DNA from: Escherichia coli
GTDB taxonomy: Bacteria; Pseudomonadota; Gammaproteobacteria; Enterobacterales; Enterobacteriaceae
Strand: one strand, 5' to 3'
NCBI RefSeq assembly: GCF_030384885.1
Contig: NZ_CP128613.1
DNA length: 64,000 nt
Both the position numbers and the translations under genes were made by a program. The notes beneath the pieces were generated by a model. The model had not been told where the DNA came from, did no database searches, and saw nothing but the letters and a program-made list of their open reading frames with translations. This document shows positions 1-64,000 of this stretch, one piece after another; within the stretch, counting starts at the first letter, position 1; each line of letters begins with the position of its first letter.

Positions 1-262
1 AACATAAGGAACCCGCAAAGAGGCTACAGTTGCCTACTGGCTGACCAAAGGGGATAGCGTGGGTATAGCCTTCCAGCTGGCATGCGCGATCGGCGATCCC
101 GCGACTGACATAACGATCGGTACGGGCATGCTGCAAAAAAGCCTGATCATAAACCAACCGAACAATACCTGTTGCCGCGTCAACTTCGCCCACATGAGCC
201 TGGCGAGTAACTGTGCACCCCGCCAGCGTTATTAATGAAAGAGTCAGAATCAGAAGTCTCAT
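1..262 (-). CDS. yecR: Lipoprotein YecR, N-terminal part (gene runs off the window start)
   Basis: Reverse-complement translation from ATG (complement of 260-262) gives MRLLILTLSLITLAGCTVTRQAHV... with lipobox LAGC; no stop before the window edge, so it is absent from the ORF track; position beside azuC/yecJ/ftnB as in E. coli. Confidence 0.75.
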   Translation of the reverse strand, partial: MRLLILTLSLITLAGCTVTRQAHVGEVDAATGIVRLVYDQAFLQHARTDRYVSRGIADRACQLEGYTHAIPFGQPVGNCSLFAGSLC

Positions 263-426
263 GGTCCAGCCAGAAGAGTAAAAGAAAGCAGTATTTTACG
301 TGTTACAGCGCTGCGACAATGGCCGGAAAAGACGCCTGGCAGGCGCTATTTCTCGCCATCTGTATGTGTCAGAAATGGGGGTGCTGCCTTTTGATTATCA
401 TTTTTATAACATTAAAGGGGTATTTA

Positions 427-442
427 TGTGATTTGCATCACA
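427..442. promoter_or_regulatory. CRP-type palindrome TGTGATTTGCATCACA upstream of azuC
   Basis: Perfect match to CRP consensus TGTGA-N6-TCACA read directly in the sequence; azuC is reported to be catabolite-controlled. Confidence 0.6.
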
Positions 443-524
443 TAAAGATTGATTTTTGTGATGGTTGTCATATTATAAGTGCAAAGACAATAACACCTGC
501 ATAACAAATAGTCGGAGTGCCGCG

Positions 525-611
525 ATGAAACTGCGCAAGATCCTGAAAAGTATGTTCAATAACTATTGCAAGACGTTCAAAGACGTACCGCCAGGCAATA
601 TGTTCCGATAA
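525..611 (+). CDS. azuC: Small protein AzuC (28 aa), encoded on the dual-function AzuCR (IsrB) RNA
   Basis: ATG at 525; translation MKLRKILKSMFNNYCKTFKDVPPGNMFR then TAA matches my recollection of AzuC; too short for the ORF track; intrinsic terminator immediately downstream. Confidence 0.85.
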   Translation: MKLRKILKSMFNNYCKTFKDVPPGNMFR

Positions 612-612
612 C

Positions 613-641
613 AAAAAACCTGCTCCGGCAGGTTTTTTTGT
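613..641 (+). terminator. Rho-independent terminator of azuC/AzuCR
   Basis: Hairpin aaaaaacctgc-tccg-gcaggttttttt with U-tract read in sequence. Confidence 0.8.
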
Positions 642-725
642 GTCCTGATGACGGTGTATGTGACTATCGCTGAAGATGTGAAGCCGCTACTATAACGGCT
701 TTCAAAATGCTATCAGGAGTTTACG

Positions 726-977
726 ATGTCCCAGCCGCTGAATGCCGATCAGGAACTGGTTTCTGATGTGGTTGCTTGCCAGTTGGTTATCAAACAAATT
801 CTCGACGTTCTCGATGTGATCGCACCCGTTGAAGTTCGCGAAAAAATGTCCAGCCAGCTGAAGAATATCGACTTTACTCACCATCCCGCCGCCGCAGACC
901 CGGTCACCATGCGGGCAATCCAAAAAGCCATCGCGCTGATTGAACTCAAGTTTACCCCACAGGGCGAATCCCATTAA
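726..977 (+). CDS. yecJ: DUF2766 family protein YecJ (83 aa)
   Basis: ORF-track 83-aa [19 protein letters not shown]...; matches remembered YecJ; conserved neighbourhood. Confidence 0.85.
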
Positions 978-980
978 AAA

Positions 981-1050
981 ACCGCTGCTTCAAAAAGATG
1001 AGGCAGCGGTTTCTCAAAAACTTCATCGGCGCAATGCATTAGCGCCGATG
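981..1050 (-). terminator. Two hairpins between the convergent yecJ and ftnB; likely ftnB terminator(s), possibly bidirectional
   Basis: Stem accgctgc/gcagcggt (981-1010) and 9-bp stem catcggcgc/gcgccgatg (1024-1050); on the minus strand each is followed by a U-run. Confidence 0.5.
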
Positions 1051-1054
1051 ATGA

Positions 1055-1558
1055 TCAATGCAGCTGATGCGACACGACATTCAGAACATGTTGGTCGGTC
1101 TGCACAGGGCACATACCAGCAAGTTTCGCACTGCGCACTTCATCAAGAATGGTTTGCAGCAACAGGCCATCATGCTGCTGCTCTTTTTCCAGATCGCGCA
1201 GGAAATTGACGGTTGAATCATCATTCAGTTCTTTAGCTTCATCGGCTAACTGTGCCAGCGTGCTTGAACGTTGCTCGTATTCTTCCATCGTTTTTTGGAA
1301 AAGTTCTTCCAGTGAGTTCAGTTTTTCACCGGGAACATCAATGGCTTTAACGATGGGAGTAGCGCCGACACTCTTCATAAAGTTAAACATGCGCATCATT
1401 TGGGTCACGTTACTCTGTGCCTGGGCGCGAAGGAAAGTGGCGGTGCCGTTCAGACTCTGTTCAGAACACCAGTTACTCAGGTGAAGGTAGAGATTGGATG
1501 CGTAAAACTCGCGGTTCATTTGAGAGTTGAGTTTGAGAAGCATTCCAGCGGTTGCCAT
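1055..1558 (-). CDS. ftnB: Ferritin-like protein FtnB (167 aa)
   Basis: ORF-track 167-aa [34 protein letters not shown]...; ferritin-like; matches remembered FtnB (YecI). Confidence 0.9.
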
Positions 1559-2091
1559 ACCTAATATCCTTATATCCAGAAGTGGAGAGGTGCAAGATAA
1601 ATCAAAACACCATAATTACTGTTTGCAGAATAATTCCTTTCTGCCGGTCCGAAATGTGATCGTGGAGTCAATTCTGACGATGATCTGAAATAAGAATAAC
1701 GTCTGAACGGGTATAAGAAAATGCTTAAATCATCAAGTTTATATATTTTTACATTTCATTGATGAAATCAATGTAACTGCAATGAATTTTAATGATGATG
1801 CTTTTTGTATCTTGTTGATATTAATAGGGGGATTTGAATTCATGATGAAGCAATGATTTTTTAAAACGTTTTTTCATTTTTGCGATATGGCTCTCAGTAT
1901 ACGTGTTCTGTTAATTAATGAGCACGGTGATAATTAATGGCGAAATGAATGACGCTCATTTTCCACATCTTTGAGTTGCGGTTATTACACCATTTCAAAA
2001 ACTCAACGCCAGGTAATGCAGCCTATTGACTGGTTAAAAAGAAGACATCCCGCATGGGTACCAAAGACAACAAGGATTTCCAGGCTAATCT

Positions 2092-2230
2092 TATGGATTA
2101 ATCTGCTGCGTGCTCGGTGATTTGTCTGACAAATAAGCTTTTCCTTATGTCTTTTCCCGCTAAATTTATGCACGTTCTCACTGTAATTCTGCGATGTGAT
2201 ATTGCTCTCCTATGGAGAATTAATTTCTCG
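2092..2230. promoter_or_regulatory. Candidate araFGH control region with AraC half-site-like motifs
   Basis: TATGGATTAATCTGCTG at 2092-2108 fits the reverse complement of the AraC half-site pattern (nAGCn7TCCATA); a second TATGGA lies at 2211; exact operator positions not verified. Confidence 0.3.
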
Positions 2231-2354
2231 CTAAAACTATGTCAACACAGTCACTTATCTTTTAGTTAAAAGGTAATGCTTTGTTTTCCGATTAAATTAA
2301 CGAGAGTTATTCGTTTTTGCCCTACACAAAACGACACTAAAGCTGGAGAGAACC

Positions 2355-3344
2355 ATGCACAAATTTACTAAAGCCCTGGCAGCCATTGGTCTGGCAGCCG
2401 TTATGTCACAATCCGCTATGGCGGAGAACCTGAAGCTCGGTTTCCTGGTGAAGCAACCGGAAGAGCCGTGGTTCCAGACCGAATGGAAGTTTGCCGATAA
2501 AGCCGGGAAGGATTTAGGGTTTGAAGTTATTAAGATTGCCGTGCCGGATGGCGAAAAAACATTGAACGCTATCGACAGCCTGGCTGCCAGTGGCGCGAAA
2601 GGTTTCGTTATTTGTACTCCGGACCCGAAACTCGGCTCTGCCATCGTGGCGAAAGCGCGTGGCTACGATATGAAAGTCATTGCCGTGGATGACCAGTTTG
2701 TTAACGCCAAAGGCAAGCCAATGGATACCGTTCCGCTGGTGATGATGGCAGCGACCAAAATTGGCGAACGTCAGGGCCAGGAACTGTATAAAGAGATGCA
2801 GAAACGTGGCTGGGATGTCAAAGAAAGCGCGGTGATGGCGATTACCTCCAACGAACTGGATACGGCTCGTCGCCGTACTACGGGTTCTATGGATGCGCTG
2901 AAAGCTGCAGGATTCCCGGAAAAACAAATTTATCAGGTACCTACCAAATCTAACGACATCCCGGGGGCATTTGACGCTGCCAACTCAATGCTGGTTCAAC
3001 ATCCGGAAGTTAAACATTGGCTGATCGTCGGTATGAACGACAGCACCGTGCTGGGCGGCGTACGCGCGACGGAAGGTCAGGGCTTTAAAGCGGCCGATAT
3101 TATCGGTATCGGTATTAACGGTGTGGATGCGGTGAGCGAACTGTCTAAGGCACAGGCAACCGGCTTCTACGGATCACTGCTGCCAAGCCCGGATGTACAT
3201 GGTTATAAGTCCAGCGAAATGCTTTACAACTGGGTCGCAAAAGGTGTCGAACCGACCAAATTCACCGAAGTTACCGACGTGGTGCTGATCACGCGTGACA
3301 ACTTTAAAGAAGAACTGGAGAAAAAAGGGTTAGGCGGTAAGTAA
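2355..3344 (+). CDS. araF: L-arabinose ABC transporter periplasmic binding protein AraF
   Basis: 329-aa ORF MHKFTKALAAIGLAAVMSQSAMAENLKLGFLV... with signal peptide; matches remembered AraF; followed by araG and araH. Confidence 0.95.
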   Translation: MHKFTKALAAIGLAAVMSQSAMAENLKLGFLVKQPEEPWFQTEWKFADKAGKDLGFEVIKIAVPDGEKTLNAIDSLAASGAKGFVICTPDPKLGSAIVAKARGYDMKVIAVDDQFVNAKGKPMDTVPLVMMAATKIGERQGQELYKEMQKRGWDVKESAVMAITSNELDTARRRTTGSMDALKAAGFPEKQIYQVPTKSNDIPGAFDAANSMLVQHPEVKHWLIVGMNDSTVLGGVRATEGQGFKAADIIGIGINGVDAVSELSKAQATGFYGSLLPSPDVHGYKSSEMLYNWVAKGVEPTKFTEVTDVVLITRDNFKEELEKKGLGGK

Positions 3345-3413
3345 TCTGCCGAAAAAATTCCCCTCTGTATGATGCAGAGGGGGTGTGAACGACCAGTGAT
3401 TCTCGGAGACGTT

Positions 3414-4928
3414 ATGCAACAGTCTACCCCGTATCTCTCATTTCGCGGCATCGGTAAAACGTTTCCCGGCGTTAAGGCGCTGACGGATATTAGTTTTGAC
3501 TGCTATGCCGGTCAGGTTCATGCGTTGATGGGTGAAAATGGCGCAGGAAAATCAACTCTCTTAAAAATCCTCAGCGGCAACTATGCGCCAACCACGGGTT
3601 CTGTAGTGATTAATGGGCAGGAAATGTCCTTTTCCGACACAACCGCAGCACTTAACGCGCGTGTGGCGATTATTTACCAGGAACTGCATCTCGTGCCGGA
3701 AATGACCGTCGCGGAAAACATCTATCTCGGCCAGCTGCCGCATAAAGGCGGCATTGTGAATCGCTCATTGCTGAATTATGAGGCGGGTTTACAACTTAAA
3801 CATCTTGGTATGGATATTGACCCGGACACGCCGCTGAAATATCTCTCCATTGGTCAGTGGCAGATGGTTGAAATTGCCAAAGCGCTGGCGCGTAACGCCA
3901 AAATTATCGCCTTTGATGAGCCAACCAGCTCCCTCTCTGCCCGTGAAATCGACAATCTTTTCCGCGTTATTCGTGAACTGCGAAAAGAGGGGCGGGTGAT
4001 CTTATACGTTTCTCACCGTATGGAAGAAATATTTGCCCTCAGCGATGCCATCACCGTCTTTAAAGATGGGCGTTATGTCAAAACCTTTACTGATATGCAG
4101 CAGGTTGACCACGACGCCCTGGTGCAGGCGATGGTCGGGCGCGACATCGGCGATATCTACGGTTGGCAACCGCGTAGTTATGGCGAGGAGCGGCTGCGTC
4201 TTGATGCTGTGAAAGCACCAGGCGTGCGTACGCCAATAAGTCTGGCGGTTCGCAGTGGAGAAATTGTCGGTCTGTTTGGTCTGGTCGGGGCTGGGCGTAG
4301 CGAATTAATGAAAGGCATGTTTGGCGGTACGCAAATCACCGCCGGTCAGGTTTATATCGACCAACGGCCGATTGATATTCGTAAACCGAGCCACGCTATT
4401 GCCGCAGGCATGATGCTCTGCCCGGAAGATCGCAAAGCGGAAGGCATTATTCCTGTGCACTCCGTTCGCGACAATATCAACATCAGTGCCAGACGTAAAC
4501 ATGTGCTCGGCGGTTGTGTAATCAACAACGGTTGGGAAGAAAACAATGCGGATCACCATATTCGCTCGCTCAACATCAAAACGCCGGGCGCTGAGCAACT
4601 GATCATGAATCTCTCAGGCGGAAATCAGCAAAAAGCCATTCTGGGTCGCTGGTTATCGGAAGAGATGAAGGTCATTTTGCTGGATGAACCTACGCGCGGC
4701 ATTGATGTTGGTGCTAAGCATGAAATTTACAACGTGATTTATGCGCTGGCAGCGCAGGGCGTGGCGGTGCTGTTTGCCTCCAGCGACTTACCTGAAGTCC
4801 TCGGAGTTGCCGACCGGATTGTGGTGATGCGCGAAGGCGAAATCGCCGGTGAATTGTTACACGAGCAGGCAGATGAGCGTCAGGCATTAAGCCTTGCGAT
4901 GCCTAAAGTCAGCCAGGCAGTTGCCTGA
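3414..4928 (+). CDS. araG: L-arabinose ABC transporter ATP-binding protein AraG (504 aa)
   Basis: Track ORF 3369-4928 trimmed to the ATG at 3414 ([17 protein letters not shown]...) to give the 504-aa length of AraG; two ABC ATPase domains ([17 protein letters not shown]). Confidence 0.92.
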
Positions 4929-4942
4929 GTAAGGAGAGTATG

Positions 4943-8295
<3,353 letters not shown>

Positions 8296-8301
8296 GTGCG
8301 G

Positions 8302-8730
8302 TTAATCTCCCGTAAGTGGAACTAACAGCACATCGACCTCACTTGAGGCAATCACTCTTTTCGCCGAGCAGGATGCTCGCGAAAAGAAACTGTGATTGTG
8401 ATTACCGCAAATCACCAAATCGAAATGATGTTTGCGACAAACCTCCAGAATATGTTCGCTTAACTCACCGTAGGCAATAAACGTCTCGTCAACGGGATAC
8501 CCCGCATCCTGAATTAACTTATCAAGAAAGCTTTGCGTTTCTTCCTGCATCACGCTGCGTAAATCTTCAAGCATCGGCGCGGCTAATTGATTGTACATTT
8601 CCGGGTCGGAAGCGAGAGTAATTAAACTGATGTGTCCCTTTACTGGCCTGGCGATAGATACCGCTTTTGCTAGCAGTTGCTGACTTTCCGGTGTAACCGC
8701 AACGGCGACAAGAATATTGCTATAGCTCAT
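8302..8730 (-). CDS. uspC: Universal stress protein UspC (142 aa)
   Basis: 142-aa ORF MSYSNILVAVAVTPESQQLL...; Usp fold; matches remembered UspC (YecG). Confidence 0.92.
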   Translation of the reverse strand: MSYSNILVAVAVTPESQQLLAKAVSIARPVKGHISLITLASDPEMYNQLAAPMLEDLRSVMQEETQSFLDKLIQDAGYPVDETFIAYGELSEHILEVCRKHHFDLVICGNHNHSFFSRASCSAKRVIASSEVDVLLVPLTGD

Positions 8731-9232
8731 AACCTGTTCCTTATTCTGTGAACTTCAGGTGACATTAAAGCTTTACTCCTAATGGAGAATCGACGCAATC
8801 CCAACTCAGTCAAACAGGTAAATATTAGTGTGATTATTAGTAAATACAATTAATCAATCACTCTCGGTGATCATATGATTTCAACTGTAATTATAAGAAA
8901 ATATTGTACTGATTCTCCATATTAAACAAGTGGTTAATATATCTAAAACATTTTGTTAACATTAAGTGGGTTGTTGCCTGTCTTTGCCTTTAATCAGTTT
9001 ATTGTGTTGTAAGTGCCTGTTTGTAAATAGATTAACTGATTTTGGATTTGACCAATTATTTATAGCAGATGATTATTTACGGTGAGTTATTTTAACTGTG
9101 CGAAACATCTCATTTCGATTATTACGGTTTCACTTTTGCTTACCATCGGTGTGAAAAACTTTTTAACAGATTGAAATACACCCAAAACAAAAGTATGACT
9201 TATACATTTATGTTAAGTAATTGAGTATTTTA

Positions 9233-9248
9233 TGTGATCTGCATCACA
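9233..9248. promoter_or_regulatory. CRP site of the flhDC class I promoter (TGTGATCTGCATCACA)
   Basis: Perfect CRP consensus palindrome about 270 bp upstream of the flhD ATG, consistent with the known CRP activation site centred near -72 of the flhD promoter. Confidence 0.75.
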
Positions 9249-9314
9249 CATTATTGAAAATCGCAGTACCCCTCCGTTGTATGTGCGTGTAGTGACGAGT
9301 ACAGTTGCGTCGAT

Positions 9315-9512
9315 TTAGGAAAAATCTTAGATAAGTGTAAAGTACCCCCTCTATTTGTAAGGACCTATTAAACCCAATAAGGTGGGGGCTGTTTTATTGC
9401 AGCTTATCGCAACTATTCTAATGCTAATTACTTTTTACCGGGGCTTCCCGGCGACATCACGGGGTGCGGTGAGACCGCATAAAAATAAAGTTGGTTATTC
9501 TGGGTGGGAATA
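9315..9512 (+). promoter_or_regulatory. Long flhDC 5' untranslated leader (approximate)
   Basis: Established knowledge: the flhD transcript starts about 198 nt upstream of the ATG; the CRP site spacing here fits a start near 9312-9315; boundaries approximate. Confidence 0.45.
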
Positions 9513-9863
9513 ATGCATACCTCCGAGTTGCTGAAACACATTTATGACATCAACTTGTCATATTTACTACTTGCACAGCGTCTGATTGTTCAGGACAAAG
9601 CGTCCGCAATGTTTCGTCTCGGCATAAATGAAGAAATGGCGACAACGTTAGCGGCACTGACTCTTCCGCAAATGGTTAAGCTGGCAGAAACCAATCAACT
9701 GGTTTGTCACTTTCGTTTTGACAGCCACCAGACGATTACTCAGTTGACGCAAGATTCCCGCGTTGACGATCTCCAGCAAATTCATACCGGCATCATGCTC
9801 TCAACACGCTTGCTGAATGATGTTAATCAGCCTGAAGAATCGCTGCGCAAGAAAAGGGCGTGA
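9513..9863 (+). CDS. flhD: Flagellar master regulator subunit FlhD (116 aa; alternative GTG start at 9504 gives 119 aa)
   Basis: [29 protein letters not shown]... matches remembered FlhD; track ORF starts 3 codons earlier at a GTG. Confidence 0.93.
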
Positions 9864-9865
9864 TC

Positions 9866-10444
9866 ATGAGTGAAAAAAGCATTGTTCAGGAAGCGCGGGA
9901 TATTCAGCTGGCAATGGAATTGATCACCCTGGGCGCTCGTTTGCAGATGCTGGAAAGCGAAACACAGTTAAGTCGCGGACGCCTGATAAAACTCTATAAA
10001 GAACTGCGCGGAAGCCCACCGCCGAAAGGCATGCTGCCATTCTCAACCGACTGGTTTATGACCTGGGAACAAAACGTTCATGCTTCGATGTTCTGTAACG
10101 CATGGCAGTTTTTACTGAAAACCGGCTTGTGTAATGGCGTCGATGCGGTAATCAAAGCCTACCGTTTATACCTTGAACAGTGCCCGCAAGCAGAAGAAGG
10201 ACCGCTACTGGCATTAACCCGTGCCTGGACATTGGTACGGTTTGTTGAAAGTGGATTACTGCAACTTTCCAGCTGCAACTGCTGCGGCGGCAATTTTATT
10301 ACCCACGCTCACCAGCCTGTTGGCAGCTTTGCCTGCAGCTTATGTCAGCCGCCATCCCGGGCAGTAAAAAGACGTAAACTTTCCCAGAATCCTGCCGATA
10401 TTATCCCACAACTGCTGGATGAACAGAGAGTACAGGCTGTTTAA
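9866..10444 (+). CDS. flhC: Flagellar master regulator subunit FlhC (192 aa)
   Basis: [27 protein letters not shown]... with zinc-binding cysteines near the C-terminus; ATG at 9866. Confidence 0.93.
10375..10401 (+). promoter_or_regulatory. Sigma-28 (FliA) promoter TAAACTTT-N11-GCCGATAT inside the flhC 3' end (motA/MotR promoter)
   Basis: Close match to FliA consensus TAAAGTTT-N11-GCCGATAA read in sequence; position fits the known motA class III promoter. Confidence 0.7.
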
Positions 10445-10502
10445 CTGATACGGTGTGGCGAAACATTCCAGCAGCGGTAACGACGTACCGCTGCTTTTTT
10501 TT
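10409..10502 (+). ncRNA. motR: Probable MotR small RNA (motA 5'-leader-derived, sigma-28 dependent); boundaries approximate
   Basis: Sigma-28 promoter at 10375-10401 followed about 70 nt later by an intrinsic terminator gives a roughly 95-nt transcript, as reported for MotR. Confidence 0.45.
10471..10502 (+). terminator. Rho-independent terminator downstream of flhC (3' end of MotR)
   Basis: Stem gcagcggta/taccgctgc, loop acgacg, followed by T8. Confidence 0.8.
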
Positions 10503-10570
10503 GCCCCAATCGCGCGTTAACGTCTGACGACTGAACATCCTGTCATGGTCAACAGTGGAAGGATGATGTC

Positions 10571-11454
10571 GTGCTTATCTTATTAGGTTACCTGGTTGTT
10601 CTCGGTACAGTTTTCGGCGGTTATCTGATGACCGGTGGAAGCCTTGGAGCACTCTATCAACCCGCTGAACTGGTGATTATTGCCGGTGCAGGGATTGGGT
10701 CGTTTATCGTCGGCAATAATGGCAAAGCGATTAAAGGCACGCTGAAGGCGCTGCCGTTACTATTTCGTCGCTCCAAATATACCAAAGCAATGTATATGGA
10801 TCTGCTGGCTCTGCTTTATCGGTTGATGGCGAAATCGCGGCAGATGGGGATGTTTTCGCTGGAACGCGATATTGAAAATCCCCGTGAGAGCGAGATCTTC
10901 GCCAGCTACCCACGCATCCTTGCGGATAGCGTCATGCTTGATTTTATCGTCGATTATCTGCGCCTGATTATCAGCGGTCACATGAATACCTTCGAAATTG
11001 AAGCCCTGATGGATGAAGAGATTGAGACGCACGAAAGCGAAGCAGAAGTCCCAGCGAACAGTCTGGCATTGGTCGGGGACTCACTTCCGGCGTTTGGTAT
11101 TGTCGCGGCTGTGATGGGGGTCGTTCACGCGTTAGGTTCAGCCGATCGTCCTGCCGCCGAGCTGGGGGCGCTTATCGCACATGCGATGGTGGGGACTTTC
11201 CTCGGTATTTTATTGGCTTACGGATTTATTTCCCCATTAGCGAGTGTTTTACGTCAGAAAAGCGCCGAAACCAGCAAAATGATGCAATGCGTGAAAGTCA
11301 CACTGCTTTCTAATCTGAACGGTTACGCACCGCCTATCGCCGTTGAGTTTGGTCGCAAAACGCTCTATTCCAGCGAACGTCCGTCGTTTATTGAACTGGA
11401 AGAGCATGTGCGTGCGGTGAAAAATCCGCAACAACAGACGACAACCGAGGAAGC

Positions 11455-11458
<4 letters not shown>
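10571..11458 (+). CDS. motA: Flagellar motor stator protein MotA (295 aa, GTG start)
   Basis: (V)[22 protein letters not shown]...; four-helix membrane protein; matches remembered MotA. Confidence 0.95.
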
Positions 11459-14350
<2,892 letters not shown>

Positions 14351-14370
14351 ATGAGTAAAAAGGTAACAAT

Positions 14371-14874
14371 ATGACCGGTATGACGAATGTAACAAAGCTG
14401 GCCAGCGAGCCGTCAGGCCAGGAATTCCTGGTATTTACCCTTGGTGACGAAGAGTACGGTATTGATATTCTGAAAGTGCAGGAGATCCGTGGCTATGATC
14501 AGGTAACACGGATTGCGAACACGCCAGCGTTTATCAAAGGTGTCACTAATCTGCGCGGTGTTATTGTGCCGATTGTCGACTTACGAATTAAGTTCAGTCA
14601 GGTGGATGTGGACTATAACGACAACACAGTAGTTATCGTCCTGAATCTCGGGCAGCGGGTAGTCGGCATCGTGGTTGACGGCGTCTCAGATGTGCTTTCA
14701 TTGACGGCGGAGCAAATTCGTCCGGCACCGGAATTTGCCGTGACGCTTTCAACAGAATATCTCACTGGACTCGGCGCACTGGGCGACCGCATGTTGATTC
14801 TGGTGAACATTGAAAAACTGCTGAACAGTGAAGAGATGGCGCTGTTAGATAGCGCGGCGTCAGAAGTGGCGTAA
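14371..14874 (+). CDS. cheW: Chemotaxis coupling protein CheW (167 aa)
   Basis: [42 protein letters not shown]... matches remembered CheW. Confidence 0.95.
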
Positions 14875-14900
14875 TTATCCCGATTTCCTCAATTGAAATG

Positions 14901-14929
14901 AACCCGATGATCTGCGCATCGGGTTTTTT
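14901..14929 (+). terminator. Rho-independent terminator after cheW
   Basis: Stem aacccgatg/catcgggtt followed by a T-run. Confidence 0.8.
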
Positions 14930-14960
14930 ATGTCAATTTTGCGGTGGATGGCATCATTAA

Positions 14961-14987
14961 TAAAGTTTCCCTCCTTCTTGCCGATAA
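14961..14987 (+). promoter_or_regulatory. Sigma-28 (FliA) promoter of the tar-tap-cheRBYZ operon, TAAAGTTT-N11-GCCGATAA
   Basis: Exact match to the FliA consensus 32 nt upstream of the tar ATG. Confidence 0.85.
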
Positions 14988-15018
14988 CGAGATCAACTTG
15001 TTTTCAGGAAGGTGCCTT

Positions 15019-16680
15019 ATGATTAACCGTATCCGCGTAGTCACGCTGTTGGTAATGGTGCTGGGGGTATTCGCACTGTTACAACTTATTTCCGGCAGTC
15101 TGTTTTTTTCCTCCCTTCACCATAGCCAGAAGAGCTTTGTGGTTTCCAATCAATTACGGGAACAGCAGGGCGAGCTGACGTCAACCTGGGATTTAATGCT
15201 GCAAACGCGCATTAACCTGAGTCGATCAGCGGTGCGGATGATGATGGATTCCTCCAATCAACAAAGTAACGCCAAAGTTGAATTGCTCGATAGCGCCAGG
15301 AAAACTTTGGCCCAGGCCGCGACACATTATAAAAAATTCAAAAGCATGGCGCCGTTACCTGAAATGGTCGCTACCAGTCGTAATATTGATGAAAAATATA
15401 AAAACTATCACACAGCATTAACTGAACTGATTGATTATCTTGATTATGGCAATACTGGAGCTTATTTCGCTCAGCCAACCCAGGGAATGCAAAATGCAAT
15501 GGGCGAAGCGTTTGCTCAGTACGCCCTCAGCAGTGAAAAAATGTATCGCGATATCGTCACTGACAACGCAGATGATTATCGATTTGCCCAGTGGCAACTG
15601 GCGGTTATCGCGCTGGTGGTGGTAATGATTCTGCTGGTGGCGTGGTACGGCATTCGCCGTATGTTGCTTACACCGCTGGCAAAAATTATTGCTCATATTC
15701 GCGAAATCGCCGGTGGTAACCTGGCGAATACCCTGACCATTGATGGGCGCAGTGAAATGGGCGATCTGGCGCAGAGCGTCTCACATATGCAACGCTCTTT
15801 GACTGACACCGTCACTCATGTGCGCGAAGGCTCTGATGCCATCTATGCTGGCACCCGTGAAATTGCGGCGGGCAATACCGATCTTTCTTCCCGTACTGAA
15901 CAGCAAGCATCCGCGCTGGAAGAAACTGCCGCCAGCATGGAGCAGCTCACCGCGACAGTGAAGCAAAACGCCGATAACGCCCGCCAGGCCTCACAACTGG
16001 CGCAAAGTGCCTCCGACACCGCCCAGCATGGCGGCAAAGTGGTGGATGGTGTAGTGAAAACGATGCATGAGATCGCCGATAGTTCGAAGAAAATTGCCGA
16101 CATTATCAGCGTTATCGACGGTATTGCCTTCCAGACTAATATCCTCGCGCTGAATGCCGCTGTTGAAGCCGCGCGAGCGGGTGAACAAGGCCGTGGTTTT
16201 GCCGTGGTGGCGGGCGAAGTGCGTAATCTTGCCAGTCGCAGCGCCCAGGCGGCAAAAGAGATCAAAGCACTTATTGAAGACTCCGTTTCGCGCGTTGATA
16301 CCGGTTCGGTGCTGGTCGAAAGCGCCGGGGAAACAATGAACAATATCGTCAATGCTGTCACTCGCGTGACTGACATTATGGGCGAGATTGCATCGGCATC
16401 AGATGAACAGAGCCGCGGCATCGATCAAGTCGCATTGGCGGTTTCGGAAATGGATCGCGTCACGCAACAGAACGCATCGCTGGTGCAGGAATCAGCTGCT
16501 GCCGCCGCTGCGCTGGAAGAACAGGCCAGTCGTTTAACACAAGCGGTTTCTGCGTTCCATCTGGCAGCCAGCCCACTCACCAATAAAACGCAAACATCAT
16601 CTCGTCCTGCCAGTGAGCAACCACCGGCACAGCCACGACTGCGAATTGCTGAACAAGATCCAAACTGGGAAACATTTTAA
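15019..16680 (+). CDS. tar: Methyl-accepting chemotaxis protein II, Tar (aspartate/maltose; 553 aa)
   Basis: Track ORF trimmed to the ATG at 15019 ([22 protein letters not shown]...); HAMP and MCP signalling domains; C-terminal NWETF pentapeptide. Confidence 0.95.
15880..16480 (+). repeat. Paralogous MCP signalling-domain repeat, tar copy (approximate)
   Basis: Stretches of tar (e.g. from about 16090) are near-identical at nucleotide level to tap (from about 17790): aaaattgccgacattatcagcgttatcgacgg... Confidence 0.7.
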
Positions 16681-16725
16681 CGAGCATTGACTAACGCGGT
16701 CATTGCCGCCTGATGGGGAGCGTTG

Positions 16726-18327
16726 ATGTTTAATCGTATTCGAATTTCGACCACGCTGTTTTTAATTTTGATTCTCTGCGGGATCTTGCAGATTGGCAGT
16801 AACGGCATGTCTTTTTGGGCATTTCGCGATGATTTGCAACGATTGAATCAGGTCGAGCAGAGCAATCAGCAACGTGCGGCATTAGCGCAAACTCGGGCGG
16901 TGATGTTACAGGCCAGCACCGCGCTGAATAAAGCGGGCACTCTGACGGCGCTTAGCTATCCGGCAGATGACATTAAAACGTTGATGACGACGGCGCGCGC
17001 CAGTCTGACGCAATCCTCTACGTTATTTAAAAGTTTTATGGCGATGACTGCGGGCAACGAGCACGTCAGGGCGTTGCAAAAAGAGACGGAGAAAAGTTTT
17101 GCCCGCTGGCACAACGATCTCGAACATCAGGCGACCTGGCTTGAAAGTAATCAACTTTCGGATTTCCTCACTGCGCCGGTGCAGGAATCACAGAATGCGT
17201 TTGACGTTAACTTTGAGGCCTGGCAGCAGGAGATCAACCATGTGCTGGAAGCCGCCAGTGCGCAAAGCCAGCGTAACTATCAGATTTCGGCGCTGGTGTT
17301 TATCAGCATGATTATTGTTGCAGCGCTCTACATCAGCAGTGCGCTGTGGTGGACGCGCAAGATGATTGTTCAACCACTGGCCATCATCGGTAGCCATTTT
17401 GACAGCATTGCTGCGGGTAATCTGGCGCGTCCGATTGCGGTATATGGTCGCAATGAGATCACCGCCATTTTTGCCAGCCTGAAGACCATGCAGCAGGCTT
17501 TACGTGGGACGGTGAGTGATGTGCGTAAGGGAAGCCAGGAGATGCACATTGGTATCGCGGAGATTGTCGCAGGCAATAACGATCTCTCAAGTCGTACCGA
17601 ACAGCAGGCGGCATCGTTGTCACAAACGGCCGCCAGTATGGAGCAATTAACCGCCACGGTAGGGCAAAACGCCGATAACGCGCGACAGGCGTCGGAACTG
17701 GCAAAAAAAGCCGCCACAACGGCGCAGGCGGGGGGTGTCCAGGTCAGTACCATGACTCACACCATGCAGGAAATCGCCACCAGCTCGCAAAAAATTGGCG
17801 ACATTATCAGCGTTATCGACGGCATTGCTTTCCAGACCAATATTCTGGCGCTGAATGCGGCAGTGGAAGCGGCTCGCGCCGGAGAGCAGGGGCGTGGTTT
17901 TGCGGTAGTGGCAGGTGAAGTGCGCAATCTTGCCAGCCGTAGCGCCCAGGCGGCAAAAGAGATCAAAGGACTGATCGAAGAGTCTGTCAATCGTGTCCAG
18001 CAGGGTTCGAAACTGGTGAATAACGCCGCCGCGACCATGACCGATATTGTCAGTTCAGTAACCCGCGTGAACGACATTATGGGAGAAATTGCCTCGGCGT
18101 CGGAAGAACAACGGCGTGGGATTGAACAAGTTGCACAGGCTGTTAGCCAGATGGATCAGGTGACACAGCAGAACGCCTCGCTGGTAGAAGAAGCGGCGGC
18201 GGCAACGGAACAACTGGCGAACCAGGCTGACAATCTTTCGTCGCGCGTGGCGGCATTTACCCTTGAAGAACATGAAGTAGCAAGACATGAGTCGGCGCAG
18301 TTACAGATTGCGCCAGTGGTATCCTGA
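16726..18327 (+). CDS. tap: Methyl-accepting chemotaxis protein IV, Tap (dipeptide; 533 aa)
   Basis: MFNRIRISTTLFLILILCGILQIG...; MCP signalling domain; no NWETF tail; second of the tandem ATGs chosen. Confidence 0.93.
   Translation: MFNRIRISTTLFLILILCGILQIGSNGMSFWAFRDDLQRLNQVEQSNQQRAALAQTRAVMLQASTALNKAGTLTALSYPADDIKTLMTTARASLTQSSTLFKSFMAMTAGNEHVRALQKETEKSFARWHNDLEHQATWLESNQLSDFLTAPVQESQNAFDVNFEAWQQEINHVLEAASAQSQRNYQISALVFISMIIVAALYISSALWWTRKMIVQPLAIIGSHFDSIAAGNLARPIAVYGRNEITAIFASLKTMQQALRGTVSDVRKGSQEMHIGIAEIVAGNNDLSSRTEQQAASLSQTAASMEQLTATVGQNADNARQASELAKKAATTAQAGGVQVSTMTHTMQEIATSSQKIGDIISVIDGIAFQTNILALNAAVEAARAGEQGRGFAVVAGEVRNLASRSAQAAKEIKGLIEESVNRVQQGSKLVNNAAATMTDIVSSVTRVNDIMGEIASASEEQRRGIEQVAQAVSQMDQVTQQNASLVEEAAAATEQLANQADNLSSRVAAFTLEEHEVARHESAQLQIAPVVS
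17580..18190 (+). repeat. Paralogous MCP signalling-domain repeat, tap copy (approximate)
   Basis: See the tar copy; direct repeats about 1.7 kb apart. Confidence 0.7.
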
Positions 18328-18345
18328 AGTGATTGAGAAGGCGCT

Positions 18346-19206
18346 ATGACTTCATCTCTGCCCTGTGGGCAAACGTCTTTATTGTTACAGATGACCGAGC
18401 GCCTGGCGCTTTCCGACGCGCATTTTCGGCGGATAAGTCAATTGATCTATCAACGAGCCGGGATCGTCCTGGCCGACCATAAACGCGATATGGTCTACAA
18501 CCGATTAGTTCGTCGCTTGCGTTCGCTGGGACTGACAGATTTCGGCCATTACTTGAACTTGCTGGAATCTAATCAGCACAGCGGTGAGTGGCAGGCGTTT
18601 ATCAATTCGCTGACCACGAATCTGACAGCATTTTTCCGTGAGGCACACCATTTTCCTCTGCTCGCGGATCATGCCCGGCGTCGTTCTGGCGAGTATCGTG
18701 TATGGAGCGCGGCGGCTTCGACCGGCGAAGAACCGTACAGCATTGCGATGACACTGGCTGACACATTGGGCACCGCGCCCGGACGCTGGAAAGTGTTTGC
18801 CAGCGACATTGACACCGAAGTGCTGGAAAAAGCCAGAAGCGGTATTTATCGCCATGAAGAGTTGAAAAACCTGACGCCGCAGCAACTGCAGCGGTACTTC
18901 ATGCGGGGGACGGGACCGCATGAAGGATTGGTGCGTGTGCGTCAGGAGCTGGCGAACTATGTTGATTTTGCCCCGCTGAATTTACTGGCGAAACAATACA
19001 CCGTGCCGGGGCCGTTTGATGCGATCTTCTGTCGTAACGTCATGATCTACTTCGATCAAACTACCCAGCAGGAGATTTTGCGCCGCTTTGTTCCGCTCCT
19101 TAAACCCGACGGATTGCTGTTTGCGGGTCACTCTGAAAACTTTAGCCACCTTGAGCGCCGCTTCACGCTGCGTGGTCAGACGGTGTATGCGCTAAGTAAG
19201 GATTAA
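18346..19206 (+). CDS. cheR: Chemotaxis methyltransferase CheR (286 aa)
   Basis: [42 protein letters not shown]... matches remembered CheR. Confidence 0.95.
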
Positions 19207-19208
19207 CG

Positions 19209-20662
<1,454 letters not shown>

Positions 20663-20672
20663 GGATGCGACT

Positions 20673-21317
20673 ATGATGCAACCATCAATCAAACCTGCTG
20701 ACGAGCATTCAGCTGGCGATATCATTGCGCGCATCGGCAGCCTGACGCGTATGTTGCGCGACAGTTTGCGCGAGCTGGGGCTGGATCAGGCAATTGCCGA
20801 AGCGGCGGAAGCCATCCCCGATGCCCGCGATCGTTTGTACTATGTTGTGCAGATGACTGCCCAGGCTGCAGAGCGGGCGCTGAACAGTGTTGAAGCGTCA
20901 CAACCACATCAAGATCAAATGGAGAAATCAGCAAAAGCATTAACCCAACGTTGGGATGACTGGTTTGCCGATCCGATTGACCTTGCCGGTGCCCGTGAAC
21001 TGGTGACAGATACGCGGCAATTTCTGGCAGATGTCCCCGCGCATACCAGCTTTACTAACGCGCAACTGCTGGAAATCATGATGGCGCAGGATTTTCAGGA
21101 TCTCACCGGACAGGTCATTAAGCGGATGATGGATGTCATTCAGGAGATCGAACGTCAATTGCTGATGGTGCTGTTGGAAAACATCCCGGAACAGGAGTCG
21201 CGTCCAAAACGTGAAAACCAGAGTTTGCTTAATGGACCTCAGGTTGATACCAGCAAAGCCGGTGTGGTAGCCAGTCAGGATCAGGTGGACGATTTGTTGG
21301 ATAGTCTTGGATTTTGA
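20673..21317 (+). CDS. cheZ: CheY-P phosphatase CheZ (214 aa)
   Basis: Track ORF trimmed to the ATG at 20673 ([28 protein letters not shown]...). Confidence 0.93.
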
Positions 21318-21325
21318 TTTGTATT

Positions 21326-21380
21326 GCCTGATGTGGCGTAACCGCGTCATATCAGGCGATGACGCCGCATCCGACAAACG
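21326..21380. repeat. REP (repetitive extragenic palindrome) element between cheZ and flhB
   Basis: gcctgatgtggcgtaaccgcgtcatatcaggcgatgacgccgcatccgaca: typical REP core (gccgcatccg) and palindrome. Confidence 0.7.
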
Positions 21381-21504
21381 CACACCATGCTTGATGTGTG
21401 CAGCAAAAGCCCTAAATCCCCCCTGTTTTGCCCCTTACTCAGACCATTGAACGCTTTTCGCTCTGGCATCATTCACGCTTAATACTCTTTCCAGGATTGG
21501 CGAC

Positions 21505-22653
21505 GTGTCTGACGAGAGCGACGACAAAACAGAAGCCCCCACACCCCACCGACTTGAAAAAGCGCGGGAGGAGGGGCAGATCCCGCGTTCCCGTGAACTG
21601 ACCTCACTGCTGATTTTGTTGGTGGGCGTCTGTGTTATCTGGTTTGGCGGTGTGTCGCTGGCCCGTCGATTGTCGGGCATGCTCTCCGCTGGGCTGCATT
21701 TTGATCACAATATTATCAATGACCCGAATCTGATCCTCGGGCAGATTATTCTGCTGATCAGAGAAGCCATGTTGGGGCTGCTGCCGCTGATTAGCGGCGT
21801 GGTGCTGGTGGCGCTCATTTCTCCGGTCATGCTGGGGGGGCTGGTATTTAGCGGCAAATCCTTGCAGCCAAAGTTTTCCAAACTCAACCCGCTACCGGGA
21901 ATTAAACGGATGTTCTCGGCACAGACTGGCGCGGAGTTGCTTAAAGCGATTTTGAAAACCATCCTGGTTGGCAGCGTGACGGGGTTTTATCTCTGGCATC
22001 ACTGGCCGCAGATGATGCGCTTAATGGCTGAGTCTCCGATTACTGCCATGGGTAATGCGATGGATCTGGTTGGGCTATGCGCACTGCTGGTGGTGCTTGG
22101 TGTTATTCCGATGGTGGGATTTGACGTCTTTTTCCAAATCTTTAGCCACCTGAAAAAACTGCGTATGTCGCGGCAGGATATTCGTGATGAGTTTAAACAA
22201 AGCGAAGGCGACCCTCATGTTAAGGGGCGGATCCGTCAGATGCAGCGAGCTGCCGCACGGCGTCGGATGATGAACGATGTGCCGAAAGCGGATGTCATTG
22301 TCAATAACCCGACCCACTATTCGGTAGCGTTGCAGTATGACGAACACAAAATGAGCGCACCGAAAGTGGTCGCTAAAGGTGCAGGGCTGGTCGCACTGCG
22401 CATTCGTGAAATTGGCGCTGAAAATAACGTCCCTACGCTTGAAGCGCCGCCGCTGGCGCGAGCGCTGTATCGACATGCGGAGATCGGTCAACAAATCCCA
22501 GGCCAACTGTACGCCGCAGTGGCGGAAGTGCTGGCCTGGGTCTGGCAACTGAAACGCTGGCGTCTGGCTGGTGGACAGCGCCCTGTACAACCTACTCATC
22601 TTCCGGTGCCGGAAGCCCTGGATTTTATTAACGAGAAACCGACCCATGAGTAA
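21505..22653 (+). CDS. flhB: Flagellar export apparatus protein FlhB (382 aa, GTG start)
   Basis: (V)SDESDDKTEAPTPHRLEKAREEGQIPRSREL...; NPTH autocleavage motif present. Confidence 0.95.
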   Translation: MSDESDDKTEAPTPHRLEKAREEGQIPRSRELTSLLILLVGVCVIWFGGVSLARRLSGMLSAGLHFDHNIINDPNLILGQIILLIREAMLGLLPLISGVVLVALISPVMLGGLVFSGKSLQPKFSKLNPLPGIKRMFSAQTGAELLKAILKTILVGSVTGFYLWHHWPQMMRLMAESPITAMGNAMDLVGLCALLVVLGVIPMVGFDVFFQIFSHLKKLRMSRQDIRDEFKQSEGDPHVKGRIRQMQRAAARRRMMNDVPKADVIVNNPTHYSVALQYDEHKMSAPKVVAKGAGLVALRIREIGAENNVPTLEAPPLARALYRHAEIGQQIPGQLYAAVAEVLAWVWQLKRWRLAGGQRPVQPTHLPVPEALDFINEKPTHE

Positions 22654-24724
22654 TCTGGCCGCGATGCTGCGCCTGCCCGCAAACCTGAAATCGACACAAT
22701 GGCAGATCCTTGCCGGACCGATTTTGATCCTGTTGATCTTGTCGATGATGGTGCTGCCACTGCCCGCATTCATACTCGACCTGCTGTTCACCTTCAATAT
22801 TGCCTTGTCGATCATGGTGTTGCTGGTCGCGATGTTTACCCAGCGCACGCTCGAGTTTGCTGCGTTTCCGACCATTCTGTTGTTTACCACCCTGTTACGT
22901 CTGGCACTTAACGTGGCTTCAACCCGTATCATTTTGATGGAAGGGCATACTGGCGCGGCGGCGGCAGGGAAGGTGGTCGAAGCGTTCGGTCACTTCCTCG
23001 TTGGTGGCAATTTCGCTATCGGTATCGTGGTGTTCGTCATTCTCGTGATCATCAACTTTATGGTTATTACCAAAGGTGCCGGGCGTATCGCAGAAGTAGG
23101 CGCGCGCTTTGTTCTCGATGGTATGCCAGGAAAGCAGATGGCGATTGATGCCGACCTTAACGCCGGACTGATTGGTGAAGATGAGGCGAAAAAACGCCGC
23201 AGTGAAGTCACTCAGGAAGCCGATTTTTACGGCTCAATGGACGGAGCAAGTAAGTTTGTTCGCGGCGATGCCATCGCCGGGATCCTCATCATGGTCATTA
23301 ACGTTGTCGGCGGATTGCTGGTCGGTGTGCTGCAACATGGCATGAGCATGGGACATGCGGCGGAAAGTTATACGCTATTGACCATTGGTGACGGTCTGGT
23401 AGCACAAATCCCGGCGCTGGTGATTTCTACCGCCGCGGGGGTTATCGTTACGCGCGTCAGCACTGATCAGGATGTTGGCGAACAGATGGTGAATCAGCTT
23501 TTCAGTAACCCGAGCGTTATGTTGTTAAGCGCCGCCGTGCTCGGTTTACTCGGCCTGGTGCCTGGAATGCCGAACCTGGTATTTTTGCTGTTCACTGCCG
23601 GATTGCTGGGGCTGGCCTGGTGGATCCGCGGACGCGAACAAAAAGCGCCTGCCGAACCAAAACCGGTAAAAATGGCAGAGAATAATGCCGTTGTCGAAGC
23701 AACGTGGAACGATGTTCAACTGGAAGATTCTCTGGGAATGGAAGTGGGTTATCGACTGATCCCGATGGTCGATTTTCAGCAGGATGGTGAACTACTGGGT
23801 CGTATTCGCAGTATTCGCAAGAAATTTGCTCAGGAAATGGGCTTTCTGCCGCCGGTAGTACACATTCGCGACAATATGGATCTGCAACCTGCCCGCTACC
23901 GTATTTTGATGAAAGGCGTGGAGATAGGCAGTGGTGATGCATATCCGGGGCGCTGGTTGGCAATAAACCCAGGTACCGCAGCTGGAACGTTACCTGGAGA
24001 GGCGACCGTCGATCCGGCATTTGGTCTGAATGCTATCTGGATTGAAAGTGCGCTAAAAGAACAGGCGCAGATTCAAGGGTATACCGTGGTTGAGGCCAGC
24101 ACGGTGGTGGCTACGCATCTTAACCACCTCATAAGCCAGCATGCCGCAGAGCTGTTTGGTCGTCAGGAGGCGCAACAGTTGCTGGATCGTGTCGCTCAGG
24201 AGATGCCAAAGCTGACGGAAGATCTCGTGCCTGGCGTCGTCACGCTCACCACACTGCATAAAGTGCTGCAAAATCTGCTCGATGAAAAAGTCCCGATTCG
24301 CGATATGCGCACTATTCTCGAAACGCTGGCGGAACATGCGCCCATCCAAAGCGATCCACATGAATTAACCGCCGTCGTGCGCGTGGCGTTAGGACGGGCT
24401 ATAACCCAGCAGTGGTTTCCTGGCAAAGATGAAGTCCATGTTATTGGCCTCGATACACCGCTGGAACGTTTGTTACTACAGGCCTTGCAGGGTGGGGGCG
24501 GATTGGAGCCTGGGCTGGCGGATCGTTTACTGGCACAAACTCAGGAAGCGCTATCCCGTCAGGAGATGCTGGGTGCGCCGCCAGTATTATTGGTGAACCA
24601 CGCGCTGCGACCATTATTGTCTCGCTTCCTGCGTCGCAGCCTGCCGCAGTTAGTGGTGCTGTCGAATCTGGAACTATCAGATAACCGACATATCCGTATG
24701 ACGGCGACGATTGGCGGCAAATAA
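22646..24724 (+). CDS. flhA: Flagellar export apparatus protein FlhA (692 aa)
   Basis: Track ORF trimmed to the ATG at 22646 (MSNLAAMLRLPANLKSTQWQILAGPILILL...); 8-nt overlap with flhB. Confidence 0.95.
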   Translation: MSNLAAMLRLPANLKSTQWQILAGPILILLILSMMVLPLPAFILDLLFTFNIALSIMVLLVAMFTQRTLEFAAFPTILLFTTLLRLALNVASTRIILMEGHTGAAAAGKVVEAFGHFLVGGNFAIGIVVFVILVIINFMVITKGAGRIAEVGARFVLDGMPGKQMAIDADLNAGLIGEDEAKKRRSEVTQEADFYGSMDGASKFVRGDAIAGILIMVINVVGGLLVGVLQHGMSMGHAAESYTLLTIGDGLVAQIPALVISTAAGVIVTRVSTDQDVGEQMVNQLFSNPSVMLLSAAVLGLLGLVPGMPNLVFLLFTAGLLGLAWWIRGREQKAPAEPKPVKMAENNAVVEATWNDVQLEDSLGMEVGYRLIPMVDFQQDGELLGRIRSIRKKFAQEMGFLPPVVHIRDNMDLQPARYRILMKGVEIGSGDAYPGRWLAINPGTAAGTLPGEATVDPAFGLNAIWIESALKEQAQIQGYTVVEASTVVATHLNHLISQHAAELFGRQEAQQLLDRVAQEMPKLTEDLVPGVVTLTTLHKVLQNLLDEKVPIRDMRTILETLAEHAPIQSDPHELTAVVRVALGRAITQQWFPGKDEVHVIGLDTPLERLLLQALQGGGGLEPGLADRLLAQTQEALSRQEMLGAPPVLLVNHALRPLLSRFLRRSLPQLVVLSNLELSDNRHIRMTATIGGK

Positions 24725-25116
24725 TGAGAGCCTTATTAGCAATATTATTGTTTCCGCTGCTGGCGCAAGCCGCCGGGGAGGGGATGTGGCAGGCGAGCAG
24801 TGTGGGCGTTACGTTAAATCACCGTGGTGAATCGATGTCGTCAGCGCCTCTTTCTTCGCGACAACCTGCATCAGGATTGATGACGCTGGTTGCGTGGCGT
24901 TATCAGCTTATCGGCCCAACTCCCGTAGGGCTGCGGGTTCGCTTGTGTTCACAATCTCGTTGTGTCGAATTAGAGGGGCAGAGCGGAACCACCGTGGCCT
25001 TTTCCGGTATACCGGCGGCAGAACCGTTGCGATTTATCTGGGAAGTGCCTGGCGGCGGGCGGTTAACTCCGCCGCTAAAAGTACAACGTAATGAAGTGAT
25101 TGTGAATTATCGCTGA
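24724..25116 (+). CDS. flhE: Flagellar protein FlhE (130 aa, periplasmic)
   Basis: MRALLAILLFPLLAQAAGEGMWQASSVGVTL...; signal peptide; start overlaps the flhA stop (TAATGA). Confidence 0.92.
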   Translation: MRALLAILLFPLLAQAAGEGMWQASSVGVTLNHRGESMSSAPLSSRQPASGLMTLVAWRYQLIGPTPVGLRVRLCSQSRCVELEGQSGTTVAFSGIPAAEPLRFIWEVPGGGRLTPPLKVQRNEVIVNYR

Positions 25117-25164
25117 AGGACAAATAAAAATTACGCGCTCGCGGCATGTTTAATAACTCAGTGA

Positions 25165-25220
25165 AAAAGGCTCGATGTTTTGTTGCAATTATTTATCAGG
25201 AATAGCTTGCAACAAAACAT
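25165..25220. terminator. Perfect 14-bp inverted repeat (atgttttgttgcaa ... ttgcaacaaaacat) between the convergent flhE and yecT; likely bidirectional terminator
   Basis: Read directly in the sequence; arms separated by a 28-nt AT-rich loop; sits between two convergent stop codons. Confidence 0.55.
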
Positions 25221-25236
25221 GCCAAAAATATGTGAA

Positions 25237-25746
25237 TTATCCTCTTGTCAAAGGGCTTGGATAAAAATCTTCAGAGTTACGGTATAACTGCAACTGGCGA
25301 GTTCGCGTATTGGTCTGTATGATCATACATGAGAGCCATTCTGATTCAGAATAAGGGGCACTTAAATCCTGAACGTCTTCATTTGAAAGGATTAATTCAC
25401 ATTCTTTGTCCCTAAAATCCAGCCAGGCTCGTTGTGATTTTTTAAGCAAGTTAAGTTGTTCGGTATCAGGTTTTTTGACACCTGTGCGTGGTACTTGTTC
25501 TATATAACGATAAGCTTCACCATAAGCTTTATTTAATTGCGCATCGACGAGATTGTATTCTTGTCGCAGGCATGATTTGATCACGTTAATGTCAGTATCA
25601 TCATCTGAATTTTTTTGCCAACAATCTTTGATGGCTGAAATGTCATGGTCATTGACTATAACCGTATCTTCTGCGTAAGCCTGGCAAGAGATAATGCCTA
25701 ATGTTAATACAAGAAATTTAAACACTGCGGTATTCCTTAAATTCAA
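25237..25746 (-). CDS. yecT: DUF1311 (LprI-like) periplasmic protein YecT (169 aa)
   Basis: MNLRNTAVFKFLVLTLGIISCQAYAEDTVIV...; signal peptide; visibly AT-rich coding sequence; position between flhE and argS. Confidence 0.8.
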   Translation of the reverse strand: MNLRNTAVFKFLVLTLGIISCQAYAEDTVIVNDHDISAIKDCWQKNSDDDTDINVIKSCLRQEYNLVDAQLNKAYGEAYRYIEQVPRTGVKKPDTEQLNLLKKSQRAWLDFRDKECELILSNEDVQDLSAPYSESEWLSCMIIQTNTRTRQLQLYRNSEDFYPSPLTRG

Positions 25747-25844
25747 CCGTTATCGTTTCCCTGGGGCCGGATATTACGCTTCTGGCCTCTTATCCAATAG
25801 TGAGAAAACAGTGGCATGTCCATTTTCAGAATACATTTAGATGG

Positions 25845-25881
25845 CAATAAAAAAGCCTGATCAGGTAACCCTGATCAGGCT
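25845..25881 (-). terminator. Rho-independent terminator of argS
   Basis: Minus-strand hairpin gcctgatcagg/cctgatcaggc followed by a U-run (A-run on the plus strand at 25845-25855). Confidence 0.8.
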
Positions 25882-25901
25882 TCACTCTCACGAAAAATCG
25901 A

Positions 25902-27635
25902 TTACATACGCTCTACTGTCTCAATACCCAGCGTATCCAGGCCCAGCTTCAGCGTCTTCGCCGTCAGTTGTGCCAGTTTCAGACGACTGTTACGCACTTC
26001 TTCGTTTTCTGCGCTGAGGATCGGGCAGTGCTCGTAGAAGCCAGAGAACAGACCGGCCAGATCGTACAGGTAAGCACACATCACGTGCGGCGTGCCTTCA
26101 CGGGCAACCACAGTGAGGGTTTCTTCAAACTGCAGCAGGCGAGCTGCCAGTTGTGCCTCACGATCTTCACGGATGATTACCGGAGCTGCAGCCAGTTGCT
26201 CTTCGTCAATTTCTGCTTTACGGAACACGGACAATACACGCGTGTAAGCATACTGCATGTATGGCGCGGTATTACCCTCAAACGCCAGCATGTTGTCCCA
26301 GTCGAAGATGTAGTCAGTGGTACGGTTTTTGGAGAGATCTGCGTATTTAACCGCACCAATACCAACCGCATTAGCCAGTTTTTCCAGCTCATCGGCTGGC
26401 ATATCCGGGTTCTTCTCTGCCACCAGACGGCGTGCGCGTTCCAGGGCTTCATCCAGCAGATCGGCCAGTTTCACCGTACCGCCAGCACGCGTTTTGAACG
26501 GTTTGCCGTCTTTGCCCAGCATCATGCCGAACATATGATGTTCCAGCGGTACGGATTCCGGCACATAGCCTGCTTTACGGACGATAGCCCACGCCTGCAT
26601 CAGGTGTTGATGCTGGCGGGAGTCGATGTAATACAGCACGCGATCGGCATGCAATGTTTCATAACGATATTTTGCACAGGCGATATCAGTGGTGGTGTAG
26701 AGATAGCCGCCATCTTTCTTCTGAATGATCACGCCCATCGGTTCGCCTTCCTTGTTTTTGAACTCATCAAGGAATACGACGGTTGCGCCTTCGCTTTCTA
26801 CAGCCAGACCTTTGGCTTTGAGATCAGCCACGATACCCGGCAGCATCGGGTTGTACAGGCTTTCGCCCATCACGTCATCACGGGTCAGCGTCACGTTCAA
26901 ACGATCGTAGGTGATCTGGTTCTGCGTCATGGTGATGTCGACCAGTTTGCGCCACATCTCACGGAAGTATTCATCACCGCTTTGCAGTTTTACCACGTAG
27001 TTACGTGCACGCTCAGCGAACGCTTCATCTTCATCGTAATGCTTTTTCGCATCGCGGTAGAAACCTTCAAGATCAGCCAGCTCCATTTCACCGGCATTTT
27101 CCTGCTGCTGCTTTTCCAGCCATGCAATCAGCATACCGAACTGAGTGCCCCAGTCGCCGACGTGGTTTGCGCGAATCACTTTGTGACCGAGGAACTCCAG
27201 AGTACGCACTGCTGCGTCACCAATAATGGTAGAGCGCAGGTGACCGACGTGCATCTCTTTCGCCACGTTTGGCGCAGAGTAGTCAACCACAATGGTCTGT
27301 TTTTCTGGCGTAGCAACACCGAGACGATCGGACGCCAGCGCCTGCTGAACATGTTCAGCCAGGAATGCCGGATCAAGGAAAATGTTGATAAAGCCTGGTC
27401 CGGCGATCTCAACCTTGCTGGCGATACCGTTAAGATCCAGATGAGTCAGCACCTGCTCTGCTAATTGTCGCGGTGCCATACCCAGTTTTTTAGCAACTGC
27501 CATCATGCCGTTAGCCTGATAGTCGCCGAACTGAACTTTTGCTGACTGACGAACCTGCGGTTCGCAATCCGCAGGCGCGCCTGCCGCAATCATGGCCTGA
27601 CGGACTTTTTCTGAGAGAAGAGCCTGAATATTCAC
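25902..27635 (-). CDS. argS: Arginine--tRNA ligase ArgS (577 aa)
   Basis: [43 protein letters not shown]...; HVGH and KMSK-type class I motifs. Confidence 0.97.
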
Positions 27636-27850
27636 CGGAATACCTTACATTGATGAAGCGAGCAAAAATTACCCGCACCAGTTAAAGAAATTAGGGCGGG
27701 AGTATACTGCAAATGGCTGTTTTCGTCAGCAACGTGCGCGTGGCGTATTGCCGTTTTCACCATTGCATCAGAAGTGGCGTGAAATCAGCGGTTGGTTGGC
27801 GCAGGGCAACAGGGTAAATTAACGCTTTTACTGAAAGACGAAGAGTGATT

Positions 27851-28417
27851 ATGGCGAACTGGCAATCTATCGACGAGCTGCAGGATATTGCATCGGATTT
27901 ACCGCGATTTACCCACGCATTAGATGAACTTTCCCGCCGTCTGGGGTTGGATATCACTCCACTGACTGCCGATCACATTTCTTTGCGTTGCCATCAAAAC
28001 GTCACCGCTGAACGCTGGCGTCGCGGGTTTGAACAGTGCGGCGAGCTTTTGTCAGAAAATATGATCAATGGCAGGCCGATTTGTCTGTTTAAATTGCATG
28101 AACCGGTACAGGTTGCGCACTGGCAGTTTTCAATTGTAGAGCTACCGTGGCCTGGGGAAAAACGTTACCCGCACGAAGGTTGGGAACATATTGAAATCGT
28201 TCTGCCAGGTGATCCTGAAACGTTGAATGCCCGTGCGCTGGCATTGCTTTCTGATGAAGGACTCAGCCTTCCGGGGATCTCGGTTAAAACCAGTTCGCCA
28301 AAAGGTGAGCATGAGCGATTACCGAATCCGACACTGGCGGTCACCGATAGCAAAACGACGATTAAATTTCATCCGTGGTCCATTGAAGAGATCGTTGCCA
28401 GCGAGCAGCCGGCGTAA
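27851..28417 (+). CDS. yecM: Uncharacterised protein YecM (188 aa)
   Basis: Track ORF trimmed to the ATG at 27851 (MANWQSIDELQDIASDLPRFTHALDEL...). Confidence 0.88.
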   Translation: MANWQSIDELQDIASDLPRFTHALDELSRRLGLDITPLTADHISLRCHQNVTAERWRRGFEQCGELLSENMINGRPICLFKLHEPVQVAHWQFSIVELPWPGEKRYPHEGWEHIEIVLPGDPETLNARALALLSDEGLSLPGISVKTSSPKGEHERLPNPTLAVTDSKTTIKFHPWSIEEIVASEQPA

Positions 28418-28421
28418 TTAA

Positions 28422-29177
<756 letters not shown>

Positions 29178-29223
29178 TTTTTACCGTTGCATCATGTCGC
29201 CCAATATGATGCTTGCTCGTACC

Positions 29224-29257
29224 AGGCCCCTGCAATTTCAACAGGGGCCTTTTTTTA
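29224..29257 (+). terminator. Rho-independent terminator after cutC
   Basis: Stem aggcccctg/caggggcct, loop caatttcaa, followed by T7. Confidence 0.8.
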
Positions 29258-29562
29258 TCCCCGAGAAGTATAAAAAACGAACGATTTCTGTGATCAGTTG
29301 AGCGCGTGACAGTGCGCATAGCGTTGTGCTAAAAATTTTTATATATTCATATTAATTATGTAATTTAAATTACTAAAACTGACAAATATATATTCTAAAT
29401 AACAACTGGGTTATTCCTTAGCAATTAATGATTACATTGTAATAAATCATATTCTTTATCGATTATTTCAGGCAGTGTTGTGCCGAATTATGCAAGCGGT
29501 CAATTCGTTGTGTATTTAATTATACAATGATTTCGGTGTTCTGGAATTAATTAGAGGAATCT

Positions 29563-30663
29563 ATGCGAGGGAAAAAACGCATTGGGTTATTATTTTTGCT
29601 GATAACGGTTGTGGTTGGTGGCGGCGGGTTATTACTGGCGCAAAAAGCCTTACATAAAACGTCGGATACCGCATTTTGCCTTTCCTGCCACTCGATGAGT
29701 AAACCTTTTGAGGAATATCAGGGAACTGTCCACTTTTCTAACCAGAAAGGGATACGTGCGGAATGTGCCGATTGCCATATTCCAAAGTCAGGGGTGGATT
29801 ATTTATTTGCTAAATTAAAAGCTTCTAAAGATATTTATCATGAATTTGTTAGCGGCAAAATAGACAGTGACGATAAGTTCGAAGCGCATCGTCAGGAAAT
29901 GGCCGAAACAGTATGGAAAGAATTAAAAGCAACTGATTCTGCAACGTGTCGTAGTTGCCATTCTTTTGATGCCATGGATATTGCCTCGCAAAGTGAATCT
30001 GCGCAGAAAATGCATAACAAAGCGCAAAAGGACGGCGAAACCTGCATCGATTGTCATAAAGGCATTGCCCATTTTCCACCAGAAATAAAAATGGATGACA
30101 ACGCGGCGCATGAGCTGGAAAGTCAGGCCGCTACTTCAGTTACCAATGGCGCACATATTTATCCTTTCAAAACTTCTCGCATAGGCGAGCTGGCTACCGT
30201 GAATCCTGGTACCGATCTCACCGTCGTTGATGCCAGTGGCAAACAGCCGATCGTTCTGTTGCAGGGTTATCAAATGCAGGGCAGTGAAAACACGCTCTAC
30301 CTGTCGGCAGGTCAACGGCTGGCGCTAGCCACATTAAGTGAAGAAGGTATCAAGGCGTTAACGGTAAACGGGGAATGGCAGGCTGACGAATACGGCAATC
30401 AATGGCGTCAGGCGTCTTTACAGGGTGTGCTTACCGATCCCGCATTAGCGGACCGTAAACCGCTATGGCAATACGCTGAAAAACTTGACGATACCTATTG
30501 CGCTGGTTGCCATGCCCCTATTGCCTCCGACCATTACACCGTCAATGCATGGCCGTCCATTGCCAAAGGAATGGGTGCGCGAACCAGCATGAGCGAAAAC
30601 GAACTGGACATTTTGACGCGGTACTTCCAGTACAACGCCAAAGATATTACCGAGAAACAGTGA
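29563..30663 (+). CDS. torY: Pentahaem c-type cytochrome TorY (NapC/NirT family; 366 aa)
   Basis: [27 protein letters not shown]...; multiple CxxCH haem motifs; AT-rich promoter region upstream. Confidence 0.93.
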
Positions 30664-30687
30664 TCCTCGTTGATCAGGGAGGAAGTT

Positions 30688-33117
30688 ATGACATTAACAA
30701 GACGTGAATTTATTAAACACAGCGGTATTGCCGCTGGGGCGCTGGTGGTGACATCGGCTGCACCGCTACCCGCATGGGCAGAAGAGAAGGGGGGCAAAAT
30801 CCTCACCGCGGGCCGTTGGGGAGCGATGAACGTAGAAGTGAAGGACGGGAAGATTGTTTCTTCGACAGGCGCGCTGGCGAAAACCATACCGAACTCCTTA
30901 CAGTCTACGGCGGCGGATCAGGTACATACAACGGCGCGTATTCAGCATCCGATGGTGAGAAAAAGCTATCTCGATAATCCACTACAACCGGCGAAAGGTC
31001 GTGGCGAAGATACTTATGTACAGGTGAGCTGGGAACAAGCATTAAAACTTATTCATGAGCAACACGATCGCATTCGCAAAGCTAACGGACCATCGGCCAT
31101 TTTTGCCGGATCTTACGGCTGGCGCTCTTCTGGCGTGTTACATAAAGCGCAAACCTTACTGCAACGTTATATGAATCTTGCGGGCGGTTATTCAGGGCAT
31201 AGCGGCGATTATTCAACCGGGGCGGCACAGGTAATCATGCCGCACGTGGTGGGTTCCGTGGAGGTGTATGAACAGCAGACCTCCTGGCCACTGATTCTGG
31301 AAAACAGTCAGGTGGTGGTGTTGTGGGGGATGAACCCGCTGAATACCTTAAAAATTGCCTGGAGCAGTACCGATGAGCAAGGGCTGGAATACTTCCATCA
31401 GCTGAAAAAATCTGGCAAACCAGTGATTGCCATTGATCCTATCCGCTCCGAAACCATCGAATTCTTTGGCGACAATGCTACCTGGATCGCGCCAAATATG
31501 GGCACCGACGTGGCGCTGATGTTGGGGATTGCACATACCCTGATGACACTAGGCAAACACGATAAAGTGTTCCTTGAAAAATACACCACCGGGTATCCGC
31601 AGTTTGAAGAGTATCTGACAGGTAAGAGCGATAATACGCCGAAGAGCGCGGCCTGGGCGGCGGAAATTACTGGCGTAGCGGAAGCGCAGATAGTCAAACT
31701 CGCTGAACTGATGGCGGCAAATCGCACAATGCTGATGGCAGGCTGGGGAATTCAGCGCCAGCAATATGGTGAACAGAAACACTGGATGCTGGTGACGCTG
31801 GCGGCGATGTTAGGGCAGATTGGTACACCGGGCGGCGGGTTTGGTTTCTCTTATCATTACTCAAACGGTGGCAACCCGACGCGTGTTGGCGGAGTGCTGC
31901 CGGAAATGTCTGCGGCGATTGCCGGACAGGCCAGCGAGGCCGCTGATGATGGCGGAATGACGGCGATTCCTGTTGCCCGTATCGTCGATGCGCTGGAAAA
32001 TCCTGGCGGCAAATATCAGCATAACGGTAAAGAACAAACGTATCCGAATATCAAAATGATCTGGTGGGCGGGTGGCGGTAACTTTACCCATCACCAGGAT
32101 ACTAATCGTCTGATTAAAGCATGGCAGAAACCGGAGATGATCGTCGTTTCTGAATGCTACTGGACCGCAGCTGCTAAACATGCAGATATCGTATTACCGA
32201 TCACCACATCGTTTGAGCGCAATGACTTGACGATGACCGGTGATTACAGCAACCAGCATATTGTACCGATGAAGCAGGCTGTCGCTCCGCAATTTGAAGC
32301 GCGTAACGATTTTGATGTGTTTGCCGATCTTGCTGAATTACTCAAACCTGGCGGAAAAGAGATCTATACCGAAGGTAGAGATGAAATGGCGTGGCTGAAA
32401 TTTTTCTATGATGCCGCTCAGAAAGGTGCGCGTGCGCAACGCGTGACTATGCCGATGTTTAATGCTTTCTGGCAGCAAAATAAACTGATCGAAATGCGCC
32501 GCAGCGAGAAGAACGAACAGTACGTTCGTTATGCTGATTTCCGCGCCGATCCGGTGAAAAATGCGCTGGGTACGCCAAGCGGCAAAATTGAGATTTACTC
32601 CAAAACGCTGGAAAAATTTGGCTATAAGGATTGCCCGGCACACCCAACCTGGCTTGCGCCTGATGAGTGGAAAGGTTCCGCCGACGAGAAGCAGTTGCAG
32701 CTTCTGACCGCACATCCGGCACACCGTTTACACAGTCAGCTTAACTATGCGGAACTGCGTAAAAAATATGCGGTTGCCGATCGTGAACCGATCACTATTC
32801 ACACCGAAGATGCTGCTCGCTTTGGTATTGCGAATGGCGATCTGGTGCGTGTCTGGAACAAACGTGGTCAGATTCTGACAGGCGCGGTGGTGACTGACGG
32901 GATCAAAAAAGGCGTGGTATGCGTGCATGAAGGTGCATGGCCAGATCTGGAAAATGGCTTGTGTAAAAACGGCAGTGCGAACGTGTTAACGGCGGATATC
33001 CCCAGCTCTCAGCTGGCAAATGCCTGTGCCGGTAACTCTGCGCTGGTGTATATCGAAAAATATACGGGCAATGCACCGAAGTTAACGGCGTTTGATCAGC
33101 CAGCTGTTCAGGCATAA
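30688..33117 (+). CDS. torZ: Trimethylamine-N-oxide reductase 2, TorZ (molybdoenzyme; 809 aa)
   Basis: Track ORF trimmed to the ATG at 30688 with RBS GGGAGGAAG; twin-arginine signal [21 protein letters not shown]. Confidence 0.93.
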
Positions 33118-33126
33118 GACGTGAAA

Positions 33127-33146
33127 AGCGCCCGGAAACGGGCGCT
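33127..33146. terminator. GC-rich hairpin after torZ (agcgcccg-gaaa-cgggcgct); putative terminator
   Basis: Perfect 8-bp stem; weak U-run on either strand. Confidence 0.4.
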
Positions 33147-33167
33147 GAGGTTATGCAAACGTAAAAC

Positions 33168-33272
33168 TGCCTGATGCGCTATGCTTATCAGACCTACATA
33201 GTCCCTGCAACATATTGAATTAAAAAGGCTTTGTAGGCCGGATAAGGCGTTCACGCCGCATCCGGCAGTAAT
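33168..33272. repeat. REP/BIME elements between torZ and cmoB
   Basis: gcctgatgcgctatgcttatcagacctac ... gtaggccggataaggcgttcacgccgcatccggca: canonical REP units. Confidence 0.75.
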
Positions 33273-33281
33273 ACCAGACCT

Positions 33282-35429
<2,148 letters not shown>

Positions 35430-35481
35430 ACAAACTCCCTTTAAAATGGCCGATGGCACCTGTCTATGATAGGTGGCAAAT

Positions 35482-36300
35482 TCAGAAAAGAGAAGATTGC
35501 TGTGGAATAGCCGGAACTGCTCCGATCTCTGGAAGTGTTTTACGTAAGCCTTCCCACAGGGTATGTACCAGTTCCGGTGCCTGGGCAATATCTGGCGTAT
35601 GTAAAAAAAGATAAGGCGTAGTGGTCTGATGCCACTGCGCTAATTTTTGTAACCAAACCTGAAACAACTCTCGGTTTTGCGTCATATCATCACTACCGAT
35701 AAAACGGATCAGCGGATTTGTCGCCGTCAGCACAGCATGTACGGGAACTTTAGGTTTTTTCCGTTGAGCGTCGCGAATAGCTTCACTGTGTGGGCGTGCT
35801 GCATGAACCGGGCGGCTGTCTAAAATCACCCGATTAACGCCGCGCTGATGTAAACCGCGATTAAGCGTTTGTTCCTCTTCCCCTTTGGCGAAAAACTGTG
35901 GATGGCGGACTTCCACACCATAATTAAACTCGCCGGGAAGAGAGTCGAGAAAATGCCAAAGCGCAGGCAGATCCCGTGGGCCAAATGTGGCAGGCAGTTG
36001 CAGCCAGTATTGCCCAATGCGCGGCGCTAACGGTGACAAGCGAGTCAAAAATTCAGTTACTAAATCATCGCAATGCCGTAATGCTGCCTGATGCGAAATG
36101 GTCGCCGGAAACTTAAAACAGAAGCGAAAATTATCTGTGGTCTGCTCACGCCAGCGCAGGACAACCTCGGATTTTGGCAGGGCGTAAAGCGTGGTGTTGC
36201 CCTCCACACAGTTAAAGTGGCGGGCATACTCTTCAAGGCTGGTGATCCCCAACCGCACCCATTTAGGATGCGACCATTGCGGCAGACCGATGTAAATCAT
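35482..36300 (-). CDS. yecE: DUF72 family protein YecE (272 aa)
   Basis: [37 protein letters not shown]... matches remembered YecE. Confidence 0.9.
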
Positions 36301-36863
36301 AATGCGTTGAGGATCTCTTCCACACTGCGCACACGGGCGATGCGTGGGTAGATATGGTTGATGCTGTTATTGTGCTGCTCGGCGCTGGCGGCGCTGCAGG
36401 CGTCTTCGGCAATCACCAGATTAAAACCGAGTTCCCAGGCATTGCGGGCGGTGGATTCAACACCGATATTGGTCGAGATCCCACATAACACTATTGTATC
36501 GATACCCCGGCGGCGTAACTGCAACTCCAGATCCGTACCGTAAAACGCACCCCATTGACGTTTGATGATTTCGATGTCGCTGTCGGTTGCACCTAATGCA
36601 GCAGGATGTTGCCACCAGTTTTCGGGCAACACTTTAGCGGGGGAGGGGGCATCAACCGGCTGTTTTAATGCTTCGGCGTAATCGGTAGACCAACCAACGC
36701 GCACCAGAAACACGGGCTGACCGTTCGCGCGAAATTTCGCCGTCAGCTTCCCTGCTCGATTAACCACCTCATCGGCAGTATGAGGACCACCGGCAAAAGG
36801 TAAGATGCCTTCTTGTAAGTCAATTACCACCAGCGCAGTGGTTTTAGCATTCAGTTCAAGCAT
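36297..36863 (-). CDS. yecD: Isochorismatase-family hydrolase YecD (188 aa)
   Basis: Track ORF trimmed to [26 protein letters not shown]...; 4-nt overlap with yecE. Confidence 0.9.
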
Positions 36864-37172
36864 GATGACTCCTGACAAAACAAAATCGTGCCTCTCACCT
36901 TAATGCGATTAGCCGATGGCGGAACGACAAATTTTGTTAATTTTTATGAGTTCGGGCAACACCTTTATAGCAAACTGGCGTAGAGTCTGATTTCAGGCCC
37001 GATATAAAGTGGTAACGAGGCGTTCCAGCGCGGGCCAGGCTCTTACGGTGCGGCAGAATTTCCAGTATAATAGCCGCCTTTTTTCATTCAGTTGTGACAT
37101 ACAGCTAACGCTGCGACTTGGTCACCTGCGCAGCAGGGGGCATCCGCCGGCAGCTAAGTTAAGGGATATCTC

Positions 37173-38945
37173 ATGCGTACAGAATATTGTGGACAGCTCC
37201 GTTTGTCCCACGTGGGGCAGCAGGTGACTCTGTGTGGTTGGGTCAACCGTCGTCGTGATCTTGGTAGCCTGATCTTCATCGATATGCGCGACCGCGAAGG
37301 TATCGTGCAGGTATTTTTCGATCCGGATCGTGCGGACGCGTTAAAGCTGGCCTCTGAACTGCGTAATGAGTTCTGCATTCAGGTCACGGGCACCGTACGT
37401 GCGCGTGACGAAAAAAATATCAACCGCGATATGGCGACCGGCGAAATCGAAGTGCTGGCCTCCTCGCTGACCATCATCAACCGCGCAGACGTTCTGCCGC
37501 TTGACTCTAACCACGTCAACACCGAAGAAGCGCGTCTGAAATACCGCTACCTCGACCTGCGTCGTCCGGAAATGGCTCAGCGCCTGAAAACCCGCGCTAA
37601 AATCACCAGCCTGGTGCGCCGTTTTATGGATGACCACGGCTTCCTCGACATCGAAACTCCGATGCTGACCAAAGCCACGCCGGAAGGCGCGCGTGACTAC
37701 CTGGTGCCTTCTCGTGTGCACAAAGGGAAATTCTACGCACTGCCGCAGTCTCCGCAGTTGTTCAAACAGCTGCTGATGATGTCTGGTTTTGACCGCTACT
37801 ATCAGATTGTAAAATGCTTCCGTGACGAAGACCTGCGTGCTGATCGTCAGCCTGAATTCACCCAGATCGATGTGGAAACCTCTTTCATGACCGCGCCGCA
37901 AGTGCGTGAAGTGATGGAAGCGCTGGTACGCCATTTGTGGCTGGAAGTGAAGGGCGTGGATCTCGGTGATTTCCCTGTAATGACCTTTGCGGAAGCAGAA
38001 CGCCGTTATGGTTCTGATAAACCGGATCTGCGTAACCCGATGGAACTGACTGACGTTGCTGATCTGCTGAAATCCGTTGAGTTCGCGGTATTCGCAGGTC
38101 CGGCGAACGATCCGAAAGGCCGCGTTGCTGCTCTGCGTGTTCCGGGTGGCGCATCGCTGACCCGTAAGCAGATCGACGAATACGGTAACTTCGTTAAAAT
38201 CTACGGCGCGAAAGGTCTGGCGTACATCAAAGTTAACGAACGTGCGAAAGGTCTGGAAGGTATCAACAGCCCGGTAGCGAAGTTCCTCAACGCTGAAATC
38301 ATCGAAGCCATCCTGGATCGTACTGCCGCGCAAGATGGCGATATGATTTTCTTCGGTGCTGATAACAAGAAAATTGTTGCCGACGCGATGGGCGCATTGC
38401 GTCTGAAAGTGGGTAAAGACCTTGGTCTGACCGACGAAAGCAAATGGGCACCGCTGTGGGTTATCGACTTCCCGATGTTTGAAGACGACGGTGAAGGCGG
38501 CCTGACGGCAATGCACCATCCGTTCACCTCACCGAAAGACATGACGGCGGCAGAGTTGAAAGCTGCACCGGAAAATGCGGTGGCGAACGCTTACGATATG
38601 GTCATCAATGGTTACGAAGTGGGCGGTGGTTCTGTGCGTATCCATAATGGTGATATGCAGCAGACGGTGTTTGGCATTCTGGGGATCAACGAAGAGGAAC
38701 AGCGCGAGAAATTCGGCTTCCTGCTCGATGCCCTGAAATACGGTACTCCGCCGCACGCAGGTCTGGCATTCGGTCTTGACCGTCTGACCATGCTGCTGAC
38801 CGGTACCGACAACATCCGTGACGTTATCGCCTTCCCGAAAACCACGGCGGCAGCATGTCTGATGACCGAAGCGCCAAGCTTTGCTAACCCGACTGCCCTG
38901 TCCGAGCTGAGCATTCAGGTTGTGAAGAAGGCAGAGAATAATTGA
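37173..38945 (+). CDS. aspS: Aspartate--tRNA ligase AspS (590 aa)
   Basis: [49 protein letters not shown]...; class II aaRS motifs. Confidence 0.97.
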
Positions 38946-38946
38946 T

Positions 38947-39390
38947 ATGACTTATAAGCGTCCCGTTTCTATTCTGGTGGTTATTTATGCGCAAGATACG
39001 AAACGGGTGCTGATGTTACAGCGGCGTGATGATCCCGATTTCTGGCAGTCGGTAACCGGCAGTGTGGAAGAGGGGGAAACCGCGCCGCAAGCCGCCATGC
39101 GCGAAGTAAAGGAAGAGGTCACCATTGATGTTGTCGCTGAACAACTGACCTTAATTGACTGTCAGCGCACGGTGGAGTTTGAAATTTTTTCACATTTACG
39201 TCATCGCTATGCGCCGGGCGTAACGCGTAATACGGAATCTTGGTTCTGTCTTGCACTCCCGCACGAGCGCCAGATCGTTTTCACTGAACATCTGGCCTAC
39301 AAGTGGCTTGATGCGCATGCTGCGGCGGCGCTCACAAAGTCATGGAGCAACCGGCAGGCGATTGAACAGTTTGTAATTAACGCTGCCTGA
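38947..39390 (+). CDS. nudB: Dihydroneopterin triphosphate pyrophosphatase NudB (Nudix; 147 aa here)
   Basis: [58 protein letters not shown] (Nudix box); start 1 nt after the aspS stop; N-terminus appears 3 codons shorter than the K-12 protein as I remember it. Confidence 0.88.
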
Positions 39391-39418
39391 ACAGGCAGGG
39401 CTACCTGGAGATATTTTT

Positions 39419-40159
39419 ATGGCAGGTCATAGTAAATGGGCCAACACCAGACATCGTAAAGCTGCGCAGGATGCTAAGCGCGGTAAAATCTTCACTAAAA
39501 TCATTCGTGAACTGGTAACCGCGGCGAAGCTGGGCGGTGGAGATCCGGATGCTAACCCGCGTCTGCGAGCAGCCATTGACAAAGCACTGTCTAACAACAT
39601 GACCCGTGACACCCTGAACCGCGCAATTGCACGTGGTGTGGGCGGTGATGATGATGCAAACATGGAAACCATCATCTACGAAGGTTACGGTCCTGGCGGC
39701 ACGGCAATCATGATTGAATGTCTGTCTGATAACCGCAACCGTACGGTTGCTGAAGTGCGTCACGCATTCAGCAAATGTGGCGGTAACCTCGGTACTGATG
39801 GTTCCGTAGCCTATCTGTTCAGCAAAAAAGGCGTGATCTCCTTCGAGAAAGGCGATGAAGACACCATCATGGAAGCAGCTCTGGAAGCTGGTGCTGAAGA
39901 TGTTGTGACCTATGATGATGGCGCGATTGACGTCTACACTGCATGGGAGGAAATGGGCAAAGTACGCGACGCTCTGGAAGCGGCAGGTCTGAAAGCAGAC
40001 AGCGCGGAAGTTTCCATGATCCCGTCCACCAAAGCTGATATGGATGCAGAAACCGCACCGAAACTGATGCGTCTGATCGATATGCTGGAAGATTGCGACG
40101 ACGTGCAGGAAGTCTACCATAACGGTGAAATCTCTGATGAGGTTGCAGCGACTCTCTGA
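39419..40159 (+). CDS. yebC: YebC/PmpR-family transcriptional regulator YebC (246 aa)
   Basis: [40 protein letters not shown]... matches remembered YebC. Confidence 0.95.
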
Positions 40160-40193
40160 TGAGGCCTGCTAAACAGCAAAACGGAGACGCGTG

Positions 40194-40715
40194 ATGGCTA
40201 TTATTCTCGGCATTGACCCGGGTTCGCGCGTGACCGGCTATGGCGTCATCCGCCAGGTGGGCAGGCAGCTGTCCTACCTGGGTAGCGGATGTATACGCAC
40301 CAAAGTAGATGATTTACCGTCTCGTCTTAAGCTCATCTATGCGGGCGTGACGGAAATCATCACCCAGTTCCAGCCTGATTATTTCGCCATTGAACAAGTC
40401 TTTATGGCTAAAAATGCCGACTCGGCCCTGAAGCTGGGGCAGGCGCGTGGCGTGGCGATTGTGGCGGCGGTGAATCAGGAATTACCGGTATTTGAATACG
40501 CGGCACGTCAGGTAAAGCAAACGGTGGTAGGTATTGGTAGTGCCGAAAAAAGCCAGGTGCAGCATATGGTTCGCACCTTGCTGAAACTCCCCGCTAATCC
40601 TCAGGCGGATGCCGCTGATGCGCTGGCAATTGCCATCACCCACTGCCACGTTAGTCAGAATGCGATGCAGATGAGCGAATCGCGGCTGAACCTGGCGAGA
40701 GGGCGACTGCGTTAA
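40194..40715 (+). CDS. ruvC: Holliday junction resolvase RuvC (173 aa)
   Basis: [31 protein letters not shown]...; ATG at 40194 (track ORF starts one codon earlier at a GTG). Confidence 0.95.
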
Positions 40716-40716
40716 G

Positions 40717-41319
40717 TTATACCGCCTCAGTCAATTCAGGCTGAGGCGTTTCTACTCCCTCCGCATGAATCAACACCAAACCCGGATGATGCCACAAACT
40801 GGCTGGTGTTACGGTTTTACGCTCCCACGGAATCGAACCTAAAAACCAGAATTTCCAGAAAGTGAGTTTTGCGTTCGGATTGCTATTTAGCAGTTCTCCA
40901 AACGTCTCTATTTCACCCACCGGAATACATAACGCCTCTTTATAAATATCAAAAACGAATTTTGAGCAGAACTGGCGGGAAGATTCGTATTTAAAGCCGG
41001 TGTGGTAGAGCTTATGCAACCGTCCGGGGACCTTTTCGACCAGAGCAAGTTTTTGCTCTGCGGTTAAACCTCCTGCGAGGCGGCGAACACCGTAGCGTTG
41101 ATCGGTCGACCGTTCAATAAATCGTGACAAAGTTGTGATTGTGGAGAGCGGAACTCGACTCTCCGCAACCAGGTAATCATCACCGTCATGTCCGATGATT
41201 ATCCCCACATGGTTGCTCCAGCATTTCGAGGCTGCAGAGATTTGCCCAAACAGGCGAGCACCGATGCAGGTAAAAACAATATCACCGGTTTCATATTTAG
41301 CTGGGTAATTTATTTTCAC
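40717..41319 (-). CDS. yebB: Uncharacterised protein YebB (200 aa)
   Basis: [46 protein letters not shown]...; convergent with ruvC with 1 nt between the stop codons. Confidence 0.88.
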
Positions 41320-41412
41320 TATATCAATCCATTATTTATATATAAAACAGCATCTATCTTTCGTGATGGTAAAGCATTAGCATTGTATTATAATAATGAC
41401 AAGGAATGTTTT

Positions 41413-42237
41413 ATGCGGTTATTTATTAATGTGATAATTATAGTTTCGATCAGTCAATGCGTGAATGTATTTGCTCAAGATAATGTCATCCGCTATCCCT
41501 GGCGATATGGACGTATTTCTTTAAATGAGAATAATGAGTTTGTGCCTCAAATTATTCATATGCGTGATGATATCTACGGCGTGGGTGAAGCTGGTGCAAG
41601 CCTTAACGATGCGAGAATGGCGCAAAGTGGTGTCGCCGTGAGGCTTAGCGTTATACAGCAGGGGCAGGTGGTGAATGCTTTACTGGATTTCTACAATAGC
41701 AATAATCAACCTGCTTATATCTTTGAAGGTGGTTTGATGCCTTGCAATAAAGCCTTTGACATCACAACAAGCAACATTGTCCTTGATGGGATGTGTGGAA
41801 TTTATGATGGGGTCGATGGCTGGCAAGTTATTCCTGCGGGTGATCATTATAAAGAATCATTTTCACTCACTCAGGCTTTTGAATTTCTGCCGGGAAAACA
41901 TCATTATAAAATTAATGCCGGAAGTTTTATCATCAGAGTCGGGGATGATATTTTTGCAAGAGAGGACGCCGAAAGCATTCTTTTTGATTTGATTAACTGG
42001 CGATATGGCTATGTGCTAAAAAGTTATGAAAGGGTGTCGAAGTGGGATTTAATGGCAGGGACTTATGTACTGCCTGAATACTCGGGGGATAAAAGAATGG
42101 ATGAGTATCGAATTTACTCAAACCAGGTGTCGATTGATCTTAATGGTGACGAGTTAGCACATACGGAGTCCTATCAGTGGCGAATTGATAGCGGAATGAT
42201 CCCGGAAAAATTCAGCGTTCAGGAACTCGCTGAATGA
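41413..42237 (+). CDS. Hypothetical secreted/periplasmic protein (274 aa), function unknown; first gene of an AT-rich islet
   Basis: Track ORF 41188-42237 trimmed to the ATG at 41413 because the upstream part overlaps yebB on the opposite strand and 41413 has an RBS (AAGGAA); N-terminus MRLFINVIIIVSISQCVNVFA|QDN looks like a Sec signal peptide; hand-counted G+C about 38-40%; no recognised family. Confidence 0.65.
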   Translation: MRLFINVIIIVSISQCVNVFAQDNVIRYPWRYGRISLNENNEFVPQIIHMRDDIYGVGEAGASLNDARMAQSGVAVRLSVIQQGQVVNALLDFYNSNNQPAYIFEGGLMPCNKAFDITTSNIVLDGMCGIYDGVDGWQVIPAGDHYKESFSLTQAFEFLPGKHHYKINAGSFIIRVGDDIFAREDAESILFDLINWRYGYVLKSYERVSKWDLMAGTYVLPEYSGDKRMDEYRIYSNQVSIDLNGDELAHTESYQWRIDSGMIPEKFSVQELAE

Positions 42238-42274
42238 ATCGTCCTCTACCTGCTTGCCAGATACAGAGGCGCGG

Positions 42275-54277: not shown

Positions 54278-54398
54278 TTACACTGACTGAAACGTTTTTG
54301 CCCTATGAGCTCCGGTTACAGGCGTTTCAGTCATAAATCCTCTGAATGAAACGCGTTGTGAATCATCCTGCTCTGACAACTCAATTTCAGGAGCCTTT

Positions 54399-56210
54399 AT
54401 GAATCCACAATTGTTACGCGTAACAAATCGAATCATTGAACGTTCGCGCGAGACTCGCTCTGCTTACCTCGCCCGGATAGAACAAGCGAAAACTTCGACC
54501 GTTCATCGTTCGCAGTTGGCATGTGGTAACCTGGCACACGGTTTCGCTGCCTGCCAGCCAGAAGACAAAGCCTCTTTGAAAAGCATGTTGCGTAACAATA
54601 TCGCCATCATCACTTCCTATAACGACATGCTCTCCGCACACCAGCCTTATGAACACTATCCAGAAATCATTCGTAAAGCCCTGCATGAAGCGAATGCGGT
54701 TGGTCAGGTTGCGGGCGGTGTTCCGGCGATGTGTGATGGTGTCACCCAGGGGCAGGATGGAATGGAATTGTCGCTGTTAAGCCGCGAAGTGATTGCGATG
54801 TCTGCGGCGGTGGGGCTGTCCCATAACATGTTTGATGGTGCGCTGTTCCTCGGTGTGTGCGACAAGATTGTCCCCGGGCTGACGATGGCAGCCCTGTCGT
54901 TTGGGCATTTGCCTGCGGTGTTTGTGCCGTCAGGTCCGATGGCAAGCGGTTTGCCAAATAAAGAAAAAGTGCGGATTCGCCAGCTTTATGCTGAAGGTAA
55001 AGTGGACCGCATGGCGCTGCTGGAGTCAGAAGCTGCGTCTTATCATGCTCCAGGGACATGTACTTTCTACGGTACCGCCAATACGAATCAGATGGTGGTG
55101 GAGTTTATGGGGATGCAGTTGCCGGGCTCTTCTTTTGTTCATCCGGACTCCCCGCTGCGCGATGCTTTGACCGCTGCCGCTGCGCGCCAGGTTACACGCA
55201 TGACCGGCAATGGTAATGAATGGATGCCGATCGGTAAGATGATCGATGAGAAAGTGGTGGTGAACGGTATCGTTGCACTGCTGGCGACCGGTGGTTCCAC
55301 TAACCACACCATGCACCTGGTGGCGATGGCGCGCGCAGCCGGTATTCAGATTAACTGGGATGACTTCTCTGACCTTTCTGATGTTGTACCGCTGATGGCA
55401 CGTCTCTACCCGAACGGTCCGGCCGATATTAACCACTTCCAGGCGGCAGGTGGCGTACCGGTTCTGGTGCGTGAACTGCTCAAAGCAGGCCTGCTGCATG
55501 AAGATGTCAATACGGTGGCAGGCTTTGGTCTGTCTCGTTATACCCTTGAACCATGGCTGAATAATGGTGAACTGGACTGGCGGGAAGGGGCAGAAAAATC
55601 ACTCGACAACAATGTGATCGCTTCCTTCGAACAACCTTTCTCTCATCATGGCGGGACAAAAGTGTTAAGCGGTAACCTGGGCCGAGCGGTTATGAAAACC
55701 TCTGCCGTGCCGGTAGAGAACCAGGTGATTGAAGCGCCTGCGGTTGTTTTTGAAAGCCAGCATGACGTTATGCCGGCCTTTGAAGCGGGTTTGCTGGACC
55801 GCGATTGTGTCGTTGTTGTCCGTCATCAGGGGCCAAAAGCGAACGGAATGCCAGAATTACATAAACTCATGCCGCCACTTGGTGTATTATTGGACCGGTG
55901 TTTCAAAATTGCGTTAGTTACCGATGGACGACTCTCCGGCGCTTCAGGTAAAGTGCCGTCAGCTATCCACGTAACACCAGAAGCCTACGATGGCGGGCTG
56001 CTGGCAAAAGTGCGCGACGGGGACATCATTCGTGTGAATGGACAGACAGGCGAACTGACGCTGCTGGTAGACGAAGCGGAACTGGCTGCTCGCGAACCAC
56101 ACATTCCTGACCTGAGCGCGTCACGCGTGGGAACAGGACGTGAATTATTCAGCGCCTTGCGCGAAAAACTGTCCGGTGCCGAACAGGGCGCAACCTGTAT
56201 CACTTTTTAA
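54399..56210 (+). CDS. edd: Phosphogluconate dehydratase Edd (603 aa)
   Basis: [52 protein letters not shown]... Confidence 0.97.
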
Positions 56211-56246
56211 GACGACAAATTTGTAATCAGGCGAGAGAAAACTCTG

Positions 56247-56888
56247 ATGAAAAACTGGAAAACAAGTGCAGAATCAATCCTCACCACCGGCCCGGTTGTA
56301 CCGGTTATCGTGGTAAAAAAACTGGAACACGCGGTGCCGATGGCAAAAGCGTTGGTTGCTGGTGGGGTGCGCGTTCTGGAAGTGACTCTGCGTACCGAGT
56401 GTGCAGTTGACGCTATCCGTGCTATCGCCAAAGAAGTGCCTGAAGCGATTGTGGGTGCCGGTACGGTGCTGAATCCACAGCAGCTGGCAGAAGTCACCGA
56501 AGCGGGTGCACAGTTCGCAATTAGCCCGGGTCTGACCGAGCCGCTGCTGAAAGCTGCTACCGAAGGGACTATTCCTCTGATTCCGGGGATCAGCACTGTT
56601 TCCGAACTGATGCTGGGTATGGACTACGGTTTGAAAGAGTTCAAATTCTTCCCGGCTGAAGCTAACGGCGGCGTGAAAGCCCTGCAGGCTATCGCGGGTC
56701 CGTTCTCCCAGGTCCGTTTCTGCCCGACTGGTGGTATTTCTCCGGCTAACTACCGTGACTACCTGGCGCTGAAAAGCGTGCTCTGCATCGGTGGTTCCTG
56801 GCTGGTTCCGGCAGATGCGCTGGAAGCGGGCGATTACGACCGCATTACTAAGCTGGCGCGTGAAGCTGTAGAAGGCGCTAAGCTATAA
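56247..56888 (+). CDS. eda: KDPG aldolase Eda (213 aa)
   Basis: [51 protein letters not shown]... Confidence 0.97.
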
Positions 56889-56896
56889 AAGTCAAA

Positions 56897-56924
56897 ATGC
56901 CCGATCGTGAATCGGGCATTTTTG
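56897..56924 (+). terminator. Rho-independent terminator after eda
   Basis: Stem atgcccgat/atcgggcat followed by TTTTG. Confidence 0.8.
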
Positions 56925-56942
56925 TAGCGTTTTTCGCCGGGG

Positions 56943-58121
56943 TTAAGCTTGTACTTTTACCTGTGCTGCGGCGTGCTTTGCGCGCTCAATCGCTTCATCA
57001 ACACTCTCAGCGGTCGCCAGCGCTACACCCAGACGACGGCTGCCATCAATTTCCGGCTTACCAAATAAACGAATCTGCAAACCTGCGCCTACGGCATTCT
57101 GCACATTATCAAACGTGACATTCTGACTGGTCAGTTGTGGCAGGATAACGGCAGAAGCTGCAGGGCCATACTGGCGGATCCCGCCAACCGGAAGTCCGAG
57201 GAAAGCACGCACATGCAGGGCAAATTCCGAGAGATCCTGAGAAATTAACGTCACCATCCCGGTGTCATGCGGGCGAGGGGAGACCTCACTGAAAATCACC
57301 TCATCACCACAGACAAACAGCTCGACACCAAACAGACCATAACCGCCCAGTGCCAGTACTACTTTGCGGGCAATCTCCTGCGCACGTTTCAGAGCCAGCT
57401 GACTCATTTGCTGCGGTTGCCAGGATTCACGATAGTCGCCATCTTCCTGGCGATGACCTACCGGTGCACAGAAATGGACGCCATCCACTGCGCTGACGGT
57501 TAGCAGGGTAATTTCGAAGTCAAACTTAACGACGCCTTCAACAATCACGCGGCCCGCTCCGGCGCGTCCACCTTGCTGAGCGTATTCCCACGCATGTGTA
57601 AGCTGCTCGGCGGAACGAATAAACGTCTGCCCTTTGCCGGAAGAGCTCATTACCGGTTTAACTATGCAGGGATAGCCAATAGCGGCAACTGCTTCGCGGA
57701 AAAGACTTTCACTATCGGCAAAACGATAAGTTGAAGTGGGTAGCTGCAGTTCTTCTGCCGCCAGGCGACGGATACCCTCGCGATTCATCGTTAATTTCGT
57801 TGCGCGAGCGCAGGGGACAACATTCCGTCCTTCCTTTTCAAGCTGAATCAGCATATCGGTGGCAATAGCTTCGATCTCCGGCACGATATAATGTGGTTTT
57901 TCCAGTTCAACCACACGGCGTAATGCATCACCATCAAGCATATTAATGACATGGGAGCGATGCGCGACATGCATGGCTGGTGCGTCGGCATAGCGATCGA
58001 CGGCAATCACCTCTACGCCGAGACGCTGACACTCGATTGCCGCTTCTTTACCCAGTTCACCGGAGCCTAATAACATCACGCGAGTTGCTGCCGGACGCAG
58101 CGCAGTGCCTAATAACGTCAT
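56943..58121 (-). CDS. purT: Formate-dependent GAR transformylase PurT (392 aa)
   Basis: [44 protein letters not shown]...; ATP-grasp. Confidence 0.95.
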
Positions 58122-58157
58122 AACGAATATCCCCTGATTAATTCCGCGCGCAGTATA

Positions 58158-58173
58158 AACGAAAACGTTTGCG
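58158..58173 (-). promoter_or_regulatory. PurR box upstream of purT (acgaaaacgtttgcgc on the plus strand)
   Basis: Reverse complement matches the PurR operator consensus ACGCAAACGTTTTCNT at 15 of 16 positions. Confidence 0.7.
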
Positions 58174-58219
58174 CGTGTCTTTATTGTTGATGTTGATTTC
58201 CCAATCGAGAAGAAATATA

Positions 58220-58235
58220 CTGTATAAAATCACAG
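58220..58235. promoter_or_regulatory. LexA (SOS) box CTGTATAAAATCACAG upstream of yebG
   Basis: Exact CTGT-N8-ACAG consensus; yebG is a known SOS gene. Confidence 0.8.
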
Positions 58236-58254
58236 TTATTATGAGAGGCTGCAA

Positions 58255-58545
58255 ATGGCGGTTGAAGTTAAATACGTAGTCATTCGTGAGGGCGAAGAGA
58301 AAATGTCGTTTACCAGCAAAAAGGAAGCCGATGCTTATGACAAAATGCTTGATACGGCGGATCTGCTTGACACCTGGCTGACAAATTCTCCAGTGCAAAT
58401 GGAAGACGAGCAACGTGAAGCCCTTTCGCTATGGCTGGCAGAACAAAAAGATGTGCTGAGCACCATTCTGAAAACCGGCAAATTACCGTCCCCACAGGTC
58501 GTCGGTGCTGAATCCGAAGAGGAAGATGCCTCACACGCGGCCTGA
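58255..58545 (+). CDS. yebG: SOS-inducible protein YebG (96 aa)
   Basis: MAVEVKYVVIREGEEKMSFTSKKEADAYDKMLDTADLLDTWL... Confidence 0.93.
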   Translation: MAVEVKYVVIREGEEKMSFTSKKEADAYDKMLDTADLLDTWLTNSPVQMEDEQREALSLWLAEQKDVLSTILKTGKLPSPQVVGAESEEEDASHAA

Positions 58546-58563
58546 AGCAACTTGCGCTCCTGA

Positions 58564-58968
<405 letters not shown>

Positions 58969-59294
58969 TGGCCTCTGATAATTCGATTGACCGTCGGCGG
59001 ATGCGGCGCGAGTGCCTGGTCCGCCCTACAAGGCACCTCAATTGTAGGCCTGAGAAGACGCAACAGCGTCGCATCGGGCAATCAGCATCAAACAATGCCA
59101 CTCAAAACGTCAAATTACGTTCACCTAAAATACCCTTATCACCTGATATACAGTGAACACCTTACCTGGCGCGAATTTCTTTGAATAACGGCCTGCCGAC
59201 CCGCTTATTTGCGCATCTTTTGTCTCGATATACATTTTCTGACATCCTCATCCGCTATGCTACAGGCACTAAAAATGGTTATTGAGGAGCAAAT

Positions 59295-59954
59295 ATGGCT
59301 AACTGGTTAAATCAACTGCAATCCCTGCTTGGGCAAAGCAGTTCTTCTACCTCCTCGTCTGCGGATCAGGGATTGGGCAAACTTTTAGTGCCTGGCGCAT
59401 TAGGCGGACTGGCTGGGCTGCTGGTCGCAAATAAATCAGCACGTAAACTTCTTACGAAATATGGCACCAACGCGTTGCTGCTTGGCGGCGGAGCGGTAGC
59501 GGGTACGGTGCTGTGGAATAAATACAAAGATAAAATTCGCGCGGCGCATCAGGACGAACCGCAGTTTGGCGCGCAAAGTACGCCGCTGGATGAGCGTACG
59601 GCACGTTTGATCCTTGCGCTGGTCTTTGCCGCTAAAAGTGATGGTCATATTGATGCCAGAGAACGTGCGGTAATCGACCAGCAATTGCGTGAAGCCGGCG
59701 TGGAAGAGCAGGGGCGTTTACTCATTGAGCAGGCAATCGAACAACCGCTGGATCCACAACGCCTGGCTACCGGGGTCCGCAATGAAGAAGAGGCGCTGGA
59801 AATCTATTTCCTGAGCTGCGCGGCTATTGATATTGACCATTTTATGGAACGCAGTTACCTGAATGCCCTGGGTGACGCGCTGAAAATCCCCCAGGATGTT
59901 CGTGAAGGTATTGAACGCGATCTCGAACAGCAAAAACGTACTTTGGCGGAATAA
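59295..59954 (+). CDS. yebE: Inner membrane protein YebE (DUF533; 219 aa)
   Basis: [44 protein letters not shown]... Confidence 0.9.
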
Positions 59955-60135
59955 TTCCGCTCTCTGGATAGCCTGAAGTTGACTATTTCGGGCTATCCAG
60001 AACCGCACAGCCATTTGAACAGGCTGATCTTCTCTGTCTGCATAACATTCGAAATCCGCGCCATTACCTGTCATCATCTAAGCAATGACTCCCCTGTTTC
60101 GCTTGCATCCCCGGTGAGTTTTGCCACCCTTATAA

Positions 60136-62882
<2,747 letters not shown>

Positions 62883-62905
62883 GGCATGCTCCAGGCCGAA
62901 AAAGC

Positions 62906-63562
62906 CTAGCGTAATGGAATGATATCGCCTTGCCAACCCTGTGATGAACGCTGACCGACTAACAATAATGAACCACGATCGGCGCGAACGATGAGACGAC
63001 CATGTTCATCCCATAGTGCACTGTTACCACGGGCATTTGCCATCAGCACGGCAATTGAGTACTGATGTGAAAAAAATTGTAAGCGGCGGGTCGACGCCAG
63101 CAGGTCGGGTTCCCCCAGACATTGCCCTGTCGTAAATAGTGAACAGGTCGGATCCATATCCATACCTTGCGGTTGTTCATCGACCACCGTGATGGTTCTG
63201 GAACGACGGCCCAGACATGCACCATGACTCTGATGGTAGATCCCTGGCGTTTTTCGCCACGGTGCGAACACCGCAATTCCACGAATAAAGCGATCATTAT
63301 ATTCAACGGGAAGGCCGGCAATGATGGTCATTCGCCAGGTCGTTGCAGCATAACAAAGCGGGTCTAACAGCGAGAGATCGGGTGGGGCAGGAAGGGCACG
63401 TCGCGAATAATCACACCCCAGTAAAGAAAGCGATGGAAAAACTAACAGCTGACATTGTTGCCTGGCAGCGGCCCTCACAAACTCCAGATGATGAGCTACC
63501 TGTTCGGTCAGTGAGGTTTTACGAGGCTCATATTGCGCTGCTGCAACTTTCCAGAACGACAT
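62906..63562 (-). CDS. yobB: C-N hydrolase (nitrilase superfamily) protein YobB (218 aa)
   Basis: MSFWKVAAAQYEPRKTSLTEQVAHHLEFVRAAARQQCQLLVFPSLSL... Confidence 0.88.
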   Translation of the reverse strand: MSFWKVAAAQYEPRKTSLTEQVAHHLEFVRAAARQQCQLLVFPSLSLLGCDYSRRALPAPPDLSLLDPLCYAATTWRMTIIAGLPVEYNDRFIRGIAVFAPWRKTPGIYHQSHGACLGRRSRTITVVDEQPQGMDMDPTCSLFTTGQCLGEPDLLASTRRLQFFSHQYSIAVLMANARGNSALWDEHGRLIVRADRGSLLLVGQRSSQGWQGDIIPLR

Positions 63563-63663
63563 AATGACTTCCTTTTCAAAATGACTGCAAATTATGGGTG
63601 CGGTTTAGAAAATACTCATAATTTAGCAGGCGTTATGTAAGAAAGTGTAACTCTGTATAAGTT

Positions 63664-63894
63664 TTATTTAAGTTTGGGCTCGTAAGGTAAACGTGACAGA
63701 TTGACCGAAGCCAAACGGTGGGCGATAAGCCGCTCGCGAAACCAGCTGCGCAAATGTTCAGGCTGTTCACGTTCAACCGCTTCAGCGATCACCGGCATAT
63801 TGTAGCGTTCTTTAAATGCCACCCCGGCTGCCGCCAAATCGACATTCACTTTATCCATTTCTGTTTGATCCAGTTTAGCCAGATTCTTCAGCAT
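63664..63894 (-). CDS. holE: DNA polymerase III theta subunit HolE (76 aa)
   Basis: Track ORF 63664-63981 trimmed to the ATG at complement 63894 with RBS GGAG: [52 protein letters not shown]... Confidence 0.9.
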
Positions 63895-64000
63895 TCTTAA
63901 TCTCCTCATCATTCGCGGGCAAAAGTTACTAAGAGTGAGCCTGGATGGCAAGCCGGAATTGATGATCCTCGACTCAGACATTAGACAAGGTTATGCTCTG

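What the first reader, a model, noticed from the sequence alone, without database searches (positions are those of the whole stretch)
41413..42237. ORF A: 274-aa predicted exported protein of unknown function
The N-terminus MRLFINVIIIVSISQCVNVFA|QDN has the n/h/c organisation of a Sec signal peptide with a VFA-Q cleavage site (not a lipobox). The mature roughly 250-aa region has no motif I recognise (no obvious hydrolase catalytic signature) and is rich in Tyr, Asn, Asp and Gly. The track's longer version (from 41188) overlaps yebB on the opposite strand and lacks an RBS, so the ATG at 41413 is preferred.
Basis: inference. Interest (0 to 1): 0.6.

Follow-up and report, generated by a model that had tools for sequence, protein, structure and literature searches.

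The report
Orphan T6SS anti-metallopeptidase immunity gene
The 274-residue exported protein is real, and it belongs to an unnamed family that neutralises zinc-protease toxins injected by rival bacteria through type VI secretion; here it sits alone, without toxin or weapon, in a rare islet beside ruvA, so it most likely acts as a stand-alone shield.

Summary
The ORF at 41413-42237 is confirmed as a real, selected gene. It is intact in five lineages and has dN/dS of 0.22-0.28. Orthologues support the 41413 ATG, a conserved AAGGA ribosome-binding site and a Sec-type leader.

It is not without relatives. An exhaustive HMMER search found about 300-aa enterobacterial homologues. In 10 of 11 cassettes these lie directly downstream of an M35/aspzincin (HExxH) metallopeptidase gene; the eleventh keeps a toxin remnant. 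VgrG precedes the toxin wherever enough flank is available.

In E. coli PAR the tested M35 toxin-immunity locus (PMC10673891) holds two family members. One of them, RS15265, aligns with ORF A at E=2e-13.

In the window ORF A is an orphan. The 64-kb window has no M35 gene, and the T6SS site used in strain PAR is empty in this strain. The gene lies in a low-GC 1.6-kb islet (41334-42949) found in 19 of 5,426 complete E. coli genomes and also in E. fergusonii.

Verdict: a new member of a known kind, an orphan T6SS immunity gene. Protection and binding mode are inferred, not shown.

The parts
41413..42237 (+). ORF A coding sequence (274 aa plus stop): an orphan member of the T6SS M35-toxin immunity family
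   Evidence: ORF and translation. The family HMM scores 1.7e-82 here and 1.7e-78 for the PAR gene RS15265. BLASTP against RS15265 gives 25% identity over 244 aa, E=1.9e-13. dN/dS is 0.22-0.28.
41401..41405 (+). Shine-Dalgarno AAGGA, 7 nt upstream of the ATG
   Evidence: Read directly from the sequence. AAGG(A) is conserved at this spacing in all five lineages.
41413..41475 (+). Sec-type signal peptide (residues 1-21, predicted cleavage VFA|QDN)
   Evidence: Rule-based n/h/c features. Equivalent leaders occur in all homologues. The AF2 model has a helix at residues 2-16 followed by a low-confidence linker. No SignalP run was available.
41485..41940 (+). Beta-sandwich core (about residues 25-176), resembling the pro-domain part of the AsaP1 aspzincin pro-enzyme
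41743..41796 (+). Segment bounded by the Cys111 (41743-41745) and Cys128 (41794-41796) codons; a likely periplasmic disulfide
   Evidence: Both cysteines are invariant in close homologues. C111 is invariant family-wide, and a second invariant Cys 17-21 residues later occurs in the remote subfamily. DsbA dependence of the analogous immunity protein PA0261 is reported in PMC6899460. The disulfide itself is inferred.
41334..42949 (.). Low-GC accessory islet (ORF A plus ORF B) that replaces the 183-bp yobI segment of K-12
   Evidence: Junctions come from BLAST against K-12. GC is 33-46% against 50-55% in the flanks. The islet is present in 19 of 5,426 complete E. coli genomes. The same slot is occupied in E. 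fergusonii and in other Enterobacteriaceae.
42275..42859 (+). ORF B (194 aa), a co-resident membrane protein of unknown role; the second slot of the islet varies between lineages
   Evidence: PGAP gene WP_001054410.1. It is 45% identical to the gene downstream of the 49% ORF A orthologue. Its family is tiny. It is replaced by an unrelated gene in L019 and absent in L003. A C-terminal TM segment lies at residues 153-175.
40717..41319 (-). yebB (permuted papain-like enzyme), the divergently transcribed neighbour; its allele travels with the islet
   Evidence: NCBIfam NF008547, E=8e-115. It is 81% identical to K-12 yebB, against 95-97% for ruvC and ruvA. It is context only, not shown to be functionally linked.

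Best explanation
ORF A encodes a Sec-exported periplasmic protein of an unnamed enterobacterial family. The usual job of this family is to act as the cognate immunity protein of M35 (aspzincin, HExxH) zinc-metallopeptidase toxins, which are delivered into the periplasm of neighbouring cells on the VgrG spike of a type VI secretion system.

In this genome the gene is an orphan. It has no adjacent toxin, and the T6SS site used by the toxin-armed strain PAR is empty. It is maintained under purifying selection in a small, foreign-looking islet between yebB and ruvA.

The most likely function is defensive. After export and disulfide formation, its beta-sandwich domain binds an incoming M35 toxin from a competitor and blocks its active site, much as the covalently attached propeptide of the aspzincin AsaP1 keeps that enzyme inactive.

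**Shown:** the gene is real and selected, the family membership, the family's genomic coupling to VgrG-M35 toxin genes, the fold resemblance, and the orphan status at this locus.

**Inferred:** export, the disulfide, the binding mode, which toxin(s) it neutralises, and that it protects at all.
For: **Family and its coupling to toxin genes**
- Exhaustive HMMER search found 19 relatives, aligned as A3.
- Across independent loci, 10 of 11 cassettes with a family member have an M35-like gene immediately upstream, often overlapping it. The eleventh (L009) retains a 35-aa toxin C-terminal remnant, E=4.6e-6.
- VgrG lies directly upstream in L006, L010, L015 (twice), L020 and L024. ClpV/TssH or PAAR are also nearby.

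**The partner genes are M35 peptidases**
- They share an invariant STLCHExSHF motif.
- The partner profile hits PDB 1g12 at E=3e-5 and AsaP1 at E=4.5e-3.
- Pfam gives weak hits to Aspzincin_M35 and Tox-MPTase2.
- Newer PGAP runs name the gene 'M35 family metalloendopeptidase'.

**Experimental anchor**
- In E. coli PAR, M35(PAR) AKO63_2955 kills E. coli, and co-expression of the downstream AKO63_2956 rescues it (PMC10673891).
- Both PAR cassettes have a family member in that downstream position: RS15265 (E=1.7e-78) and RS15245 (E=3.3e-53). ORF A aligns with RS15265 at E=1.9e-13.

**Periplasmic logic**
- Leaders are present in all members, and the cysteine pair is conserved.
- In the analogous Tpe-Tpi pair, VgrG2b/PA0261 (PMC6899460), the toxin acts in the periplasm. 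PA0261 needs its signal peptide and DsbA, and it neutralises the toxin by complex formation.

**Fold**
- ORF A model: pLDDT 73, pTM 0.67.
- AFDB matches include lysine-specific metalloendopeptidase pro-enzymes, matched over only part of their length.

**Orphan status and selection**
- No M35 ORF in the 64-kb window or in any of the five yebB-slot lineages.
- The T6SS site is empty in strain 2013C-4282, against the occupied site in PAR.
- dN/dS is 0.22-0.28 and the gene is intact everywhere.
- Orphan or extra immunity copies occur elsewhere in the family (L009, L023, L006).
Against: - ORF A is only 22-30% identical to cassette-linked members. Immunity specificity is usually narrow, so no cognate toxin can be named.
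- The yebB-slot subfamily has a fixed chromosomal position in several genera rather than a T6SS or mobile-element context. That would also fit a domesticated, non-immunity role.
- The mapping of AKO63_2955/2956 onto RS15260/RS15265 is inferred from the frameshifted VgrG. It was not read from a sequence in the paper.
- Only one T6SS site of strain 2013C-4282 was inspected. A toxin elsewhere in the genome is not excluded.
- The immunity-linker-toxin fusion model was of low confidence (pLDDT 62, pTM 0.43). It aligned to AsaP1 over only 156 of 293 residues, so the propeptide-like docking mode has no direct support.
- There is no sequence-level similarity to any PDB chain, AsaP1 included.
- No expression data were available, and no dedicated signal-peptide predictor.
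Confidence: 0.62

Rival explanations
1. Domesticated paralogue. The yebB-slot subfamility descends from M35-toxin immunity proteins but now serves the cell itself. It could, for example, inhibit or chaperone an endogenous or host metalloprotease in the periplasm, and would have no role in T6SS conflicts.
For: - It occupies the same chromosomal slot in Escherichia, Pseudocitrobacter-like and other Enterobacteriaceae.
- It diverges strongly from cassette members, at 22-30% identity.
- Purifying selection is maintained without any linked toxin.
Against: - It is rare in E. coli (19 of 5,426 genomes) and lies in low-GC DNA. That pattern suits an accessory conflict gene better than a housekeeping function.
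- Its dN/dS is 3-5 times higher than that of neighbouring core genes.
- Orphan immunity copies of the same family are seen decaying or persisting in T6SS islands.
- No endogenous M35 peptidase is known to me in E. coli (own knowledge, not tested).
Confidence: 0.2
2. Functional partner of YebB. ORF A and the divergently transcribed yebB (a permuted papain-like enzyme) form a unit, since the divergent yebB allele travels with the islet.
For: - The two start codons are 93 bp apart and share one AT-rich control region.
- The islet-linked yebB allele is 81% identical to K-12 yebB, while the flanking genes are 95-97% identical.
- The adjacency is conserved in all five lineages.
Against: - yebB is present without ORF A in K-12 and in most E. 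coli genomes.
- YebB has no leader and is under strong constraint like a core gene (dN/dS 0.05), whereas ORF A is exported.
- Every relative of ORF A outside this slot pairs with an M35 gene, not with a YebB-like gene.
- Allele linkage is expected from simple co-transfer by homologous recombination.
Confidence: 0.06
3. A non-functional relic: a leftover immunity gene that is drifting towards loss.
For: It is absent from more than 99% of E. coli genomes. It has no cognate toxin nearby. PGAP annotates it only as hypothetical.
Against: - It is intact, with no internal stops, in five lineages down to 49% identity.
- dN/dS is 0.22-0.28 with dS up to 0.73.
- The start codon, SD, leader and cysteine pair are all conserved.
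Confidence: 0.05

Closest known systems
E. coli PAR T6SS M35 toxin-immunity pair (AKO63_2955 / AKO63_2956; PMC10673891)
   Same: It belongs to the same protein family by profile and by pairwise alignment. It has the same Sec-type leader and the same core motifs and cysteine pair.
   Different: ORF A is only 25% identical and 34 aa shorter, lacking the extra Cys-containing insert in the C-terminal half. It has no toxin or VgrG next to it and lies at a housekeeping locus. Neutralising activity has been shown for the PAR gene only.
Tpe-Tpi family: P. aeruginosa VgrG2b C-terminal metallopeptidase and its immunity protein PA0261 (PMC6899460)
   Same: The logic is the same: a periplasm-acting T6SS zinc-metallopeptidase toxin, and a periplasmic immunity protein that needs its signal peptide, has conserved cysteines and depends on DsbA, and neutralises by complex formation.
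   Different: Homology of ORF A to PA0261 could not be tested because no sequence was available in the tools. Enterobacterial PA0261 homologues are reported to be lipoproteins, whereas ORF A and its relatives have no lipobox. The VgrG2b toxin domain is fused to VgrG, while the toxins paired with this family are separate genes.
Propeptide of the aspzincin AsaP1 (PDB 2x3a; Bogdanovic et al., FEBS Lett 2016, cited)
   Different: The AsaP1 propeptide is covalently attached and acts in cis on its own enzyme. ORF A is a separate gene product that would act in trans on a foreign enzyme. No sequence similarity is detectable, and the binding mode is not established.
Orphan T6SS immunity genes (general phenomenon; for example the reviews and studies found)
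   Same: It is an immunity-family gene kept without its effector, plausibly giving protection against non-kin attackers. The same family shows orphan or extra copies inside T6SS islands (L009, L023).
   Different: Orphan immunity genes are usually described within T6SS auxiliary clusters, arrays or mobile elements. This one occupies a fixed slot between yebB and ruvA across several genera.

Membership tests
T6SS M35-toxin immunity family (AKO63_2956-like; no Pfam or NCBIfam model) | Significant sequence homology to the experimentally tested member | tested here: met
   BLASTP of ORF A against PAR RS15265 gives 25% identity over 244 aa, E=1.9e-13. The family HMM scores 1.7e-78 for RS15265 and 1.7e-82 for ORF A. 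The mapping of RS15265 to AKO63_2956 is inferred from gene order.
T6SS M35-toxin immunity family (AKO63_2956-like; no Pfam or NCBIfam model) | Gene immediately downstream of an M35 metallopeptidase toxin gene in a VgrG/PAAR context | tested here: not met
   There is no M35-like ORF in the 64-kb window or in any yebB-slot lineage, and no significant toxin remnant upstream (E=2.4). Hence it is an orphan member.
T6SS M35-toxin immunity family (AKO63_2956-like; no Pfam or NCBIfam model) | N-terminal export signal placing the protein in the periplasm | tested here: inconclusive
   Rule-based features are all present and are conserved across the family. No dedicated predictor or experiment was available.
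T6SS M35-toxin immunity family (AKO63_2956-like; no Pfam or NCBIfam model) | Neutralises an M35 toxin | not testable with these tools
   This needs co-expression or competition assays. It has been shown only for the PAR pair (PMC10673891).
Tpe-Tpi (VgrG2b C-terminal domain / PA0261) immunity family | Sequence homology to PA0261 | not tested
   The PA0261 sequence could not be obtained with the tools. The toxin profile A4 did not hit any VgrG2b structure in the PDB sequence search.
Tpe-Tpi (VgrG2b C-terminal domain / PA0261) immunity family | Enterobacterial members are lipoproteins with a lipobox Cys | tested here: not met
   The ORF A leader ends VNVFA|Q. Cys16 lies in ISQC, which is not a lipobox. 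Relatives likewise have type-I style cleavage motifs. The lipoprotein statement comes from PMC6899460.
Aspzincin (M35) pro-domain, as in AsaP1 | Fold similarity to the pro-domain | tested here: met
Aspzincin (M35) pro-domain, as in AsaP1 | Covalently linked N-terminal to an M35 catalytic domain in one polypeptide | tested here: not met
   ORF A ends at residue 274 with no HExxH motif or catalytic domain. In the cassettes the toxin is a separate upstream gene.
Aspzincin (M35) pro-domain, as in AsaP1 | Detectable sequence homology to known pro-domains | tested here: not met
   The family profile against all PDB sequences at E<=10 returns only an unrelated chance hit.

The most novel reading that the evidence does not exclude
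The immunity proteins of T6SS M35 toxins, ORF A included, are exapted zymogen pro-domains. On this reading, the inhibitory beta-sandwich that keeps aspzincins inactive in cis was split off into a separate exported gene that inhibits the toxin in trans. The yebB-slot version would be a vertically kept, possibly broad-spectrum 'anti-M35 shield' in lineages such as E. fergusonii that do not carry the weapon at that locus.
Probability: 0.3. Interest if true: 0.6.

Novelty: new member of a known kind. Interest (0 to 1): 0.4.

Why it matters
**Annotation.** The result turns a 'hypothetical protein' into a testable prediction. That annotation is also mis-started in RefSeq, and some relatives are mis-named 'transposase'. 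ORF A is predicted to be a periplasmic inhibitor of injected M35 metallopeptidase toxins. One such toxin cassette alone occurs in 197 of 5,426 complete E. coli genomes.

**Family definition.** The family, its motifs and its toxin partner are defined here. That would allow a Pfam or NCBIfam model for both the immunity gene and the toxin.

**Biology.** If the pro-domain resemblance reflects mechanism or ancestry, it would show how a T6SS immunity protein can arise from a protease's own safety catch. It would also explain how immunity can persist as a stand-alone defence at a core-genome locus.

Tried and rejected
1. **yobI as a remnant of the ORF A leader.** The K-12 small gene yobI has the same position and orientation and a loosely similar peptide. 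There is no DNA similarity beyond chance: score 20 against a shuffle mean of 20.3.
2. **A toxin remnant upstream of ORF A.** '...ELALYYNNDKECF' looked by eye like the toxin C-termini '...ELYFQLSDKEC'. It is not significant, E=2.4.
3. **Standard libraries.** Pfam, NCBIfam, PADLOC and PHROGs on ORF A and ORF B returned nothing.
4. **PDB sequence search with the family profile.** Nothing meaningful.
5. **Pattern scan of reference genomes.**
   - A tighter alignment gave only two loci.
6. **L006, L007 and L008 against E. coli genomes.** No match, so they come from other Enterobacterales.
7. **Immunity-linker-toxin fusion model to test propeptide-like docking.** Confidence was low (pLDDT 62, pTM 0.43), and it superposed on AsaP1 over one domain only. 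The result is inconclusive for docking. It was still useful as a control, showing that the ORF A match to 2x3a is to the non-catalytic part.
8. **P0008 as a relative.** Dropped as a repeat-protein artefact.
9. **Hydrolase or enzyme reading.** No catalytic motif is present, and the beta-sandwich fold matches are to inhibitors and binding modules.

Full report
**Where the window comes from**

The segment is 100% identical to the chromosome of E. coli strain 2013C-4282, NZ_CP027579.1. There PGAP annotates aspS, nudB, yebC, ruvC and yebB (on the minus strand). It then annotates two 'hypothetical proteins', followed by ruvA, ruvB and znuBCA.

- PGAP uses the upstream ATG at 41188, giving 349 aa. 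That form overlaps yebB, and PGAP shortens yebB to 187 aa.
- Homologues at 91%, 71% and 49% identity are 273-274 aa and start at the aligned Met.
- In the 71% and 49% orthologues the reading frame closes 5-7 codons upstream of that Met. An AAGG(A) Shine-Dalgarno 7-8 nt upstream is conserved in all five lineages. The 41413 start is therefore right.
- The gene is intact in every lineage. Its dN/dS is 0.22-0.28 in four comparisons with dS up to 0.73, against 0.05 for yebB and 0.09 for ruvA. It is a real, selected gene that evolves faster than core genes.
- The leader has a basic n-region, a hydrophobic core (mean KD 2.17), V at -3 and A at -1, and no lipobox. The mature part has no TM-like segment. 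I had no SignalP, so export is well supported but not proven.
- Tyr, Asn and Asp are enriched; Gly hardly is.

**The locus**

- Compared with K-12, the 1,616 bp at 41334-42949 replace a 183-bp segment that carries the 21-codon gene yobI. There is no detectable similarity between the two.
- The islet has 33-46% GC, against 50-55% in the flanks.
- It occurs in only 19 of 5,426 complete E. coli genomes, always on the chromosome.
- The same slot holds ORF A in assemblies that carry a protein NCBI names as E. fergusonii, together with ORF B.
- A metagenomic relative has ORF A at 91% plus an unrelated 228-aa membrane protein.
- The 71% lineage has no second gene, and its protein cluster includes Pseudocitrobacter corydidari.
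- The 49% lineage has an ORF B homologue at 45% identity.
- The islet-linked yebB allele is only 81% identical to K-12 yebB, whereas ruvC and ruvA are 95-97% identical. This suggests that the whole yebB-ORF A-ORF B haplotype moves by homologous recombination through the conserved flanks.

**What it is**

Pfam, NCBIfam, PADLOC, PHROGs and PDB sequences recognise nothing. The word-indexed search found only six close clusters.

The exhaustive HMMER search of 1.84 billion representatives found further proteins of about 300 aa at 22-37% identity. They share a leader and the motifs YGYG, FxNxS, C..F.ITT.NI.LDYLG..C, W..IPAG, AYEFLPGKH.Y.IGS and IRTNQV.I.I.G. An AFDB fold search independently recovered many uncharacterised 260-315-aa proteins from E. 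coli, Salmonella, Citrobacter, Enterobacter, Buttiauxella and others.

**Genomic context of the relatives**

This is the decisive evidence. I scored all fetched loci with two HMMs, one for the ORF A family and one for the upstream partner.

- Ten of eleven independent cassettes have the partner gene immediately upstream of the family member, often overlapping it.
- The eleventh (L009) keeps a 35-aa remnant of the partner's C-terminus (E=4.6e-6) and lies between a VgrG fragment and a PAAR gene.
- Wherever enough flank exists, a VgrG gene directly precedes the partner: L006, L010, L015 (twice), L020 and L024. TssH/ClpV or PAAR are nearby.
- L023 has one partner gene followed by three family members in tandem.

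**The partner is an M35/aspzincin metallopeptidase**

- It has an invariant STLCHExSHF motif, plus GGxGTxD and NAYNxExYF.
- Its profile hits peptidyl-Lys metalloendopeptidase 1g12 at E=3e-5 and AsaP1 2x3a at E=4.5e-3.
- Pfam gives weak hits to Aspzincin_M35 and Tox-MPTase2.
- Recent PGAP runs name the gene 'M35 family metalloendopeptidase'.

**Experimental anchor**

PMC10673891 studied the E. coli PAR locus VgrG (AKO63_2953), DUF2345 (2954), M35 toxin (2955) and the downstream gene (2956). It reports that the M35 toxin kills E. coli and is neutralised by the protein encoded downstream. The constructs were pET22b-AKO63_2955 and pET22b-AKO63_2955-2956.

In the RefSeq record of strain PAR the T6SS cluster lies between the tRNA-Met genes next to mltA and a phosphoglycerate dehydrogenase gene. 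It holds two cassettes.

| Cassette | VgrG | Toxin (partner HMM) | Family member (ORF A family HMM) |
|---|---|---|---|
| First | intact | RS15240, E=3.9e-67 | RS15245, truncated, E=3.3e-53 |
| Second | frameshifted | RS15260, E=7.2e-59 | RS15265, E=1.7e-78 |

The frameshifted VgrG fits the paper's split into VgrG plus DUF2345. ORF A aligns with RS15265 over 244 residues at E=1.9e-13.

Whichever cassette the paper used, the gene after the toxin is a member of the ORF A family. The exact tag mapping is my inference. That particular cassette is present in 197 of 5,426 E. coli genomes.

**How it probably works**

Wood et al. (PMC6899460) give the precedent for a T6SS zinc-metallopeptidase toxin.

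- VgrG2b-Cter is toxic only in the periplasm.
- Its immunity protein PA0261 needs its signal peptide.
- PA0261 binds the toxin.
- PA0261 depends on DsbA and has conserved cysteines.

ORF A and all its relatives have leaders and a conserved cysteine pair, C111 and C128 in ORF A.

The mature M35 enzymes 1g12 and 1eb6 are absent from that list. They appear strongly once a toxin domain is included in the query. The match is therefore to the non-catalytic part of 2x3a, that is, the propeptide. The title of the structure paper says this propeptide inhibits the enzyme intramolecularly (reference seen; the paper itself was not available). AFDB matches to lysine-specific metalloendopeptidase pro-enzymes over part of their length agree with this.

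I therefore propose that the exported beta-sandwich binds the incoming toxin and blocks its active site.

I tried to test the docking mode with a paired immunity-linker-toxin fusion of the PAR pair. The model was of low confidence (pLDDT 62, pTM 0.43) and aligned to AsaP1 over only 156 of 293 residues. The binding mode remains an inference.

**Orphan status**

- No M35-like ORF exists in the 64-kb window or in the flanks of any yebB-slot lineage.
- No significant toxin remnant lies upstream of ORF A.
- In strain 2013C-4282 the site that carries the M35-armed T6SS in strain PAR is empty: phosphoglycerate dehydrogenase, three tRNA-Met genes and mltA are contiguous.
- I did not scan the rest of that genome.

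**Comparison with what is known, and novelty**

The closest known entity is the PAR immunity gene, which belongs to the same family. The closest analogous system is Tpe-Tpi. Its enterobacterial immunity proteins are lipoproteins, unlike this family.

Orphan immunity genes are a known phenomenon. Three things are unusual here: the fixed housekeeping-locus position across genera, the absence of any database model for the family, and the pro-domain-like fold.

I rate it a new member of a known kind, of moderate interest. The main rival is a domesticated paralogue with a T6SS-independent role. The 22-30% identity to cassette members and the conserved chromosomal slot leave that reading open.

Noticed in passing
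window 42959-42976: GCTGGATATCTATCCAGC is a CTG-N10-CAG palindrome of the LexA/SOS-box type, about 50 nt upstream of the ruvA start (43027). It lies just inside the point where homology to K-12 resumes (42950), so the islet insertion leaves the ruvAB control region intact. The terminator scan flagged it only because of its stem and T-run.
   Followed up: partly
window 41334-42949 versus K-12 (L005 1816-1881): In K-12 the small-protein gene yobI (21 aa) occupies the 183 bp that the islet replaces, in the same orientation as ORF A. No sequence relationship was found, so the two are alternative contents of one slot.
   Followed up: yes
window 40717-41319 (yebB): The yebB allele next to the islet is only 81% identical to K-12 yebB, while ruvC and ruvA are 95-97% identical. 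ruvC is 100% identical to the E. fergusonii-type locus L018. This suggests a recombinational import spanning yebB and the islet.
   Followed up: partly
window 41188-41412 and 41281-41319 (RefSeq NZ_CP027579.1 annotation): PGAP starts ORF A 75 codons too early (349 aa, overlapping yebB) and shortens yebB to 187 aa. The 200-aa yebB matches the NCBIfam model end to end, and orthologues close the upstream ORF A frame.
   Followed up: yes
window 42275-42859 (ORF B): This is a 194-aa membrane protein with a Cys-containing loop and a C-terminal TM segment. Its family is tiny (E. coli, E. fergusonii and a few metagenomic relatives). Its dN/dS against E. fergusonii is 0.72, based on few changes. The slot it occupies is variable between lineages. 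It could be a second orphan immunity gene, but nothing links it to a toxin.
   Followed up: partly
L023 920-4840: One M35 toxin gene is followed by three ORF A family genes in tandem, an immunity array. L006 and L015 also carry extra truncated family copies after the first one.
   Followed up: partly
L009 2629-3595: A 35-aa remnant of the M35 toxin C-terminus (E=4.6e-6) lies directly before an intact family member. The locus also has a VgrG C-terminal fragment, another putative effector-immunity pair and a PAAR gene. It is a clear case of an orphaned immunity gene after toxin loss.
   Followed up: yes
Database entries WP_330986211.1 (P0013) and UniProt A0A2A6PZT3: Members of the ORF A family are named 'transposase' in NCBI and UniProt. 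This is probably annotation carry-over from neighbouring IS elements.
   Followed up: no
L015 (E. coli PAR 2963001-3010000): The PAR T6SS cluster carries two successive VgrG-M35-immunity cassettes. The second VgrG is frameshifted, and the first immunity gene is truncated to 203 aa, with a further fragment after it.
   Followed up: partly

Follow-up and report, generated by a model that had tools for sequence, protein, structure and literature searches.

Introduction

The closest described system is the purT-yebG region of Escherichia coli K-12 (Lomba 1997; Cho 2011, PMC3159470; Belliveau 2018, PMC6003448), where textbook-style simple repression at two adjacent promoters has been dissected at base-pair resolution. 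PurR ChIP-chip identified a peak in this region with the motif ACGAAAACGTTTGCGT at 1,928,852-1,928,867, placed purT among the genes that PurR represses directly with adenine, and located PurR motifs at -10 and -35 elements (Cho 2011, PMC3159470). Sort-Seq of the purT-yebG spacer in both orientations (Belliveau 2018, PMC6003448) resolved, on the purT side, the -35 and -10 elements of RNA polymerase with a repressor site between them that is seen when adenine is present, yields PurR enrichment in affinity purification with hypoxanthine and is lost in a purR deletion strain and, on the yebG side, LexA and RNA polymerase sites together with induction by mitomycin C. The text of the same paper, which gives no coordinates, moves the RNA polymerase site of yebG downstream by 9 bp relative to a 1997 computational prediction. 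Among studies of the SOS response, a UV tiling-array study listed the yebG SOS box TATACTGTATAAAATCACAGTTATT, identical to the sequence described here, among UV-induced genes and reported a yebG-yebF co-transcript with yebF wholly under LexA control, and a 2024 RNA-seq study gave the yebG LexA 20-mer a heterology index of 6.3, mid-range among SOS genes, with 4.4-fold AZT induction and 9.7-fold lexA dependence.

The other operators of the pur regulon (purF, purMN, purC, purEK) are, like that of purT, 16-bp imperfect palindromes with a central CG that lie over the -35/-10 region, and gammaproteobacterial SOS boxes at the -10 element or start (recA, sulA, umuDC, dinD) have the same CTGT-N8-ACAG arrangement with an AT-rich spacer as the yebG box. 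Among divergent gene pairs, uvrA-ssb is an SOS pair with a short spacer in which a single LexA box serves both directions. The purT-yebG pair differs in that each gene has its own operator and the two repressors are different; LexA control of purT is not seen in the published Sort-Seq and 2024 RNA-seq results.

Given the K-12 literature (PurR ChIP-chip, Sort-Seq and several SOS studies), the purT-yebG region as seen here is already known and nothing about it is novel: PurR and LexA binding and regulation were demonstrated by others in K-12, and it is the presence, significance, conservation and separability of the two sites that are addressed here. What is added is a footprint of 59 species in which both modules are conserved across Enterobacteriaceae and Erwiniaceae, the natural experiment provided by Yersinia and Serratia in which the LexA box belongs to yebG alone, and comparative support for TTGATT-17-TATACT as the conserved yebG promoter.

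Gene context and spacer

The window, meaning the whole stretch of 64,000 nucleotides analysed, belongs to an E. coli chromosome. Strain 2013C-4282 matches it with 100% identity over 57800-58600, and of 5426 complete E. coli genomes 5425 contain the region. On the minus strand, purT (56943-58121, start codon at complement 58119-58121) encodes the formate-dependent GAR transformylase of 392 aa, as identified by its open reading frame and the NCBIfam equivalog NF006766/TIGR01142 (E about 1e-195), and on the plus strand yebG (58255-58545) encodes the DNA damage-inducible protein of 96 aa, as identified by its open reading frame and NCBIfam NF007475 (E=5e-62). For both genes the open reading frame listing, the NCBIfam models and the RefSeq annotation of the 100%-identical strain are concordant. 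The neighbourhood comprises edd and eda upstream and yebF (58600-58968), yebE and ptrB downstream.

The two genes are divergent, and the spacer at 58122-58254 measures exactly 133 bp from start codon to start codon, in line with the earlier statement that both boxes fall within about 130 bp between divergent genes. The gene identities, the divergent layout, both operators and the spacing had been read correctly in the initial annotation, in agreement with the published experimental sites in K-12. The K-12 region is orthologous, with the same genes, 133-bp length, LexA 20-mer and PurR offset, and differs from the window by five substitutions in 181 bp, one of them at the last PurR base (C here, T in K-12) and the others in the unconstrained 58187-58209. 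A sigma-70 consensus scan of the spacer gives one promoter, with its -35 and -10 hexamers, per direction. Shine-Dalgarno-like candidates can be read off the sequence in front of each gene, namely AGGGGA for purT (58130-58135, minus strand, 8 nt before the ATG) and GAGAGG for yebG (58243-58248, plus strand, 6 nt before the ATG). A scan of 56000-60500 with Rfam gave no match within the purT-yebG spacer. Two sub-threshold Rfam matches to naRNA4 (REP-element-like), at 25-28 bits where the gathering score is 59.5, lie on the minus strand at 58950-59098, between yebF and yebE.

PurR operator and purT promoter

The PurR operator, or pur box, ACGAAAACGTTTGCGC, occupies 58159-58174. Given that the CG dyad falls at 58166/58167, this is the centred 16-mer, and the box placed by the initial annotation at 58158-58173 is indeed present but with coordinates 1 bp too far left. 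Compared with the palindrome ACGCAAACGTTTGCGT, which has the central CG, the site has 2 mismatches and is the sole match in 64 kb at up to 3 mismatches; at up to 2 mismatches this 1 match is set against 0.08 expected. A position weight matrix (PWM) trained on the 15 other ChIP-chip sites of Cho 2011, with purT left out, places 58159-58174 at the top of the window with 21.4 bits, against 13.9 for the next independent site and a maximum of 17.4 in 50 shuffles, and this score is within the range of 14.8-22.1 of the other PurR sites. The offset from the purT ATG is 37 nt for both 58159-58174 and the K-12 ChIP-chip motif.

The predicted purT promoter on the minus strand consists of the -35 hexamer AAGACA (58176-58181) and the -10 hexamer TATACT (58152-58157), separated by an 18-bp spacer. 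Both hexamers were found by the consensus scan and match those of Shimada 2014, where genomic SELEX with the RpoD holoenzyme gave the same two hexamer pairs for the purT-yebG spacer as are described here for purT and yebG. The -35 hexamer is kept in 45 of 60 loci, and at the -10 position TATACT is present in 51 and TATAAT in 7 of the 60 divergent loci. The PurR box therefore sits in the core promoter of the purine gene, between the predicted -35 and -10 elements, as in Sort-Seq; it lies entirely in the spacer between the hexamers and otherwise shows no difference of substance from the other pur operators.

The last base of the operator, C in the window and T in K-12, is responsible for the 2 mismatches to the PurR palindrome instead of 1. 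The C allele is common to other E. coli strains and 10 other species, and published binding is that of the K-12 T allele; judged from the sequence, the C variant at 58174 presumably still binds PurR.

LexA box and yebG promoter

The LexA (SOS) box TACTGTATAAAATCACAGTT occupies 58218-58237, with its CTGT-N8-ACAG core, CTGTATAAAATCACAG, at 58220-58235 around an AT-rich spacer, and is identified by PWM score, by the identical published sequence and by conservation. The bare core pattern occurs 2 times in 64 kb against 0.56 expected. A PWM was trained on 17 E. coli SOS boxes from Table 4 of PMC3009722, that of yebG being left out. It gives the 20-mer 20.4 bits, within the range of 13.0-28.4 of the 17 training boxes, and shuffled sequences average 12.7 bits and reach 18.9 at most. 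The box had been called perfect at 58220-58235, and this holds for the coordinates and for the CTGT/ACAG core, which is exact, but not for the whole 20-mer, given its heterology index of 6.3 and the 5 positions at which direct comparison shows it to differ from the idealised TACTGTATATATATACAGTA; a consensus search at up to 3 mismatches gave no match. Compared with other SOS boxes, that of yebG is a mid-strength operator whose LexA-dependent induction is documented. The distance of 46 bp previously given between the two boxes is right for the coordinates then used and becomes 45 bp with the centred PurR 16-mer; centre to centre, the boxes are 61 bp apart.

For yebG, the predicted -35 hexamer is TTGATT (58193-58198, plus strand), supported by the consensus scan and Shimada 2014; its TTGA is 70-80% conserved across genera. 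The best-supported candidate for the -10 hexamer is TATACT (58216-58221, plus strand), which follows after a 17-bp spacer and overlaps the LexA 20-mer by 4 bp. A TTGnnn hexamer stands 17-18 bp upstream of TATACT in most yebG loci, Yersinia and Serratia included, TATACT itself is retained at 50 of the 60 divergent and 18 of the 20 tandem loci, 68 of 80 in total, and T58216 and A58217 are ~90% conserved though they lie outside the LexA consensus. In this arrangement the predicted yebG start (about 58228) falls within the LexA box, which also extends into the -10 hexamer, and the 20-mer ends 17 nt before the yebG ATG, the distance reported for Salmonella yebG as well.

The published 9-bp shift of the yebG polymerase site would fit a move either from TTGCTG (58184-58189 in K-12) to TTGATT (58193-58198) or from TATACT (58216-58221) to TAAAAT (58225-58230). 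Comparative data favour TTGATT-17-TATACT as the conserved yebG promoter, the exact hexamers being candidates, since its -10 hexamer is kept in 68 of the 80 loci and the final T of the downstream hexamer is seldom retained. An extended -10 element, with a TG before TAAAAT (58225-58230), was considered for yebG and rejected: the TG at 58221-58222 is in the wrong register and T58230 is kept in ~10% of species.

Conservation across species

A scan for YebG with one genome per species returned 80 loci. In 59 of these purT is the divergent neighbour of yebG, for example in Escherichia, Citrobacter, Salmonella, Klebsiella, Raoultella, Kosakonia, Phytobacter, Cedecea, Erwinia and Pantoea, and the spacer between the two genes is 128-141 bp long with one exception at 261 bp. 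All 59 divergent loci have both operators: a PurR box with no more than 3 mismatches, which lies 35-43 bp from the ATG of purT and reads ACGAAAACGTTTGCGT in 40 of them, and a CTG-N10-CAG LexA box 16-21 bp from the yebG ATG. The conservation profile is near-invariant over the purT -10 hexamer and PurR box (58150-58174) and over TATACTGTAT...ACAG, moderate over both -35 hexamers and poor at 58182-58192 and 58200-58213. The first of these poor segments, 58182-58192, is the linker between the two -35 elements and, by the profile and its gap columns, holds all insertions of other species.

Measured from centre to centre, the boxes lie 59-63 bp apart in 54 of the 59 species; four others have 69-73 bp and Klebsiella spallanzanii has 188 bp, the longer distances being due to an extra 8-12 bp in four loci (L011, L031, L032 and L033) and 125 bp in the K. 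spallanzanii locus (L054), in every case between the -35 elements. Given that insertions of 8-12 bp and 125 bp are tolerated in the linker, the spacing of the boxes is unconstrained. The 125-bp insertion of K. spallanzanii, upstream of position 1501 of its locus, has internal palindromic arms CCCCGGTCACGTAC...GTACGCTCCCGGGG and leaves both operators intact; it looks like a small intergenic repeat element.

In the remaining 21 of the 80 loci, which belong to Yersinia, Serratia, Chimaeribacter and Edaphovirga, yebG has a neighbour other than purT on its upstream side, and in both such loci examined it is dbpA, in tandem on the same strand. The LexA box is kept in 20 of these 21 loci, 18 of which also have TATACT in the same register, and a search of the 21 loci for a PurR box found none, the best match having at least 6 mismatches. 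Since these loci keep the LexA box without a PurR box, each operator appears to move with its own gene, as an independent module specific to that gene. The sole yebG locus of the 80 that is without CTG-N10-CAG is that of Yersinia nurmii (L060, 1460-1480), where the left half-site is degenerate (GCGGATATTAATACAG), which suggests that the SOS box of yebG has been weakened or lost in this species.

Variation within E. coli

The window was aligned with K-12 and four other strains (O157:H7, SMN152SH1, FP4 and ST69). The PurR box is invariant among these save for the last base, 58174, where the window shares a C with FP4 and ST69, and the other three strains, K-12, O157:H7 and SMN152SH1, carry T. 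The core tetranucleotides of the LexA box are likewise invariant save in FP4, in which A58232T changes ACAG to TCAG, and inner substitutions are present in O157:H7 (A58227G) and SMN152SH1 (A58229G); the strain variants score 14.9-19.7 bits with the LexA PWM compared to 20.4 for the window. Substitutions among the E. coli strains are mostly at 58187-58212, from the yebG -35 region to the LexA box.

In one of the 5426 genomes, that of E. coli MS 21-1, an ISL3-family element carrying an ISEc53 transposase and a ClbS/DfsB-family gene lies inside the spacer of the yebG LexA box (L007 2633-4519, corresponding to 58224-58231 of the window) with the 8-bp target duplication ATAAAATC. The insertion parts CTGT from ACAG, leaving two remnants that both score below -5 bits on the LexA PWM, and also cuts yebG off from its -35 and -10 hexamers. 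As read from this arrangement, yebG regulation should be altered in MS 21-1.

Discussion

The combined evidence argues strongly for two back-to-back sigma-70 promoters, each with its own repressor site in the core promoter, which very probably act independently. Given that their -35 elements are only 11 bp apart, the promoters form a back-to-back divergent pair. In the proposed mechanism, purT would be transcribed from AAGACA-18-TATACT on the minus strand with the PurR operator filling the spacer between the hexamers, and PurR loaded with hypoxanthine or guanine would exclude RNA polymerase from purT when purines are plentiful, because the operator fills the space between the hexamers. On the opposite strand, yebG, with yebF, would be transcribed from TTGATT-17-TATACT, and a LexA dimer would block initiation until RecA-stimulated cleavage of LexA after DNA damage, since the LexA box reaches from within the -10 hexamer across the predicted start at about 58228. 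It is most likely that each repressor blocks RNA polymerase at its own promoter, with steric occlusion as the presumed means and with the start sites as predicted here. We infer the independence of the two promoters from the comparative data and from the directional features seen in Sort-Seq. The closeness of the modules is best explained as a reflection of the adjacency of the genes in Enterobacteriaceae and Erwiniaceae and not of a combined switch.

H-NS, sigma-S or cAMP-CRP might act on the spacer as unrecognised inputs with a weight equal to that of PurR and LexA. Expression of yebG is said to have been found by Oh and Kim in 1999 to be stationary-phase-, cAMP- and H-NS-dependent. Furthermore, H-NS is marked in the purT-yebG spacer by Shimada 2014, and genomic SELEX with the RpoS holoenzyme gave a 63-fold peak at this spacer in addition to the highest peak of the genome (390-fold), which lies in the 5'-proximal part of purT. 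Given these reported H-NS and RpoS-holoenzyme inputs, and that of SspA discussed below, a description in terms of two repressors only is a simplification. Nevertheless, inputs of equal weight are unlikely for three reasons: first, Sort-Seq found no other features under the conditions used (Belliveau 2018, PMC6003448); second, the spacer has no extra conserved block beyond the promoter elements, operators and ribosome-binding regions; and third, a CRP-like site in the spacer is not above chance, the best match having 3 mismatches, of which there are 216 in the window against 234 expected. A CRP site in the spacer was accordingly rejected as the basis of the reported cAMP dependence of yebG.

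Two side observations concern the same factors. The 390-fold RpoS peak, at K-12 coordinate 1,928,972 of U00096.2, corresponds to about 58054 in the window, ~67 bp into purT. The window also holds two perfect CRP consensus palindromes elsewhere, one at 427-442 (TGTGATTTGCATCACA), upstream of a small open reading frame adjoining a ferritin-like gene, and one at 9233-9248 (TGTGATCTGCATCACA), ~270 bp upstream of the flhD open reading frame, which we take to be probably the known flhDC CRP site.

The proximity of the two operators raises the question of an integrated switch, in which DNA damage and purine supply would cross-regulate both genes, either directly, with the neighbouring promoter altered by LexA sitting ~75-90 bp upstream of where purT starts or by PurR sitting ~55-70 bp upstream of where yebG starts, or through supercoiling, with divergent transcription coupling the promoters. 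Only 11 bp separate the -35 hexamers and ~85 bp the predicted starts, and with promoters so near the upstream contacts of the two polymerases could overlap; the box spacing is, in addition, held at 59-63 bp centre to centre in 54 of the 59 species. However, such a switch is very improbable. Sort-Seq, described by its authors in terms of "directional regulatory features", found only RNA polymerase and PurR on purT and only RNA polymerase and LexA on yebG (Belliveau 2018, PMC6003448). In the 2024 RNA-seq study purT is absent from the LexA-dependent genes and is listed solely as SspA-dependent, with other pur operons, and the main text of the PurR regulon paper (Cho 2011, PMC3159470) makes no mention of yebG. 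The comparative data agree, in that the LexA box remains with yebG where purT is absent and insertions between the boxes are tolerated, both of 8-12 bp, which change the helical phase, and of 125 bp. The near-constant spacing is instead accounted for by the small number of indels in a short spacer that is made up of two constrained promoters.

Neither a constraint on spacing or phase nor a cross-effect, either of which would mark integrated dual-input control, was found in the comparison of species or in the published Sort-Seq. Purine and DNA-damage signals had been said in the initial annotation to act within the same short region, and this is right in the spatial sense but does not extend to integrated control, given that comparative and published data point to two independent modules. 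Coupling of purT and yebG through supercoiling from SOS-induced yebG transcription, or through LexA or PurR occupying the upstream contact zone of the neighbouring polymerase, has a slimmer chance still, and no support for it and no sign of cross-talk was found in the sequence, comparative or published data examined; if it were true, DNA damage would modestly raise purT expression and with it the purine supply for repair.

That one or both motifs are chance matches without a regulatory role can be dismissed with near certainty: the bare CTGT-N8-ACAG does arise by chance in the window, between flhC and motA at 10540-10555, but that match scores only 5.9 bits whereas the PWM scores of both operators are far above those of shuffles, both sites are conserved across genera whereas the linker and other surrounding spacer segments are poorly so, and the binding and regulation published for K-12 refute it.

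The flhC-motA match itself (CTGTCATGGTCAACAG), which lies 15 bp before the motA GTG, was examined as a LexA site and rejected as probably due to chance, given its GC-rich spacer and low score. A second LexA-like site was also encountered in Citrobacter, where 13 loci (from L013-L015, L017-L025, L027 and L028) have a second CTG-N10-CAG, reading CTGTCTTTATTACCAG or ...GCCAG, that follows immediately on the PurR box and lies over the -35 hexamer of purT, about 82 bp upstream of yebG. Possible LexA control of purT through this site was considered and the site rejected as a chance occurrence, its scores of 5-8 bits being below those of shuffles; on sequence grounds, LexA is unlikely to bind there. 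The other top-scoring LexA PWM site of the window, at 42958-42977 (CGCTGGATATCTATCCAGCA) with 21.1 bits, is the published ruvA SOS box, which is itself part of the PWM training set.
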